Shown: positions 1-64,000 of the stretch, piece after piece
Layout of the letters: each line of letters starts with the position of its first letter
Numbering within the stretch: position 1 is the stretch's first letter
Assembly (NCBI GenBank): GCA_963806905.1
Contig: CAWEAA010000008.1
Span: 392,447-456,446 of the forward strand
Length of the DNA stretch: 64,000 nt
From: an uncultured Verrucomicrobiae bacterium
GTDB lineage: Bacteria > Verrucomicrobiota > Verrucomicrobiia > Limisphaerales > UBA11358
Reading direction: 5' to 3'
Notes under the pieces: model-generated
What the model was told of the DNA's origin: nothing
The model's database searches: none
What the model saw: the letters and a program-made list of their open reading frames with translations, nothing else
Translations under genes and position numbers: made by a program

Positions 1-53
1 GTTTGCCGGACGAGGGCCGCCACTTCGACGGCCGCGCCCACAAACCAGTTTAG

Positions 54-398
54 TTACTTCTTCAATCCACGGACGTAGGCCACAAGCGCCTTGACTTCGT
101 CGTCCGACAGGGGGGTATCCGCTCCGGTGACATATGCCTTCATCTTCGTCCTGCCATCCGCATCCTTGATGCCATCTTTAATGGCTTTCACCGCGTCTTC
201 ATCCTTGATGCCGGCCTGAACCTTGGCGTCGGTAAAATCCTTAATGCCAAATTTTTGGCCCATCTTGGTATCGCCCTTGCCGTCCGCGCCGTGGCACTTG
301 GCGCAGATTGTGTCCCAGTTTGCCTTGGCATCCGCAGCCGAGACGTTTAGCGCGACGGCGAAGCCAAATACAGTTGCAAGTACAAGTATCTTTTTCAT
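54..398 (-). CDS. small secreted mono-haem c-type cytochrome
   Basis: 114-aa ORF with signal peptide MKKILVLATVFGFAVALNVSA and a single CxxCH haem-binding motif (CAKCH). Confidence 0.8.
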   Translation of the reverse strand: MKKILVLATVFGFAVALNVSAADAKANWDTICAKCHGADGKGDTKMGQKFGIKDFTDAKVQAGIKDEDAVKAIKDGIKDADGRTKMKAYVTGADTPLSDDEVKALVAYVRGLKK

Positions 399-1031
399 CG
401 TTGGTTTCTATGTTTGTTAGTCGTTGCCGGCGCCGTTTTCGCGCCTTTCAGACAGAAAGATGGTGGAAGAGGAGCAAAACGACCAACCGTGTTTTGGCAA
501 AACCTTGACAATTTTTGGATTCACTTTTTGTATTATCAAACATTAATACACACCTCAGATTAAGTGATTCCTGATTTTTTGGCATTCGAGAGTTTTTGGA
601 CTGCGCACCGCGGGTGGTGAAAGGGTATTGCAGCCGCGGCAAGTCTGGTTTGACGTGACTTCGTTTTTTTGAGCCGCTTGATGGTGTTTGCCGGCAGTCA
701 GATTGGATTCATCGTTCCGGGACTTTTGCCGAAAAGCATGTGGAAAAGTCCCGCCGCAAGGCCGGCTTGACGCCGCGTGCCGGGATTTCGTGCCCGGCAA
801 AGACCGGCAAACAGGTCCTGCGCTTATTTGTTTTTCATGAATTTTGCTGCTTCCTTTAAGTCGTCGGTCGAGTTCCCGACTCTGTAGGAAAGTGCGCCCA
901 GCCCGGTTTGCCACTGTCCAGATTTTGGTATTCGAGGCGGATTGGGCGCTTTTCCAAACGTCTTATGGTCTTGAATCCGTCACAGTTCCTTTGGCCTCTT
1001 TCCTGCTTTAACTGGGGCAACAGTTGCCGAT

Positions 1032-1955
1032 ATGAACGATATAGACATCATACGCCTGACATCGGGGCTACTGCAGTTCGGGGTGGCTTGGTACGCGCTG
1101 CGCCTGGGCCGGCTTTTCAGGTCAACGCTCATGGGGTGGTTGCTTTTTGGTGCGCTCTCCCTCCTGGCGTTGCTGAGTTTGTTTCTCGCGGTGGAACCAT
1201 CTGATGCCGGCACCCAGTGGGGAATCAAAGTGGACGTCATTTACTCCCTGCTGCTGCTTGCAGGCATGACGCGCTTTTATCCCGGCCTCAAGAACTTCTT
1301 GCGGGAAGAGGAGGCGAAACGACAGGCGCTGGACAAATGGGAATCGCAAGTCAAGGAACAGTGGATGGAATTGATCAAAGTCAACGAAAAACTGCGCCAG
1401 ACGGTCAACCGGCTTGAGACGGAAATCGCCGAACGGAAACAGGCGCAGGAACAGGGGGAGAAAAATTTGCAGGCTCTGCTGGCCGCGTCGCGCCAGAACG
1501 AGCAAACCTTGCCGCCGGCCGCAACCAGGGTGGAAACAGAACTGATCGAACGGCAGCCTTCGCCGGCATCGGAACCGGCCGAGAAGAACGGCGAACCCCG
1601 GCTGAACGCCCCGTACAAAAACGGCGAGGAATCGCGACCGGTGGTTGCTGGATTCGACACGGAAATTATCGCGCCGAAGCCGGAACCGGAACCGGCGGAG
1701 AAGAATGGCGAACCCCCACGGACTGCCCCACACAAAAATGGCGAGGAATTACGAACGGGGATCGTCGAGCTCGACACGGAATTAATCGCGCCGGAACCGG
1801 AACCTGAACCGGCCGAAAAGAACAGGGAGTCCCTGCTGACCGCACCGCGCAAAACCCGGGAGGAAACGCGGCAAACCGTCTGCGTTTCTGACCGGAAAAT
1901 TGCCGGACGCAAACCAAGCCGGACGAGGCGGAAAAAGCCTGCCAAGACGCGCTGA
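1032..1955 (+). CDS. membrane-anchored coiled-coil protein with tandem 39-aa repeats (hypothetical)
   Basis: 307-aa ORF. Two N-terminal hydrophobic helices, a charged coiled-coil-like segment (EEAKRQALDKWESQVKEQWMELIKVNEKLRQ), then repeats PAEKNGEP...IAP(K/E)PEPE. No family recognised. Confidence 0.55.
   Translation: MNDIDIIRLTSGLLQFGVAWYALRLGRLFRSTLMGWLLFGALSLLALLSLFLAVEPSDAGTQWGIKVDVIYSLLLLAGMTRFYPGLKNFLREEEAKRQALDKWESQVKEQWMELIKVNEKLRQTVNRLETEIAERKQAQEQGEKNLQALLAASRQNEQTLPPAATRVETELIERQPSPASEPAEKNGEPRLNAPYKNGEESRPVVAGFDTEIIAPKPEPEPAEKNGEPPRTAPHKNGEELRTGIVELDTELIAPEPEPEPAEKNRESLLTAPRKTREETRQTVCVSDRKIAGRKPSRTRRKKPAKTR
1523..1880. repeat. in-frame 117-nt tandem repeat (about 3 units) inside CDS 1032-1955
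   Basis: GAACCGGC(C/G)GAGAAGAA(C/T)GGCGAACCC recurs at 1572 and 1689, and a diverged copy at 1806. The period is exactly 117 nt. Confidence 0.8.
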
Positions 1956-2140
1956 GCATCCCGGGTACCAGATCAATAGGCCCGCCCTGCTTCGATTCCG
2001 CAATTTGGAATTTGACCCCGTGAAACAGAGTCGCGGTTTCTGGTATAATAACATTCAATGTGCTTGATTTGTTGGACGCCTGGTACATTCCGCATTCTGG
2101 CCTTTAATCAAAATTAAGGCATTATCAATACAAACGCTGT

Positions 2141-4690
2141 TCAATTTGAGGCTGGCTCGATTTCGACATAATCAATGGGTGCCTTCTCGCCGCCGTCAGC
2201 GATGGCATCAATGCGAATCTCGTCGTTCGGACGCAGCGCAATGCCATGTGCGGTGTGCCGCGTGGAAGTGTGGCCGTTGGGAAGGGATGGAACATTGCGC
2301 GAAGGCAGCATGTCGTCCGCCAGCCATTGGTCAACGTTCTGTCCGGCCACGAAAAGTTTGTACTGCGACACGCCGTTGGTCTGGTCGTAATATTGCACCG
2401 CCAAATCAAACCAGCCCGGTTGGCCGGTATAATTGAAGCTGGCCGAACCGTGGCCATCGGCGCTGACAATGCGAATCGCCTTGCCGCCGGACGCCGTTTC
2501 CCACGGCGTCACGTCAAAGATTTCATACCCGTCCAGTTTCATGGATTCGGCTTCGATGCGGTTCGGGTCGTTCCCAACGCGGCCCTGCTGGTCGGGAATG
2601 CCGGACATTTTGAAAAACCACTGGCACACGGCATCGCGCCACTCCGTGGCATGGCCAACCTGATATTCCAGTCGCGCCAGCGTTTCATTGTAACGTTGTT
2701 CGTCGATTTTACCTTTGAGCGATTTCCACTGCTCAACCAGTCTTTGCACCTGCCCCACGCCTTTGTAATGCGTATCATAGATATGCTGAATCACAGTTTT
2801 GCCGGAATGCAAAACGTAGTTGTAGGGCACGTGATGGAAAAACAGGAGCAATTCGTCCGGGCAGGTTGCCAATGACTCGAACATGTCCGAAACGGGCGCA
2901 TGATATTGCGCGGTGAAACCGGTGCCGGTCGCGACGGTTCGGTCCATGCCAATGCCGTGCTCGTCACCACGATGCCATTGCCCCCAGCCGTTGCGTTCGG
3001 ACGATTCGATGCCCGGGCCGTAATGGACTTCGATAATGTCGGTCAATCCGCCCACGCCGAGCGGGCCGGTGTAATTTTCATAAGTGCGCCACGAATTTAA
3101 TTGCATGTCGGAAATTGTCCTGACGACCTGCGGGTCGTGACCGAAAGTCAACTTCGTCCATTCGTTTGCAATTTGGGTGCTGCTCAAGTCCGGATTCCAC
3201 GCGAGGCGACCGAAGCCGTAGAGATTCGCCAGCGCGAGCGGATGGCCGAGCCAGTTGATGTCGAGGCCGACATTGGCCACACCGGCAATTCCGCCAGTGG
3301 GTTGGCCGAAAACCTTTCCGGCTACCAGCGCCTTGACCGGCGTGTTCGCGCCCTTGGCGTGCACGTCGAAATCGAGCGTCTCCTTCCACATCGGCACTTC
3401 GAAGCACAGGTGACGTTGTTGGCCGAGATATTCCTGCGTGATTTGCAGTTCAATCACCAGGGCGGTCTTTTCGAGGCCGCCGAACAGCGGTGACGCCGGC
3501 TCGCGCACCTGAAAATCAATCGGCCCGTTCTTGATTTGAATGATGGCGTTGTCGTCGAATTTGCCGTCGAGGTCGTGAAAATTGTCGTAGGCGGCCTTGG
3601 CGCGGTCGTTTTTCAAATTGCGCCAGTCGGCGTGATGGTTGTAAACGAAGCCGCGATAAAAAACCATTCCGCCGTGCGCCTTGAGCGGGCGGGCGACCAC
3701 GTTCGCCGCGTCGGCGTGCGTGCGGCCGTAGGCCGACGGGCCGAGTTCGCCCTCGGAATCCGCCTTCATGATGAACCCGCCAAAGTCGGGAATCGCGGCG
3801 TAAATGGCATCCACCTTTTGGTTCCAGAAATCAATGACGCGCGGGTCGAGCGGGTCAAAGGTGTCGAGCCCGCCAATGCTTTTCGGGCTGCCAAAGTTGA
3901 TGCAGACAAACAGTTTCACGCCCCAGGGACGGAATGCCTCCGCCACGCGGGCGATTTCCGGGATATGTTCACTGTCAATGACGTGCGGATCCGCGTTGAC
4001 GTTGTTGATGGAACAACCGTTGATGCCGAGCGAAGCCAACAGGCGCGCGTAATCGCCCACGCGGGTCAGGTTTTTGATGATGTGTCCGTTGTCCCAAAAA
4101 ATGGACCTGCCGGCGTAACCGCGTTCAATGCTGCCGTTGGGATTGTCCCATTGGTTGATGATGCGGACCGGCGCATAAGGACTTTCCTTTTCATCGAGCG
4201 CCGAAATCGGTTCGTGCAACGACATTTTCCGCAACAAGGTGAAAGCGCCGTAAAGCACGCCGCGCTCGTTCGGCGCGGAAATGATAAGGACATTGCGTCC
4301 CTCAAGCCGAATCGTTTTCAAATCAAACCCGTCTTCCTTCAAATCCGCCGGCGCGTTGAAGGTCGGCACCACTTTTTTAATTTCGTCGAAGGTGCCGAGC
4401 AGGATGGCATTTTCATCCGGCAACGCCGTTTCGGTTCGCAAAGTTCTATCGAGCATGCCACGCACGCCGCGAATCAACTCGTTTTGGGCTGATTGGGCGA
4501 CTTCCGAACTGCCCAAAGTCACGACGGCGGCGGGCAGTGATTCGTCGTAATTTCTTTTGATTGAGGCATCGTCAATCTTTTCATAGCGGAGCCAGCCTTC
4601 GTAGCCGGTCTCCGCCCGCAATTGGACGGCAAAGGTGGAAATTGAAAGCAGCAGGACAAAAAAGCCGGGGGAGAAATGTGATGTTTTCAT
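2141..4690 (-). CDS. aguA: GH67 alpha-glucuronidase with C-terminal CBM-like module
   Basis: 849-aa ORF with a signal peptide. N-terminus ETGYEGWLRYEKIDD and overall length and sequence are typical of GH67. An extra C-terminal beta-sandwich-like ~130 aa is present (IEAESMKLDGYEIFD...YVEIEP). Confidence 0.9.
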   Translation of the reverse strand: MKTSHFSPGFFVLLLSISTFAVQLRAETGYEGWLRYEKIDDASIKRNYDESLPAAVVTLGSSEVAQSAQNELIRGVRGMLDRTLRTETALPDENAILLGTFDEIKKVVPTFNAPADLKEDGFDLKTIRLEGRNVLIISAPNERGVLYGAFTLLRKMSLHEPISALDEKESPYAPVRIINQWDNPNGSIERGYAGRSIFWDNGHIIKNLTRVGDYARLLASLGINGCSINNVNADPHVIDSEHIPEIARVAEAFRPWGVKLFVCINFGSPKSIGGLDTFDPLDPRVIDFWNQKVDAIYAAIPDFGGFIMKADSEGELGPSAYGRTHADAANVVARPLKAHGGMVFYRGFVYNHHADWRNLKNDRAKAAYDNFHDLDGKFDDNAIIQIKNGPIDFQVREPASPLFGGLEKTALVIELQITQEYLGQQRHLCFEVPMWKETLDFDVHAKGANTPVKALVAGKVFGQPTGGIAGVANVGLDINWLGHPLALANLYGFGRLAWNPDLSSTQIANEWTKLTFGHDPQVVRTISDMQLNSWRTYENYTGPLGVGGLTDIIEVHYGPGIESSERNGWGQWHRGDEHGIGMDRTVATGTGFTAQYHAPVSDMFESLATCPDELLLFFHHVPYNYVLHSGKTVIQHIYDTHYKGVGQVQRLVEQWKSLKGKIDEQRYNETLARLEYQVGHATEWRDAVCQWFFKMSGIPDQQGRVGNDPNRIEAESMKLDGYEIFDVTPWETASGGKAIRIVSADGHGSASFNYTGQPGWFDLAVQYYDQTNGVSQYKLFVAGQNVDQWLADDMLPSRNVPSLPNGHTSTRHTAHGIALRPNDEIRIDAIADGGEKAPIDYVEIEPASN

Positions 4691-4857
4691 CGCGTTTCAG
4701 AATGCATTTATCGCCAAAGGGTAGGAGAGGCAATTCGCTCCGCAAGGTGAAAGCGCCCGAGAATAGTACATTGTATTCCCTGCCTCACTCCGTCGTTGCC
4801 CGAATTCAAGAAAGCATTTATGATACTAACTTGAGTCATACGCGCAAAACCAGTCGC

Positions 4858-6519
4858 ATGAGTGTCGAACTACATTTCAACGGTCTGCGAACCAGCGTCA
4901 CGCCGGGTTCGTCGCTGTTCGATTACGCCGAATCGCTCGGCGTGCATGTGCCGACGTCCTGCCGCAAGCAGGGCAAATGCAAGGAGTGTGTCGTGGAGGT
5001 CGTCGAAGGCATGGAGTGTCTTTCCCCACCCGTGCCGGCGGAAAAACATTTGCAGGGCCAGTTCCGGTTGTCCTGTTCCTGTAAAATCATTGCCGACCCC
5101 GGCGTGGTCCGCTGCCACACGATGCGGCGCGGGGAGATGAAAATCGAACGTCACGCGTTTCAACTCCCGACGGGAGATAAAAAATGGAAACTGGATCCTG
5201 CCGTCACCCGCGATGGCGACCGGATCCTTCTGGACGGGGAGGAAATAGAACGTTCGCCCGGGCCGATTCACGGGCTGGCGCTGGATTTGGGGACGACGAC
5301 AATCGTTCTCCGGCTCTTGAACCTGGAAACCGGCGAGGTGGTCGCCGATGCTTCATTCGAAAATCCGCAACGCTTTGGCGGCTCGGACGTGATGGCGCGC
5401 ATCCATTACGACACGCACGACCACAGCAAATTGCTGCAACGGACGCTCGCCGGATATTTGAGCCACGCCATCGAGGAATTTCCGGTTGACCCAAAGACGA
5501 TTTACGAAATGGTCGTCGCGGGCAATTCCACCATGCGCGACCTGTTCTTTCGCTTGAACGTTTATTCCATCGGCCAAAGCCCCTATCGCTCCATCACCGA
5601 ACTGGAAATGGCGGAAGGCCGCCGGACGACGACCAGCCTGGCCGAGCCGGCGAAAAAGTTGTTGTTGCCACTGCATCCCCGGGCGCGGGCCTATGGCCTG
5701 CCCATCATCAGCGGTCACGTCGGCGCGGATGCCGCCGCCTGCATGCTGGCCGCGGATCTGGCGAATGAGGAACGGCTGGTGGCCGTCATGGACATCGGCA
5801 CGAACACGGAATTGATTCTGGGAAATAAAAACAAGATTTTCGCGGCGTCCTGTCCGGCCGGCCCGGCGTTTGAGGGTGGCAAGATTTCCTGCGGCATGCC
5901 GGGACTGCCGGGCGCCATCGAAAAGGTGAAGCTCAACCCGGACGGTTCATTTGCCGTGCAAGTGATCGGCGACGGTCGCGCGGAAGGCATTTGCGGTTCC
6001 GGCCTGGTGGATTTGTTGAGTGAACTTCTGAAGAACAATCGTATCAATTCCCTGGGCCGGTTTGAGAACGGTGAGGACAGGATTGTCCTCGAGGTGAACA
6101 GCGACTCGCCGGTTTATTTCTCCGAAAGCGACATCAACGAACTGGCGCAGGCCAAGGGCGCCAATGTCGCGGGCCTGCACATTATTTTCGATCAATACGG
6201 AGCCCGATTTGAAGACTTGGGCGTTTTTTATCTGGCTGGCGGCTTTGGCCGGCATCTGGACATTGGATCCTCGAAACGCATCGGCTTGATTCCGGACATT
6301 GACGATTCAAAAATTTTGCAGGTTGGCAACGCTTCGATTGAAGGCGCCTGCATCGCCTTGTTGTCGCGGACGAAGCGCATGGAACTGGAAGATATGGTCA
6401 AACACGTGACGCACTGCCGTCTGGAAGCCCACCCGCATTTCTTCGATTACTTCGTTGAAGGCTGCCAGTTTAATCCCGTGGTATCTCCAGACGCGCCGGC
6501 GGGCCGGCAAACTTCCTGA
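4858..6519 (+). CDS. RACo-type ATP-dependent corrinoid reductive activase (2Fe-2S ferredoxin + ASKHA ATPase)
   Basis: ATG 4858 lies in frame inside ORF 4561-6519. N-terminal plant-type ferredoxin domain (SCRKQGKCKEC = C-x5-C-x2-C). Actin-fold phosphate motifs LALDLGTTTIV and VMDIGTNTE. Confidence 0.85.
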   Translation: MSVELHFNGLRTSVTPGSSLFDYAESLGVHVPTSCRKQGKCKECVVEVVEGMECLSPPVPAEKHLQGQFRLSCSCKIIADPGVVRCHTMRRGEMKIERHAFQLPTGDKKWKLDPAVTRDGDRILLDGEEIERSPGPIHGLALDLGTTTIVLRLLNLETGEVVADASFENPQRFGGSDVMARIHYDTHDHSKLLQRTLAGYLSHAIEEFPVDPKTIYEMVVAGNSTMRDLFFRLNVYSIGQSPYRSITELEMAEGRRTTTSLAEPAKKLLLPLHPRARAYGLPIISGHVGADAAACMLAADLANEERLVAVMDIGTNTELILGNKNKIFAASCPAGPAFEGGKISCGMPGLPGAIEKVKLNPDGSFAVQVIGDGRAEGICGSGLVDLLSELLKNNRINSLGRFENGEDRIVLEVNSDSPVYFSESDINELAQAKGANVAGLHIIFDQYGARFEDLGVFYLAGGFGRHLDIGSSKRIGLIPDIDDSKILQVGNASIEGACIALLSRTKRMELEDMVKHVTHCRLEAHPHFFDYFVEGCQFNPVVSPDAPAGRQTS

Positions 6520-6528
6520 ATTTTTGAC

Positions 6529-7827
6529 ATGTTCGAACTGATTGACCCCCATCCACCCGTCAACGTGCAGGAGGCCGAATACCGGCGGTTGCTCGGATAT
6601 CCGAAGCAACACGTGCCGGACGGGCGGGCGCGCGAACTCGCCGACCAGGCGCGGGCATGGTATGCGGAAAACGGGAAGCCGTGGATTTATGCCCGGCAGA
6701 CCAGCGGCCTGGAACTGAAAAATAAACGGCTGCGGATGCACGGAACGGAATTCGCGTCGAAACAGCTTCACGATCAATTTATCGTCGCTCAGGCTCACAC
6801 GGCGGTGCTCGTCGCGGTGGGCGCCGGCCGGGAATGCGAGGAGATGGCGCGCCAGCTCTGGCAGGAGGGAAAACCGGACGAATATTTTTTCATGGAGATG
6901 TATGGCTCCGCGGTGGTCGAGCATCTGGTAACGGTGGCCAGCGGCCACATCTGCGGCTGGGCCGATCAAAACGGCATGGCAGCCCTGCCGCATTACAGTC
7001 CGGGTTATTCCGGCTGGGACATATCCGATCAAATCAAACTATGGAAATTGATCCGGCAAAAACCGGGCCGCGAATTTCCCGGCGACATTCAGGTGCTGGA
7101 CACCGGGATGTTGCGGCCCAAGAAATCGCTTTTGGCGGTGTTTGGTATCACGCGGCATTTGGACACGGTGCGGAACTTGGCGACATTGGTTCCCTGCGAA
7201 AACTGCTCGCTGCCGCGCTGTCAATATCGCCGCGCGCCGTATCAGCATTCGCCGCCGCAAATTGAAGACGTGCGCCGGTTCCAGGGCGGTGCGGTTGAAA
7301 AGCCGGAAGCGCCGGTCACCGCCGGCTCAACGCTGGATCATAATGCCAGATATACCGTCAATTCCCGTGCGTTGCAAAAATGGTCGCAGGAACGGCTGCA
7401 ATTGAAATTTTTGGAGGACCGTTCGGTGGCAGCCCGCTTTCGTTACGAAGGCACCACCTGTTCCAACCTGGGGCAGCCGCTGGCATTTGACTATGAAGTA
7501 AAACTCGGGCCGCCCGACGACGGCTACCGGGTGCTGGCAACCGGTTGCGTTCCGGCTCCCGGCGACCGCGGCCACAAAGACCAGTGCGAGTATCTGAACA
7601 ACGCTGAATCGCTCATGAGCAGCATTGCAAACGAGAAACCCCTGCTCGGCAAACCCTTGAACGAGGTTCTGGCCTGGGAACGTCCCTACGATCCTTCCGG
7701 CTGTTATTGCGATTTGGCCCGGCGCGCGCATAAATGGGGCCTGGTCTTTGAGGTGATTCATTACGCACTGGTCCGGCGCGAAAAGGAAACGGGCAGTGTT
7801 GGACAACCGGCGGGTTTTTTGAAATGA
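6529..7827 (+). CDS. MetH reactivation (SAM-binding) domain-like protein fused to an uncharacterised Cys-rich C-terminal half
   Basis: 432-aa ORF starting 9 nt after the activase stop. The N-terminal ~230 aa resemble stand-alone 'vitamin B12-dependent methionine synthase activation domain' proteins (YRRLLGYP, HYSPGYSGWDISDQ). The C-terminal ~190 aa carry CENCSLPRC and GCYC, with no family recognised. Confidence 0.6.
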   Translation: MFELIDPHPPVNVQEAEYRRLLGYPKQHVPDGRARELADQARAWYAENGKPWIYARQTSGLELKNKRLRMHGTEFASKQLHDQFIVAQAHTAVLVAVGAGRECEEMARQLWQEGKPDEYFFMEMYGSAVVEHLVTVASGHICGWADQNGMAALPHYSPGYSGWDISDQIKLWKLIRQKPGREFPGDIQVLDTGMLRPKKSLLAVFGITRHLDTVRNLATLVPCENCSLPRCQYRRAPYQHSPPQIEDVRRFQGGAVEKPEAPVTAGSTLDHNARYTVNSRALQKWSQERLQLKFLEDRSVAARFRYEGTTCSNLGQPLAFDYEVKLGPPDDGYRVLATGCVPAPGDRGHKDQCEYLNNAESLMSSIANEKPLLGKPLNEVLAWERPYDPSGCYCDLARRAHKWGLVFEVIHYALVRREKETGSVGQPAGFLK

Positions 7828-7840
7828 TGCGGTACTTTCG

Positions 7841-8167
7841 ATGACAAAACTTTGCGACATCAATGCGGCGGCAAAGGAAAAACTTCCGCCCGGGTTCGCC
7901 GACAAATCGGGCATCGGCGTGCAATACACTGATGCCTTCGTCAAACCCATGAACACCAAACTTCCCGATGGCACGCGTGTCGGCTGCAAACGCAAAGGGC
8001 TGAAATTGACGCTCATCGTCGGCACCAAAAAAGGCGAAGGCTTGATGCGCCGGCTCGATGTCAGCAAAGACCCGGTCGTGATGCTGAACGCCGCCCTTCA
8101 AGAAGCCGCGAAAGCCGCCGGCGTTGAATTGAAAGTCACGGACAGCGAAATTTTTATCACCGCGTAG
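7841..8167 (+). CDS. hypothetical protein (108 aa)
   Basis: ORF 13 nt after the previous stop and 17 nt before the next start, with composition like its neighbours. No motif recognised. Confidence 0.5.
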   Translation: MTKLCDINAAAKEKLPPGFADKSGIGVQYTDAFVKPMNTKLPDGTRVGCKRKGLKLTLIVGTKKGEGLMRRLDVSKDPVVMLNAALQEAAKAAGVELKVTDSEIFITA

Positions 8168-8184
8168 TCCAGCGCCTGCGGCTT

Positions 8185-9495
8185 ATGCAAAACAAACACG
8201 CTTCCAATTTTATTATTGCGTCGTTTTTTTTGGCGGTGGCGAATTTCTGTTGCGCGCAGCCGATGGTGGTCGCGCCGGACAAACCAGGCGGCGTCTATCA
8301 GGTCGGTGACACCGTTCATTGGATGGTCGAATGGAAAGGCGGCACCAATGTGCCCGCCGCGCATTACATCCTCAAGAGCGGCGGCCAGACGGGCCTGGGA
8401 CAGGGCAACTTAACCTTCAGCAACGATGTCGCCACGCTGGAGTCGAAGTTTGACCAGCCGAACACAATGCTGGTCGAAGTGCGGTGGCAGCCGGAGAACG
8501 CCACCAATCGTGCCGTTGGCGGCGCTGTCGCCGCGCCGGATAAAATCCTGCCGGCCGCGCCGCCGCCGGCCGATTTCGATGCGTTCTGGAAGGCCAAATT
8601 GAAGGAACTGAAAAAAGTCTCCGCCCATCCGAAGCTCGAAAAAGTGGACAGTGGAAAACCGGGTGTGGCGTATTGGAAAATCACCCTGGACAACATCGGC
8701 GGCACGCATATCCAGGGACAGATTGCGCGCCCTGAAAAAGGCGAAAAATTCCCGGCCTTGTTCATCCCGCAATGGGCGGGGGTTTACGGATTGCAAAAAA
8801 ATTGGGTGACGGACCGTGCGGCGGAAGGCTGGCTGGCACTGAACATCGAACCTCATGACCTGCCGATTGACAAACCCGAAGCGTTTTACAAGGAGCAATT
8901 CGCCGGGCCGCTCAAGGATTATTGGTCCATCGGCAACGACGACCGCGACCAGAGCTATTATTTGCGGATGTATCTGTCCTGTTATCGCGCGGTTGAATAT
9001 TTGAAGACGCGCCCGGACTGGAACGGCAAAACGCTGGTGGTGATGGGCGACAGCCAGGGCGGACAGCAGACCTTGATGATCGCCGGGCTGCATCCGCAAG
9101 ACATCACCGCGGCGCTGGCGCTCGTGCCGGCGGGCGGCGACATGCTCGCACCGGAGGTCGGTCGCGCGCCGGGCTTCCCGCGCTGGTATTTCAATACCGA
9201 AGGCGGCAAAGACCCCAACAAAGTGCACGAGGCGAGCCGGTATTACGACACCGCGAACTTCGCGCGGCATATCAGATGTCCCGTGCTCGTCGGACTCGGA
9301 TTGCGCGATGAAGTTTGTCCGCCATCCAGCGTGTTTGCCTTGGAGAATCAGATCACTTCGCCCAAAGAAGTTGTTATCCTCCCGAAATCCGGCCATCAGG
9401 ACGAGCACGGTACGCAAGCTGCCTACGACAAACGCCGCTGGAGCGCCTGGCTGCCCGCGTTGCGACAAGGCAAGCCCGCGCCCGTGGAGCAATAG
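8185..9495 (+). CDS. CE7-type acetylxylan esterase
   Basis: 436 aa with a signal peptide. Alpha/beta hydrolase with nucleophile elbow GDSQGG and a C-terminal SGHQDEH region as in AXE1/cephalosporin-C deacetylase. An extra N-terminal domain is present. Confidence 0.8.
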   Translation: MQNKHASNFIIASFFLAVANFCCAQPMVVAPDKPGGVYQVGDTVHWMVEWKGGTNVPAAHYILKSGGQTGLGQGNLTFSNDVATLESKFDQPNTMLVEVRWQPENATNRAVGGAVAAPDKILPAAPPPADFDAFWKAKLKELKKVSAHPKLEKVDSGKPGVAYWKITLDNIGGTHIQGQIARPEKGEKFPALFIPQWAGVYGLQKNWVTDRAAEGWLALNIEPHDLPIDKPEAFYKEQFAGPLKDYWSIGNDDRDQSYYLRMYLSCYRAVEYLKTRPDWNGKTLVVMGDSQGGQQTLMIAGLHPQDITAALALVPAGGDMLAPEVGRAPGFPRWYFNTEGGKDPNKVHEASRYYDTANFARHIRCPVLVGLGLRDEVCPPSSVFALENQITSPKEVVILPKSGHQDEHGTQAAYDKRRWSAWLPALRQGKPAPVEQ

Positions 9496-9540
9496 AATTT
9501 CGGAAGGGCGAGTGGCGCCCGAACTTTGACCAGGATTGGC

Positions 9541-11154
9541 TCAGGTATTGGGAGAACCAGCATTGATGGCATCCTTGGCCAGTTTTCCATTTACCGAACG
9601 CCAGAGGTTCAGCGGATTTTCATCTTTCAACGCGTCCGGCAGCAGCGATGCGGGAAAGTTCTGGTAACAAATCGGACGGACAAAACGATACAACGCCGCC
9701 GTGCCCACGGAAGTAAAGCGCACATCGGTCGTGGCCGGATACGGGCCGCCGTGGTTCATCGCAGGACAAACCTCAACGCCGGTTGGAAAACCGTTGACGA
9801 GCAGCCGGCCCGCCTTGCGTTCCAAAATTTGCAACAACCGCTTCGCCTGTTGAAGATCGTCCGGAGTACCGTGCACCGTGGCCGTGAGTTGGCCTTCCAG
9901 ATTTTCCGCGATGTCCTCCAATTCCGACATGGTTTGCGCCGAGATCAAAACGGCGAACGGTCCAAACACTTCCTCGGCCAGTTCAGGATGCTTCCGGAAA
10001 ATTTTTGCGTTGGTGGAAACCAAAACCGGTTCACCGTGCGTTTTCCTGGCATCCGGTGTTTCCTTCGCGCGGGCGAGCAATTTCACTCCGCTCAATTTCG
10101 AAGCGCGGACGAGTCCCTGGTGATACGATTCGCAAATTCCGGCGTGCAGCATCGTGGCCGGCGCAACATTCTCAAATGCTTGCCCGAGCGTCTTCTGAAA
10201 TTGATCGAATCCGGCGCTCTGCAAACCGAAAACCAAACCGGGCTTGGTGCAGAATTGTCCGACCCCCATCGTCACTGATGCCCGCAGGCCTTCGGAAATT
10301 TTGGCCGTCTGCCCGCGCAGCGCCGCCGGCAGGATGAATACAGGATTCAGGCTGCTCATCTCGGCGAAGACCGGAATCGGTTCCGGTCGCGCGGCGGCGG
10401 CGTCAAACAAAGCGCGTCCGGCGGCGCGCGAACCGGTGAAGCCAACCGCCCGGGCGACGGGATGCCGGACGAGTGCAGTGCCGATGATTTTGCCGGCCCC
10501 GTGCAGCATCGAGAACACACCGGCGGGCAAGTTGCCCGCCACCACGGCCCGGCGAACGGCGGCGCCCACCAGCTCCGACGTGCCCGGATGACCGCTGTGC
10601 GCTTTCACCACCACCGGGTTGCCGGTTGCCAATGCCGACGCGGTGTCACCCCCGGCCACGGAAAACGCCAGTGGGAAATTGCTCGACCCGAAAACGATCA
10701 CCGGGCCGATGGGAATCAACATCCGCCGCAAGTCGGGTTTGGGCTGCGGCTGCCGGTCGGGAATGGCCGTGTCAATGCGCGCGTCCACCCACGAACCTTC
10801 CCGGATGACCTGCGCGAACAGATTGAGCTGACTGGCGGTGCGTGCGCGTTCGCCCGTCAACCGCGCTTCGGGCAGTCCGGTTTCCTGATGCGCGCGGGTG
10901 ATGAGGTCATCGCCCAGCGCCATGATTTCATCGGCCATGCGTTCGAGAAAAGCCGCGCGCTGTTCGCCGGTGGTTTCACGATACGTTTCAAAGGCCGCCT
11001 CGGCCAGTTCCATGACGGCATCCACCTCTTTTGCCCCGGCTCTGTGGAAGGTGGGCGGCAAAGGTGTGCTGTTCAAGGGGCTGATGGCGCGGAGGGTCTT
11101 CCCAGCACCGTGGCTGAGTTGGTCGCCGACAAAATTCTGACCGTGCAAGTTCAT
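9541..11154 (-). CDS. NADP-dependent aldehyde dehydrogenase, alpha-ketoglutarate semialdehyde dehydrogenase-like
   Basis: ALDH superfamily. Catalytic Cys region GVGQFCTKPG and FGSSNFPLAF resemble 2,5-dioxovalerate dehydrogenases. ATG 11154 is preferred over the TTG at 11166 used by the ORF track. Confidence 0.8.
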   Translation of the reverse strand: MNLHGQNFVGDQLSHGAGKTLRAISPLNSTPLPPTFHRAGAKEVDAVMELAEAAFETYRETTGEQRAAFLERMADEIMALGDDLITRAHQETGLPEARLTGERARTASQLNLFAQVIREGSWVDARIDTAIPDRQPQPKPDLRRMLIPIGPVIVFGSSNFPLAFSVAGGDTASALATGNPVVVKAHSGHPGTSELVGAAVRRAVVAGNLPAGVFSMLHGAGKIIGTALVRHPVARAVGFTGSRAAGRALFDAAAARPEPIPVFAEMSSLNPVFILPAALRGQTAKISEGLRASVTMGVGQFCTKPGLVFGLQSAGFDQFQKTLGQAFENVAPATMLHAGICESYHQGLVRASKLSGVKLLARAKETPDARKTHGEPVLVSTNAKIFRKHPELAEEVFGPFAVLISAQTMSELEDIAENLEGQLTATVHGTPDDLQQAKRLLQILERKAGRLLVNGFPTGVEVCPAMNHGGPYPATTDVRFTSVGTAALYRFVRPICYQNFPASLLPDALKDENPLNLWRSVNGKLAKDAINAGSPNT

Positions 11155-11162
11155 GGCAGTTG

Positions 11163-12020
11163 TCAAACTAGCATCACCGGGTTCCGGAGCAAACCGATTC
11201 TAGTGATTTCAATCTCAACCACATCCCGTTCCTTCAGCGTAAAGGTTTCGGGTGGAACGATGCCGGTTCCCGTCAGCAGCACGGCGCCGTTGGGAAAAGC
11301 CTGGCTGCGAAAGAGAAACCCGGCCAGTTCCTCGAAGCGGCGTTTGATCTGGCCGACCAAAATCTCACCCGCAAAAACGCTCTTGCCGTTTCGCCGGATG
11401 GCCAGCCGGATTTTCCATTCTCGCGCGGCGGCTTCGTTTGCGCCGAGATGAATCCACGGACCGAGCGCGCAGGAACGGTCGTAGATTTTTGCCTGCGGCA
11501 GGTAGAGCAGATTTTCCCCTTCGATGTCGCGCGAACTCATGTCGTTGCCGATGGTGTGGCCGACGATTTTGCCTTTTGAATTCAACACCAGAGCCAATTC
11601 CGGCTCCGGCACGTTCCAGCGGGCGTCCCGGCGGATGCCAACCGGTTCACCGGTGGCAACAACTTTTTCCGCCAGCGACTTGAAAAAAAGTTCCGGCCGT
11701 TCCGCCGCGTAAACTCTGTCGTAAGCGGTGGCGCTGAAATCGGATTCCTCCATGCGGGCGGTCTTGCTGCGCAGGTAGGTGACGCCCGCCGCCCAGACTT
11801 CCTGCCGCTCCACCGGCGCGCACAATTGAACTTCCGCCAACGCAACGCGGGGCAAATTTTGTTTCGCGATTTGATTCAGTTGCGCGACCGGGTCGTCGCT
11901 TTCCAGCAGTGGATGCATTTGATGGACTCCCGCCGGGGTCAGGTCGAGCAACGTGGAATCGTCCGCGACCAGACCCACGCGGACTTGGCCTTGTTTGTCT
12001 TTGAACCGGCAGATTTTCAC
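11163..12020 (-). CDS. FAH-family hydratase, 2-keto-3-deoxy-pentonate dehydratase-like (XylX/KdaD-like)
   Basis: 285 aa with a fumarylacetoacetate-hydrolase fold (GVTYLRS, HTIGNDMSSRDIEGENLLYLPQAK). Sits between the MFS and aldehyde dehydrogenase genes on the same strand. Confidence 0.75.
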   Translation of the reverse strand: MKICRFKDKQGQVRVGLVADDSTLLDLTPAGVHQMHPLLESDDPVAQLNQIAKQNLPRVALAEVQLCAPVERQEVWAAGVTYLRSKTARMEESDFSATAYDRVYAAERPELFFKSLAEKVVATGEPVGIRRDARWNVPEPELALVLNSKGKIVGHTIGNDMSSRDIEGENLLYLPQAKIYDRSCALGPWIHLGANEAAAREWKIRLAIRRNGKSVFAGEILVGQIKRRFEELAGFLFRSQAFPNGAVLLTGTGIVPPETFTLKERDVVEIEITRIGLLRNPVMLV

Positions 12021-12027
12021 AAAATTT

Positions 12028-13296
12028 TCAACTCGGTTGTCCGGTCATGATAGTTTGCCGCTTTGCTTTCGGCAGCAGAAAAGCCAGTCCGGCGCAAATC
12101 AACATCCCCACGCCGAGCACGTTGAAAGGAATTGCGGTGCTGTGATATGCCTGCGTCAACCAACCGACCACATACGGCCCCACGAAGCCGCCCAGGTTGC
12201 CGAAGGCGTTGACCGTTCCGAAGACGACACCGATGACGTTGCGCGGCAGGGTTTCGCTGGGAATGGCCCAGAAGGGGGCCATGCCGGCAAACGGCCCGGG
12301 AATGGCCAGACACATGAACGCATACGACAACCAGAAATGGCCGCTCAACAACACGCTCAAAATGAGGCTCGTCCCGCTCATGAAGTAAACCACGGCGACG
12401 TGTCCGCGCCGTTCATGCGTCTTGTCCGAATGCCACGAATTAAGAATCATCACGACTGCCGTCAAGGCATAGGGGATGGCGAACAAGCAGCCATATTGCA
12501 ACGCACTGAAACCTTTTCCTTTCAGCACCGTGGTAAAAAAAGTCATGCAACCGTACGCCGCGCAATTGTGCAAAAAATAAAGCGCGACCATGACGAAGAT
12601 TGACGGGTGGCTCAACCTTTCCGACCAGGAAATTTTTTGCGGCGGCTCCAACGCGACCGATTCTTTCTGCAAAGTGGTTTCAAGAAAACTTTTTCCTTCC
12701 GGAGAAATCCATTTTGCCTCGCGCGGATGGTCGCGGATGGAAAACCACCAGAGCGGCAGCCAGATGAAAGGCAAAATGCCCTCCAGAATCAGCATCTGCT
12801 GCCAGCCATAGGCTCCGAGCAGCCAGCCGGTGAAGGGCGCGGAGCCGGCGATGGCGAGTGGCTGGCAAAGGAGCCAGCAAGCGTTGGCGCGCGCACGTTC
12901 GGCACGCGAAAACCAATTTGCCAGCAAGACGAGCATCGCGGGAAAAACCGCGCTTTCCGCAACTCCGAGGAAGAACCGCATCACTTCAAATTGCCGGAAG
13001 GTCTGCGAAAGTCCGCAACCAATCGCACAAATGCCCCAGCCGATCAGGCACAGACTGATGACTTTGCGGGCGCTCCAATACGATGCCAGATAGCCGCCCG
13101 GAATCTGCAGCAGGAGGTAGCCGAAAAAGAAAATGCCGGCGGCCTCGCCTTTCATGCGGTCGTCCATGAACAAGTCCTTCATCATCGTCGAGATATTCGG
13201 GTCGAGGGCGAGCGAGACGTTGGTGCGGTCTATGTACGAAATCGTGTACATGAGCAACGCGACGGGAATGATGCGCAACCAACGTTGTTGTGTCAT
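12028..13296 (-). CDS. MFS transporter, ACS (acid-sugar: hexuronate/aldonate) family-like
   Basis: 422 aa, about 12 hydrophobic spans. N-terminal motif [10 protein letters not shown] is typical of the anion:cation symporter subfamily. Confidence 0.85.
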
Positions 13297-13389
13297 AGGC
13301 TCAGGGTGCGGGTTCTTAGCAAGCCGGTTGAAGCGCGTCGAATCTTAATTCTGATTTTCATTTTTTCCAGACATGCTTCAATTACTCCC

Positions 13390-15351
13390 ATGAGTTCCAG
13401 CCACGACGTGTTCGATTCCGACATCCCGGAAATCTACGAGCTTCAGACCCATGCCCACGGTCCGGCGGGGAGCCTGCCGATTACCGAAGAAATGCTCCGG
13501 AACAGTCCCAGCGGCGATTTGTTTGGGATGACGCAAAACGCCGGCATGGGCTGGAACCCGGCCGAGACGGGGCGGAAACAGTTCCTGATTCTCAGCACGC
13601 AAGGCGGACTGCGCGCCCCAGACGGCAAACCGATTGCCCTCGGTTATCATACCGGTCATTGGGAAATCGGATTGCTCGTTCAGGCCGCGGCGGAGGAATT
13701 TCGCCGGTTGCAGGTCATTCCCTTTGCCGGGTTTTGTTCCGATCCCTGTGATGGCCGGACGCAGGGAACCACCGGCATGTTCGACAGCCTGCCGTATCGC
13801 AATGACGCCGCCATCCTTTTCCGGCGTCTCGCCCGGTCGCTGCCGCTTCGCGCCGGCGTGCTGGGCATAGCGACGTGTGACAAAGGGTTGCCGGCGATGA
13901 TGATGGCGGTGGCGGGTTTGCACGATTTGCCGTGCGTCATTGTTCCCGGCGGCGTTACGTTGCCGGCGGATGCGGCGGAAGATGCCGGCACGGTGCAAAC
14001 GCTGGGCACGCGCTTTGCGCATGGACTGGTTTCACTTTCCGAAGCTGCGGAATTGGGTTGCCGCGCCTGCGGCTCACCGGGCGGCGGCTGTCAATTTCTG
14101 GGCACGGCGGCGACTTCGCAGGTGGTCAGTGAAGCGCTTGGGCTTTCATTGCCGCACTCGGCGCTCGCACCGTCGGGTCAACCGGTATGGCTGGACATGG
14201 CCCGGCGCTCGGCCCGCGCGCTGCACCAACTGCATGAACGCAAACTCAAGGTGCGTGATATTCTAACCGATGCCAGCATCCAGAACGCGATGGCGCTGCA
14301 CGCCGCATTCGGCGGTTCAACGAATCTGTTGTTGCATATTCCGGCCATCGCCCACGCCGCCGGTCTGAAACCTCCGACGGTGGAGGATTGGATTTCCGTC
14401 AATCGCCGTGTTCCCCGGCTGGTCAGCGTATTGCCGAACGGGCCGGTTCATCATCCCACGGTTCGCGTGTTCCTGGCGGGCGGCGTGTCGGAAGTGATGT
14501 TGCATCTGCGCCACCTGGGTTTGCTAAACGTTGAGGTGATTACGGTCACGGGAAGAACCTTGGGTGAAAACCTGGATTGGTGGGAAAAATCCGAACGGCG
14601 CCGGCGTTTCCGGGAATTATTGAAGCAGCAGGACGGTGTGGACGCCGACGAAGTCATCTTTCCGCCGGACAAAGCCCGAGCGCGCGGCCTGACGTGCACG
14701 CTGGTTTTTCCGCGCGGCAATCTGGCGCCGGAAGGTTCCGTGGTGAAAGCCACGGCGATTGATCCGTCGGTCGTGGACGCGACCGGCGTTTATCGCAAGG
14801 AGGGCCCGGCGCGCGTTTTTGTGAACGAAAAGGACGCAATGGCGGCCATCAAAGCAGGGCGCATCAAGGCGGGTGATGTGCTGGTGTTGACCGGCATTGG
14901 GCCGATGGGCACGGGCATGGAAGAAACTTACCAGGTCACTGGCGCGCTCAAGCATGTGCCCTTTGGCAAACAGGTCGCGCTCCTGACCGACGCCCGTTTT
15001 TCGGGGCTTTCGACCGGCGCGTGCATCGGCCATATCGGCCCCGAAGGACTGGCGGGCGGTCCCATTGGCAAGGTTTTGGACGGCGACATCATCCGCATTC
15101 ATATTGACTGCAAGCGCAACGAGGGGAGTGTTGATTTGGTGGGAGAGGGTCAACGCCGCTTCACGCCGGAGGAAGGCCGCCGGGTGCTGGCAGCGCGCGG
15201 GCAGCGAAAGGATCTTGCGTCAAATGCTGCTTTGCCGGAGGACACGCGGCTTTGGGCGGCCCTGCAACTGGCCAGCGGCGGGACGTGGGCCGGGTGCGTG
15301 TATGACGCGGAGCAAATCATCGCAACGCTCAAAGCCGGCAGAAAAAGTTGA
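13390..15351 (+). CDS. IlvD/Edd-family sugar-acid dehydratase, YjhG/YagF (xylonate dehydratase)-like
   Basis: ATG 13390 lies in frame within ORF 12607-15351; the upstream part is antisense to the MFS gene. 653 aa. Motifs [10 protein letters not shown] and GPMGTGMEE and the length are typical of the long pentonate dehydratases. Confidence 0.85.
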
Positions 15352-15561
15352 ACCGATCAGAAATCCGGCAAGTCCAAACCCGGTTCGCACCGGCTTGGAT
15401 TCACCAAATTCGCAGGTGGCGAATTTTCGCCAACAAAAAGAATTTACTTCTTGCTGTAAACGACGTGTGCGTCATGTAGCGGTCTCGAACCCGCCCCGTC
15501 CATCAACGTTCCGACGCGGAGCCAGATACTTTGTCCGTTGATTGCGGATGGGATCGCGGTC

Positions 15562-16491
15562 CTAATCTCCGGCTTCGGCATTGCCCCAGAGGTTCATAAC
15601 GGCCTCGGCTTGGCGGAATCCAGCCGTTTCCTGGGATTCGCCTTCGGCGGCCCTGCCTTGCTGCAAGGCTTCTTGGAGGCTCGCCACCATTGGGTGGTCC
15701 GCAGGCGACGGTCCGGTTGCGCTTTCGGGATTGGCTATGGCAAAATCCAGCCCGGCTTCCATCCCTACCCTGAGATAGGCTTTTTCCAGTTCATGGCGGA
15801 CATGCTTCGGCGTGCCCCAGGCAAAATTGGACAGTCCCACCGTCAAATGGACGCCGCGCAAATCAGGGTCCTGACGAATGAGCCGCATGGCATCCAGCCC
15901 GATGTTTACCAGTCCGTAGGTGTCGGCCCCAACCGGGGCGAGTCCTGTGTCAATGAGGATTTGGTCGTTGCGCCGGCCTGCCTTGGTGACGAGCAGTTCG
16001 ACAAAATGCTTTGCGGCGGCATGAACATCCCGCGGGTTGAGGCACTGCGCCGTCCCACCGTCGGCAAACCGTTCCGAAGCCATGACGATGACGAGCGTGT
16101 CGTAGGCCGCCACCAGTTCGACCATTTCCTCGAGCCGTTCGCGGGAGGCAGCGATGGAATTCAGGATGGGCGCCCCGCCTTTGGAACGGTCATAATGCTT
16201 CAGTGCGACTTTGTGGTATTCCACGGAAGGGTTGTCGATGCAAAGTGGCAGATGCGTTACCTCCTGAATGGCGGGAATCACGTCGGGCAGAAAGGCCCGC
16301 ATTTCCTCCAGTTTCACCTGGATTTGCCGGGTGCCATCAATGTTGACATCCAGAAAATCCACGCCGAGATTGGTCTGTAATTTGGCCAGGTTTTGATAGC
16401 CTTCCAGATTCTTGGCGATGAAGGCGTTGCGGGCCCGGGCGTAGGCGTTATTGATCAAATCACCAATAATCCGTAGTTTTTTGGGGTTCAT
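15562..16491 (-). CDS. pterin-binding methyltransferase (methyl-H4folate:corrinoid methyltransferase, MeTr/AcsE-like)
   Basis: 309 aa with a DHPS-like pterin-binding TIM-barrel pattern (IIGDLIN, FLDVNIDG, PILNSIAAS). Last gene of the three-gene operon. Confidence 0.75.
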   Translation of the reverse strand: MNPKKLRIIGDLINNAYARARNAFIAKNLEGYQNLAKLQTNLGVDFLDVNIDGTRQIQVKLEEMRAFLPDVIPAIQEVTHLPLCIDNPSVEYHKVALKHYDRSKGGAPILNSIAASRERLEEMVELVAAYDTLVIVMASERFADGGTAQCLNPRDVHAAAKHFVELLVTKAGRRNDQILIDTGLAPVGADTYGLVNIGLDAMRLIRQDPDLRGVHLTVGLSNFAWGTPKHVRHELEKAYLRVGMEAGLDFAIANPESATGPSPADHPMVASLQEALQQGRAAEGESQETAGFRQAEAVMNLWGNAEAGD

Positions 16492-16572
16492 TTTTCTCTC
16501 CTCCTATGACAACTGCTTCGATGTGTTGGAACGTATTTTTGCTGTTCGCAGTAAATTAGCAGCCTTCGGTGG

Positions 16573-17601
16573 TCAGGGAAACTTTGCTTCCAACTCCTTC
16601 TTAACGGTTTCGGCGACTTCTTCGGGCGAGCCAGCTTGCTCCGCAGGCTCGCTCCAGCGCAGTTGCGACATGTAACGGTCAGCCTGAATGAGGCCCTGCC
16701 GTTGCGCCGAGGCGTCAATACGCTCGGCGAAACGCGGCGGCAGGTTGACTCTAACTTCATCGAAATCATCCCATGCTTTCACTTCGGAAGGAATGTCCTG
16801 CCAGGAGAGAATCTGGAATTTCGATTTGGCATTCGGATCGCGCTGCCCCTTTGATTCAGCGCGCTCGGCCTTGACGGACTCGATGGTTTTCAATTTAGAC
16901 CAGGCCCTCGGCGCGGCACCTTTGCCCATCAAATAAAGGAACAAATCCACGGCGCTCGACGCATCTGCGCCATAACCATCCGCGCCGATTTCGTCGGCAT
17001 ACATCTGGCTGATGGGCGCGCCGCCGATGGCGAACTTGATATGGTTGAGGCCGCGCTCTTTAAAGCCGTCAATCACGACCTTCATGTAAATCATCGTCGT
17101 GGTCAGCAACGCGCTCATGCCGATGATTTGCGGCTTGTGCAGTTCGGTGGCGGCAAGAAATTTCTCGATGCTTTGGTCCACCCCGAGGTCATGGACTTCA
17201 AAACCCGCGCCCTCGGCCATCATACAGACGAGGTTTTTCCCAATGTCATGCAAATCGCCGCGGACGGTTCCCATGAGAACAACTCCGGACGGTTGCACGG
17301 TGGAGTCTTTTGCGGTCAGCAACGGTTTCAACACGGTCATGCCGGCTTTCATGGCGCGGGCGGCAATCAGCACTTCGGGCACGTAGAGAATGTTGCGTTT
17401 GAAGTCCTCGCCCACGACGCTCATGCCGGCGATCAATCCCTCGGTCAAAACTTCCTGAACGTTCCGGCCTTCAGCCAGAGCGTCTTTGGTCATCTGTTCG
17501 ACCTCCTTGGCCTTGCCTTCGTACAGGCACTGGTTCATTAACGCGTAGTCTGGCATCTGGTCTTTCTCTTTCGAAAAATCCTGAAAATTACCGCTTGGCA
17601 T
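16573..17601 (-). CDS. corrinoid (B12-binding) protein with C-terminal ~110-aa extension
   Basis: 342 aa. Helical cap plus Rossmann B12-binding domain with DxHxxG (GDLHDIGKN), MSALLTTT and a GG motif. Alternative ATG at 17556. Confidence 0.85.
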   Translation of the reverse strand: MPSGNFQDFSKEKDQMPDYALMNQCLYEGKAKEVEQMTKDALAEGRNVQEVLTEGLIAGMSVVGEDFKRNILYVPEVLIAARAMKAGMTVLKPLLTAKDSTVQPSGVVLMGTVRGDLHDIGKNLVCMMAEGAGFEVHDLGVDQSIEKFLAATELHKPQIIGMSALLTTTMIYMKVVIDGFKERGLNHIKFAIGGAPISQMYADEIGADGYGADASSAVDLFLYLMGKGAAPRAWSKLKTIESVKAERAESKGQRDPNAKSKFQILSWQDIPSEVKAWDDFDEVRVNLPPRFAERIDASAQRQGLIQADRYMSQLRWSEPAEQAGSPEEVAETVKKELEAKFP

Positions 17602-18634
17602 TGAATTCCGCCAACGCTTCCAGCATGGCGAGGATGTTCTGTTTGGGCATTCCGGGACTGGTGCCGCCGCCGACGGACAGAATCATGCCCCGGTCGCCGC
17701 CTTTTTCAAGAACATCCAGCGTCGCTTTGCGCACTTCCTCCGGCGTGCCGCGGACGCCGACTTCGAGCGGATTCACATTCCCCATCAGGCACATGCGGTC
17801 ACCCACGCGCTCCTTCACCTCGGCGATGTCCGTTTGTTTTCCCCAGTTCAAGACGTTGAACCCGCAATCCGGCAGATGATCCAGACAGGCTTGGATTTCC
17901 GCATCGTTGTGGTAGATTTTCACCCAATCACTTGGGAAGGCGTCGCAAATGCGTTTCAGGTAAGGGTGACAAAATTCCTGGTAATGCTCTTCGTTTACGA
18001 AACCGACGATGTCATCCAGAACAAAAATGCCTTCCACCGTATTGCCCAGGGCCTTGTGCTGGGCTTTCAACCAGTCAATGACCAGCCGCGTGCATAAATC
18101 GAGCAGTTTGTGCGACCACTCCGGCTTTTCCACAAGATCTATCATCAGATTGGTCGTGCCGCGCACAAAACCCGCCGTACACATCGGTCCACGCGACGTA
18201 ACCAGTGGCAGAATTTCTCCGGTGTCAAGGATGCGTTGCTTCTGCATGCGGATGCGATGCAGTGTCATCGCCATGAAGGCGTCGTTCTCCACTTCGTATT
18301 CCGGGAATTCTTCAATATCTTCGATGTGATAAAGCGTGTGATATTCGCTGGGCGTGTTGTCCTGCCAGAATTTGATCTTGCATCCCAACGCCGATGGTTC
18401 CGCCGCCATGCCATATTCCATCCACCAGGAAGGAACCCAGATGATGTCAGGGAACTCCTTGTGAATTTTTAGATGCGATTGAAACCACAATTCAGGATCG
18501 AGATAAAAATCCATGTGTTTGAGACCGAGATACCCGGGTATCCATGGACTGTCCACGATCATGGCCATCGGCACTTTGTCCAATTTTTCCAGCCGTGCGG
18601 CTTGCTTGAATGTTTGCCACTGTTCTGGCCTCAT
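17588..18634 (-). CDS. URO-D superfamily methyltransferase (MtaA/CmuA-like), candidate substrate:corrinoid methyltransferase
   Basis: 348 aa, uroporphyrinogen-decarboxylase-like fold throughout. Overlaps the corrinoid protein gene by 14 nt. Confidence 0.8.
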   Translation of the reverse strand: MRPEQWQTFKQAARLEKLDKVPMAMIVDSPWIPGYLGLKHMDFYLDPELWFQSHLKIHKEFPDIIWVPSWWMEYGMAAEPSALGCKIKFWQDNTPSEYHTLYHIEDIEEFPEYEVENDAFMAMTLHRIRMQKQRILDTGEILPLVTSRGPMCTAGFVRGTTNLMIDLVEKPEWSHKLLDLCTRLVIDWLKAQHKALGNTVEGIFVLDDIVGFVNEEHYQEFCHPYLKRICDAFPSDWVKIYHNDAEIQACLDHLPDCGFNVLNWGKQTDIAEVKERVGDRMCLMGNVNPLEVGVRGTPEEVRKATLDVLEKGGDRGMILSVGGGTSPGMPKQNILAMLEALAEFNAKR

Positions 18635-18870
18635 ACTTTTTTTACTTTAGCGGGTTGCTTGAACGCCTGCCTTGTTTTATCCGGGACAGGAATAGAACCA
18701 CTATATCACTATAAACCCATTATAAAATGGCTCTTTTTTAAAAAAAATCCTCCGATTAATTAACGGTTCCCGGCAATTGCTCAAGAAAAAACGCTTGCGC
18801 GTTGCCACCGGACCACCGGCATCCCGATAAATTCGCACCGGATGCCGGCGGGCCTCGTCTTGGTCGGGTG

Positions 18871-20182
18871 CGAGTTGACTCACGGCTAAATGTTACCGGA
18901 GGCTGAAGCCGTTAGGGCTTCGTTGCCTCACGATCGAGGTTACCGAGAAGAGTAAAGAAGTTCTTGAGTTTTCTTTCAATGCCTTTCTTCAACTCGAAGG
19001 GGTCCAGGCGTATATGTTCCTCGCGCAGCCTGAGCTTTGTAGCTTCCTCCACCTCGGGGCTCTCCAGCAGTCGTTGATAGGGCGTCTGTGGCTTTTGCTC
19101 ATAGATTCGGACCGTCTTGCTTCCGCGTTTGTCTCGCTTCAACCACTTGAAGGTGGGTTTGAAGTGATTGGTGAACGGACTCCAATCATGGGTGTAGATC
19201 TCGTTCATCAATGCCACCAGTTCGGGATGTTCGAAGCGCTCATGGCCGAAAAGCTGGCGCACATGCGTCCAGTTCTTCTGTTCACAGTGCGCGTTATCGT
19301 TCTTGCGGAAGGCGCGGCTGCGTGTCCAAGGCAACTTTATTGGCCGAGCCTTCAGATATTCGTGCAGCGCCCAGTTCAGGAACTCACCGCCGTTGTCAGT
19401 GTGGAAGTTCTTCATCTGGAAAGGCACCCTGGCTTCCAGTTCCTTCAATTGGCCCAGCACGGCATGGCCGCTTTTGTTCCAGACGGCACGGTTTTCCGTC
19501 CAACCGCTGAAAAGCTCGGTAAACGTGAGGGAATTGACGTAATCGCCTGCCGTCGTGTCTCCGCAGTGAGCCACGGTGTCAGACTCGACCGAACCGGGTT
19601 TGTTGGTGTCGGGCGGGCCGCCGCGCGTGGGCACCTGCCGGCGCAACAGAGTGCCGGGTTGTATCGTGCAAAGCCCCTTGCGCGGATGGCGCACACGGGC
19701 CGGTTGGAGCAAGCGGTCAATCTGCGCCGGACTCACCGCCAACAGTTTTTTCTTAAGGGCTTCGGGCCGTGGTGCCCCGCGCCGCTCGTGATGCGCCAGC
19801 CATTCGGGCAGCGCGGCCTTGAGCAGCTTGCTGCACAACTGATCACTGGCCCGCCACACTTCCTTGAGCACCGGCAAGAGCACGACCGGGTCATAGATGA
19901 TTTTCGGACCGGATCGTTTGCGCTCGGATCCGCCCAAGGGACGCAGCAGCAAGCGCAACGCCGCTTTGCGGTGATAACCACAGTTCAGGCAAAACTCATC
20001 CAGGATGCGGCTCTTATGCGGACGCCCCGCACGCTGATACCGCCCGTGGATTTTCGCCAGATACTCCCTTTGGGCTGATAAACTCATATTCAAGGCTTCG
20101 GTAACCATGAATATGAGTCAACGTATCGGCAGACCACTCGTCCACCTCCCAGTCCCGGTAACATTTAATGTGAGTCAACTCG
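18871..20182 (-). mobile_element. insertion sequence (~1.3 kb) with a single DDE/rve transposase
   Basis: Imperfect terminal inverted repeats CGAGTTGACTCACGGCTAAATGTTACCGG (18871-18899) and CCGGTAACATTTAATGTGAGTCAACTCG (20155-20182) bracket one transposase ORF. Confidence 0.8.
18912..20108 (-). CDS. DDE-type (rve/integrase-core) transposase
   Basis: 398 aa with an N-terminal HTH-like region. Catalytic-triad context SDTVAH ... HTDNGGEF ... HCEQKNW. Confidence 0.85.
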   Translation of the reverse strand: MVTEALNMSLSAQREYLAKIHGRYQRAGRPHKSRILDEFCLNCGYHRKAALRLLLRPLGGSERKRSGPKIIYDPVVLLPVLKEVWRASDQLCSKLLKAALPEWLAHHERRGAPRPEALKKKLLAVSPAQIDRLLQPARVRHPRKGLCTIQPGTLLRRQVPTRGGPPDTNKPGSVESDTVAHCGDTTAGDYVNSLTFTELFSGWTENRAVWNKSGHAVLGQLKELEARVPFQMKNFHTDNGGEFLNWALHEYLKARPIKLPWTRSRAFRKNDNAHCEQKNWTHVRQLFGHERFEHPELVALMNEIYTHDWSPFTNHFKPTFKWLKRDKRGSKTVRIYEQKPQTPYQRLLESPEVEEATKLRLREEHIRLDPFELKKGIERKLKNFFTLLGNLDREATKP

Positions 20183-20209
20183 GGGGGTGTGGGAAGCCGA
20201 AATGCCCTA

Positions 20210-20237
20210 TTGACTTCATTCGTGCGTCTGATAAATT
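20210..20237 (+). promoter_or_regulatory. candidate sigma70-like promoter of rplM-rpsI
   Basis: TTGACT (20210-20215), a 16-nt spacer, TAAATT (20232-20237), 22 nt upstream of the rplM ATG. Consensus match only. Confidence 0.35.
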
Positions 20238-20258
20238 ATGCGCTCCTTTTCGGTTTGA

Positions 20259-20693
20259 ATGAAAACACATTTGCCCAAAGTAAATCTGGACGAGCGGAAA
20301 TGGCACGTCATTGACGCCGACGGCGCCGTGCTCGGCCGGCTGGCTGCGCAGGTGGCCGACGTGCTGCGCGGCAAGAACAAGCCCGTCTATACGCCCCATC
20401 TCGATGCCGGTGACTTTGTCATCGTCATCAATGCCGAGAAAATCCGCGTCACCGGCAAAAAAGAGACCGCCAAGGAATACATGACCTATTCCGGCTGGAA
20501 AGGCGGCGAGAAATACCGGACCGTTGAACAAATCCGCGCGAAGCATCCGGAAAAACTCATTACGCACGCGGTCAAGGGCATGATTCCGAAAAACCGGCTG
20601 GGCGACCAGTTGTTGACCAAGCTGAAGGTGTTCAAAGGCCCGAAACATCCGCACGCCGCGCAAAAGCCGGAACCGCTCAAAGCGGCGGCCTGA
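20259..20693 (+). CDS. rplM: 50S ribosomal protein L13
   Basis: 144 aa; KWHVIDADGAVLGRLAAQVADVLRGKNKPVYTPH is diagnostic of L13. Confidence 0.95.
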   Translation: MKTHLPKVNLDERKWHVIDADGAVLGRLAAQVADVLRGKNKPVYTPHLDAGDFVIVINAEKIRVTGKKETAKEYMTYSGWKGGEKYRTVEQIRAKHPEKLITHAVKGMIPKNRLGDQLLTKLKVFKGPKHPHAAQKPEPLKAAA

Positions 20694-20731
20694 TTTTCCC
20701 TCAACCACCAACGTTCAACCTCAACTGACAG

Positions 20732-21133
20732 ATGGCAGCGGAAACCAAAATCGAATTTCTCGGCACCGGACGGCGCAAGACCGCCATCGCCCGCGTCCGG
20801 CTCGCGTCCGGCAACGGCAAAATCACCGTGAACGGCCGGGCGTTTGAAAATTATTTCCCGCTCGAAACGCTGCGCTCGACGGTGTCGCAACCGTTGACGC
20901 TCACCGGCATGGCGGAAAAATTCGACGCGCGCATCAATGTTACCGGCGGCGGCCCGAACGGACAGGCCGGCGCGGTGCGGCATGGGATTGCCCGGGCGCT
21001 GATTCGGGCCGATGCCACGTTGCGTGGCGCGCTCAAGGCCGAGGGCCTGCTCACGCGCGATTCGCGCATGAAAGAGCGCAAGAAATACGGCCAGCCGGGC
21101 GCGCGCAAACGGTTCCAATACTCGAAACGTTAA
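20732..21133 (+). CDS. rpsI: 30S ribosomal protein S9
   Basis: 133 aa; [12 protein letters not shown] start and the C-terminal [11 protein letters not shown] are diagnostic of S9. Confidence 0.95.
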
Positions 21134-21151
21134 TCGCGCTGGAAATTTCCA

Positions 21152-21188
21152 GGCCCCGCTGGCAAAACCGGCGGGGCTTTTTTGTTTT
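21152..21188 (+). terminator. rho-independent terminator after rpsI
   Basis: GCCCCGCTGG / CCGGCGGGGC stem followed by TTTTTTGTTTT. Confidence 0.7.
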
Positions 21189-21251
21189 GGGAGGGACGGC
21201 GTGTCGCCGTCCCCGAAAGAAAATTTGGGTCGCCGACATGGCGACCCTCCC
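21189..21251. repeat. double-hairpin REP-like element (type B)
   Basis: GGGAGGGACGGCG-TGT-CGCCGTCCC ... GGGTCGCC-GACAT-GGCGACCCTCCC. A second copy lies at 62601-62657. Confidence 0.7.
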
Positions 21252-21266
21252 GGTAAGATTTGAAAT

Positions 21267-22307
21267 ATGAAATCGAAGAAAGTGGCCATCATCGGCGCGT
21301 CCGGTTACTCCGGCGAGGAACTCATCCGGCTGTTGTTAAACCATCCTCACGCGGAGCTGGCGGCTGTGACCTCGCGCCAAAACGCCGGGCAGACGCTCGC
21401 GCAGGTCTTTCCGAAATTTGCCAGTCATCCCCTGTCAAAAACCCTGCGCTTTACCGAGCCAAAGGCCGAACGGCTGGCGAAACAGGCGGATGTGGTGTTT
21501 CTGGCGTTGCCGCACGGCGTCGCTGCCGAATACGCCGTGCCGCTGCTCGATGCCGGCTGTGTCGTGATTGACCTCAGCGCGGATTTCCGGCTCAAGAGCG
21601 CGGAAATCTACAAGGAATTTTACGCACACGACCATCCCGTGCCGGATTTGTTGAAAAAGTCCGTTTATGGTTTGCCGGAAATTTATCGCGAACAGATCAA
21701 AAAGGCCTTGCTCATCGCGTCGCCCGGCTGTTACCCGACCAGCATTTTGCTGCCGGCGATTCCGTTGCTGAAGGCGGGGTTGATCAAACCGGCCGGCATC
21801 ATCGCCGACTCGTTGAGCGGCGTGAGCGGCGCGGGCCGCAAGGCCGAGGCGGATTATCTTTTTTGCGAATGCAACGAAAGCGTCCGGCCTTACAGCGTGC
21901 CCAAACACCGGCATTTGTCGGAAATCGAGGAACAGCTTTCGCTGGCAGCCGGCGCCGGGATCACCATCCAGTTCACACCGCATCTGATTCCGGTGAACCG
22001 CGGTATCTTGACGACGCTTTACCTCGCGCCGGCGGACAAATCCATTGACGCGGAGAAGATTTCCGCGTGTTACCGGAAAGCTTATGGCAACGAACCGTTC
22101 GTTCGCCTGCTCGACGGCAAAAATCTGCCCGACACCAAAAATGTCAACGGCACAAACGTCATCGAAATTGCCTGGCGGCTCGACCCGCGGACAGGCCGGC
22201 TCATCGTCATGAGTGCCGAGGACAATCTGGTCAAAGGCGCGAGCGGCCAGGCCGTTCAGAGCCTGAACCTCCTCTGCGATTTCCCGGAGACGGCGGGATT
22301 GGTCTGA
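21267..22307 (+). CDS. argC: N-acetyl-gamma-glutamyl-phosphate reductase
   Basis: 346 aa; VAIIGASGYSGEELIRLL NAD(P) site and the SPGCYPTS catalytic Cys region. Confidence 0.95.
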   Translation: MKSKKVAIIGASGYSGEELIRLLLNHPHAELAAVTSRQNAGQTLAQVFPKFASHPLSKTLRFTEPKAERLAKQADVVFLALPHGVAAEYAVPLLDAGCVVIDLSADFRLKSAEIYKEFYAHDHPVPDLLKKSVYGLPEIYREQIKKALLIASPGCYPTSILLPAIPLLKAGLIKPAGIIADSLSGVSGAGRKAEADYLFCECNESVRPYSVPKHRHLSEIEEQLSLAAGAGITIQFTPHLIPVNRGILTTLYLAPADKSIDAEKISACYRKAYGNEPFVRLLDGKNLPDTKNVNGTNVIEIAWRLDPRTGRLIVMSAEDNLVKGASGQAVQSLNLLCDFPETAGLV

Positions 22308-22316
22308 GTTTGCAAG

Positions 22317-23126
22317 ATGCCCAGACCTGTTTCACCAACTGCCAGGTGGAATGCGGCCGATTACGCCGCGAATTCCGTCGTGCAGCAAGCCTGGGCGCGC
22401 GAACTCATCGTCAGGCTCAACCTGCTGGGCGATGAGCATGTCCTCGATGTTGGCTGCGGCGATGGCAAGGTCAGCGCCGAAATCGCCCAAGCCGTGCCGC
22501 GCGGTTTCGTTGTCGGCGTTGACGCCTCGCCGCAAATGATCAAATTCGCGCGCGCCACTTTTCCACAGGCCCAAGCTCCCAATGTGGAATTTCGGGTCAT
22601 GGACGCGCGCAATATCCGGTTCAGGCGAAAATTCGACCTCGTTTTTTCAAGCGCCGCCCTGCATTGGGTGGATGATCATCGGGCGTTTTTGCGCGGCGTG
22701 GCGGCGTGCCTGCGTTCCGGCGGACGGCTGGTGGTTTCGTGCGGCGGCAAGGGCAACGCCCAGGACGTGTTCGTCGCGTTGCGCCCGGAGATGCGGCTCA
22801 AACGCTGGCGCGAATTTTTCCGGAAGATGGAAAGGCCGTATTTCTTTCACAGCCCGGACAGCTACGAAAAATGGCTGCCACAGTTTGGGTTCAAATCACC
22901 GGAGGTGCAACTGTCGCCGAAAGATGCCATCTACGACGGGCGCAAAGACTTTGCGGCTTGGTTGCGCACGACCTGGCTGCCATACGTCCAGCGCGTGCCG
23001 GAAAATTTGCGCGAGGATTTCATCATGGCCGTCACGGACCGGTACCTCGCCAAACATCCGCCCGATGCGGATGGGCGCGTCCATGTTCGCATGGTGCGGC
23101 TCGAAATTTACGCGGAAAAAGTTTAA
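22317..23126 (+). CDS. class I SAM-dependent methyltransferase (Tam-like)
   Basis: 269 aa with SAM motif I VLDVGCGDG. The N-terminal WNAADYAANS pattern resembles trans-aconitate methyltransferase-type proteins. Confidence 0.8.
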   Translation: MPRPVSPTARWNAADYAANSVVQQAWARELIVRLNLLGDEHVLDVGCGDGKVSAEIAQAVPRGFVVGVDASPQMIKFARATFPQAQAPNVEFRVMDARNIRFRRKFDLVFSSAALHWVDDHRAFLRGVAACLRSGGRLVVSCGGKGNAQDVFVALRPEMRLKRWREFFRKMERPYFFHSPDSYEKWLPQFGFKSPEVQLSPKDAIYDGRKDFAAWLRTTWLPYVQRVPENLREDFIMAVTDRYLAKHPPDADGRVHVRMVRLEIYAEKV

Positions 23127-23156
23127 CCACGAAATACACTAACCACACGAAAGGAT
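23126..23156. repeat. heptad-periodic low-complexity tract
   Basis: ACCACGA AATACAC TAACCAC ACGAAAG immediately after the methyltransferase stop. Confidence 0.4.
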
Positions 23157-23180
23157 GTAGTGTCGGCGTTGTGCGCCGAT
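23157..23180 (+). repeat. REP-like singlet (GTAG + hairpin)
   Basis: GTAG TG TCGGCG TTGTG CGCCGA T. Confidence 0.45.
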
Positions 23181-23257
23181 AAAGCAGTCGAGCCACAGGC
23201 GCTCGCCTCATCCGGGGCTTTGCCAAAAGCACCGGCTCGCCTATCATCCGCCCGATA

Positions 23258-24568
23258 ATGAATGCCGCGTGGGTCATGCTTTCGGTCGCGACGCTGAGTG
23301 TGTTGCTGTCGTTTGGCTGCTCGACGACGCCCGGGCCCCGGTCGTTTCCGGCCCCGGCCGCGTTGCCGCCGTGCGACGCATTGCCGGATCCCCTCGTCAT
23401 GCTCGACGGCCGCCGGGTAAACTCGCCCGGGCAGTGGTTCGACCAGCGCCGGCCGGAACTGATGGTCCTCTTCCAACATTACATGTACGGCACGCTGCCA
23501 CCCAAGCCCGCGCGGATGCGGGCCGGGGTGACGGCCGAATACGGTGATTTTGCCGGCGGCAAGGCAACGCTCCGGCTGATCACGCTGGAAACCGGATCGA
23601 ATGGCGCGCCGCAAATCAATTTGATGCTGGTGCTGCCGAATCATCGTCCGGGCCGGGTGCCGGTTTTTCTCGGGCTGAACTTTTGCGGCAACCAATCGCT
23701 GACGGCCGATCCGCGCGTGCCGCTGGCGCGCGGCTGGCTGACCGCGTTGTGCAAGGGGTGCTCGAACAACGTCGCCACGGAGGCGGCGCGATCGGCCGGT
23801 GCCGCTGACTGGCCGGGAGACGAATGGCCGGTCGCCGACATCGTTGAACGCGGGTACGGCCTCGCCACGTTCTGTAGTTGTGACATTGATTCCGACCGGC
23901 CCGACATCAGCGACGGCCTTTACCAATGGCTCGCCGGCGGCGACCCGGCGCGGAACCGGCCCGCGGATCGAGGCACCATCGCCGCGTGGGCCTGGGGCTT
24001 CCAGCGTTGCGTGGATTACTTGGAGTCGGATCCGGACGTGGACCCGCGCCACATTGCCGCGTTGGGCCATTCACGCAACGGCAAGGCGGCGCTGCTGGCG
24101 GCGGCGTTCGACGACCGCATTGCCCTTGCCGTGGTGCACCAGGCCGGGTGCGGCGGCAGCGCCCCCAGCCGCGGCAAGACTGGAGAGCAGCTCCGCGACA
24201 TCAACCGCGTCTTCCCCCACTGGTTTAATGCAAAATTCAAACAGTTCAACGATTGCCCGGAACGGCTGCCCTTCGACCAGAATTGCCTGGTCGCCTTGTG
24301 CGCGCCGCGGGCGGTCCTGTTCTCCAACGGCCAGGCGGACCAGTGGGCAAATCCAGCCGGCCAGTTCGATGTGTTGCAAGCGGCCGCCCCGGTCTATCGC
24401 CTGCTCGGCGTTGACGGGTTGGCTGCGCAGCCCATGCCGGCGCCGGGCCAGCTTGTCGGAAACCGCCTCGGCTATTACATCCGGGCCGGGGGACATTCCA
24501 TGACACCGGCTGACTGGAAGATCTTTATGGATTTTGCCGACCGCCAATGGGGCAAACCCGCCCGTTGA
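23258..24568 (+). CDS. CE15-type glucuronoyl esterase (4-O-methyl-glucuronoyl methylesterase-like)
   Basis: 436 aa with a lipoprotein-like signal (LSFGCS). Nucleophile motif GHSRNGKAAL matches the G-x-S-R-x-G signature of CE15. Overall alpha/beta hydrolase pattern. Confidence 0.7.
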   Translation: MNAAWVMLSVATLSVLLSFGCSTTPGPRSFPAPAALPPCDALPDPLVMLDGRRVNSPGQWFDQRRPELMVLFQHYMYGTLPPKPARMRAGVTAEYGDFAGGKATLRLITLETGSNGAPQINLMLVLPNHRPGRVPVFLGLNFCGNQSLTADPRVPLARGWLTALCKGCSNNVATEAARSAGAADWPGDEWPVADIVERGYGLATFCSCDIDSDRPDISDGLYQWLAGGDPARNRPADRGTIAAWAWGFQRCVDYLESDPDVDPRHIAALGHSRNGKAALLAAAFDDRIALAVVHQAGCGGSAPSRGKTGEQLRDINRVFPHWFNAKFKQFNDCPERLPFDQNCLVALCAPRAVLFSNGQADQWANPAGQFDVLQAAAPVYRLLGVDGLAAQPMPAPGQLVGNRLGYYIRAGGHSMTPADWKIFMDFADRQWGKPAR

Positions 24569-24594
24569 AACATCTTTTTCACACCGCACCAATC

Positions 24595-25995
24595 ATGAAA
24601 AGAATATTCAAAGAAATCGCCGGTTCCATCGTCGCGCCGAAGGGCTTTCTCGCCGGCGGCGTGTTTTGCGACATTAAACGCCTCGGCACGGGTAAAGGCT
24701 CGGAAAAGGGACAAAAACGGGATCTCGCGCTGATTGTGTCCGAGGTCCCGGCGACCGTTGCCGGCATGTTCACGACCAATCAGGTCTGTGCCGCGCCGGT
24801 AAAAGTTTGTGTTGAGCGCGTCAAAAAGGGAATCGCCCAGGCCATTGTCGTTAATTCCGGCAATGCCAATGCCTGTACTAGCAAACAGGGCTTGAAAGAT
24901 GCGCGCGAAATGACGCGCTTGGTGGCTGGCGCTGTAGCCGCGTTTATCAAAACGCGGAAAACTTTCGCTGCTCTCGCCGCCTGCCATCCGCATTCTCACG
25001 AATGCGGCTACGAATTACCCGCCGAACACGTTCTGGTCGGTTCTACCGGACGTATTGGTGTCACCTTGCCAATGGTTAACGTAAGGCGTGGCATCTCCGA
25101 GGCTGCAAAAGTCTTGGGTAATTCAAAAACACACGCTGACCAGGCGGTCGAAGCCATCATGACGAGCGACACGCGGCCCAAGCAGATTGCGGTCGAATTC
25201 AAGCTGGGCGGCAAAACCGTCCGCATCGGCGGCATATGTAAGGGCGCGGGCATGATTCAACCGGGCATGTCCGCCACCGGCGCAAGGCCGGCCGCGCTTC
25301 ATGCCACGATGCTGTGCTTTATCACCACCGATGCGGCGATTGAAGCGAAAATTCTGCAGGCCGCATTGAGGGAAGCCGTCGCGCAGAGTTTCAATCGCAT
25401 CACCGTGGACGGCGACATGAGTACCAACGACACCGTGCTCGTGCTGGCGAATGGCTTGGCGGGGAACAAAAACATTCAACATTCAACATTCAACATTCAA
25501 CGCCGAATTTTTCAAGCGGCGCTGAATCACGTCTGCCTGGAACTGGCTAAAATGATTGTGCGCGACGGCGAAGGCGTTCATCGCGTCGTGACGGTGCGCG
25601 TGAACGGCGCGAAAAACTTTGCCGATGCCGATGCCGCGGCGCGGGCGGTGGCCAACAGTCCTCTCGTGAAAACAAGCTGGCACGGTGGCGACCCGAATTG
25701 GGGCCGCATCATTGACGCCGTCGGCTACAGCGCGGCAACCGTGGTGGAAGAGAAAGTGGACATTGGCTACAGCGCTCCGGGTGAGGAAAAAATTCTCTGG
25801 AGTCTGAAACGCGGCCAGCCGACGAAGGCGACATTTAAGCAACTCTGTGCGGCTGTGGCGCCGAAGGAATTTGACTTGCACATCAACCTGAATCTTGGCA
25901 AAGCCGGTGCCGTGATTTACGCCGCCGATTTGACGGAAGCCTACGTGGATTTCAACAAGGGCGACGTGGGCGATCCGGGTTCGCTCGGAGGATAA
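24595..25995 (+). CDS. argJ: bifunctional ornithine acetyltransferase / N-acetylglutamate synthase
   Basis: ATG 24595 in ORF 24547-25995. KGFLAGGVFCDIK start and the autoprocessing site context HATMLCFITTDA. Carries two repeat-derived in-frame insertions. Confidence 0.9.
   Translation: MKRIFKEIAGSIVAPKGFLAGGVFCDIKRLGTGKGSEKGQKRDLALIVSEVPATVAGMFTTNQVCAAPVKVCVERVKKGIAQAIVVNSGNANACTSKQGLKDAREMTRLVAGAVAAFIKTRKTFAALAACHPHSHECGYELPAEHVLVGSTGRIGVTLPMVNVRRGISEAAKVLGNSKTHADQAVEAIMTSDTRPKQIAVEFKLGGKTVRIGGICKGAGMIQPGMSATGARPAALHATMLCFITTDAAIEAKILQAALREAVAQSFNRITVDGDMSTNDTVLVLANGLAGNKNIQHSTFNIQRRIFQAALNHVCLELAKMIVRDGEGVHRVVTVRVNGAKNFADADAAARAVANSPLVKTSWHGGDPNWGRIIDAVGYSAATVVEEKVDIGYSAPGEEKILWSLKRGQPTKATFKQLCAAVAPKEFDLHINLNLGKAGAVIYAADLTEAYVDFNKGDVGDPGSLGG
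24934..25011. repeat. REPIN-like doublet inside argJ (78 nt, in frame)
   Basis: GTAGCCGCGTTTATCAAAACGCGG at the left end. The right end reads GTAGCCGCATTCGTGAGAATGCGG on the opposite strand. Each is GTAG plus an 8-bp-stem hairpin. Confidence 0.75.
25471..25501. repeat. (AACATTC)n heptanucleotide tandem repeat inside argJ
   Basis: AACATTC x4 plus AAC, translated as NIQHSTFNIQ. Confidence 0.85.
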
Positions 25996-26001
25996 TTGTT
26001 T

Positions 26002-26841
26002 TCAAACAGGATCGTATTCCAAAGCATAGTCGGAGGGATGAAAAACTGCCTTGCGGGGCTGCACGTCGGGATATTCTTTATGAAGAAATTCTTTCATCGT
26101 TTGAATTTCTTTTAACGAAGTCCGAACACCAAAATCCACACATTTTACCCATTCCCGTTTGAACGGAAAAAAATCCGCAGGCTCGCCAGTTTGAAGTTGC
26201 TTAGATACGCAAAATTGAGGAGACGTAATCAAACGATATTCCCGTTCATACTTCCAAGCTAAACTTTTTACTTTCAGCATTTCAATAAGTGCCTTCTTGA
26301 CATGGTCACTCCCTAGGCCTTCTGTCAAATTAAGAACAATCCTTTCTTTCCGATAGTCAACTTGAACGACTTTGAATGGAAATGTTATGCCGTCTGGAAA
26401 TTCAAATCCAATTCTGGCTCCTTTGTGTTTATCAGCATAGTGAGACCAAATTAGAATTTCATCTAACCGATCAACGGTTGATTCTGAAAAACACACGACA
26501 CGAAGACTCCGGTCAGACATTGCCCCAACAAGTTTTTCTGCTTTGAGTTGCGAATAGCCGGATGCAAGATTTTTTACAAACGAGTCACGATTAGCTGCCA
26601 CGAACCTCTTCAAATCTTTTTTTGTCTTAATTGCTGGATTGTATAATTGCGCCACGGCAAAAAACTGATCGGTCTTAATCCTCTGTTTCAAATGATGTTT
26701 AGCCTTCGCCACAGTCATCGTTCCGACCAACCGGTATAATAGTTCAAAAGGATCGTTCAGAGAACTGACAGTTGCCGCCTTGAGGAGATTGTCTTGCAAG
26801 GTTTCGAGAGCGTGCGAACCAAAATAGCGAAAGAGGAGCAT
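26002..26841 (-). CDS. DUF2971-like hypothetical protein (AT-rich insertion)
   Basis: 279 aa from ATG 26841 (the ORF track uses TTG 26874). LFRYFG...VSSLNDPFE resembles the DUF2971 N-terminal motif. Clearly more AT-rich than its neighbours. Confidence 0.6.
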   Translation of the reverse strand: MLLFRYFGSHALETLQDNLLKAATVSSLNDPFELLYRLVGTMTVAKAKHHLKQRIKTDQFFAVAQLYNPAIKTKKDLKRFVAANRDSFVKNLASGYSQLKAEKLVGAMSDRSLRVVCFSESTVDRLDEILIWSHYADKHKGARIGFEFPDGITFPFKVVQVDYRKERIVLNLTEGLGSDHVKKALIEMLKVKSLAWKYEREYRLITSPQFCVSKQLQTGEPADFFPFKREWVKCVDFGVRTSLKEIQTMKEFLHKEYPDVQPRKAVFHPSDYALEYDPV

Positions 26842-26865
26842 ATTTTGACTTACAATTAACTCCAC

Positions 26866-26900
26866 AAATAACAAAAGCCGCCGGATTTCTCCAGCGGCTT
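26866..26900 (-). terminator. rho-independent terminator after ilvC
   Basis: On the minus strand: AAGCCGCTGG-AGAAAT-CCGGCGGCTT followed by TTTGTTATTT. Confidence 0.55.
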
Positions 26901-26918
26901 TTATCTTTCAAGCAGACT

Positions 26919-28020
26919 TCAGTTCGCAGCGCGACCGCCGATGCCCTTGGTGCCTTTGGCGATGACCTTTTCCGATTGCTTGGGACGCAACGCGCGGGAA
27001 GCCGCGCCGGCGCGCCACATTTCGGAATTGTGGATTTCGCCCAGTTCCTTCGCCAACTGCGCCTGGTAGTTGCGCGCGCCGCAAGCCGAAAGCACCCGGG
27101 CGCATTCCTTGCCCGTCTTGACGCGCTCGTAAAGTTTCTTGAACACCGGCAGAGTGGCCGCTTTGAACTTCGGTTTCCAATCCAGCGCGCCGCGCTGGGC
27201 GGTGGCGGAACAATTGGAATACATCCAGTCCATGCCGTTTTCATCCACGAGCCGGATAAGGCTCTGCGTCAGTTCCTCGACGGTTTCGTTAAACGCTTCG
27301 CTCGGTGAATGGCCGTGGGCGCGGAGCACGTCGTATTGCGCTTCCATGATGCCGGCCAGGGCGCCCATCAACACGCCGCGTTCGCCGGTCAGGTCGCTGA
27401 ATACTTCGTGCTGGAACGTGGTCGGGAACAGGTAACCCGGAGCCAATACCGATGCCGACGGCGAGGCAACGCTCTTCCGCGTGGCCGGTGGCGTCCTGCT
27501 CGATCGCGAAACTGGAATTGATGCCCGCACCGGTGAGAAAATTACGGCGCACGTTCAGGCCGGACCCTTTTGGGGCGACCATGATCACATCCACGTTCTT
27601 TGGCGGGATGACCCCGGTCAATTTCTTGTAGGTGATGGAAAAGCCGTGGGAGAAATACAGCGCATCGCCCGGCTTGAGGTTTTTTTTCACCACCGGCCAG
27701 ATGGCGCGTTGGGCGGCGTCCGAAACGAGCATCTGGATGATGGTGCCCTTTTGCACGGCTTCCTCGATGTCGAACAAAGTCTTGCCGGGCTTCCAGCCGT
27801 CGGCAACGGCGCGGTCCCAATCGCGCTTGAACGACTTGGCCTGGCCGACGATGACCTTGAATCCATTGTCGCGCAGATTCAGTCCCTGCGCCGGGCCTTG
27901 CACGCCGTAGCCGATGATGGCGATGGTTTCGTTTTTGAGCACCTTGCGGGCGCGCGCCATCGGGAATTCCTTCCGCGTGATGACCTTTTCTTTCGTTCCG
28001 CCAAAATCAATCGTTGCCAT
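26919..28020 (-). pseudogene. ilvC: ketol-acid reductoisomerase, interrupted by a 1-nt frameshift (or assembly error)
   Basis: ORFs 27289-28041 (GYGVQGPAQGLNLRDNG NADPH site) and 26919-27530 (YLFPTTFQHEVFSDLTGERGVLMG...) together make a full KARI. The frames meet at the CCC run 27436-27438; deleting one C gives GIGSGYLFPTT. Confidence 0.85.
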
Positions 28021-28178
28021 AATTTCAGTCTTTCTCGTCAATGTGTTGGTTCAATGTCTTCAACCCGTGCAAATGAACTTTTAATCTTAAACATCAGTAC
28101 CCGTCCGTCAAATGCAAACGGTATGTAAAATAGAACGCTGGGAGACGGAGAGGCCACGAAAACCGCCGTCTTGCGCAG

Positions 28179-29054
28179 TCACTTTGCCGTTTCTGACGTG
28201 GTGGCTTTGTCTTTGTGCTCCTTCAGCCCTGATTTGGATTGCGCCTGCAAAAGTTTAGAAACTGCATTGTCGAGTTCTGAATGGCTTCTCATTGCTTGAA
28301 CGAGCCGTTCGGAAAATTCAGTCAATACGACTCTGATGCTAACAGCCAAATCAAGGCATTCTTGATCCGATTGCGCATGTAATCCTTCACTCAATGCGCT
28401 GTGTAAGAGCAAAAGCGGATTATGACCATCAAGCCGGAGAATTTCTGGAATGCCATCTCTTATAATGTCAACCGCTCTGCTAAATTGTATTTCGGTCTTT
28501 GCTTCGTTAAGTTTCTCAACGAGGGCAGGAGGCGCTTTGATACGATTACAGACGCGAATGATTTCGTCGATTAAACGGCCCTTTTGATTTTCAACCACTC
28601 TTCGGTAATAAGCAAACGCAGCAATTCCCATCCCTTGAGATTCGGCACGGCGTCCCTTCATAAAAATTTCCTGGTCTTCTCCGAGTAACTTAATCATTTT
28701 AGTCGGAACGCGAGGGCCGAAGGGTGGCCACTCGCCGAACTTAATCGCTTTTCCGTGAGGACCGTTTTTCGCTGCCCAAATTGTGACAGCATATGCTTTG
28801 TGAGAGTCGCCACAATTTCGGCAAGAATAATTAAGAAATAATTGAATCCACTTTTCTTGATCCTCTGCCCTTAATTGTGGGGTTGATGATCTGGTGTCAA
28901 AGAATCGTTCTCCATTGCAGGTGTCTGCTTCGCAAAAAAGATTCAGAGCCGGCCTTTGGATAATATAAGGAAGTGTCCCATCTGTCAGGTTGGCAATTTC
29001 GGTTTCCTGATTTGGGGGTTGAGATTCTAAAAAGAGTTTCCAGTCCATTTCCAC
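28179..29054 (-). CDS. hypothetical protein with N-terminal Zn-ribbon-like Cys pairs and a DUF4145-like helical C-terminus (AT-rich insertion)
   Basis: 291 aa. CEADTCNG ... CRNCG, and a C-terminal helical region (AAFAYYRRVVEN ... LLLLHSALSEGLH). AT-rich. Lies between ilvN and ilvC on the same strand. Confidence 0.55.
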   Translation of the reverse strand: MEMDWKLFLESQPPNQETEIANLTDGTLPYIIQRPALNLFCEADTCNGERFFDTRSSTPQLRAEDQEKWIQLFLNYSCRNCGDSHKAYAVTIWAAKNGPHGKAIKFGEWPPFGPRVPTKMIKLLGEDQEIFMKGRRAESQGMGIAAFAYYRRVVENQKGRLIDEIIRVCNRIKAPPALVEKLNEAKTEIQFSRAVDIIRDGIPEILRLDGHNPLLLLHSALSEGLHAQSDQECLDLAVSIRVVLTEFSERLVQAMRSHSELDNAVSKLLQAQSKSGLKEHKDKATTSETAK

Positions 29055-29063
29055 TTCAATGAA

Positions 29064-29537
29064 TTATTTCCGGGGCAGCGCGACCTTGCCCGTGCGCGTG
29101 ATTTCGGACACACCGAACGAATCCATCAGGCCGATGAATTTCTCCACCTTGCTTTCGGCGCCGGTGATTTCGATGGTGAGCGTTTTTGGCTGCACATCCA
29201 CGATTTTGGCGCGGAAAATGTCCGTAATCTGCATCACCTCGGCGCGCGATTTGGAGTCCACGGCCACTTTCACCAGCACCAGTTCGCGGTCCACGAATTC
29301 GCCCTCGTGGAAATCCTGCACCTTGATGACGTCCGGCAATTTGTTGAGCTGTTTGACGATTTGCTCCAGCGTGGCCTCGTCGCCGTGGGTGACGATGGTC
29401 ATGCGCGAGGTCGTCGGGTCCTGCGTCGGGCCGACGTTGAGCGTGTCAATGTTGTAGCCGCGGCCGCTGAACAGGCCGGCCACGCGCGTGAGCACGCCGA
29501 ACTTGTTCTCCACCAGAATTGAAATGGTATGTCGCAT
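29064..29537 (-). CDS. ilvN: acetolactate synthase small (regulatory) subunit
   Basis: MRHTISILVENKFGVLTRVAGLFSGRGYNIDTLNVG ACT domain. ATG 29537 inside ORF 29064-29561. Confidence 0.9.
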   Translation of the reverse strand: MRHTISILVENKFGVLTRVAGLFSGRGYNIDTLNVGPTQDPTTSRMTIVTHGDEATLEQIVKQLNKLPDVIKVQDFHEGEFVDRELVLVKVAVDSKSRAEVMQITDIFRAKIVDVQPKTLTIEITGAESKVEKFIGLMDSFGVSEITRTGKVALPRK

Positions 29538-29616
29538 AAAACCGTTTGGAAACGGAAGCACAGGCTAACAAGCCGAACGAATGTGGTCAATTTGCAAATT
29601 CAATTGCGTTACATCC

Positions 29617-30180
29617 TCATTCTGCCGATGTGGTTTTGTTCAATGCCTGCAAATCGGTGATTAATCGATTCCAATTCCAATCTTTACCCGGCTCGTATCG
29701 AATATTTTTTTGGCCACCGCTATGCCAGAACAAAGTGTAGGCTGGCGAACCAAGGTTGCCTTCATGAACTGCCCAGCGGAAATTGCGGCGTTCGGCAATT
29801 GTGACATAAGCACAGTAGATTTTGGGATTGCTCTGTTTGATGAGCGAGAAACATCGCTTGGTATTTTCAATTGTTGCTTCGCCAAACGAGCCGGTATTCT
29901 TAATCTCGAAGGCCGCGAATACATCTTCAGGCTGATAGAGCAAGCCATGTTCTGGCGCAGCGTCGGATTTGACGATGAGAAAATCAATTTCAACCGGAAC
30001 ACCTTTAATAAAAACATCCCGGCTGGAAGTATTGATCCCATTCTGTCGAAGGGCGAGCCGGATAATTTCGACCGAAACAGCACCTGAATACTTTGAACAA
30101 TTTTTGCCGGAATTGGCTTTTGCAAAATTTGCTTTCGCTTTCAGAACCAAATCCAGCAACTCATGTTCATTCATTTGCAT
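29617..30180 (-). CDS. hypothetical protein, possible PD-(D/E)xK nuclease fold (AT-rich)
   Basis: 187 aa from ATG 30180. Candidate D...ExK signature (VEIDFLIV ... AAFEIKN). No family recognised with certainty. Confidence 0.5.
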   Translation of the reverse strand: MQMNEHELLDLVLKAKANFAKANSGKNCSKYSGAVSVEIIRLALRQNGINTSSRDVFIKGVPVEIDFLIVKSDAAPEHGLLYQPEDVFAAFEIKNTGSFGEATIENTKRCFSLIKQSNPKIYCAYVTIAERRNFRWAVHEGNLGSPAYTLFWHSGGQKNIRYEPGKDWNWNRLITDLQALNKTTSAE

Positions 30181-30194
30181 GGAAGAAAATAGTC

Positions 30195-30278
30195 CCAAAA
30201 AATGGATTATGCTTTTTTCCCTCCGCCACCGTTGTCAATGGGCCGTGGCCGGGGCAAATCAACGTCTCCGCCGGCGGC
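30195..30278 (-). repeat. copy R4 of the 3' end of the HTH-MBL gene
   Basis: The minus strand reads PPAETLICPGHGPLTTVAEGKKHNPFF, against PPETLICPGHGPLTTVAEEKEHNPFF at the real gene end. Starts 10 nt after the PIN gene stop. Confidence 0.8.
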
Positions 30279-30288
30279 GCGCAGTCGT

Positions 30289-30678
30289 TCATACAGGAAT
30301 CCAGATGACGGGGAGTTTCTCATCGCGGTTGCGGCGATACCAGTTGAAATGGCTGTCGTCGGTGATGATTTTGAACGACGGAAACAATTCGCTGGCGCGC
30401 ACGAGGGTGGCGTCCGCAAAGTCCATTTCCGGCGCGTATTTTTCCAGCAGCGCGGCCAGCGCGGATTTTTCCTCCTCCACGTCCAGCGCAAAACGGTAGT
30501 CGCCAATGATTTTGGCGACGATTTTGAAGTCCCCGATCAAATGACTTGCTTCGGCGAATGCCGCCGTCGTCGTCCATAAACGGTCGTGGTATTGCTTGAA
30601 GAAATTCTGCGCCCACGCGCGGCGTTTGGGCGTTTTGGCGAACGGACTGACGATAAAACTGGTGTCAGCGAGAAACAT
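30289..30678 (-). CDS. vapC: PIN-domain toxin (VapC-like)
   Basis: 129 aa. Acidic residues in PIN-typical positions (FLADTSF, AEASH, DFADATLV, IITDDSHF). Overlaps the upstream antitoxin gene by 14 nt. Confidence 0.75.
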   Translation of the reverse strand: MFLADTSFIVSPFAKTPKRRAWAQNFFKQYHDRLWTTTAAFAEASHLIGDFKIVAKIIGDYRFALDVEEEKSALAALLEKYAPEMDFADATLVRASELFPSFKIITDDSHFNWYRRNRDEKLPVIWIPV

Positions 30679-30919
30679 GACGGCGGGCGATGGCGGCGCG
30701 GATTTGCCCGCGCTCGGTTTTGCCGGGCAATTCCGGCACAGTAAATCCTTCGCGGCTCAATTCAAGGCTGGCGGAGGACGAGGCGGCTTCCGCCCGCGAA
30801 GCGGCATCTGTGACGATTTGTTGCAGGAAGGCATAAGGCGAAAGGCCGCGCTGCCGTGCCGCCTTTTGAAATTTGGCCGCCACTTTCTGCTCCACCCGGG
30901 TTTGCAAAAGCATTGTCAT
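30665..30919 (-). CDS. RHH/CopG-like antitoxin (VapB-like)
   Basis: 84 aa from ATG 30919. N-terminal TRVEQKVAAKFQKAARQRGLSPYAFLQQIV looks like a ribbon-helix-helix. Genetic coupling to the PIN gene. Confidence 0.6.
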   Translation of the reverse strand: MTMLLQTRVEQKVAAKFQKAARQRGLSPYAFLQQIVTDAASRAEAASSSASLELSREGFTVPELPGKTERGQIRAAIARRHVSR

Positions 30920-30963
30920 ACACAAAGTGTAATCTTCGTATCAAGAATGTCAACAACCACAAA

Positions 30964-31046
30964 CCAAAAACGGGATTGTGTTCTTTTCCCTTTGCTACGG
31001 CCGCCAACGGACCGCGGTCATGGCAAATCAAGGTTTCCTGCGGCGG
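30964..31046 (-). repeat. copy R3 of the 3' end of the HTH-MBL gene
   Basis: The minus strand reads PPQETLICHDRGPLAAVAKGKEHNPVF. Confidence 0.75.
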
Positions 31047-31103
31047 ATGTTCGTCCCGATACATCCGAATTGAGATGCCGAGGAATCGGCTGATTTCAGG
31101 CAT
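31041..31103 (-). pseudogene. 5' remnant of a DUF4160-type gene, truncated at repeat R3
   Basis: MPEISRFLGISIRMYRDEHPP matches the DUF4160 N-terminus (MP.I..F.G..I.MY..DH.PPH). The reading frame then runs straight into the MBL-tail repeat. Confidence 0.6.
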
Positions 31104-31380
31104 GGACGGGTTGCGGTTTTTGATCCGACAACGCTTCCGGTTTTTGGCCGGTCACTTGCAGCCAGAGCGAATCGGGACAGAAATCAAGCTGGTCGTTCCA
31201 GAGCAGTTCACCGCAATCGCCGATACGCGCTTTGCAAAAATTCTCGTAGCTGTTCCACGAGGCATAAATACCCGTGCGCGGTTTTTTGGAAAAATCCACC
31301 TCGCCCTCAACGCCATCGTTGAAGCGCAACCAGACGCGGTAATTATCCAGAACCTTTAATGCGGTGATTTTTTTCATCAC
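31096..31380 (-). CDS. DUF2442-like small protein
   Basis: 94 aa; ITALKVLDNYRVWLRFNDGVEGEVDFS ... GELLWNDQLDFCPDSLW resembles DUF2442, the usual partner of DUF4160. Confidence 0.65.
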   Translation of the reverse strand: MMKKITALKVLDNYRVWLRFNDGVEGEVDFSKKPRTGIYASWNSYENFCKARIGDCGELLWNDQLDFCPDSLWLQVTGQKPEALSDQKPQPVHA

Positions 31381-31456
31381 AATTCCATCCTACAACAATG
31401 CAGGGGCGCATTCAACTCAAAATCCACAACCGAACTCGCGAATTTAAAAGATAAAT

Positions 31457-31526
31457 CGTGGTTTTTTCTTCCGCGACCGTCGTCAACGGATTGAGCCATG
31501 CGGAAGGCGATGGTTTCGTTTGCGGG
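31457..31526 (-). repeat. copy R2 of the 3' end of the HTH-MBL gene (degenerate arms, exact core)
   Basis: The 26-nt TTTTCTTCCGCGACCGTCGTCAACGG at 31464-31489 is identical to 32091-32116. The flanks are diverged. Confidence 0.75.
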
Positions 31527-31533
31527 AAACCGA

Positions 31534-31812
31534 TTAAAAATACGCGTCCACCACCCGCGTCAGGCGCTCGTTCACAAAGATCGTGTTGTGGTGGCCAAAC
31601 AGCGGTTTGCGCCGTTTCTCAATCCGTACGTCCGATTTCTCCGCGCCATCAATTACGAAGTGGTAAACCTCATGGACCGGTTCGTTGAAAATGCGTGTGG
31701 ATTGTAAAATCGGCCGGTCGTCCACGCGGATGACCAGGGTGCCGCGAAGCTGGTTGAAGTTGAATTCGACGAGGTGTTTGTCTGTGTTGCCAATCTCCAA
31801 AGTGAATCTCAT
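31534..31812 (-). CDS. hypothetical small protein (92 aa)
   Basis: ORF between repeat copies R1 and R2. No motif recognised. Confidence 0.45.
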   Translation of the reverse strand: MRFTLEIGNTDKHLVEFNFNQLRGTLVIRVDDRPILQSTRIFNEPVHEVYHFVIDGAEKSDVRIEKRRKPLFGHHNTIFVNERLTRVVDAYF

Positions 31813-32068
31813 AAGTCGTGGGCTTGTGCCCGGTTTTCACAAGGCGCAATCCTTGTGCCACCTGTACGGCGAGTCTCATTCGCAATGCCCGCCGCCAGCA
31901 GGCAGGAAGCGATATGCTTTGGCAATTGTTGCCCGCTGGCAAATTCGGGTTGTGACTGGAGAAAAACCGCGGCTTTAACTTTAATCGTAGGCTGAAGATT
32001 GCGAAATGTGTCCCGATGGTCACCTGGCAGTGTCCAATTTTTGCTTTGCCAATCGAACCATCGGTAAA

Positions 32069-32150
32069 TCAAAAGAACGGATTGTGTTCCTTTTCTTCCG
32101 CGACCGTCGTCAACGGGCCGTGGCCGGGACAAATCAGCGTTTCCGGCGGC
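32069..32150 (-). repeat. copy R1 (the functional 3' end of the MBL gene) of the four-copy repeat
   Basis: Aligns by eye with 31457-31526, 30964-31046 and 30195-30278. Confidence 0.8.
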
Positions 32151-32929
32151 AGCGATAAAATCTGTTCGCGCACTTTTTGCCGCGCCAAATCCCATGACTG
32201 GTTGCCCCGTCCAATCGAGCCGGCGAAAATCGCGTCGCCCACGATGGCCACGTGCGGTGCGTCCTCCTGCCAGTTGCCGACGATGTAGGTCACGCCGTCC
32301 TCCGCGTGGCCGGGCGTTTCGCGATGCGTGATGCGCAGCCCGCCAAGATGGACGATTTCGCTTGGTTTGTTGCGCTGGTCCACCGGCGCGTTTTTGGAAC
32401 CGCTGTGCAACCGCACTTTCGGCCACGCCTCGCGGATTTTTGGCAGCGCTTCCACGTGATCATAGTGCGAGTGCGTGATAAAAATGTGCCGCAGCACGAG
32501 CTGGTTTTCGGCGATGCAATCCAGAATCGGTTTCGCGTCAAAGCCGGTGTCAAACAGCGCTGCGTCGCGCGTGACTTCATCCCAAACCAGATAACAATTC
32601 ACAGCCATGCCGTCGCCGGCGGTGGTGAACACGCGCAATTCACGCCAGACGCTCAAATCCTTTTCCGCCGGCAGCCAGCCATGGGCAAGGCCTTCCAGTT
32701 TGGCCGGATTTAAACCGACCAGCCGGGCGAGCGCGGCAACGTCGGGTCGTTTGCCAGTTTGTCCGCTTTCTTCGAGTCCGGAAAGTTCGGCTTCGGAAAT
32801 TCCTGCGGCCTTGGCCGCGGCAGCCGTCGAAACGTTGCTCATCGCGCGCGCCTTGCGGATGATGTCGCCCAGATGGTCTTCGAGATTCACACCGGAACGG
32901 TAAGGGGCAAAGTTCGCCACCGCAAGCAT
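32069..32929 (-). CDS. XRE-type HTH + metallo-beta-lactamase-fold protein
   Basis: 286 aa. N-terminal HTH (LGDIIRKARAMSNVSTAAAAKAAGISEAELSGLE). MBL motif THSHYDH (HxHxDH). C-terminus PPETLICPGHGPLTTVAEEKEHNPFF. Confidence 0.8.
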   Translation of the reverse strand: MLAVANFAPYRSGVNLEDHLGDIIRKARAMSNVSTAAAAKAAGISEAELSGLEESGQTGKRPDVAALARLVGLNPAKLEGLAHGWLPAEKDLSVWRELRVFTTAGDGMAVNCYLVWDEVTRDAALFDTGFDAKPILDCIAENQLVLRHIFITHSHYDHVEALPKIREAWPKVRLHSGSKNAPVDQRNKPSEIVHLGGLRITHRETPGHAEDGVTYIVGNWQEDAPHVAIVGDAIFAGSIGRGNQSWDLARQKVREQILSLPPETLICPGHGPLTTVAEEKEHNPFF

Positions 32930-32982
32930 CGGACTTGAGTTGCCGCGGATGGTATGCTAAAAAATCGGGGGCGACGGAAACT

Positions 32983-33162
32983 ATGTTTTTCTCAAAGGCC
33001 AATAAGGAGCGCGAACGCTATTACCTGCTGCCAGGCCAGGGCGGCCCGGCGGCGCGCCGCAAACAAAAAAGGTTTTTAAAATGGTCAATCGTGGCGTGCC
33101 TGATTTTCTCCGCGCTCATGGCGTTGGTCATGTATTGGTTCAATCGCACGCGGCCGTTTTGA
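32983..33162 (+). CDS. small membrane protein (hypothetical)
   Basis: 59 aa from ATG 32983 with one TM helix (WSIVACLIFSALMALVMYWF). Weak support. Confidence 0.35.
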   Translation: MFFSKANKERERYYLLPGQGGPAARRKQKRFLKWSIVACLIFSALMALVMYWFNRTRPF

Positions 33163-33218
33163 TGCAGCGGCGGGGCTTGACCCGCCGGAGTCAGTTGTTA
33201 GTATTCGCATCGAATTTG

Positions 33219-34175
33219 ATGAATGGGTCCCGATTGATCTCAATTTGGGCGGCGGCATTTTGCCTGAGCCTGCCCTTGCGCGCGGAACTGGCCGACGGGG
33301 TCAAGGCCATCGTGAACAACACGGTCATCACCTACGAGCAGGTCGAGGAATTTACTGTGCCGGCGATGGACGCATTGCGCCGGCAATACGCCGCACAGCC
33401 GGAGATCTTTCAGCAAAAACTCGCCGAGGCGCTCGACAACAGTCTGGAGATATTGGTGGAGCGCCAGTTGATCCTGCACGAATTCGAGGCCAAATATACC
33501 AAGCTGCCGGACAGCGTTGTGGATGAACTGGTGCAGGACCGGATCCGCGAGCAGTTCGGCGACCGCGTGACGGCGATGAAATCATTGCAGGCACAGGGCA
33601 TGACGTACGAACAATTCCGCCAGGACATCCGCGATCAATTCATCGAATCGCAACTGCGCAACATGAATGTCTCGCGTGAAATCGTCATCTCGCCCTACAA
33701 AGTGGAGACCTACTACCTGGCCCACCAGGACGATTTCAAGATTGAGGACGAAATCAAATTGCGCATGATCGTGCTCAACAAAAGTTCCGACGACGACACC
33801 AACACGCCCGCTTTGGCCCACGAAATCCTGTCCCAAATCAAGGACGGCGCGAGTTTTCAGCAAATGGCCTCCGTTTATTCGCAAGGCTCGCAACGAAAAC
33901 AGGGCGGCGACTGGGACTGGGTCGAACGCTCCGTGCTCCGCAAGGAACTCGCCGATGTCGCCTTCGCGCTCAAGCCCGGCCAGGTCAGTGACGTGATTGA
34001 CACGCCCGGCGCGTGCTACCTCATGCTGGTCGAACAAGCCCGCCCCGCCCATGTCCGGCCGCTCAGCGATATCCGCGACGACATTGAAAAAACCCTTCGC
34101 ACCCAGGAACAGGCCCGTGTTCAAAAACAATGGATTGACGCGTTGAAGAAAAAAACGTTCATCCGCTATTTCTGA
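33219..34175 (+). CDS. SurA-like periplasmic chaperone / parvulin-type peptidyl-prolyl isomerase
   Basis: ATG 33219 in ORF 33081-34175 with a signal peptide (LISIWAAAFCLSLPLRA). SurA-N-like region plus a PpiC-type domain. The conserved surA-pdxA order is kept. Confidence 0.75.
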   Translation: MNGSRLISIWAAAFCLSLPLRAELADGVKAIVNNTVITYEQVEEFTVPAMDALRRQYAAQPEIFQQKLAEALDNSLEILVERQLILHEFEAKYTKLPDSVVDELVQDRIREQFGDRVTAMKSLQAQGMTYEQFRQDIRDQFIESQLRNMNVSREIVISPYKVETYYLAHQDDFKIEDEIKLRMIVLNKSSDDDTNTPALAHEILSQIKDGASFQQMASVYSQGSQRKQGGDWDWVERSVLRKELADVAFALKPGQVSDVIDTPGACYLMLVEQARPAHVRPLSDIRDDIEKTLRTQEQARVQKQWIDALKKKTFIRYF

Positions 34176-34205
34176 TTTCACCGCGAGCTGAGGCGCGTTG
34201 CCCGT

Positions 34206-34233
34206 CAACTCTCAACCAACAACTCTCAACCAA
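34206..34233. repeat. 14-nt direct repeat x2 (heptad-periodic) abutting the pdxA start codon
   Basis: CAACTCTCAACCAA CAACTCTCAACCAA, then A, then ATG. Confidence 0.8.
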
Positions 34234-34234
34234 A

Positions 34235-35227
34235 ATGACCGGCTGGCTTGGCGTTTCACTGGGTGACGTGACCGGCATCGGCCCCGAAGTCACCCTTAAA
34301 GCCATCGCCGCCGAAGCTGCGGAAGACAACGCGAAATATCTGCTCGTCGGCGATGCGGATGGCGCGAACCGTCTCAACCAAAAATTGAGCTTGGGTCTGC
34401 CGCTGAAAAATTTTTCCGGTTACGGCGACTCCGGCCGGTTCTTTGTCACCAATCCACTGGCGGAGCCATTGCCGGAAAATCTGACTGTGGGTTCGCCTGC
34501 GGCCGCGAACGCCGCCGTCACGTCTTTGCGGGACGGCGCCGAACGCTGCCTGCGCCGTGAATTGGATGCGCTTGTCACCGCGCCCGTCAACAAGGAGGCG
34601 ATCATCCGCGCAGGACACAAATTTGTCGGCCAGACGGAATTTCTCTCCGGGCTCGCCAACACCAAACGCACGGCCATGATGCTGCTCGGCCAGGACGAAA
34701 AAAATCGCTGGCTCCGCGTCGCCCTGGCCACCATTCACATTTCCCTCAAATCGGTTTCCGAAAAGCTGACGGTGGAAAAAATCGCGCTGGCCATCGAATT
34801 GGCCGCCCAGGCGTGCCGCGATTTGCAGTTGCCCCGCGCGCGTGTCGCCGTTTGCGGCTTGAACCCGCACGCGGGCGAAGGCGGCGAATTCGGCGACGAG
34901 GAAATCAAAACCATCGCGCCAACGGTCCTCGCCGCGCAAAAACGCGGACTGGATGTCGTCGGTCCTTTGAGCGGCGACACGGTTTTTCATTACGCCTTGC
35001 GCGGGGATTTTGACGCGGTCGTGGCGATGTATCACGATCAGGGACTGGCGCCGTTGAAAGCCATTGCGTTCGATACCGGCGTGAACTGGACGCTGGGGCT
35101 GCCGTTCATCCGCACCTCGCCGGACCATGGAACGGCTTACGACATTGCCGGAAGAGGAATCGCCAATCCCTCGAGCATGATTGCCGCCATCCGGCTGGCG
35201 AAACAACTGGCTAAAAACAAAAAATAA
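34235..35227 (+). CDS. pdxA: 4-hydroxythreonine-4-phosphate dehydrogenase
   Basis: 330 aa; GDVTGIGPEV, NPHAGEGG and TSPDHGTAYDIAG motifs. Confidence 0.9.
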   Translation: MTGWLGVSLGDVTGIGPEVTLKAIAAEAAEDNAKYLLVGDADGANRLNQKLSLGLPLKNFSGYGDSGRFFVTNPLAEPLPENLTVGSPAAANAAVTSLRDGAERCLRRELDALVTAPVNKEAIIRAGHKFVGQTEFLSGLANTKRTAMMLLGQDEKNRWLRVALATIHISLKSVSEKLTVEKIALAIELAAQACRDLQLPRARVAVCGLNPHAGEGGEFGDEEIKTIAPTVLAAQKRGLDVVGPLSGDTVFHYALRGDFDAVVAMYHDQGLAPLKAIAFDTGVNWTLGLPFIRTSPDHGTAYDIAGRGIANPSSMIAAIRLAKQLAKNKK

Positions 35228-35230
35228 ATT

Positions 35231-35291
35231 CCCCTCACCCGTCCTGGCGGACACCCTCTCCCCGCCCGGCGGAGAGGGCCAGGGCGAGGGG
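35231..35291. repeat. nested palindromic REP-like element (type C) between convergent pdxA and trpC; likely bidirectional terminator
   Basis: CCCCTCACCC ... CCCTCTCC-CCGCCCGGC-GGAGAGGG-CC-AGGGCGAGGGG. A related copy lies inside hemY at 54104-54161. Confidence 0.7.
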
Positions 35292-35304
35292 CTTGATTCG
35301 AATT

Positions 35305-36171
35305 TTAACCAATCAACTCCTGGATCTTTGATTTGATGTCACCGCCGCGCATCAATGATTCGCCGACCAAAATGGCGTTGGCGCCGCATTGCTTCAAACG
35401 TTCCACGTCCGCGCGCGTGTGAATGCCGCTTTCGGCGATGAGGAGTGACGAGTGACGGGTGGCGGGTGACGAGAATAGCTTACCCGCGATTTTTTCGGTT
35501 GTGGCCAGGTCAACTTTGAATGTCTTCAAATCGCGGTTGTTCACGCCGATAAGGGTCGCGCCAATTTTCATCGCGCGTTCCAATTCCGGTTCATCATGAA
35601 CCTCCACCAGCGCCGCCAGACCGGCCTCGGTGGCCAGCGAATGGAATTTTTTCAATTGGTCGTCGGTCAAGATCGCGACGATGAGCAGGATGGCGTCCGC
35701 GCCCCATTCGATGGCTTCGAGGATTTGCCGCTCGTCAATGATGAAGTCTTTTCGCAGCAGCGGCAATTTCACCGCTGTGCGAATCTGACGGAGATACTCG
35801 AGCGAGCCTTGAAAGAATTTCTCGTCGGTCAAGACCGACAGGCAACTTGCACCCGCCGCTTCGTATGCCTTCGCGATGCGGACTGGATCGAAGTTCTGGC
35901 AAATCACGCCCGCCGAAGGCGAGGCCTTTTTGACTTCGGCAATCAGCGCGATGGAATGTAGCACAGGCGTCTCGCCTGTCGGGTTAGAGGAAAAGCAAGC
36001 CGCCGGGACGGCTACGCTACATCGCCGCGGATTTTTCAGCGCGGCAATGAAATCGCGTTGTTCGCCGCGTTCGAGCAGGGCGTCGCGCAAATCGCCGGCG
36101 GCAATGAGCCGCGCCGGCAATTGCGTGATCTCGCGTTTCTTCTGCTCAACGATTTTGTCGAGGATCGTCAT
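35305..36171 (-). CDS. trpC: indole-3-glycerol-phosphate synthase
   Basis: 288 aa; IAEVKKASPSAG, LLRKDFIID and IAESGI motifs. Contains two repeat-derived in-frame insertions. Confidence 0.9.
   Translation of the reverse strand: MTILDKIVEQKKREITQLPARLIAAGDLRDALLERGEQRDFIAALKNPRRCSVAVPAACFSSNPTGETPVLHSIALIAEVKKASPSAGVICQNFDPVRIAKAYEAAGASCLSVLTDEKFFQGSLEYLRQIRTAVKLPLLRKDFIIDERQILEAIEWGADAILLIVAILTDDQLKKFHSLATEAGLAALVEVHDEPELERAMKIGATLIGVNNRDLKTFKVDLATTEKIAGKLFSSPATRHSSLLIAESGIHTRADVERLKQCGANAILVGESLMRGGDIKSKIQELIG
35443..35473. repeat. heptad-periodic tract inside trpC
   Basis: GAGTGAC GAGTGAC GGGTGGC GGGTGAC GAG on the plus strand, translated (minus) as SSPATRHSSL just before IAESGI. Confidence 0.75.
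35958..36020. repeat. REPIN-like doublet inside trpC (63 nt, in frame)
   Basis: GTAGCACAGGCGTCTCGCCTGT... at the left end and ...GCCGGGACGGCTACGCTAC at the right end (GTAGCGTAGCCGTCCCGGC on the other strand). Removing it leaves ALKNPRRYSIALIAEVKKASPS. Confidence 0.7.
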
Positions 36172-36835
36172 TTTTTTTGCCGAGTCTGATCAATACAATC
36201 ATTCCAAATGTGTCGTTCTTCCAACCATCTTTCTGAGCTTCGGCTTTTGATTTTTCAAAGCTCTGCGATGAAAGGCAAATTCCTGCAAACGCATCAAATT
36301 CTATTCCCGATTCGACGAGATTAAATATCTGCTTTGGAGCATTTGAAACATCTTGTTCATTGTATTGTCGAAGCGAAATGAAAGCGATTCCTGCGGGACA
36401 ACCTACATGTTTTGGAACGCTCGAAGCATCTTCCACAGCGATGCGGAGAATGTCTTCAATTTTTTGTTTAATGTTTGGTAGAAGTTCTTTAGCAAATTCT
36501 ATTGACTCATATTTGGCTTCAATTGCGTAGTCCGACTGATTAGGCGGTGAATTGAAACGTAGCCACAAATCGTTTCGCCCATAACCTTCCCCTTCCTCAC
36601 GGCTCTTTTTTGTCCGCCATTCCTCAAGGGTCACCGCGCCAACAAGTGTCGCAGCCGCAGCAAGCAAACCAATGCAGGGTCTTTCACTATAAAGCCAAGG
36701 ATTTTCTGGTGGAACCCTTTCACAATAGCGCTGTTGAACATTCAGCCATTCATCCAGTAATTGTTTGAACTCTGGAAGTTTTGAACTATCAACGGCGACT
36801 TTGGTTTGAAATTCCATAATATATCTGCATTTCAT
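36146..36835 (-). CDS. hypothetical protein (AT-rich insertion between prfB and trpC), possible PD-(D/E)xK-like motif
   Basis: 229 aa, AT-rich. Candidate D...ExK (GRNDLWLRF ... DYAIEAKYE). The 3' end overlaps the trpC start by 26 nt; the start lies 11 nt after the prfB stop. Confidence 0.5.
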   Translation of the reverse strand: MKCRYIMEFQTKVAVDSSKLPEFKQLLDEWLNVQQRYCERVPPENPWLYSERPCIGLLAAAATLVGAVTLEEWRTKKSREEGEGYGRNDLWLRFNSPPNQSDYAIEAKYESIEFAKELLPNIKQKIEDILRIAVEDASSVPKHVGCPAGIAFISLRQYNEQDVSNAPKQIFNLVESGIEFDAFAGICLSSQSFEKSKAEAQKDGWKNDTFGMIVLIRLGKKNDDPRQNR

Positions 36836-36846
36836 GCGGCCCTAAA

Positions 36847-37993
36847 TTATTCCTCCTCATCCTTCACGCCTTGCATCCGCTTGGTCGGGCAGCCGGCGCG
36901 GAGCCAGCCGTTCACGAATCGATCCAAATCGCCGTCCATCACTGCCTGTACATTGCTCGTTTCGATGCCGGTGCGCAAATCCTTCACCATGCGATACGGC
37001 TGGAACACGTAGCTGCGAATCTGGTTGCCCCACGAAATGCTGCCTTTCTCGCCGTAAAACCGCTCCATCTCGGCCTTCGCCGCGTCCTGCCGCTGGGCAT
37101 AAATCCGCGAGAGCAACAGCTTCATCGCCGTGGCACGGTTCTGGTGCTGCGACCGCTGGGTTTGCGACGCGACGACCAACCCGGTCGGAATGTGCGTGAT
37201 GCGCACGGCGGTCTCGACCTTGTTCACGTTCTGGCCGCCCTTGCCGCCGGAACGGAACGTGTCCACTTCAAATTCGTTTGGTGGGATGATGAGTTCGGAA
37301 TCATTTTCCTCGATTTCCGCAATCACATCCACGCTGGCGAAGCTGGTGTGACGCCGCTTGTTGGAATCAAACGGCGAGATGCGTACGAGCCGGTGGACGC
37401 CGCGTTCGGCCTTGGCAAAACCGTACGCATTTTCGCCCTGAAGCAGCATAGTGACGCTCTTGAGGCCCGCGCCTTCGCCGGGCAATGCGTCGGTGACTTC
37501 GACCTCCCAGCCGCGCGATTCGGCCCAGCGCTGATACATGCGCGACAGCATTTCCGCCCAATCCTGCGCCTCGGTGCCGCCGGCGCCGGCGTTGATGCTG
37601 AAGATGCAATTCTTCCGATCATGCGGGCCGCTGAGAAAAACCTTCAGCTCCAGCGCGTCGAGGTCCTTGAAAAATTTCGCGACGTCGCGTTCCAATTCCT
37701 GCTGGACTTTCGCTTGTGCTTCGGGCGGCTCGGCCTCGCCGAGTTCGAGCATCACGCGGAAATCCTCCAGATGTTTTTCCGCCAGGAGCAGCGGCTCGAT
37801 TTTGTTGCGGAGGGAATTGGCCTCGTCAATCAGCGTCTGCGCCTTTTCGCGGTTGTTCCAGAAATTGTCGGCGGCCATCAGCGAATTGAGTTCGCCGAGG
37901 CGCTTCTGCGCGGCGGGCACGTCAAAGAAACCTCCGCAGGTGCGCGAGTTTCTCCGATGCCGTCGTAATTTCCGTTTTGACCGTTTCGAACAT
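36847..37993 (-). CDS. prfB: peptide chain release factor 2, with programmed +1 frameshift
   Basis: Frame 0 reads MFETVKTEITTASEKLAHLRRFL and then an in-frame TGA. The +1 frame continues DVPAAQKRLGEL... with SPF and GGQ motifs (ISPFDS, GGKGGQNVNKVETAVR). Confidence 0.95.
37921..37927 (-). promoter_or_regulatory. RF2 autoregulatory +1 frameshift site CTT TGA C
   Basis: The minus strand reads GCGGAGG TTT CTT TGA C: an SD-like GGAGG 3 nt upstream of the slippery CTT plus the TGA C stop context, as in E. coli prfB. Confidence 0.9.
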
Positions 37994-38049
37994 GGGGCGG
38001 AAAATAGCGGAAGCTGACACGAATGACACTAATTTTCACAAATCAAAAT

Positions 38050-38134
38050 GTAGGAGCCGACGTGAGGAGGCTCATTCTTAGTCGGAAACCGGGAGGAGTC
38101 CAAAATATTTGAGACTCGTTACCTCGTCTCCTAC
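38050..38134. repeat. intergenic REPIN-like doublet (85 nt)
   Basis: GTAGGAGCCGACGTGAGGAGGCTC at the left end. The right end reads GTAGGAGACGAGGTAACGAGTCTC on the other strand. Related singlet at 62137-62162. Confidence 0.75.
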
Positions 38135-38170
38135 GGTAAAAAAGTACGAAACTCCAAACGCGCCCTACCA

Positions 38171-38866
38171 TCACGGAATCGCCAAACGGTTCGTGGCGAG
38201 GCCGGTTTGGTGAAACAATTGGCACAGATTGGATGAGGTCGTTTGCTTAACGCTGCCATCGTCGAAAAGGATGTTACCGACAAATCTGTCTCGCGCTGCC
38301 GTCCAGAAATGTGAATTTGGCGAAACATGGCGTCTAGAATTCCAAACGATGGGAATATTTGTCGAAATTTGCAGCAGACCGGATTTTACCGCAACGCCCT
38401 CGATGGCAAAGTTATCATCACCGGCGAGGAAGGCTCGGGGATGATTAGTGTCCGCAGCCACGCCGACAAAATAGCTGATGTGTGAGTTGTCGAAGCCTGA
38501 AGAATAATTGGTCGCCCAGACCCGGGACTTATCCTCCGGGCAAAGCAGTATTTTGGGTGTACTTAACTCATTGGACATCACTTGAAAACAGGCGGCGACA
38601 TTTCCGGTTGCAACCAACTCCATTGTTCCGCCATTCGTCACCGAAACCTCCATTGGGAATTTGCCGTTGTAATCGTCAGCCCAAACCAGGAATGAAATGT
38701 CGATTTGCCGGAGATTATTGTAGCAATTAGTTTTTTGAGCTTTTCCCATTGCTGCAAAAAATGCAGGCAGCAGCAATGCCGAAAGAACAGCCAGTATCGC
38801 AATCACTATCAACACCTCAATGATCGTCAGCGCCTGATTTCTTTGATTTGAACGGCGCGGTTTCAT
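38171..38866 (-). CDS. prepilin-type N-terminal cleavage/methylation domain protein (pseudopilin-like)
   Basis: ATG 38866 in ORF 38171-39040; N-terminus MKPRRSNQRNQALTIIEVLIVIAILAVLSALLLP. Confidence 0.75.
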   Translation of the reverse strand: MKPRRSNQRNQALTIIEVLIVIAILAVLSALLLPAFFAAMGKAQKTNCYNNLRQIDISFLVWADDYNGKFPMEVSVTNGGTMELVATGNVAACFQVMSNELSTPKILLCPEDKSRVWATNYSSGFDNSHISYFVGVAADTNHPRAFLAGDDNFAIEGVAVKSGLLQISTNIPIVWNSRRHVSPNSHFWTAARDRFVGNILFDDGSVKQTTSSNLCQLFHQTGLATNRLAIP

Positions 38867-38885
38867 GATGCGAAACCGGACTTTT

Positions 38886-39464
38886 TTACTTGTGGTTGCC
38901 GCCGGTAAGCGTGATCGCGTAAATGATAAGACCGATGATAAGCAAAGCGGCAACGATGCCGATGATGAGAAAGATGTGGTTGACCTTGTCGGACTTTTTT
39001 GAAAATTCCTTGTTGGTGTCGAAACCCGACGGGCGTCCACCGCCCGATTCCAATTCGCCCAAACTCACGCCCCGCGGCATGACCATTGTGCTTTCCGAAG
39101 CCTTTTTGGCGGACGCACCAGACGGCGCCGGCGCGGGAGCGGGCACGGATGCCGGAGTTCCCGCGGTGGACGGCGCCCCGGCGGTATCGAGGCGCAGCTC
39201 CACGTTGCCCAGGCGCAAGGTCTGGCCGGGTTTCAAAACGCTTTCGGCAATCTTCTGGTTGTTGATGTACGTGCCGTTGGTGGAATCGAGGTCTTTGATC
39301 ACGACGTTGTTGTCGCGCAAAAGCACCTCACAATGATGGCTGGAGACGGACGGCTCGGCGATTTGAAACGTGTTATCCTCCACCCGTCCGATGGTGGTGC
39401 GATCCGCTTTCAACTCATGCGCCCGGTCGGTCATGCCCTGAGTCAGGATAACAAGTTTGGCCAT
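38886..39464 (-). CDS. FHA-domain protein with C-terminal membrane anchor
   Basis: 192 aa. FHA pattern (TTIGRVEDNTFQI...VSSHHCEV...DLDSTNGTYINNQKI). C-terminal TM IFLIIGIVAALLIIGLIIYAI. Confidence 0.8.
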   Translation of the reverse strand: MAKLVILTQGMTDRAHELKADRTTIGRVEDNTFQIAEPSVSSHHCEVLLRDNNVVIKDLDSTNGTYINNQKIAESVLKPGQTLRLGNVELRLDTAGAPSTAGTPASVPAPAPAPSGASAKKASESTMVMPRGVSLGELESGGGRPSGFDTNKEFSKKSDKVNHIFLIIGIVAALLIIGLIIYAITLTGGNHK

Positions 39465-39531
39465 AAATTACGGTGAACCGATTATGACGGCTGCCCGTTT
39501 CAAGTCAAACGGAAATCTCATTATCTGGTCA

Positions 39532-40689
39532 TCAACCCCGCCGTTCAATCAAGGCGCGGAATTCGGCGAACAGCGGTATCGAATCATGCGGCCCGGGCGA
39601 GGCTTCAGGATGATATTGCACGCAGAAAACCGGTTTGGTCTTGTGCCGCAAACCTTCGACGGTCTGGTCGTTGAGATTGATGCGATTCACGGCCACGTCC
39701 GGCGGCAGGCTGGCCGGGTCCACGGCGAATCCATGGTTCTGGGCCGTGATTTCCACCCGACCGGTCTCGAAATCCTTCACCGGCTGGTTCGCGCCGCGAT
39801 GGCCGAATTTCAATTTGAAGGTTTTGCCTCCGAACGCTTGGCCGAGAATCTGGTGGCCGAGGCAAATCCCGAAAATCGGAATGCCAGTATCCACGAGCGT
39901 TTTCACTTCGCGCACAATGTAATCGAGCGCCGCCGGGTCGCCGGGGCCGTTGGACAGAAAAATGCCAGCCGGTTTGTGCTTGAGCACGTCGGCGGCAGAC
40001 GCCGTCGCCGGCAAAACCTGCACGCTGAAGCCGTGCTGACGCAGCCGGCGCAGAATGTTGTATTTCAGTCCGTAATCCAGGGCGACAATGGGAATGTCCG
40101 CCGGCGGCAGCGGCTTGCGATTTTGCCGGGCGTCAGCCGTCGCTTCGCCGCGCACCAGGTCGAACGCCCCGCTTTGCTCGTCCTTTTCATCCCAGTGGAA
40201 CGCTTTCTTGTGCGTGACTTCCTTGACGTAATCCACACCCAGGAAGACGAATTCCTTCGCCCGCCGCACGGCCTCCTCGTCCGGGATGTTTTCCGTGGAA
40301 ATAAATCCGTTCATCGCGCCGCGCACGCGGAGTTTTTTGGTCAACGCCCGCGTGTCAAGGCCTTGAATGCCCGGAACGCCGTTTTTCTCCAGGTATTCAG
40401 CGAGCGAAAAATCCGCGCGCCAGTTGCTGACGACCGGCGAGAGTTCGCGGACGACAAAGCCGGCGACATGCGGCTGCCACGATTCCACATCCACGGCGTT
40501 GACCCCGTAATTGCCGATGAGCGGATAGGTCATCGTGACGATCTGGCCTTTGTAGGAGGGGTCGGTGAGGATTTCCTGGTAGCCGGTCATCGAAGTATTG
40601 AAGCAGACCTCGCCGCACGCGGATGCGCCCGCGCCGAAACCCTGCCCGTGATACACCGAGCCGTCTTCAAGGGCCAGAATTGCTTTCAT
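39532..40689 (-). CDS. carA: carbamoyl-phosphate synthase small (glutaminase) subunit
   Basis: 385 aa; [15 protein letters not shown] start and the GATase active site GICLGHQ. Confidence 0.95.
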
Positions 40690-40739
40690 CGAGATATACC
40701 AATGCTAAAGTTGCGGCGCCGCCGGTTCAAGTTTTTAGG

Positions 40740-40774
40740 AAAATAAAAAGGCGCGACCTGTTTCAGACCGCGCC
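40740..40774 (-). terminator. rho-independent terminator after the thioredoxin-like gene
   Basis: Minus strand: GGCGCGGTC-TGAAACA-GGTCGCGCC followed by TTTTTATTTT. Confidence 0.6.
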
Positions 40775-40795
40775 GGGAAGCAAAATCATTTTGGC

Positions 40796-41239
40796 TCAAC
40801 CTTTGGCCTTGAATTTTTCCAGCCTGGCGATGAACGCCTTCGGACCGCCCTTGGAGTAGCCCACCTGCCGTCCGATTTCCTTGCCGTCCTTGTCCAGCAC
40901 AACCAGCGTCGGGTAGCCGTGGATGTTGTATTGGTCCTTCAAGGCGGCGTTGGCTTTTTTCAATTCGGCGGACTGGACTTTTTTGCTTGGATAATCCAGT
41001 TCGACGAGCACGACATTCTTCGCGGCGTAGTCCTGAAACTCCGCTGTGTCGAGCACTTCCTTTTTGAACTTGATGCACCAGCTGCACCAGTCCGAGCCGG
41101 TGAAATCCATGAGCACGATTTTACTTTCGGCTTTTGCCCGGGCCTCGGCTTTGGACAAGTCGGTGAGCCAGGTGGATTCCGCCGCGTTCACCCGCCATAA
41201 CGCCGTGGCGGCCAGCAAGACGATGACAATTTTTTTCAT
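40796..41239 (-). CDS. secreted thioredoxin-fold protein
   Basis: ATG 41239 in ORF 40796-41419 with a signal peptide MKKIVIVLLAATALWRVNA. Redox motif WCSWC. Confidence 0.8.
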   Translation of the reverse strand: MKKIVIVLLAATALWRVNAAESTWLTDLSKAEARAKAESKIVLMDFTGSDWCSWCIKFKKEVLDTAEFQDYAAKNVVLVELDYPSKKVQSAELKKANAALKDQYNIHGYPTLVVLDKDGKEIGRQVGYSKGGPKAFIARLEKFKAKG

Positions 41240-41261
41240 GGTTCGAATTGAAATTCGGTCA

Positions 41262-42696
41262 TTAGACCGTGACCAGTTCGTTTTGTTCAGACCAGACCCG
41301 CTTTCCAGCGACAATCGTGGCCACGGCCCGGCCTTTGAGTTTCCAGCCGTAAAATGGACTGTTGGCCGATTTGCTGGCCGTCGTCGCGCGGTCGAAAACC
41401 CATTCGCGGTCGGGATCAAAAACCGTTACGTCCGCGTCCGCGCCGGCACTCAGCGTGCCCTTGTTCAAATTGAGCAACCGCGCCGGGTTGACTGTGAATT
41501 TAGCAATCATGTCCGGCAGCGAAAGCCGTTTGGCATGGACGAGTTGCATCAGTGAAAGCGCCAGCTCGGTTTCCAATCCGGTGATGCCGAATGGCGCATA
41601 GTCGAATTCCACCTCCTTTTCATAATCGCAATGCGGCGCGTGATCGCTGCACAATATTTCAATCGTGCCGTCGGCCAGGCCTTCGAGAATCGCCTCGCGG
41701 TCGCGCGCGGAACGCAACGGCGGGTTCATTTTGAAATTGGTGTCGTATTTCGGCCATTCGGGAAAGTCCGGAGTTCGCCCGTCCTCCGCATTAGCTCTGC
41801 TATGGAGGGTGGAGAGTTCGGAGTTCGGAGTTCGGAAGATTTGTTTTCCGTCGTTGGCCCAGAATTTTTCACTGCCGGCCACGGCGGCGTCGGTGAGCGT
41901 GAAATGGTGCGGACATGCCTCGCCGGAAATCGGCACGCCGCGTTTCTTCGCCTCGCGCAGCAAAGCGACGCTGCCCAGCCGCGCTCAAGTGCTGGCAATG
42001 GACTTTCGCGCCGGTCAGTTCCGCGAGCAGGATGTTCCGCGCCACGATGACTTCCTCGCCCGCCGAAGGCCAGCCGCGCAGGCCGAGGACCGTGCTCCAG
42101 TAACCCTCGTGCATCACGCCGTCGGTCACGAGCGAATAATCCTGGCAATGGTCCATCACCGGCAGTTCGAACATTTTCGCGTATTCGCAGGCGCGGCGCA
42201 TGAGTTCGTTGTTCTGCACGCAATGGCCGTCGTCGGTGATGGCCACGACGCCGGCGCGTTTCAGGCCGCCAATCGGCGCGAGTTCTTCGCCGGCAATGCC
42301 CTTGCTTATGGCGCCGGTCACGAAGACATTGACGATGCCCTGCTGCACGGCGCGTTCGCGGATGAGCGCAACGGTCCCGGCATTGTCAATCGCCGGCGAT
42401 GTGTTCGGCATGCAGACGACGGAAGTGAATCCGCCGCGCGCGGCGGCGGCGGTGCCGGTGGCGAGGGTTTCCTTGGCCGTTTGTCCCGGTTCGCGCAAAT
42501 GGACGTGCAAATCAATCAAGCCGGGACAAACCACCAGGCCGTTCACCGCCATTCGTTCGGTGTCGCGCGGCGCCTTCTTCGCCGCGTCCGCGCCGACCGC
42601 TGTGATTTTGCCCTCCGAAATTAAAACGTCTGTTTTGGCGTCGAGACGGTTGGCCGGATCCACGACGCGCCCGCCGGTGAGAAGCAACGCTGCCAT
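41262..42696 (-). pseudogene. pyrC: dihydroorotase, interrupted by a 1-nt frameshift (or assembly error)
   Basis: ORF 41869-42798 (true ATG 42696; DLHVHLREPG ... HCQHLSAAG) and ORF 41262-41963 (LREAKKRGVPISGEACPHHF...) are the N and C parts. The frames meet at the CCC run 41974-41976; removing one C gives HLSAAGSVALLREAKK. Confidence 0.85.
41814..41836. repeat. (GAGTTCG)3 heptanucleotide repeat inside pyrC
   Basis: GAGTTCG GAGTTCG GAGTTCG GA, translated (minus) within FRTPNSELS. Confidence 0.8.
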
Positions 42697-42744
42697 GCGC
42701 GGCGACGATACACGCGTGGAATTGACAAGGCAAGCCGGTTTGGT

Positions 42745-42822
42745 AGTTTTAAGTTCTGAATTTTGAATTTTGAGTTCAAACGACTTGCCCGGCTTCAACT
42801 CAAAACTCGAAACTTTAAATCA
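42745..42822. repeat. two inverted blocks of heptad-periodic sequence forming a long hairpin between pyrC and tRNA-Gly
   Basis: AGTTTTA AGTTCTG AATTTTG AATTTTG AGTTCAA - CGACTTGCCCGGC - TTCAACTC AAAACTC GAAACTT. Arms TTTTGAGTTCAA and TTCAACTCAAAA pair 11/12. Confidence 0.65.
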
Positions 42823-42832
42823 AGAATTTTTT

Positions 42833-42906
42833 GCGGGCGTAGTTCAATGGTAGAACGGAAGCCTTCCAAGCTTCACACGTGGGTTCGATTCCCATCGCCC
42901 GCTCCA
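42833..42906 (+). tRNA. tRNA-Gly (anticodon UCC), CCA encoded
   Basis: GCGGGCG acceptor stem pairing with CGCCCGC, D-arm AGTTCAATGGTAGAAC, anticodon loop CTTCCAA, T-arm GGGTTCGATTCCC, 3' TCCA. Confidence 0.9.
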
Positions 42907-42918
42907 GTTTTGGAGTTT

Positions 42919-43707
42919 CTAGTAAATGATGGCGTAGGTCACGCCATTGGAACCGGAGATTGCCCAGAGATTCAGGGGATCCACTGATTGCGGAAATTTT
43001 ATAAAGCGCGCGCTGAAGTCGGCCATGACATAATTTGAGCCGCCTGAACCGCCGGCCCCGTTGCTTTGACTGCTCGTCGTGCCATTGTTGTCGTGCCGTC
43101 CTTGTTCAGCAATGCCGGTAAAATCGTTGCCGCCGTTCTCCAACAAATCCATGTAGAAATCGCCCGCGTCATGTCTTTTTTCCCCGAGAAGAATCGTGTC
43201 GCTCGGATGGGCAATGCCACTTTCCTTCATGCTGTCTCCTTCGTTCATACCGTCGGGGTCGCTCGAATTTTGAAAATAATCGTTCCAGCCGTTGATGAAA
43301 TAGCTGCGCGGCGAGGCATCCGGCACATTGTTCGATGGAGAAGAGCCGACGGTTGCCGGGTTGGATAGAAGAACGGTGATGTCGGTGGGACAAAGCAGAA
43401 CGTTTAAGTTTCTGCCGTAGTTGTCGTAAAGATGGTTCGGCCAGCTATCGCTTTCATTTCGCGGCGGATAGGCGCCTTGATTGTCGTCCACGTAAACTTT
43501 GGCGGCGATGCCCAACTGCCGGAGATTGTTCAGGCACGAAATACGGCGGCCGGATTCTTTCGCGCGGGCCAGGACCGGCAGGAGCATGGAGGCCAGAATC
43601 GCGATAATGGCAATGACGACCAGCAGTTCTATCAGGGTGAATGCGACGCTCTTGCGCCCGATGTTTTGTTTCAGGCTGGTCATTTTCGTCTGCGCCGCTA
43701 TTTTCAT
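42919..43707 (-). CDS. prepilin-type N-terminal methylation domain protein with DUF1559-like body
   Basis: 262 aa; [44 protein letters not shown] is the typical PVC-group pseudopilin pattern. Confidence 0.85.
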
Positions 43708-43775
43708 AACGATTCATTCAATTCAGGCAGCGAATTGAACATGAGAATGCTGGCAGGGTTTATCATAGGTGTTTT

Positions 43776-44246
43776 ATGCCGAGAAAGCAATGGTTTCTTC
43801 TGGCCGTCGCGCTGGTGCTGGCGGTTGTCTATGTTTGGCATTTCACCGATTGGTTCCAGCATAAGAACATTCACATTTCCTCCACCAGCCGTGCCGCCCT
43901 CTCGCGTTTTCGTGGTGGCGGGATATCCGCGACCGTCGCTTTCAGGCTGGAAAAGGGATACCGGCTCACTGAGGTGAAAGTCGTGCCGCTCGCGGCCTGG
44001 CAGGCCAACCCGGCCGTCGTTCCCGTCTGGCATTTAGTGGGCAATCGCAGATCCACGCCGATGGAATTTTTTCTTTACGGCGAGAACATCGGCGGCATGC
44101 AACCCGCCGTGCCGGGTGCGAAGCCGGGGCCGTTGGAAGACAGTGTCACCTATCGCCTGTTTGTTTCCGCCGGCTCGGTGAAGGGGCAACACGATTTCTG
44201 GATCGGTGGCAAGCCTCCCGAAGAATCGAATTCTGAGGCCCACTGA
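43776..44246 (+). CDS. hypothetical membrane-anchored protein
   Basis: 156 aa with an N-terminal TM WFLLAVALVLAVVYVW. No family recognised. Confidence 0.5.
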   Translation: MPRKQWFLLAVALVLAVVYVWHFTDWFQHKNIHISSTSRAALSRFRGGGISATVAFRLEKGYRLTEVKVVPLAAWQANPAVVPVWHLVGNRRSTPMEFFLYGENIGGMQPAVPGAKPGPLEDSVTYRLFVSAGSVKGQHDFWIGGKPPEESNSEAH

Positions 44247-44276
44247 AATTGGAGACGCGGGCTGCTGGTCCGCGCG

Positions 44277-44330
44277 TTGGAGTCCAAGCTTTAGCTTGTC
44301 GCCGGCTGCAAGCTGAAGCTTGAACTCCAA
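44277..44330. terminator. long imperfect palindrome between convergent genes (putative bidirectional terminator / repeat)
   Basis: TTGGAGTCCAAGCTTTAGCTTG - TCGCCGGCT - GCAAGCTGAAGCTTGAACTCCAA: roughly 20-bp arms with a few mismatches and no U-tract. Confidence 0.5.
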
Positions 44331-44334
44331 CCTG

Positions 44335-45342
44335 TCACAATTTCGCCCCACCGGCTTGAGCTGCGGCTTCGATCTTCGTTCCCGCCAGATGGCACGCGGC
44401 AAATTGGCCTGTTTTGACCTCCCGCAATGCCGGCACTTCCGTTTTGCATCGCGCTTCGGCAATCGGACAGCGCGGATGGAAAGGGCAGCCGGACGGCGGA
44501 TGAATCGGTGACGGCACGTCGCCCGGCAGGACAATCCGCCGCCGCTTCGTTTCCGGATCCACTTCCGGCACGGCGGAAATCAGCGCCTGCGTGTAGGGAT
44601 GCTGCGGCTCGCGGATCAAGGTTCTTGCATCCGCCGTTTCCACAATTTTGCCGAGGTACATCACCATCACGCGGTGGCTGATATGTTCCACGACGGCCAG
44701 GTCGTGAGCGATGAAGAGATAAGCGATGCCGCGTTGCTGCTGCAAATCCTGGAGCAAATTAATGATCTGCGCCTGAACCGAAACGTCCAGCGCGCTCACC
44801 GGTTCGTCGCAGATAATCAGTTCCGGCTCGACTGCCAGCGCGCGGGCGATGCCGATGCGCTGGCGTTGCCCGCCGCTGAATTCATGCGGATACCGCTGCG
44901 CGTGAATCGGGTCGAGGCCGACCCCGGCCAGCAGTTCGGCGATGCGTTTTTGCCGCGCCAGTTTGCTGCCGGTCAGTTTGTGAATGTCGAGCGCCTCGCC
45001 GACAATTTGCTCGACGGTCATGCGCGGATTGAGCGAGCCGTAGGGGTCCTGGAAAATCATCTGGAACTTGCGCCGCCGCGCGCGCAACACCGAACCACTC
45101 ATCCGCGTGATGTCCTCGCCGCTGAGCAGAACGCTGCCTGCAGTCGGCTCGACCAGCCGCACGATGGCGCGGGCGAGCGTCGTCTTGCCGCAACCGCTCT
45201 CGCCCACCAGTCCCAGCGTTTCCCCCGGCTCGACGCTGAAGCTCACGTCGTCCACCGCCTTCACAAATTCGCGGACACGGCTGAACAGCCCGTGCTTTAC
45301 CGGGAAATGCACCTTCACATTTTTGACTTCGAGCAAGGGCAT
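44335..45342 (-). CDS. oligopeptide/dipeptide-type ABC transporter ATP-binding protein (OppF/DppF-like)
   Basis: 335 aa; Walker [10 protein letters not shown], signature SGGQRQR, Walker [14 protein letters not shown]-terminal Opp-type extension. Confidence 0.85.
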
Positions 45343-45594
45343 AAAACGCGTCCGTCAAGATTTGCCGTATTCTCCGCGTGTGCCAATCCAAATCCGGACA
45401 AAAGTGCCGGATGGGGCGCAACTCGACACTGCCACCGGAACGCCGGCCTCCGGCCCGGCGGTTGTTGCGATTGTCTCAAAAGGCGCCGGATCGGAGATCG
45501 GCGCTCCGCCATTGTCATCAAAGTCGGGAGCCGTGTCCGGACATGGCGTGTCATTTCACTTTTCCGGCTGCGTCCTTTCGCCTAACTTGCCGCC

Positions 45595-46281
45595 ATGTTC
45601 GAACCAGCCGACTTGTTTGACCTCAACCAGACCGGGCACGCCGCGATTTTTGCCGACTGCAAATTCGCCTGGGACGCCCTCAAGAAAATCGAAGGTTACC
45701 TCGCTGCGAATCTCAAACCCGCGCTTCACAACACGTGCGATGGGCGCGCGTTTATCGGTGAACAGGTTTTCATCGGCGAAGGTACGGTGGTCGAAGACGG
45801 CGTGATGATCAAAGGCCCGGCCATCATCGGCAAAAACTGCCGGATTCGCCACAACGCCTATCTTCGCGAAAACGTCATCATTGGCGACGATTGCGTCGTC
45901 GGCAACTCGACCGAAATCAAAAACTCGCTGCTGTTCAATTATGCCATCACACCGCACTACAATTACGTGGGCGACTCGATTCTCGGCCACAAAGTGCATC
46001 TCGGCGCGGGCGTGAAGATTTCCAACTTCAAGATGTTCCCCGGCAACATCGAGGTGGAGAAGGACGGCGTGCCGTTTGACACCGGCCTGCGGAAGTTCGG
46101 CGCGCTGCTCGGTGACGGCGTGGAAATCGGCTGCAACGCCGTGTTGAACCCCGGCAGCATCGTCGGGCGCGGTGCGGTGATTTACCCGAACGTTTTCTGG
46201 CGCGGCATCCTGCCCGCAAACATGATCGCGAAAAACAAGGCGGGAATTGATGTCGTGGTCAAACGGCCGAGGGAAAGTTAA
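45595..46281 (+). CDS. left-handed beta-helix (hexapeptide-repeat) protein, GlmU C-terminal-like
   Basis: 228 aa; repeated [LIV]G-x4 hexapeptides (IGEGTVVEDGVMIKGPAIIGKNCRIRHNAYL...IGDDCVVGNSTEI). Confidence 0.7.
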   Translation: MFEPADLFDLNQTGHAAIFADCKFAWDALKKIEGYLAANLKPALHNTCDGRAFIGEQVFIGEGTVVEDGVMIKGPAIIGKNCRIRHNAYLRENVIIGDDCVVGNSTEIKNSLLFNYAITPHYNYVGDSILGHKVHLGAGVKISNFKMFPGNIEVEKDGVPFDTGLRKFGALLGDGVEIGCNAVLNPGSIVGRGAVIYPNVFWRGILPANMIAKNKAGIDVVVKRPRES

Positions 46282-46283
46282 AC

Positions 46284-47273
46284 TTAGAACCGTCGAATTA
46301 ACTTTGCGGCAAAATCTTCCAGCGACTCCTCCGGCTGCAATTCGATCCATTCCAGATTTTTTTGGGCGCAGAACCACGTCAATTGCCGCTTGGCGAATTG
46401 CCGCGTGCGGATTTTCACCAGCTCGATGGTTTCCGCCAATGGCCGTTCGCCGCGCAGATGTTCCACCACCTGCCGGTAACCGATGGCTTGCATCGCCGTT
46501 TTGTTTTCGGCGAGGCCGCGCTTGAGCAGTTCACGCGTCTCCTCGACCAGACCGTGCGCGAACATGGCGTCCACCCGCATGTCAATCCGTTTGCGCAAAT
46601 CGTCAGGCGTTCGTGTGAAACAGAAAAAGTTTGCTTTGGTAGGGACGGTGCGCCGCGCCGTCCAGTCATCGCGGCGCGATGACCCTACCTCCAGCTCGCC
46701 GGGAGTCTCGCCCCACCCTGCACGCTGTTTGGAGAATGGTTTCCCGGTCAGGCGGATTACCTCAATCGCGCGGATAACGCGGCGCGGGTTTTTTTTATCA
46801 ATTTTTCTAAAGGTGGCCGGATCGCGTTCGCATAATTCTTCGAGCAGAGTTTCCAACGGCATGGCTTCGAGTTGAGCGCGGAGTTTCGCGTCGGCGGACG
46901 GTGCTTCACCCAGTCCTTCGAGAAACGCCTTGAAGTAAAGTCCGGTGCCGCCGCAAAGAATCGGCACGCGCCCGCGCGACTGGATTTCCGCGACGGCATG
47001 ATGCGCGAGCCGGGCGAATTGCGCGGCGTCAAAGGACTCGGTCAGGTCGCAGATGTCAATCAGGTGATGTGGCACGCGGGCGCGTTCGGCGGGCGACGGT
47101 TTGGCCGTGCCGATGTCGAGTCCGCGATACACCTGCATGGAATCGGCGGAAATGATTTCACCGCCGAGCTGTTCGGCGAGATGCAACGCGATTGGGGATT
47201 TGCCGACGGCGGTCGGGCCGGCAATTAAAATTGGGAGTTGGGAGTTCGGAGCCGGGAGATCGGATTTTGCCAT
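46284..47273 (-). CDS. miaA: tRNA dimethylallyltransferase
   Basis: P-loop IAGPTAVGKS and SADSMQVYRGLDIGTAKP. ATG 47273 (the ORF track uses TTG 47279). Contains a REP-like insertion. Confidence 0.9.
   Translation of the reverse strand: MAKSDLPAPNSQLPILIAGPTAVGKSPIALHLAEQLGGEIISADSMQVYRGLDIGTAKPSPAERARVPHHLIDICDLTESFDAAQFARLAHHAVAEIQSRGRVPILCGGTGLYFKAFLEGLGEAPSADAKLRAQLEAMPLETLLEELCERDPATFRKIDKKNPRRVIRAIEVIRLTGKPFSKQRAGWGETPGELEVGSSRRDDWTARRTVPTKANFFCFTRTPDDLRKRIDMRVDAMFAHGLVEETRELLKRGLAENKTAMQAIGYRQVVEHLRGERPLAETIELVKIRTRQFAKRQLTWFCAQKNLEWIELQPEESLEDFAAKLIRRF
46639..46688. repeat. REPIN-like doublet inside miaA
   Basis: GTAGGGACGGTGCGCCGCGCCGTCC AGTCATCGCGGCGCGATGACCCTAC: two hairpins bounded by GTAG/CTAC, translated (minus) as EVGSSRRDDWTARRTVPT. 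Confidence 0.75.
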
Positions 47274-47305
47274 TCTCAATCCTCCATTCTCTATTTTCGC
47301 TTCAC
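47232..47305. repeat. two blocks of heptad-periodic sequence across the miaA start and the miaA-lgt spacer
   Basis: TGGGAGT TGGGAGT TCGGAGC CGGGAGA TCGGATT ... CATTCTC AATCCTC CATTCTC TATTTTC GCTTCAC. Confidence 0.65.
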
Positions 47306-48064
47306 TTCAACGCGGCGCGAGAGGAGCGCGGCGAGGGCGAGACCGGCGATGAAAATGGGGATGCTGACCAGTTCGCCCGGCGTGAGGCCGTAGTGGATGT
47401 GGTCGGTCGGATAATCGCCGCGGAAACATTCCATGATGGTGCGGGTTACGGCGTAGCCGATTAAATAGGTGGCGAACACCTGCCCGTCGAATTTTTTGTG
47501 GCGAAACAGCCAGGCCAGAAAAAGGTAAAGGATGAAATTGTCCAGCGCGTCGTAAATTTGCGTCGGATGCACCGGCGCGCCATGAGTTATGTGGTCGGCG
47601 GGAAACCGTATCGCCCACGGCAGGCTGCACGCGCGGCCGTAGCAACAGCCGTTGAGCAGGCAGCCGATGCGGCCAAAGACGTTTCCCAGCGCGAGGCTCG
47701 GCGCGATCACGTCGGCGGTTTTCCACAGCGGCAGTTTCTTCCAACGGATGTAAATAATTCCGGCAATTGTCGCGCCGATGAGGCCGCCGTAATAGACGAG
47801 GCCGCCATGTTGAATCATGAAAATTTCCGAGAACGGCTGGTCGGCGAATTCATCCTTCCAATACGTCGTCACATAGACGAAGCGCGCACCGATGATGGAG
47901 CCGATCATCAGCCACAGGACGACATCGGCGATTTTTTCGCCGGGAATGTTTTCGCGACGAGCGCGGCGCGTGGCCGTCCAAAGCCCGGCGAGAAACGCCA
48001 GCGCAATCATCACGCCATACCAATGGATCGTGAAGGCGCCGAGTTGAAACGCAATCGGATGCAC
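47291..48064 (-). CDS. lgt: prolipoprotein diacylglyceryl transferase
   Basis: 257 aa, polytopic; FTIHWYGVMIALAFLAG and GRIGCLLNGCCYGR motifs. Confidence 0.9.
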   Translation of the reverse strand: MHPIAFQLGAFTIHWYGVMIALAFLAGLWTATRRARRENIPGEKIADVVLWLMIGSIIGARFVYVTTYWKDEFADQPFSEIFMIQHGGLVYYGGLIGATIAGIIYIRWKKLPLWKTADVIAPSLALGNVFGRIGCLLNGCCYGRACSLPWAIRFPADHITHGAPVHPTQIYDALDNFILYLFLAWLFRHKKFDGQVFATYLIGYAVTRTIMECFRGDYPTDHIHYGLTPGELVSIPIFIAGLALAALLSRRVEVKRK

Positions 48065-48114
48065 AGGGGAAGGCTAGAGCGGCGCGGCGGAAATGGGAAA
48101 TTGAAATTCGCCGT

Positions 48115-49113
48115 TCAATTGTGGTTGGTAACCACCGCGGGATGCGGATGTGGCGCCAGTTGCGGCGGCATCGGCGGTGGCGGCATTGGCGGCAATGGCG
48201 GCCATTTGGGTACGTTGGCAACCAGGTCGCGCCAGGTCTGGCGTTCTTCGGGGGACATTTGCGACCAGCGCTCGGCGTTCTTTAAAAATTCCCGCTTGTC
48301 CGACGGGCTCATGCCCGCGAATTCCGTGAACGCGTGGAGGCACTGGGCGCGTTGCGAGGGCGGCAGTTGGTTGAACGCCTGCAAGGTTTTCTCCATTTGC
48401 CGCCGCTCGATCGGAGACAAGGTGTCGAGCGTTTCCTGTTTTTTCGTCGGCGCGAGTTCAAAAAACTGGTTGAACCGGTCCGTGATCCTTTGGCGCTGAT
48501 TTTCGGAAAGCGCGTTCCAGCGCGCCAGATCGGAATCGGGCGGAGTGCGTTCCCAGCCGCCTCCCGGCGCGGGCGGACCGTTGGTGGAATCCACATGCGT
48601 GAAGTAGCGCAGCGTGCGTTCGTTTTCGAGGAATTCCTGCTGCAACGGCGGCGGTAAAATGTCCCATTGCGCAAGGCGCGCTTTGACCAGGTCGCGCAAA
48701 GTGTCCGGGACCGCCGCGAGCCGGTTGGCGCGGTTGGTCGGTGATTCATGCAACAGCGGCGGCAAATACCAGCGCAATTCCGTGGCGCGCAGCCGCATTT
48801 CGCGCTCGTTGGGGTCAAGCGCCTGATATTCGTGGATTTTGGCGAGGAGACGGCTGCGAATTTCCGGCGGGCGGTTGGTCAGGTAATTTTCCTGTTCAGC
48901 CGGCGTCATGGCCAGCAACTCGCGGAAAAATTCCACCGGCGGCTTCACCGGCAACACGGGTGGCATCGGCGACACCATGTTCGTTGGCGCAAAAGGCAAC
49001 CGGCGCGGGGCCGGAAGATTTGTCACGGATGCGGCGAAGAGCGGAAGCATGGCGATTTGACCAACCGCAAGAACGACGACGGTCCGCCAACGCACCTGCC
49101 GCAAACAATTCAT
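48115..49113 (-). CDS. secreted helical-repeat protein (DUF3106-like)
   Basis: 332 aa with a signal peptide. Recurrent motif around W..L(S)...(Q/E)R (LARWNALSENQRQRI, AERWSQMSPEERQTW). The start overlaps the upstream stop (ATGA). Confidence 0.5.
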   Translation of the reverse strand: MNCLRQVRWRTVVVLAVGQIAMLPLFAASVTNLPAPRRLPFAPTNMVSPMPPVLPVKPPVEFFRELLAMTPAEQENYLTNRPPEIRSRLLAKIHEYQALDPNEREMRLRATELRWYLPPLLHESPTNRANRLAAVPDTLRDLVKARLAQWDILPPPLQQEFLENERTLRYFTHVDSTNGPPAPGGGWERTPPDSDLARWNALSENQRQRITDRFNQFFELAPTKKQETLDTLSPIERRQMEKTLQAFNQLPPSQRAQCLHAFTEFAGMSPSDKREFLKNAERWSQMSPEERQTWRDLVANVPKWPPLPPMPPPPMPPQLAPHPHPAVVTNHN

Positions 49114-49592
49114 TGGAGCAATGCCAGCAATTCGTCGTCCGCGCGCGGAGTCGCCTGGCTCATGCGCTGGATCGCGTCAAAATTTTTCAATGCCTCAACG
49201 CTCGGCATCGGCTGTGCCTGGGCCAGGAGCGCGATGTCCTTGGCGAGTTCGGCGCGTTTGTCGAGTTCGTGGTGCTGATAAGTCAGACCGGCAAAGCCAA
49301 TGACTGCCACCGCCACCGCGACCCGGGGCACGAGGACGCGCCAGTACCATGACACACTTCGCGTTTGCGCGCCGCGCACCTCTTCGCGTTCAATGGCCTG
49401 AAGCACGCGGGCGGTGAAGTTGGACGGCATGGGTGCATCCGGCACACGGGCGAGCGCTTCGCTCAGGCGCGATTCAAGTTCCAGGTCAGCCTGCGCCTCC
49501 GGTTGCGCGCGCAACCGGGCTTTTTCAACGTCGGTCAATTTTCGACGCCAGGCCAGTTCGCGTAATTGGTTTGGCAGGGGCTCGTTTTTCAT
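49110..49592 (-). CDS. single-pass membrane protein, anti-sigma-factor-like (hypothetical)
   Basis: ATG 49592 within ORF 49110-50717, whose remainder is antisense to hemE. 160 aa with a central TM VLVPRVAVAVAVIGFAGL. Confidence 0.5.
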   Translation of the reverse strand: MKNEPLPNQLRELAWRRKLTDVEKARLRAQPEAQADLELESRLSEALARVPDAPMPSNFTARVLQAIEREEVRGAQTRSVSWYWRVLVPRVAVAVAVIGFAGLTYQHHELDKRAELAKDIALLAQAQPMPSVEALKNFDAIQRMSQATPRADDELLALLQ

Positions 49593-49697
49593 CGTGTCCT
49601 TTGAATTAAAAACCGCCGCTGGGTCAAAGTTGCGCCGGAAAATTTCAAAACCGCGTCTGTTCAAAACCCGCGGGATGTGATAGAAAACGGGGTCGAA

Positions 49698-50786
49698 ATG
49701 CGAACGACCGCTGCTACTGCCGGATCGCCCGGGCCCGCCGCCACTGTGCCGACCAGCCGGCGGCGTTTCCTCAATGCCTGTGCGTGCCAGCCCGTGGATC
49801 ATCCGCCCGTCTGGCTCATGCGCCAGGCCGGGCGCGCGCTGCCGGAATACCGTGCGCTCCGGCAGAAACATTCCTTTCTCGAACTGGTGCAAACGCCCGA
49901 GCTCGCTGCCGAAGTGACGCGCCAGCCCATCCGGCGGTTCGGTTTCGACGCGGCGATTTTGTTCAGCGACATTCTCGTTACCGCCGAAGGGTTGGGGCAA
50001 AAATATCGTTTCGACGAAAACCACGGCATTCAAATGGACTTTGCGCTGCGTTCGGCGGCGGACTTCGCGCGGCTCGACCTCAAGGCGCTGCCCGAACGCC
50101 TGCAATATCTCCCGCGCGCGTTGCGGCTCGTCAAGGCCGCGCTCGGGGACCAGACCGCGCTCATCGGTTTTGCCGGGTCGCCGTGGACGCTGGCGACGTT
50201 CATGGCTGAAGGTGGCGGGGCCGAACATTACACCCGCGCGCTGGCGCTGTTTCGCAAGGACCGCAAAGCCTACTTCGAACTGGCCGAAAAGCTCACGGCT
50301 GCCGTCATCGCCCACCTGCAAATGCAAATCAAGGCGGGCGTGGACGCGGTCCAAATTTTTGACAGCCACGGCGGGCTGCTGGCGCCGACGGAATTTCAGG
50401 AAGCTTCTGGCCGGTGGCTCAAGGAAATCATTTCCACGCTTCATGCCTCGCATCCGGCGTTTACCGTCATTGTTTTCTCCCTCGGCACGCACGGCAACTG
50501 GGACGACCTCCTGGCCACGGGCGCGAATGTGCTGGGCATTGACTGGCGGTTTCCGCTGGCGGACGCGCGCCGGTTGCTGCCCGGCGACATCGGTCTTCAA
50601 GGCAATCTCGCCCCCGCGCTGCTCAGCGACGCCACGCCGGAGGCTGTCAGCGCCGAAACGGCGCGTCTGCTTGAAGCCATGCGCGGGCGCAATGGTTATA
50701 TTTTCAACCTCGGCCACGGTGTGCCGCCCGGGGCCAAACTGGACAACATCGCCGCACTGGTCGAAACTGTTCGTGGTTTTAAATGA
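49698..50786 (+). CDS. hemE: uroporphyrinogen decarboxylase
   Basis: PVWLMRQAGRALPEYR signature. ATG 49698 (the ORF track uses GTG 49677). Confidence 0.9.
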   Translation: MRTTAATAGSPGPAATVPTSRRRFLNACACQPVDHPPVWLMRQAGRALPEYRALRQKHSFLELVQTPELAAEVTRQPIRRFGFDAAILFSDILVTAEGLGQKYRFDENHGIQMDFALRSAADFARLDLKALPERLQYLPRALRLVKAALGDQTALIGFAGSPWTLATFMAEGGGAEHYTRALALFRKDRKAYFELAEKLTAAVIAHLQMQIKAGVDAVQIFDSHGGLLAPTEFQEASGRWLKEIISTLHASHPAFTVIVFSLGTHGNWDDLLATGANVLGIDWRFPLADARRLLPGDIGLQGNLAPALLSDATPEAVSAETARLLEAMRGRNGYIFNLGHGVPPGAKLDNIAALVETVRGFK

Positions 50787-52159
50787 GCACGCTCAAAGTC
50801 GATCTCGATCTGGTGCAGAAATACAACGTGGCCGGGCCGCGTTACACGTCGTATCCGCCCGCGACGAAATTTACCGACGCGATTTCGTGGGACGACCTCG
50901 CCGCGAAGATTGACGGGAACAACCGCACCGCGCGCGACCTCTCGATTTATTTTCACATCCCGTTTTGCGAGACGCTCTGCTGGTTCTGCGGTTGCACGAC
51001 CGTCATCACGCTCAATCACGACAAGGGTAGGGATTACATTGACTATCTCGGGCGCGAAGTTGCGCGGCTCGCGCCGCATTTGAACCAACAGCGCAAGGTC
51101 GTCCAACTCCATTTTGGCGGTGGCTCACCGACGTTTCTTCGCCCGGATGAAATCCGCCGGCTCGGTGAAATCATCCACAAACATTTCACGTTCTCGCCGG
51201 ACATCGAGGCGGGCGTGGAGGTGGACCCGCGCCGGCTCACGCGCGACCACCTGGTGGCGTTGCGCGAAATCGGCTTCAACCGCGCCTCGATGGGCGTGCA
51301 GGATTTCAACCCGAAAGTGCAGGAGGCGATCCATCGCATCCAGCCCCGCGCGATGACGCAGCAGGCGATGGATTGGATGCGCGAACTCGGCTTCGGCTCA
51401 ATCAACCTCGACCTCATCTACGGCCTGCCGCACCAGACACCGGAATCGTTTGATGAAACGCTCAACACCGTGCTGGAAATGAAGCCGGACCGATTGGCGG
51501 TTTTCAGTTACGCGCATGTGCCGTGGATCAAGCCGTCCCAGAAGATTCTGGAGCAGAAAATCCTGCCTGCGCCCGAAACCAAGCTGCAAGTGCTCAAACT
51601 CGTCATTGAAAAACTCACGGCGAACGGCCAGTACGTCTATATCGGCATGGACCATTTTGCGAAGCCGGACGATGAGCTGGCCGTGGCGCAGAAAAAGAAG
51701 CAACTGCAGCGGAACTTTCAGGGTTACAGCACGCGCGCCGGGGCCGACATTTATGCGTTTGGCATGTCGAGCATCTCACAGATACCCGACGCCTACTGGC
51801 AGAACGAAAAGGAACTGCCGAAATGGCAGAAAGCCGTGGATGTCGGCCGTGTGCCGCTACAGCGCGCGTATTTCGTGACCGACGAGGACAAAATCCGCCG
51901 CGAAACCATCATGCGCGTGATGTGCGATCTCTCGCTCGACTACGCCGCGATGTCGCAGCGGCTCGGCATCAATTTCGCACAACATTTCGCCAAGGAACTC
52001 GCCGCGCTCGTGTCATTTGAAGCCGACGGGCTAGTAAAGCGCACGCCAACCGGTCTCGAAGTGACGGACACTGGCCGTTTGTTCATTCGCAACATCGCGA
52101 TGTGCTTCGACAACACCCTCGCGCCGGCGGGCGAACGGAAACATTCGCGGACGATTTGA
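50783..52159 (+). CDS. hemN: oxygen-independent coproporphyrinogen III oxidase (radical SAM)
   Basis: 458 aa; CxxxCxxC cluster CETLCWFCGC, HFGGGSPTF. ATGA overlap with hemE. Confidence 0.9.
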   Translation: MSTLKVDLDLVQKYNVAGPRYTSYPPATKFTDAISWDDLAAKIDGNNRTARDLSIYFHIPFCETLCWFCGCTTVITLNHDKGRDYIDYLGREVARLAPHLNQQRKVVQLHFGGGSPTFLRPDEIRRLGEIIHKHFTFSPDIEAGVEVDPRRLTRDHLVALREIGFNRASMGVQDFNPKVQEAIHRIQPRAMTQQAMDWMRELGFGSINLDLIYGLPHQTPESFDETLNTVLEMKPDRLAVFSYAHVPWIKPSQKILEQKILPAPETKLQVLKLVIEKLTANGQYVYIGMDHFAKPDDELAVAQKKKQLQRNFQGYSTRAGADIYAFGMSSISQIPDAYWQNEKELPKWQKAVDVGRVPLQRAYFVTDEDKIRRETIMRVMCDLSLDYAAMSQRLGINFAQHFAKELAALVSFEADGLVKRTPTGLEVTDTGRLFIRNIAMCFDNTLAPAGERKHSRTI

Positions 52160-52207
52160 AGGGAATTCTTCGCTGGAAAATTCAAGGGGATAATCTAGTC
52201 TCAGTGC

Positions 52208-53218
52208 GTGGCGATTTCCATGTTCAACGACGATTTTGTTTTTGCGGTTACCAACGCAGTTCTTCGCGTTAAAAACATGGGTTTAGTGCGGCGTTATCGG
52301 CGGACAATTGGTTGCCGGCCCGACATTGCCAATCCGCAACGCTATTCCGAGCGGATGCTTTGGCGAAAGATCGTTGATCACAATCCGCAGTTCGTCCTTC
52401 TTGCGGACAAGCTGGCCGCCAAGGCTTTTTTAAAAAGCCGCTGCCCGGATCTTCCCGTTCCGCGAACCCTCTGGATTGGCCGCGATGCCAATGCGATTCC
52501 GGATGAATTGCTGCGCGGCGATGTTTTTGTAAAAGCGAATCACGGCTGCAATTTCAACCATCGCATTCGCAGGGGCCAATGCGACCGGGGTGCGCTTCGG
52601 GCGAAGACCGAGCGATGGCTCAGTTCTGTCTATGGGCGGAAAGGTGGAGAATGGGCCTACTCCAGGGTCGAGCCCAGGCTGTTCGTTGAGGAGGCGGTCG
52701 GCGATGCTGAAGCCGGCCTGATCGAAATCAATGTGCGGGCTGGCAATGGAAAGGCGATCTTGAGTTCCGTGATGGGTCAGTGCAAAACACCCAACCAGTG
52801 GTCGGTCTATCTTGATCCCGAGGGAGTACCGGCCTTGGGAATGCGTGATCCAGAAGGGAGCCTGATCAGCCCGCTGCCGAAAGGCCTTGCGTTGATGGAG
52901 CCCTATCACCGAGCCGTGCAGTTCGCCCAAAAACTTAGTGTCGGAGTGGACTATGCCCGGTTCGATTTTCTGTGGAATGGCACCGAACTGTTCGGAGGGG
53001 AAATCACGGTATATCCGGCCGGCGGATTTTTAGATCCCGCCAATTCCTCGGTCAATGCTGTAATCATGACTGGCTGGGATTTAAGGCAATCACACCTTCT
53101 GAAATCGCACCACACAGGATGGATGCGAATCTATGCAGACGCACTCAGCCGCCGATTAAAAGAACCCGTTCCCGTTCCGGTGCGCCGGATTCGGCACGAA
53201 GTCTGCCCTTCGCCATGA
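52208..53218 (+). CDS. TupA-like ATP-grasp family protein
   Basis: 336 aa; NPQRYSERMLWRKIVDHNPQFVLLADKLAAKAFL and VFVKANHGC resemble the TupA-like ATP-grasp (amidoligase) family. Alternative ATG at 52220. Confidence 0.6.
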   Translation: MAISMFNDDFVFAVTNAVLRVKNMGLVRRYRRTIGCRPDIANPQRYSERMLWRKIVDHNPQFVLLADKLAAKAFLKSRCPDLPVPRTLWIGRDANAIPDELLRGDVFVKANHGCNFNHRIRRGQCDRGALRAKTERWLSSVYGRKGGEWAYSRVEPRLFVEEAVGDAEAGLIEINVRAGNGKAILSSVMGQCKTPNQWSVYLDPEGVPALGMRDPEGSLISPLPKGLALMEPYHRAVQFAQKLSVGVDYARFDFLWNGTELFGGEITVYPAGGFLDPANSSVNAVIMTGWDLRQSHLLKSHHTGWMRIYADALSRRLKEPVPVPVRRIRHEVCPSP

Positions 53219-54690
53219 AATCGGTTGCAATCATTGGGGCCGGCATCACGGGGTTGACCGCGGCGTTTTACCTGAGACGCAAGGGCATTCCGGTCACGGT
53301 TTATGAGGCGGGCTGTCGCGTGGGTGGCGTAATTCAATCCATCTGGAAGGATGGCTACCTGGCCGAGTTTGGACCAAATACGATTCTCGAAACGTCGCCG
53401 AAAATCGCTCGACTCATTCGTGACGTCGAGCTGGAATCACGCCGGCTTTATTCCCATTCGAGAGCCGAGGCGCGTTACGTGGTTCGTTACCGGCGCCCGA
53501 TTGACATGCCGGGTTCGCCGCTCGGATTTTTTACAACGGAACTTTTTTCGTTCAAAGCCAAGCTCGCGGTGTTGCGTGAGCCGTTCGTGCCGCGCCGCCG
53601 CGACGGCCGGGAAGAAACCGTCGCGGATTTCGTGAAGCGGCGGCTGAATCAGGAATTTCTCGACCACGCGATTGATGCGCTGGTCGCCGGCGTTTATGCA
53701 GGTGATCCATACAAATTATCCGTTCAACAGGCGCTCCCGAGGCTCGCTGAACTCGAGGCGCGTTACGGTTCGCTCATCAAAGGCCAGATTTTCGGCGCGG
53801 GCGAACGCAAACGGCGCGGGGAAATTGCCAAGGACCGCGCGCCGAAATTTTCGTTCGACGAAGGTTTGCAGGTTCTGCCGGACACGCTCCACCTGCAACT
53901 CGGTGACTCGGTGCGTCTCAACGTATCGGCAACAAAACTCACACAAACCAGTGATGGCTGGACCCTCACACTTTCGGAGGGGCGGGTTCCCGCTGCCGCT
54001 GAAATGGGGGGTTCGCAGAGCTTGACTATCCGGGAATTTGAAGCGGAGCACAGCGCGGTGATTTATTGCGGCACGGCGTACAAATTGGCGGAGTTGCAGA
54101 CAACCCTCACCCGGCCTTCGGCCACCCTCTCCCATCCGATGGGAGAGGGACTGGGTGAGGGCACATCGCTGAATCTGACCGCGTTTTCGGAAATCCGTTA
54201 TCCGCCGGTGGCGAGCGTCGTTTTGGGCTTTCGTCGCGAAGATGTTGCTCACCCTTGCCAGGGCTTCGGGATGTTGATTCCGAAAGTCGAAGGATTTAAT
54301 ATTCTCGGCACGATTTTCTCGTCGTCGCTGTTTCCGAACCGTGCTCCCGCCGGACACCTCACACTCACGAGCTACGTCGGTGGCGAGCGACAGCCGGAAC
54401 TCGCGTTGCTGCCGACGGAAAAACTGGTCGAACTGGCCTGCGAGGATTTGCGTGTCCTGCTTGGGGTGCGCGGGCAGCCGACATTTGTACATTGCGTGGT
54501 TTATCCCAGAGCGATTCCGCAATATAATCTCGGTTACGGTCGTTACCGCGGACTGCTGACGGAAATTGAAAACAGGGTGCCCGGGCTGCTTTTTGCCGGC
54601 CACTATCGCGACGGCGTTTCGCTGGGTGATTCAATTTTGTCGGGTTGCAACATGGTCGGGCGCGTGGAAAAGTTCCTGACCGCCAAATGA
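53215..54690 (+). CDS. hemY: FAD-dependent protoporphyrinogen/coproporphyrinogen oxidase (HemY type)
   Basis: ATG 53215 in ORF 52972-54690. Dinucleotide-binding VAIIGAGITGLTAAFYL. ATGA overlaps on both sides. Contains a palindromic insertion. Confidence 0.85.
   Translation: MKSVAIIGAGITGLTAAFYLRRKGIPVTVYEAGCRVGGVIQSIWKDGYLAEFGPNTILETSPKIARLIRDVELESRRLYSHSRAEARYVVRYRRPIDMPGSPLGFFTTELFSFKAKLAVLREPFVPRRRDGREETVADFVKRRLNQEFLDHAIDALVAGVYAGDPYKLSVQQALPRLAELEARYGSLIKGQIFGAGERKRRGEIAKDRAPKFSFDEGLQVLPDTLHLQLGDSVRLNVSATKLTQTSDGWTLTLSEGRVPAAAEMGGSQSLTIREFEAEHSAVIYCGTAYKLAELQTTLTRPSATLSHPMGEGLGEGTSLNLTAFSEIRYPPVASVVLGFRREDVAHPCQGFGMLIPKVEGFNILGTIFSSSLFPNRAPAGHLTLTSYVGGERQPELALLPTEKLVELACEDLRVLLGVRGQPTFVHCVVYPRAIPQYNLGYGRYRGLLTEIENRVPGLLFAGHYRDGVSLGDSILSGCNMVGRVEKFLTAK
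54104..54161. repeat. nested palindromic REP-like element (type C) inside hemY
   Basis: CCCTCACCC-GGCCTTCGGCCA-CCCTCTCCC-ATCCGAT-GGGAGAGGG-AC-TGGGTGAGGG, translated as LTRPSATLSHPMGEGLGEG. Confidence 0.8.
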
Positions 54691-55697
54691 ACAAGGGCGT
54701 TTTACTGGTCAATCTGGGTTCGCCGGACACGACTGCCGTCGGCGACGTGCGGCATTATCTCCGTGAATTTTTGATGGACGGTCGCGTCATTGACGTCCCA
54801 TGGCCGATGCGGGCGTTCATCGTGGGCATGGTTCTCATCAACCGGCCGAAACAATCCGCCGAGGCCTACGACAAAATCTGGACGCCGGAAGGTTCGCCGC
54901 TCATTGTCACGAGCCGCAGGATCCAGGCGAAATTACGGGAGCGGGTCACCGTGCCGGTGGAACTGGCGATGCGATACCGGAATCCATCAATTCGGGAAGC
55001 GGTGCGCAAGCTGGCGGAGGAGAAGGTTGACGAGGTTCTGCTGATTCCCTTGTTTCCGCACTACGCCATGTCGAGCTACGAGACGGCCGTCGAACGGGTG
55101 AAGAAGGTCGCGGCCTGGGCCGCGCCCAGGATGCGAATTGAGGTTCAGCCGCCTTATGGTGACGCGCCGGATTACATTGCGGCGCTCGCGGCCAGCGCCA
55201 GGAACCATCTGGAGACGGGCTACGACCACTTGCTGTTTAGTTTTCACGGTGTGCCGGTGCGGCATCTCAGGAAATCCGACCCGACCGGCCGCCATTGTTT
55301 GACAGCGGTGAACTGCTGCAACATGCCCAGCCCGGCGCACGCGACGTGTTACCGTGCGCAATGTTTCAAGACCGCTGCCGCTTTCGTGAAGCAAGCGGGC
55401 GTGCCCGCTGGAAAATATTCCGTGTCGTTTCAATCCCGGCTGGGCCGCGACCTGTGGCTGATGCCTTACACGGATGCGGTGCTGGCCGAATTGCCCAGGC
55501 GCGAAATTAAAAAGCTCCTGGTCATCTGCCCGGCGTTTGTTTCCGATTGTCTGGAGACGCTGGAGGAAATCGGCATTCGCGGGCGCGCGACATTTATGTC
55601 GGCGGGCGGGAAGGAATTCGCGCTCGTTCCGTGTTTGAACGAACACCCGCGCTGGCTCGCGGCACTGGAAAATATGGTCCGGCGATTTTTGTCCTGA
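54687..55697 (+). CDS. hemH: ferrochelatase
   Basis: ATG 54687 in ORF 54645-55697; GVLLVNLGSPD start, LFPHYAMSSYET, SFHGVP. Confidence 0.9.
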   Translation: MNKGVLLVNLGSPDTTAVGDVRHYLREFLMDGRVIDVPWPMRAFIVGMVLINRPKQSAEAYDKIWTPEGSPLIVTSRRIQAKLRERVTVPVELAMRYRNPSIREAVRKLAEEKVDEVLLIPLFPHYAMSSYETAVERVKKVAAWAAPRMRIEVQPPYGDAPDYIAALAASARNHLETGYDHLLFSFHGVPVRHLRKSDPTGRHCLTAVNCCNMPSPAHATCYRAQCFKTAAAFVKQAGVPAGKYSVSFQSRLGRDLWLMPYTDAVLAELPRREIKKLLVICPAFVSDCLETLEEIGIRGRATFMSAGGKEFALVPCLNEHPRWLAALENMVRRFLS

Positions 55698-55716
55698 ATG
55701 GGCGGCTGATTCCTTC

Positions 55717-56322
55717 TTATTTGGAAAGGCCGAGGAAATGAGCCAATCGCAATTTCACCGTGCGATGCAGCGCTTGAAAGACCCGTTTTTTCTTCGGCGG
55801 CTCGACGACACTGATGAGTTCACACGGGTGGCTGCAAAACAGGCAAAGGAACAGCGGCCGACCACCTTTGAGGCGCACCGTGTGGACACAACTTCCGCAC
55901 ATGACTTCGCCGCAATGCGTGCATTTATACGTGACCTGGAGGTGTGGGTGACGCGCGCACAACATGACGCCACCCGGGAGCACCACCGGCGGTTTCGGGC
56001 GTTCGTGCTCATATTGAGGGATGGCGATGGCGATGTCGGTGTTTTCGACGAACAATTTCACCTCGCCCAGTTGCACGGTCTGGCCCGCTCGCAACCAGGC
56101 GTCCTTGATTCCCTCGCCGTTGACGAATGTGCCGTTGGTCGAGTCGCAATCGTGAATCAGCACGCCGTCGTTGGACAGCACCAGTTCGCAGTGCAACGCC
56201 GACACGCTGGGGTGGGCGATGGGAAAATCACAATCCGGATCGCGGCCAATGTGATTGACGCCGAAACGAAGCTCCAGCGTCTGGTTTTCCAAACCGTCCG
56301 TTTTGATGAGCAGTCTGGCCAT
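55717..56322 (-). CDS. FHA-domain protein with C-terminal Cys-rich zinc-ribbon/B-box-like module
   Basis: 201 aa. FHA pattern (HIGRDPDCDFPI...VSALHCEL...DCDSTNGTFVNGEGI). C-terminal CARHP...CTHCGEVMCGSCVH...CLFCSHPC. Confidence 0.75.
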   Translation of the reverse strand: MARLLIKTDGLENQTLELRFGVNHIGRDPDCDFPIAHPSVSALHCELVLSNDGVLIHDCDSTNGTFVNGEGIKDAWLRAGQTVQLGEVKLFVENTDIAIAIPQYEHERPKPPVVLPGGVMLCARHPHLQVTYKCTHCGEVMCGSCVHTVRLKGGRPLFLCLFCSHPCELISVVEPPKKKRVFQALHRTVKLRLAHFLGLSK

Positions 56323-56427
56323 GTGACCTCCGAACTATTTGATCTAAAAGCAACCTGCACGTTTGGGAAACAAATGTCGAGAAGAAAATGTAATTCCGCG
56401 GCCGGCCGCACCGCCCGGACACGGCCC

Positions 56428-56793
56428 CTATCGCCCGCGCGGGTTTTTTGCAAACATGAATTCTTTAACGATTTTTCCGCCAATCAGGTGTTCCTGAATG
56501 ATGCGCTCCAGCGTTTCCGGCGCGCAGGAATGATACCAGACACCTTCAGGGTAAACGACCGCAATCGGCCCGCGCAGGCAGACGCGCAGGCAATTGGCCT
56601 TGGTGCGATAAACCAGCGGCTCCGGTCCAGCCAGATTCAATTCCTTCAGCCGCCGTTTCAAAAATTCCCACGCGGCCAGCCCCTGTTCCTTCGCGCAACA
56701 TTTCGGTTCGGTCTGGTCGGCACACAGAAAAATGTGGCGCCGGAATTTTTCAAGGCCGAGCGTTTCGACGGCGGTTTGCAGTTCGCTTTTCAT
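56428..56793 (-). CDS. thioredoxin-like [2Fe-2S] ferredoxin-domain protein
   Basis: 121 aa; Cys pattern [14 protein letters not shown] ... ANCLRVC and overall similarity to (2Fe-2S) ferredoxin-domain proteins. Confidence 0.65.
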
Positions 56794-56877
56794 AAAATTC
56801 GTCCTCGTCCTCGATCATTCAGTTGCGAGCACAAACCGGAGCACGAGGACGAATGGAAGTTTGTTTTCCAAAATGAT

Positions 56878-57795
56878 TCAATGCCAAAACGCCAGGCCGA
56901 TCACACCCGCGATGGCGACGAAACCGCCGCCGAGTTCGCGGGCCATGATTCTTTCGCCTTCGAACACGCGTGCCAGCGGCAGCATGACGATGGGCGTCAT
57001 GGCGATGATGGCAGTGACGATGCCGGTGGGCGTGGTTTCGAGCGCCCATTGCATGCAACTCACGCCGACCGTCTGGCCGGCGAGGCTGTTGGCCAGCACC
57101 CACAGCCAGAGCCTTGATTTTTCGCGCGGAGAAAATGAATCCTTCATTTGCGCGTCGTCGCCGCGTTTGCGGGCGTGCCGCCATTTGACAATCAAAAAAA
57201 CGAGGCCCAGCGCGACCGCGCCGCCAATGACGCGCTGGTAGCCGGTCGTGCCGGGATCAGGATGTTCGCCGGCCGCGTGCGCGACGGCATAGGCTTTGCG
57301 GCTCAGGACCGCGCCGAGTGCGCCGCCAATCGCGGCGATGGCGCTCGCCAGGATCCCGGGCCACAGGCGGGCCGGCGCAATTTTCAAATGGTCGCCCGGC
57401 GCCATCGCGATGGCCACACCGGCGAGAATGACCGCAATGAAAAAAATTTCCGCGAGATTCAATTTGGTCCCGAGCCAGAGCCATTCAATCATCGCGGCGC
57501 AAGGCGCGACGAGGCATTGCGTGAGCAGAACCGTCCGGCGGCTGCCGAGCCGCGGCAAGGCCTGAAAATACGCCGTGTCGCCAAGGCCGATGCCGGCGAG
57601 CCCGCTCAAAACGAAGATGGGAAACGCGGCGCCGGTTGTGCCCGTGCCGAGAAGGTTCGCCCAGACTGCCAGGAAAAGAAACGCGACACAGATGCGCCAG
57701 AAATTGGCCTCGACACCGCCCAGCCGCGTGGCGGTGCGATGCCCGCAAATGGCGGACATGGCAAACAGCAGCGTGGTCAGGAGCGCGGCAAACAT
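56878..57795 (-). CDS. DMT-superfamily (EamA-like) transporter
   Basis: 305 aa, about 10 hydrophobic spans in two halves. Confidence 0.75.
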   Translation of the reverse strand: MFAALLTTLLFAMSAICGHRTATRLGGVEANFWRICVAFLFLAVWANLLGTGTTGAAFPIFVLSGLAGIGLGDTAYFQALPRLGSRRTVLLTQCLVAPCAAMIEWLWLGTKLNLAEIFFIAVILAGVAIAMAPGDHLKIAPARLWPGILASAIAAIGGALGAVLSRKAYAVAHAAGEHPDPGTTGYQRVIGGAVALGLVFLIVKWRHARKRGDDAQMKDSFSPREKSRLWLWVLANSLAGQTVGVSCMQWALETTPTGIVTAIIAMTPIVMLPLARVFEGERIMARELGGGFVAIAGVIGLAFWH

Positions 57796-57864
57796 GACGG
57801 ATACGGACGGAAAAAGTTTGACGCGGCAATTTTCATGATGCCGCGGCGAAGCCGGAACGAGTGA

Positions 57865-58191
57865 TTACAGTTGTTCGTAATAGTCGTCCGAGCCGAGTTC
57901 GTTCGCGCCTTCGGCTTCAACGCCGCTTTCCTTCAGGATTTTGGCGATGTCGGGCGAGACCCAGCGTTTGTCCTTTCCCTTTCTGCCAACGGGCTTGACG
58001 CGGTAACGGCCCAAGGCGTCGCTTTGGAGGATGCCGCGTTCAGTCATGCGCACCAGCAACGGCTTGGCCCACTCGGGGTCTTCGTGAAACTTCCTTTTGC
58101 CACCCGCGCGCCGGGCAATTTCCACGGCATTGACAAAATCTTCGCCCCGGCTCTTCAGAAATTGAAAAATTTCACGCTCGTCTCCATCCAT
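57865..58191 (-). CDS. hypothetical small protein, winged-helix-like N-terminus
   Basis: 108 aa (EREIFQFLKSRGEDFVNAVEIARRAGG...); no family recognised. Confidence 0.45.
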   Translation of the reverse strand: MDGDEREIFQFLKSRGEDFVNAVEIARRAGGKRKFHEDPEWAKPLLVRMTERGILQSDALGRYRVKPVGRKGKDKRWVSPDIAKILKESGVEAEGANELGSDDYYEQL

Positions 58192-58230
58192 GTCCTGAAT
58201 TTCGCAGAGTCCAGCGCGCGAGTCCAGAAC

Positions 58231-59229
58231 TTAAAGCTTCGCCGCGACGAACTGTTCCAGTTTCAGCGCGTCGGCGTTGAACAGCCGGATGCCCTCGGCG
58301 GTTTTTTCCGTGGCCATCGCGTTTTCATTGAACAGCCAGCGGAATTTCTTTTCGTCCAGCTGCAACCGCTCGATTTTGCTGTCGCGTGCCAGTTCGGGAC
58401 TGAGTTTGCGCCCAACCAGCGCGGTGCTTTTTTTCAATTCACCCATCAGTTGCGGACTGATGGTCAGCAAATCGCAACCAGCCAGTTCGAGTATTTCGCC
58501 CGCGTTGCGGAAACTTGCGCCCATGACCTCCGTCGCGTGCCCGAACTTTTTGTAGTAACCGTAAATTTCCCTCACCGACAGCACGCCGGGGTCTTCAGCC
58601 GGGGCAAAATCCTTTTTCTCTTTGGCCTTGTACCAGTCCATGATCCGTCCCACGAACGGTGAAATCAATCTGGCCTTTGCCTCGGCGCACGCGACGGCCT
58701 GCGCCAGCGAGAACAACAGCGTCATGTTGCAGTTGATGCCCTCGCGCTGGAGCACTTCCGCCGCGCGCGCGCCTTCCCATGTCGTCGCGATTTTGATGAG
58801 GACGCGCTCGCGCCCGATGCCGTGCGCCCGGTAAAGCTCGATGAACCGGCGCGCCTTGTTGATCAGGCCTTCGGTGTCAAAGGCCAGATTGGCATCCGTC
58901 TCGGTCGAAACGCGGCCGGGCACGATTTTCAGGATCTCGACGCCGAACAGCACCAGCAAATCATCCATGACGCTCCGCAACAATTTTTCACCGCTGGCGC
59001 CGGATTTCTTGTTTTCGGCAATGGCCTTGTCCACGAGGTACCGATATTCCGGCATCTGCGCGGCCTTGAAGATGAGCGAGGGATTGGTCGTGGCGTCCTG
59101 CGGCGCGTATTGTTTGAGCGCGGCAAAGTCACCGGTGTCGGCGACCACCGTCGTCATTTTTTTCAGCTGGTCGAGCTGGCTCAAAGCCGTTGACGCCGGC
59201 GCCTTTTCGGTTGCGATGGCAGCATTCAT
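58231..59229 (-). CDS. tal: transaldolase
   Basis: ATG 59229 in ORF 58231-59301; [18 protein letters not shown] and the Schiff-base Lys region [10 protein letters not shown]. Confidence 0.9.
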
Positions 59230-59380
59230 ATTCGTTTGATTTTTAAGAGTGACAACGATGCCCCGCCCCGCGTTCGATGGCAATTCATTTGAACGGACCA
59301 CCGGGACCGAAAATTATTGTTTGAATCGCGGCGAAAACCGAATACTTGTTTGGCGTTGACAGTTTAATGATGAGCCAAAA

Positions 59381-60662
59381 GTGAAACCAACCGACCTGCG
59401 GGGCATCCTGCAATATATTCCGCAATTTCGCGAGAAGACGTTCATTCTCGCGATTGACGGTGCGATTGTCACCGACGAAAACTTCGCCACGTTGCTGCTG
59501 GACGTGGCGGTGTTGCGCTCGTTGAACATCCGCGTCGTGCTCGTCCACGGCGCGTCGGCGCAAATCAAGGCGCTTGCCGAGGAGCAAAAAATCCAACCGT
59601 CCAATCTCGACGGCTCCGGCGTGACGGACGCAGCCACGCTCCAGCTCGCGCTGACGGCCGCGAACCGGCTCACGCACGAGATTCTCGAAGGCCTTTCGGC
59701 CAACGACCTCCGCGCGGCCAGCACGAACGTCATCATCGCCCACCCGATGGGCATCATCCAGGGCGTGGACCATCTGTTCACCGGCAAGGTCGAGCGCGTG
59801 GACGTGGAACTGCTCCAAACGCTGCTCGCGCAGGGCGTCGTGCCGGTCATCCCGCCGCTCGGATTTGACGGGGACGGCAGAACGTATCGCGTGAATTCGG
59901 ACGGGGTCGCGGTCGCGGTGGCCGACGCGCTGAAAGCCATCAAGTTGATTTTCATCACGCCGCAGGACGGCATTCTCGTGCAGGGCCGGCTCATCCGCCA
60001 AATGCTGGTGGCCGACCTTGAGTCCGTTCTCGCCCTGCAAAAAAACGACATCGCACCGGAACATCTTTCCAAGGTGTTGCACGCCGTCGCGGCCTGCAAG
60101 GCCGGCGTGCCGCGCGTGCACATCATCAACGGCGCGCGTGGACGAAGGGCTGCTGGCCGAGGTGTTTTCCAATGACGGCATCGGCACGCTCATCTACGCC
60201 AATGAGTATCAGCAGATCCGCCGAGCGATGAAGAAGGACGTGCGGGCCATCCAGTTGCTGACGAAGGCGGCGGTCGAGTCGGATGAATTGCTCAAGCGCA
60301 CCCGCGCGGCCATTGAAAAAAGTCTCGGCGACTATTTCATTTTTGAGATTGATAAAAACCCGGTCGCGTGCGTCGCGTTGCACGTTTATCCCGAACAGAA
60401 AAAGGGCGAGCTGGCATGCCTTTACGTCAATCCCCTGCACGAAAACCGGGGCATCGGGCGCAAGCTGATTCAATACGTCGAAAACAAGGCGCGGGAGATG
60501 AACCTGACCGAGCTCCTCACGCTCTCGACGCAGGCGTTCACGTATTTTCAATCCAAAGCCGGTTTTGCCGAGGGCACGCCCGACGATTTGCCGCCCGCGC
60601 GCCGCGAGAAATACGAGCAAAGCGGAAGAAATTCCAAGGTGCTTGTGAAGAAGTTGAAATAA
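59381..60662 (+). pseudogene. argA: amino-acid N-acetyltransferase (acetylglutamate-kinase-like domain + GNAT), interrupted by a frameshift (or assembly error)
   Basis: ORF 59381-60175 (AAK fold: FILAIDGAIV, VLVHGAS) and ORF 60018-60662 (VDEGLLAEVFSNDGIGTLIY, then GNAT with RGIGRKL) join at the GCGCGCG tract 60132-60138. Either +1 or -2 nt restores VHIINGA(R)VDEGLL. Confidence 0.8.
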
Positions 60663-61490
60663 ATGTTCCGGGCCGCATTTCCATGCTCGAGCTGGCTTCA
60701 ATTATTCATAATTTCAATTTTGGTCTCCCGCGCCGGTGCGGACGAATCAACGAATATATTTACAAGACCCATTGAAGAACTTTTCAAAACGGATGTGGTC
60801 TATCCGGAAGAAAAAGGAGAATTTCAGTTTGAATTGGCTCCAACTTTTCAGCGCGCCGCAGGCGGGGATACCTGGACGGTTCCCCTTTCCATGGAATACG
60901 GTCTCACTTCCAGGTGGCAGGCGGAAGCAGAATGGAACGCATTTGTTCAACACCATCCCACACGCGGTTCCACAACCCATGGCATTGGTGATTTGGAGCT
61001 GGGAACTCAATACAGTTTTCTCAACGTCAGCGGCTCTTTATTTCATGTTGCGCCGCGTTTTTCCGTTGAATTTCCGTTGGGTGACGTGAACAAGGATTTG
61101 TCGGAGGGATTCATCGAATATGAGCCTGCCGTGATTGTGGCGCGGGATTTTCCACGGTTTCATAACGCGCAGTTATTTACCGAAGTGGAATTCAATCTTG
61201 TGCAGCGCTTGGAAACTCCATCCGATCCCGATGAAAGAGAGCCTGCCGCTGATGAATTGGATTGGAACGCGGGATTTTTCGTTCCATTTTCACGCGGCGC
61301 AATCTCGATGGAATTTAATTGGGACAACAACCAATGGAACAATCACGGCAACGAAAATGTGATGTATCTTACGCCCGGGGTGATTTGGAAATTGTCCGGC
61401 AACGTGGAAGTTGGCGCCGGCATTCCCGTCGGTTTGAATGGGGACTCCGATCGTTTTGGTATCATCACCCATTTGATCGTGGAGTTTTAG
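60663..61490 (+). CDS. outer-membrane beta-barrel protein (MetA-pathway/transporter-like, hypothetical)
   Basis: 275 aa with a signal peptide. Alternating amphipathic beta-strand pattern and a C-terminal aromatic residue (LIVEF). Confidence 0.55.
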   Translation: MFRAAFPCSSWLQLFIISILVSRAGADESTNIFTRPIEELFKTDVVYPEEKGEFQFELAPTFQRAAGGDTWTVPLSMEYGLTSRWQAEAEWNAFVQHHPTRGSTTHGIGDLELGTQYSFLNVSGSLFHVAPRFSVEFPLGDVNKDLSEGFIEYEPAVIVARDFPRFHNAQLFTEVEFNLVQRLETPSDPDEREPAADELDWNAGFFVPFSRGAISMEFNWDNNQWNNHGNENVMYLTPGVIWKLSGNVEVGAGIPVGLNGDSDRFGIITHLIVEF

Positions 61491-61491
61491 A

Positions 61492-62100
61492 ATGTCACGA
61501 TTCAAAAACTGTTTGTCGGATTTTTTCTGCGCTTGCGAAAAATATGGCGTCGTGCCGGCTCAATTTATTCTTGTTGTCAACGCCGCGGAACAAACCGTTT
61601 CACTTTTTGAAGGAACTGTAGCGGCGGTCTATGACTGTCGCTCAAAGAAAAAAACGCATTCGAATTTACCGGCGGTCACAGACCGCCGGTACAGGTTTGT
61701 AAAAAGATTCCGCTGCTCGACTTCGCGTTTTGGCATCGGTCAGAACGCCGGCTCGAATTGCACACCGCTCGGTTTGCATCGCATCGCGGAAAAAATTGGC
61801 GGTGGCTGGCCGGTCGGAACCGTTTTCGAAAGCCGCAAACCCATGGGCTACACCTGGCGGGGGATGCCGGACGCAAAAATCACCACACGCATCCTGTGGC
61901 TCGAAGGACTCGAACCCGGCCTCAATCGCGGCGGCAATGTGGATTCGCACGCGCGCTACATTTACATTCACGGCACGGGCGATGAGACGACGATTGGCCG
62001 TCCGGCGTCGTGCGGTTGCATTCACCTGGCCGCCAATGATTTGGTTCCGCTCTTCGATTTGCTGCCTGTTGGTACGCTCGTTTGGATTTCCGAAAATTGA
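61492..62100 (+). CDS. L,D-transpeptidase (YkuD) family protein
   Basis: 202 aa; catalytic region IYIHGTGDETTIGRPASCGCIHL (HG ... S-x-G-C-I-[RH]). Confidence 0.75.
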   Translation: MSRFKNCLSDFFCACEKYGVVPAQFILVVNAAEQTVSLFEGTVAAVYDCRSKKKTHSNLPAVTDRRYRFVKRFRCSTSRFGIGQNAGSNCTPLGLHRIAEKIGGGWPVGTVFESRKPMGYTWRGMPDAKITTRILWLEGLEPGLNRGGNVDSHARYIYIHGTGDETTIGRPASCGCIHLAANDLVPLFDLLPVGTLVWISEN

Positions 62101-62136
62101 TTCGTAAATCGCAAATCGAACATCATAAATTCAATC

Positions 62137-62162
62137 GGAGCCTCGTTACCTCGGCTGCTACA
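62137..62162 (-). repeat. REP-like singlet of the 38050-type
   Basis: The minus strand reads TGTAGCAGCCGAGGTAACGAGGCTCC; compare GTAGGAGACGAGGTAACGAGTCTC at 38134. Confidence 0.6.
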
Positions 62163-62179
62163 AACAATTATTTGCGCTT

Positions 62180-62593
62180 GTGATTTGGCAAATGTGGCTT
62201 AAGTTGCCTCCTGTGTTCGTCAGGTTCTGCAAAATTTTTGTGGTGGTTGCGCTCATCGCAAGCACTGGCGCGCATTGGGCCGTGCTGCAATCGGTGGCGT
62301 GGACGGCGATGCTGGCGAACAACCTGCGCACGCACTCGCTCTCCGAATCCGTGGCCCGCACATTTGACGGCAAATATCCCTGCCCGATTTGCAAGGCCAT
62401 CGCCGCCGCCAAAAAATCTGAAAAGAAAAACGACTTCGTGCTGCAAACACAGAAGCTGGAATTTCCCCTCGCGAAAGAAAATCCGGTTTCGTTTGCGCCT
62501 TCAGATTTTCGACTTATGCCGCAGATGAATTTCTTTGCCGAATCTCTCACTCAAAAGCCGCTGACACCGCCACCGCGCGGTTTCTTCGTTTGA
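62180..62593 (+). CDS. hypothetical membrane protein with CPxC motif
   Basis: 137 aa (GTG 62180, or ATG 62192). One or two N-terminal TM helices. YPCPICKAIAAAKK. Confidence 0.45.
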   Translation: MIWQMWLKLPPVFVRFCKIFVVVALIASTGAHWAVLQSVAWTAMLANNLRTHSLSESVARTFDGKYPCPICKAIAAAKKSEKKNDFVLQTQKLEFPLAKENPVSFAPSDFRLMPQMNFFAESLTQKPLTPPPRGFFV

Positions 62594-62600
62594 TTCAATC

Positions 62601-62657
62601 GGGAGGGGCGGCGTGTCGCCGTCCCCAATAAGTGGGTCGGCAAAATGCCAACCCTCA
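62601..62657. repeat. double-hairpin REP-like element (type B), second copy
   Basis: GGGAGGGGCGGCG-TGT-CGCCGTCCCC ... GGGTCGGCA-AAA-TGCCAACCCTCAC; compare 21189-21251. Confidence 0.7.
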
Positions 62658-62718
62658 CAAAATGTTCCCTTTATCTTTGAGAGCGCCTTACACGTTCTCG
62701 CAACTTTGAAATTTGAAA

Positions 62719-63693
62719 ATGAAAAATAAAAAAATTAATTCAGCAGCGGTAAAAATGGGTTGTGGTTTGTTGGCCGGAGTGCTCGCACCAGGTGTGGTTC
62801 ACGCTTGCGCCTGCGGGTGCGGTGTTTTTGACGTGGCGACGAGTTCGATGCTTCCCAATGGCCCGGGCGGAATGGCCTGGTTGCAATATGACTATCAGGA
62901 CCAGAACCATAATTGGAACGGGACTTCACAAGGGCTGGGGGGGATCAATGGCGACAAGGAAATTGAGACGCACTTCATCACCGCCGGTTTCCAGTATGTG
63001 TTCAATGACAATTGGGGTCTTAAGGTTGAAGTGCCTTATGACTATCGCAAATTTACAACCGTTTCTAACAATCAAAATCCAAGCCTTCCAAACTATGGCA
63101 ATCAAACCGCAACCGTAAACTGGGGCGCGCTGGGCGACATCAGGCTGGAAGGCATTTACACGGGATTTTTTGCGGACATGTCCGCAGGTGTGACATTCGG
63201 CGTCAAGTTGCCGACCGGTGACTGGACTTACAACAATGCGTATGGCGACGTTGACCGCGACAGCGAAATCGGCAGCGGCAGCACGGACATTTTGCTGGGC
63301 GGTTTTTATCGCGGCAATCTGGACCGCGATCAAAAATGGGACTGGTTCGCGCAATTGCAACTGGATGTGCCGGTGCTGACTCAAGCAGAATATCGTCCGG
63401 GCGTCGAACTCGATACGGCGGCGGGAATTGATTACAAGGGGTTCTCGCTCGGTCGCGCAAGGATTTCACCGCTGGCGCAGGTAATCTTTTCTGAGCGGAC
63501 CGGTGACATCGGTGAAGCCGCCAATCCCGACAACTCCGGTTACCAGCGCATCCTGCTTTCACCGGGCATCGAGTTTCACATTCATCCGGTGATGATTTAT
63601 GCGGACGCGGAATTTCCCGTTTATCAAAATTTCACCGGCAATCAACTGGCCGCGCCGGTGCTTTTCAAACTGAGCGTGAGCTACATGTTTTGA
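62719..63693 (+). CDS. outer-membrane beta-barrel protein (hypothetical)
   Basis: ATG 62719 (the ORF track uses TTG 62713). Signal peptide, Cys-rich stretch ACACGCGVFD, beta-strand periodicity, C-terminal SVSYMF. Confidence 0.55.
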   Translation: MKNKKINSAAVKMGCGLLAGVLAPGVVHACACGCGVFDVATSSMLPNGPGGMAWLQYDYQDQNHNWNGTSQGLGGINGDKEIETHFITAGFQYVFNDNWGLKVEVPYDYRKFTTVSNNQNPSLPNYGNQTATVNWGALGDIRLEGIYTGFFADMSAGVTFGVKLPTGDWTYNNAYGDVDRDSEIGSGSTDILLGGFYRGNLDRDQKWDWFAQLQLDVPVLTQAEYRPGVELDTAAGIDYKGFSLGRARISPLAQVIFSERTGDIGEAANPDNSGYQRILLSPGIEFHIHPVMIYADAEFPVYQNFTGNQLAAPVLFKLSVSYMF

Positions 63694-63716
63694 TTTTATC
63701 CCAACCAAAACAAAAT

Positions 63717-64000
63717 ATGAAAAAGCTGAAATTGATCATTGGAACCATCCTCGTTGCAACGTGCGCCGCCATTCCGTTGGCGGCTCGCGCCGGCGATTCC
63801 ACCAACGCGCCGGTGAAGCCATATCTGCTCAAAACCTGCCTGGTCTGCGGCATGCAGCTTGGCGAAATGGGAAAACCATATGTGTTCGTCTATAAGGGGC
63901 AGGAAATCAAAGTCTGCAACAAATCCGAAAAAGCGGACTTCGACAAAGACCCGGACCAATACCTGAAAAAGTTGGCGGAGGCCGAAGCCAAATTGAAAAA
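63717..64000 (+). CDS. secreted protein with CxxC (YHS/TRASH-like?) motif, 3'-truncated by the window end
   Basis: ATG 63717, open to the window end. MKKLKLIIGTILVATCAAIPLAARA signal, then KTCLVCGMQLGEMGKPYVFVYKGQEIKVC. Not in the ORF track because no stop is reached. Confidence 0.5.
   Translation, partial: MKKLKLIIGTILVATCAAIPLAARAGDSTNAPVKPYLLKTCLVCGMQLGEMGKPYVFVYKGQEIKVCNKSEKADFDKDPDQYLKKLAEAEAKLK

Follow-up and report, generated by a model that had tools for sequence, protein, structure and literature searches.

Repeated 3' ends of a metallo-beta-lactamase-fold gene in Verrucomicrobia look like scars of recombination between lineages rather than marks of a dedicated integrase

How do several copies of the end of one gene come to lie in a row behind it, with unrelated small genes between them? 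The question is raised by a locus in the window analysed here, a 64,000-nt stretch of one contig from an uncultured Verrucomicrobiae bacterium, in which a gene encoding an HTH(XRE)-metallo-beta-lactamase-fold protein (the MBL gene) is followed by three further copies of its 3' end, spanning its last ~50-85 nt. An earlier note on this DNA had taken the array for the product of repeated site-specific integration, with the copies as attL/attR sites. The comparison with related loci suggests another origin, as the copies look like scars of recombination between lineages and not like marks of a dedicated integrase. The features of the locus are listed below; positions within the copies are counted from the MBL stop codon.

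32069..32929, minus strand, HTH(XRE)-metallo-beta-lactamase-fold gene (Pfam Lactamase_B 3e-17, HTH_31 1e-7)
32044..32154, minus strand, R1, the functional gene end (from about -86 through the stop, with ~25 nt of post-stop sequence)
31846..31860, minus strand, TGGCAC-N5-TTGC motif, sigma-54-promoter-like, upstream of orf92 (26-locus alignment)
31534..31812, minus strand, orf92, a 92-aa module gene (weak sub-threshold FAIM1 match only)
31436..31490, minus strand, R2, displaced MBL end (about -45/-55 to the stop; 3' part decayed)
31096..31380, minus strand, DUF2442 gene (Pfam 1.4e-9)
31047..31103, minus strand, 19-codon 5' fragment of a DUF4160 gene (full-length gene in relatives)
30942..31048, minus strand, R3, displaced MBL end (from -79 through the stop into post-stop sequence; strongly decayed)
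30926..30953, minus strand, TTGACA-16-TACACT, promoter-like site of the VapBC-like module (consensus match)
30665..30925, minus strand, antitoxin-like gene, weakly VapB-like (NCBIfam VapB E = 0.007, below cut-off)
30289..30678, minus strand, 129-aa toxin-like gene, PIN assignment weak (Pfam PIN E = 0.006)
30182..30280, minus strand, R4, displaced MBL end (-83 to the stop; 'LPAETLIC' allele type)
29617..30180, minus strand, AT-rich gene, predicted restriction-endonuclease-fold (PD-(D/E)XK) protein (AF2 model, Foldseek)
29585..29598, minus strand, TTTGCAAATTGACC, right border of the variable region (directly after the MBL stop codon in empty sites)
29064..29561, minus strand, ilvN, the conserved right-hand flank (Pfam ALS_ss_C 3e-30)

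All four copies described in the earlier note were recovered on the minus strand, both by a repeat search and by a profile derived from the 3' regions of 160 MBL orthologues. The repeat search returned an 83-nt family (30197-30279, 30966-31048 and 32072-32154; 71-81 % identity) and a 26-nt family in which 31464-31489 (R2) is exactly identical to 32091-32116 (R1), bearing out the core reported for these two copies; with up to three mismatches the 26-mer was present at those two places only, where none was expected (100 shuffles). The profile matched R2, R3 and R4 at E = 4.5e-6, 2.9e-14 and 2.1e-24, respectively. R2 had been placed at 31457-31526, but it occupies 31436-31490, corresponding to the last ~50 nt of the MBL gene, and is identical to R1 at 26 of 26 positions and then at 13 of 22, its 3' part being decayed. 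The remaining stretch (31491-31526) belongs to the orf92 module as its 3' UTR, being kept in loci without R2. Likewise, an extra codon attributed to R3 and R4 is absent; both come from 'LPAETLIC'-type alleles of other lineages. The ~25 nt of post-stop sequence in R1 forms part of the border between repeat and module. A possible decayed R2 was seen by eye in L002, L005, L006 and L083 (L numbers denote related loci), too weak for a claim.

The MBL gene is a conserved core gene of soil Verrucomicrobia, with orthologues 72-98 % identical in 160 Verrucomicrobia loci, and its C-terminus (…TLICPGHGPLTTVAEEKEHNPFF) is nearly invariant across 81 sequences (the window and 80 related loci). The space behind it is highly variable. 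A total of 162 related loci were examined, in MAGs and metagenome contigs of which some carry assembly errors, and 86 of these are bounded by ilvN. In the bounded loci the distance between the MBL gene and ilvN ranged from 41 to 4,981 nt; 15 were empty, reading TGA followed directly by TTTGCGATTTGACC, and inserts measured 0.45-2.6 kb. Rather than showing a fixed gene order without polymorphism, the modules were found singly, combined or not at all: orf92 alone in L002, L004-7 and L083/84, VapBC alone in L022 and L038, VapBC with the nuclease gene in L163, and other combinations in L008, L017, L086, L111 and L152. Their relative order was constant across all combinations, and genomes with ~95-98 % identical flanks showed three different states downstream of orf92. 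The proposed polymorphism of individual units and the cassette-like architecture at the 3' end of one gene are both supported.

The gene content had also been read correctly in large part, since the 92-aa ORF, DUF2442, the truncated DUF4160 gene and the AT-rich nuclease-like ORF are all present (Pfam; AF2 and Foldseek for the nuclease). orf92 was found in more than 25 loci (72-100 % amino acid identity), always beside a tail copy or the MBL gene itself. The TGGCAC-N5-TTGC motif is kept in all orf92-bearing loci and, as a consensus match, may act as a sigma-54-like promoter. Neither orf92 nor the nuclease-like ORF matched anything in Pfam above cut-off, NCBIfam or PADLOC. The DUF2442 protein shares 89 % amino acid identity with its counterpart in L008, and the gene is also present in L090, L111 and L113. 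A full-length 86-aa DUF4160 gene exists in L008, L090 and L111; that of the window was cut by a deletion and is fused to R3 at a CTGCC-NCCG microhomology.

The supposed VapB/VapC pair stands as regards its layout, with overlapping ORFs of 83/86 and 129 aa, whereas the domain matches are weak, the Pfam PIN match of the 129-aa protein (E = 0.006) falling below the curated cut-off and VapB reaching E = 0.007. The antitoxin-like gene, which overlaps the 129-aa gene, has relatives of 77-89 % amino acid identity in L017, L022 and L038, and the TTGACA-16-TACACT site is kept in these three loci and in L163. The 129-aa protein belongs to a tight family (107 clusters, JGI label 'predicted nucleic acid-binding protein') and itself gave no hit among solved structures that would confirm a PIN identity. 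When the 129-aa and DUF2442 proteins of the window were looked up by exact identity, nothing but short contigs of the same arrangement came back. The product of 29617..30180 is predicted to adopt a restriction-endonuclease fold (PD-(D/E)XK): its AF2 model has a pLDDT of 92 and matches NucC, BbvCI and PspGI in Foldseek, and residues D66, E92 and K94 are invariant in 28 sequences. No DNA methyltransferase lies alongside this lone gene.

Signs of a dedicated recombination system were sought in the copies and in the genes around them. Single-stranded DNA folds of R1-R4, on both strands, were no better than those of shuffled sequences (z -0.65 to +0.71), in line with the earlier description of an array without attC-type palindromes, and neither an inverted repeat nor a hairpin was found in the copies. 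Decay of the internal copies was roughly uniform, with no preferentially conserved segment or core. The absence of an integrase from the array, also noted before, extends to the relatives: none of the 28 cluster representatives scanned (out of 39 ORF clusters from 86 bounded gaps) was a tyrosine or serine recombinase, one of them being an rve-type IS transposase. Neither a recombinase nor a reverse transcriptase occurred among the 25 of 63 Pfam families listed for the 50 other ORFs of the window. A diversity-generating retroelement was considered as well, but the MBL C-terminus is invariant, unlike the hypervariable gene end of such an element. Xer/dif-type sites were also considered; the 26-nt core appears to contain no dif-like dyad.

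Every undeleted copy extends to the stop codon, and the 5' limits fall at -134, -84, -79, -66, -55, -51, -36 and about -29. The 5' limit varies with the module upstream, lying at about -134 behind a YfhO-like membrane protein, about -84 behind the VapBC-like module, -66 behind DUF4160 and about -55 behind orf92. The junction between a module and its distal tail is constant while the next module changes: the tail of the membrane protein leads to orf92 in L086, L111, L093 and L047 and to VapBC in L017 and L152, and the R4 junction is found again in L017, L022 (truncated), L152 and L163. Tail plus VapBC corresponds to the gene end plus VapBC of L022/L038/L163, tail plus orf92 to the gene end plus orf92 of L004, and the counterpart of R3 in L163-like genomes is a functional MBL gene end. 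A check for microhomology requires the undisturbed sequence of the partner, available for two junctions, both involving DUF4160; at these two it amounted to 8-9 nt. In L111 the DUF4160 end ...GCTGATTTGA joins MBL ...GCTGATTTGTCC; the second, distinct junction is that at CTGCC-NCCG in the window. A fixed 5' boundary near -83, which at first seemed to be backed by R3, R4 and L017-Ra, was dropped because the start of R3 turned out to be the join left by a deletion within DUF4160; L017/L152-Ra, which start at -134 with an internal deletion, also count against it.

The copies are usually nearer to the MBL genes of other lineages than to that of their own genome, as exemplified by the copy in L134, which shares 97 % identity with the L002/L003 gene but 84 % with the gene of its own locus. 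Between copies and own genes, 81 synonymous and 43 non-synonymous codon differences were counted (5 : 0 for L163-Rb and 10 : 1 for L152-Ra). Since the differences are mainly synonymous, most present-day pairs are not in-situ duplications of one sequence, and duplication in situ followed by decay was rejected for most pairs. Similarity between the window and L163 is uneven, with identities of 72 % in surA, 73 % in the MBL body, 92 % in VapBC and 97 % (nucleotides) in the nuclease gene, and within the tail it rises abruptly from 73 to about 91 %. The latest exchange concerned the distal VapBC-R4-nuclease block, which shares 92-97 % identity with L163. R1 and R2, proposed earlier as attL and attR of the newest event, do not have that role, as the orf92-R2 junction is old and common to the window, L001, L008, L090 and L111. 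Some copies are themselves mosaic: the internal copy of L111 agrees with a window-type gene at 34 of 55 positions from -134 to -80 and at 97 of 105 from -79 to +25, and R2 shows the change from 26 of 26 to 13 of 22 given above. The breakpoints within copies, few in number, on which the variability of the crossover rests, lie at about -79 (L111), at -74 or nearer the stop (window R3 versus L163) and at about -20 (R2, window versus L001).

Similar duplications were found at other gene ends. In L170 the last 51 nt of rluA recur behind an RHH-PIN pair, and in L072 two copies of a 79-nt trpC start enclose a PIN gene, giving three independent sites (MBL 3' end, rluA 3' end and trpC 5' end) in about 2 Mb.

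We consider it probable, on the basis of these sequence comparisons, that the array grew through rare illegitimate founder events followed by homologous recombination in which the conserved tail served as portable homology. In a founder event, DNA of a related lineage carrying an 'MBL gene - module' pair would enter through MBL homology, and its far end would join illegitimately, at a microhomology of a few bases, inside the last 30-135 nt of the resident gene. The incoming copy would now complete the MBL gene, and the resident sequence from the join onwards, as far as about 10 nt past the stop, would be pushed downstream of the new module. This step may be called 3'-end displacement, alias insertion with long target duplication. 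Once bracketed by MBL sequence, a module could move by ordinary homologous recombination into any MBL-bearing genome, with the crossover anywhere in the conserved last ~80 nt, and the same recombination could exchange whatever follows a tail copy or remove the modules between two copies; the comparisons above largely document this spread. The displaced ends, which have no function, are seen to decay or to be shortened by deletions, as in R2 and R3. By the same reading, the space between the MBL gene and ilvN is probably an integrase-free hotspot of gene exchange, and the extra MBL ends are displaced gene ends. Toxin-antitoxin-like modules are perhaps over-represented because they resist loss.

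Integrase-driven accretion would explain the array by non-autonomous mini-elements whose attP mimics the MBL end and which are inserted by a tyrosine or serine recombinase encoded elsewhere, in parallel to the tandem accretion of CIMEs and IMEs or to integron cassettes. Direct repeats of the 3' end of a conserved gene, restored at each insertion, are the classic layout of an integrase target, the units are compact, and displaced ends derived from functional genes are predicted here too. Moreover, a segment from about -45 to -20 is common to all non-truncated copies and in several is identical to the resident gene at 25-26 of 26 positions, so that a short recombination core may lie there, and a recombinase encoded outside these 64 kb of the source genome may act in trans. 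Against this stand module-specific 5' limits from -134 to about -29, junctions at microhomologies, differing positions of the few breakpoints, the even decay of internal copies with no preserved core, copies without inverted-repeat or hairpin structure, and the lack of a recombinase in the scanned ORF clusters of the 86 bounded gaps. The duplications at the rluA 3' end and trpC 5' end, which involve unrelated sequences, would furthermore require several different site-specific systems. Repeated site-specific integration, as first proposed, is for these reasons judged quite unlikely. Eroded tandem paralogues of the MBL gene, arising by duplication within the genome and with unrelated genes between them by chance, are far less probable still. 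The copies are indeed MBL gene ends, some reach about -134 (L086, L111) and all keep the 3' end. However, the longest measures about 150 nt, each junction is tied to one module that itself stands directly after a single gene in other genomes, and both the closeness of copies to other lineages' genes and the jump in similarity to L163 inside the tail mark them as displaced or imported orthologue ends; this explanation, which the earlier note had held open and which was rejected here, is already largely refuted.

Another explanation is insertion promoted by the modules themselves. Addiction-type modules (toxin-antitoxin pairs, the nuclease) would provoke breakage or staggered nicking near gene ends, repair would insert the module with a 50-150-nt duplication, and homologous recombination would merely spread the result. 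Kobayashi's group proposed such insertion for restriction-modification units (PMC2853133). Repeats of more than 30 bp around an insert without mobility genes and a single repeat at the empty site agree with that description (PMC2853133), as would the occurrence of PIN-type or PIN-like modules at three independent sites and of a restriction-endonuclease-fold gene in the array. Yet a distal tail also accompanies cargo that is not of the addiction type, namely the YfhO-like membrane protein of 820 aa and orf92, and the differences between copy and resident gene are mostly synonymous. PIN toxins, in addition, are usually RNases and not DNA nucleases. We regard self-promoted insertion as unlikely. 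A broader form of the idea, to which we likewise give little credence, would have small addiction modules, above all PIN-type toxin-antitoxin pairs, act as self-sufficient mobile units in Verrucomicrobia that share an undescribed mechanism producing 50-150-nt target duplications at the ends of housekeeping genes, the resulting repeats serving as an integrase-free, integron-like cassette platform across lineages.

With displacement of 3' ends as the preferred reading, the locus can be set beside several known systems. Like CIMEs, integrons and CALINs, it is an array of units with direct repeats at a gene 3' end or fixed site, the units lack an integrase of their own, and toxin-antitoxin cargo is common. 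CALINs by definition lack the IntI integrase and attI. Unlike these systems, the array has neither a fixed att core or boundary nor attC-like folding; no integrase (Phage_integrase) was found in the locus variants (28 gap-ORF representatives), and no attC hairpin or IntI with attI was seen. Integron cassettes mostly lack promoters; the VapBC-like unit of the array carries its own promoter-like site, TTGACA-16-TACACT, which like the sigma-54-like site of orf92 is a consensus match only. For annotation, this calls for caution, as direct repeats of a gene 3' end are insufficient proof of a site-specific integrative element.

Minimal mobile elements of Neisseria and integrase-free hotspots of horizontal transfer between core genes (e.g. 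PMC3787668) resemble the locus in that varied whole-gene cassettes occupy one interval between core genes, are exchanged by homologous recombination in the flanks and lack mobility genes; here, too, differing cassettes lie between the same two conserved genes without mobility genes. In published descriptions of minimal mobile elements one allele replaces another and there are no internal repeats, whereas the internal copies of one flank at this locus would permit stacking as well as replacement. A conserved gene end used as portable homology would let accessory genes be stacked, swapped and lost across diverged lineages without integrase, transposase or attC site, offering one concrete route to the islets and hotspots between core genes in uncultured soil bacteria.

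The C-terminal displacement arrays of Rhs/CDI toxins and the T6SS effector-immunity clusters (Jackson et al. 2009; Kirchberger et al. 2017, PMC5361080) share more of the architecture. There, as at the MBL locus, a full-length gene is followed by orphan 3' ends, each still joined to its former downstream gene, the newest module adjoins the gene, and a homologous anchor in the conserved part together with an illegitimate join, without integrase, has been proposed. The displaced ends of those systems specify variable toxin domains, with immunity partners as the genes retained behind them, so that selection explains the arrays. The MBL 3' end, in contrast, is conserved and encodes nothing special, its C-terminus being nearly invariant, and the cargo is unrelated to the gene. 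The locus would thus extend C-terminal displacement beyond polymorphic toxin genes.

The closest likeness in the repeats themselves is to insertion with long target duplication (Nobusato et al. 2000; Furuta, Abe & Kobayashi 2010, PMC2853133), in which short inserts that encode neither transposase nor integrase, and often deviate in GC content, lie between long direct repeats whose length varies from tens to hundreds of bp; one repeat is present at the related empty site, often overlapping a gene 3' end. Each of these features was checked at the MBL locus and recurs there. The repeats described here measure 50-150 nt, above the 30 bp of that description, and are single at the 15 empty sites; the insert is below 20 kb and has no mobility gene. 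Published cases concern restriction-modification systems, single insertions and near-identical repeat pairs (PMC2853133). The MBL locus, which has no restriction-modification cargo, differs from them in its toxin-antitoxin-like pairs, lone nuclease-fold gene, YfhO-like membrane protein and orf92, and in up to four tandem copies from different lineages. Insertion with long target duplication, so far documented for restriction-modification systems, would in this way come to include tandem arrays as well as cargo of toxin-antitoxin-like and other kinds.

Genome and metagenome scans yielded 160 loci with orthologues of the HTH-MBL gene (32069-32929, minus strand; Pfam Lactamase_B 3e-17, HTH_31 1e-7; product ending ...PPETLICPGHGPLTTVAEEKEHNPFF*) at 72-98% identity; almost every one carries a Verrucomicrobia label. 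The source organism of the window is a verrucomicrobium of soil or peat, and the gene lies among housekeeping genes, with surA and pdxA to one side and ilvN and ilvC to the other. A repeat search of the window returned an 83-nt family (30197-30279, 30966-31048 and 32072-32154) and a 26-nt family in which 31464-31489 is identical to 32091-32116; the 26-mer had no further match at ≤3 mismatches, the chance expectation being none. A profile of the MBL 3' end, built from 160 orthologues (last 150 nt of the gene plus 43 nt downstream), detected the displaced copies R2, R3 and R4 with E-values of 4.5e-6, 2.9e-14 and 2.1e-24, respectively. Repeat search and profile together confirmed the four copies claimed in the earlier note, the gene's own end (R1) included, as well as the exact 26-nt core of R1 and R2, and the units between the copies match the earlier description. 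The position of R2, previously given as 31457-31526, was corrected to 31436-31490, as 31491-31526 is not MBL-derived.

In the 86 loci bounded by ilvN, the distance from the MBL stop codon to ilvN ranged from 41 to 4,981 nt (median 928); 15 were empty, with ≤157 nt reading TGA followed by TTTGCGATTTGACC... The occupied sites carried modules in various combinations.

Arrangements at the site in related loci (L numbers)
L002, L004-7, L021, L049, L083/84 and others: orf92 alone
L022, L038: VapBC-like pair alone
L163/164: VapBC, tail (displaced MBL end), nuclease gene
L008, L090: orf92, tail, DUF2442 with full-length DUF4160
L086, L093: membrane protein, tail, orf92
L017, L152: membrane protein, tail, VapBC, tail
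L111: four-tail array
Downstream of orf92, L083/84: 170-nt spacer
Downstream of orf92, L001: R2 and methyltransferase
Downstream of orf92, window: R2 and 1.9 kb

Further cargo comprised a UbiE-like methyltransferase, a GH5 cellulase, an acyltransferase, a TIM-barrel protein, a GNAT, a radical-SAM protein, an HNH endonuclease and one IS. The window modules were thus found separately in other loci, and the description of the site as a cassette array was right. So was the predicted polymorphism, shown by the empty loci and by three states beyond orf92: flanks were ~95-98% identical to the window, yet the content 3' of orf92 differed. As modules vary among near-identical flanks, the gene order is therefore not fixed.

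Several features of individual modules were also recorded. A putative sigma-54-promoter-like motif, TGGCAC-N5-TTGC (31846-31860, minus strand), lies ~35-50 nt upstream of orf92; this motif, with a ATTGGACA...GGGACAC element further upstream, was present at every orf92-bearing locus (the window and 25 others). The AT-rich nuclease ORF (29617-30180, minus strand; also L165 5001-5597) is a member of a rare, 27-cluster family in which D...E-x-K is invariant, and its product is confidently predicted to adopt a restriction-endonuclease fold, closest to NucC, BbvCI and PspGI. The family is scattered across Verrucomicrobia, Terriglobia and Chloroflexota, with one member between ftsY and ribD on a Terriglobales contig, and no methyltransferase partner was seen. 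After the last tail of L017 lies a low-GC pair (14239-15573, minus strand), a 311-aa ParA/MinD-like ATPase with a weak PADLOC match to PDC-M28B and a 130-aa ORF, a candidate defence or partition-like module carried as cargo at this site.

Integration by an integrase at att sites, as proposed in the earlier note, is not supported by the form of the copies. Copies free of later deletions all run through the stop codon and end between a few and ~25 nt past it, and the 5' limits, counted in nt before the stop, vary: approximately -134 in copies behind the YfhO-like membrane protein, approximately -84 behind the VapBC-like pair, -66 behind intact DUF4160 and approximately -55 behind orf92, the remaining copies beginning at -51, -36 and -29. 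Post-membrane-protein copies in L017, L152 and L047 have the same start as those of L086 and L111, followed by internal deletion or decay; after VapC, the tail is reduced to its first ~27 nt, fused to the ilvN leader, in L022, and none is left in L038. The DUF4160 gene is complete (86 aa) in L008, L090 and L111, joining its tail in L111 at a shared GCTGATTTG, whereas in the window it breaks off at codon ~20, running into R3 at CTGCC-NCCG; the junction of this one module with the MBL end thus has two locations, both at microhomologies. No conserved core was preserved, internal copies being 72-89% identical to the consensus throughout -80 to the stop. No recombinase was detected among the representative ORFs of clusters from the bounded gaps or, in the rest of the window, among the 25 of 63 families listed. 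The noted absence of attC-type palindromes held, single-stranded folds of R1-R4 being no better on either strand than those of shuffled sequence. The integrase/att mechanism is therefore disfavoured by the variable limits, the microhomology junctions and the lack of a core and of a recombinase in the gap representatives; some residual uncertainty attaches to participation of a trans-acting recombinase, or of the modules themselves, in founder events.

MBL genes of foreign lineages resembled most copies more closely than did the gene of the same genome, which typically ranked in the middle of about 160 for similarity to the copy. The L134 copy was 97% identical to the L002/L003 gene vs 84% to its own, and copy L152-Ra 91% to the L022 gene vs 85%. 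Codon by codon, 81 of the differences between copies and resident genes are synonymous and 43 non-synonymous (5:0 for L163-Rb, 10:1 for L152-Ra). This mainly synonymous divergence therefore accumulated in large part when the two sequences still terminated functional genes of different lineages. L163 provides the plainest example: its identity to the window is 72% in surA and 73% in the MBL body, vs 90.6% over 1,985 nt from 31037, within the tail, onward (VapBC 92%, R4 89%, nuclease gene 97%). In L163 the VapBC-R4-nuclease block directly follows the functional MBL gene, so R3 of the window corresponds to an L163-type gene end.

Judged by their sequences, the copies are mosaics. The module-distal tail junction is kept while the next module changes, and the 3' part of the tail travels with the post-stop sequence and the downstream module. 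Compared with a window-type gene, the internal copy of L111, whose own MBL gene has the membrane-module-linked ending ...NPFFA* as in L011, shares 34/55 positions between -134 and -80 and 97/105 between -79 and +25. In R2 of the window, L111 and L001, 25-26/26 positions between -45 and -20 agree with the gene, but only 13-17/22 in the stretch that follows; beyond about -20 the window and L001 copies differ from each other, as do the modules downstream of them. The L111 break and the R2 break near -20 suggest, in these few events, that breakpoints do not lie at one position.

The data fit a model of 3'-end displacement. Its first step would be a rare founder event in which incoming 'MBL - module' DNA is anchored by homology within the MBL gene and its far end is joined illegitimately inside the last 30-135 nt of the resident gene; the incoming end would complete the gene and the resident end would move downstream. 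The module would then have MBL homology on both sides, and ordinary recombination could place it beside any MBL gene, swap whatever follows any tail copy or, between copies, delete intervening modules. The conserved last ~80 nt would form a natural crossover zone in genes that overall are only 73-90% identical between lineages. Spread by ordinary recombination and decay of the displaced ends are supported by the mosaics, allele comparisons and decay series; the founder step we infer from the variation in copy limits and from two junctions at microhomology.

Self-comparison of 174 sequences (2.06 Mb) revealed two additional cases, both at unrelated genes, and the process is therefore independent of the MBL sequence.

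Related features at other genes
L170 560-610 and 1256-1305: repeated 51-nt 3' end of an RluA-family pseudouridine synthase gene
L072 951-1029 and 1716-1793: 79-nt repeat spanning the trpC start
L168 4784-5393 and L170 4763-5393: VapBC-like relatives at the gmk site, 14-16 nt from the next gene

In L170 the second copy directly follows an RHH-antitoxin/PIN-toxin pair (641-1254), and a Phd/YefM-like and ParE-like pair (1302-1890) comes next. L072 mirrors the MBL case at the opposite end of a gene, the 5' end: a ~690-nt insert encoding a PIN-domain protein separates a frameshifted upstream trpC copy from a downstream copy that begins the real gene. PIN-type modules recur as cargo, though so small a sample gives no ground for claiming enrichment. 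In other Verrucomicrobia, relatives (~70% identity) of the window VapBC-like pair with its 129-aa protein occupy the space between gmk and a flavoprotein gene, with no duplicated gene end in L168 or L170 and no room for a repeat.

Other inserts and repeats were seen besides. A 291-aa ORF of low GC (~0.43-0.47) between ilvN and ilvC (28179-29054, minus strand) had no match in Pfam, NCBIfam or PADLOC, was absent from L001-L080 by tblastn and had no detected flanking repeat; the ilvN-ilvC spacing is 159 nt in L163, and the ORF is another small insertion between core genes. The segment 26000-26900 (GC ~0.40-0.43 vs ~0.58-0.62 in adjoining genes), coinciding with ORF 26002-26874 (minus strand), may be another foreign insert beside ilvC. 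A 117-nt unit is repeated three times in tandem at 1562-1912, within ORF 1032-1955 (65-78% identity to the reference copy), and a ~77-nt element present twice in L036 (7596-7672 and 11388-11464), with self-complementary ends TGTAGGAGACGAGGTGACGAGG ... CTCGTCACCTCGTCTCCTAC, looks like a REP/MITE-type palindromic repeat.

Integrase-free processes of related kinds have been described. 'Insertion with long target duplication', defined by Furuta et al. (PMC2853133), involves units without mobility genes, flanked by repeats of >30 bp that are single at the empty site and in some cases overlap a gene 3' end; it is documented for restriction-modification systems, its mechanism not being established. 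A literature search for toxin-antitoxin loci with target duplication returned only the Kobayashi review, where the phenomenon concerns restriction-modification units. Displaced 3' ends with retained downstream genes are described by Kirchberger et al. (PMC5361080) and likewise in the Rhs literature cited there, such arrays being ascribed to homology-facilitated illegitimate recombination with no integrase. The minimal mobile elements of Neisseria are an analogue with replacement only. New relative to these processes are the cargo of toxin-antitoxin-like and other modules, the stacking of units in tandem behind a conserved gene that encodes no toxin, and repeats that clearly originate from different lineages.
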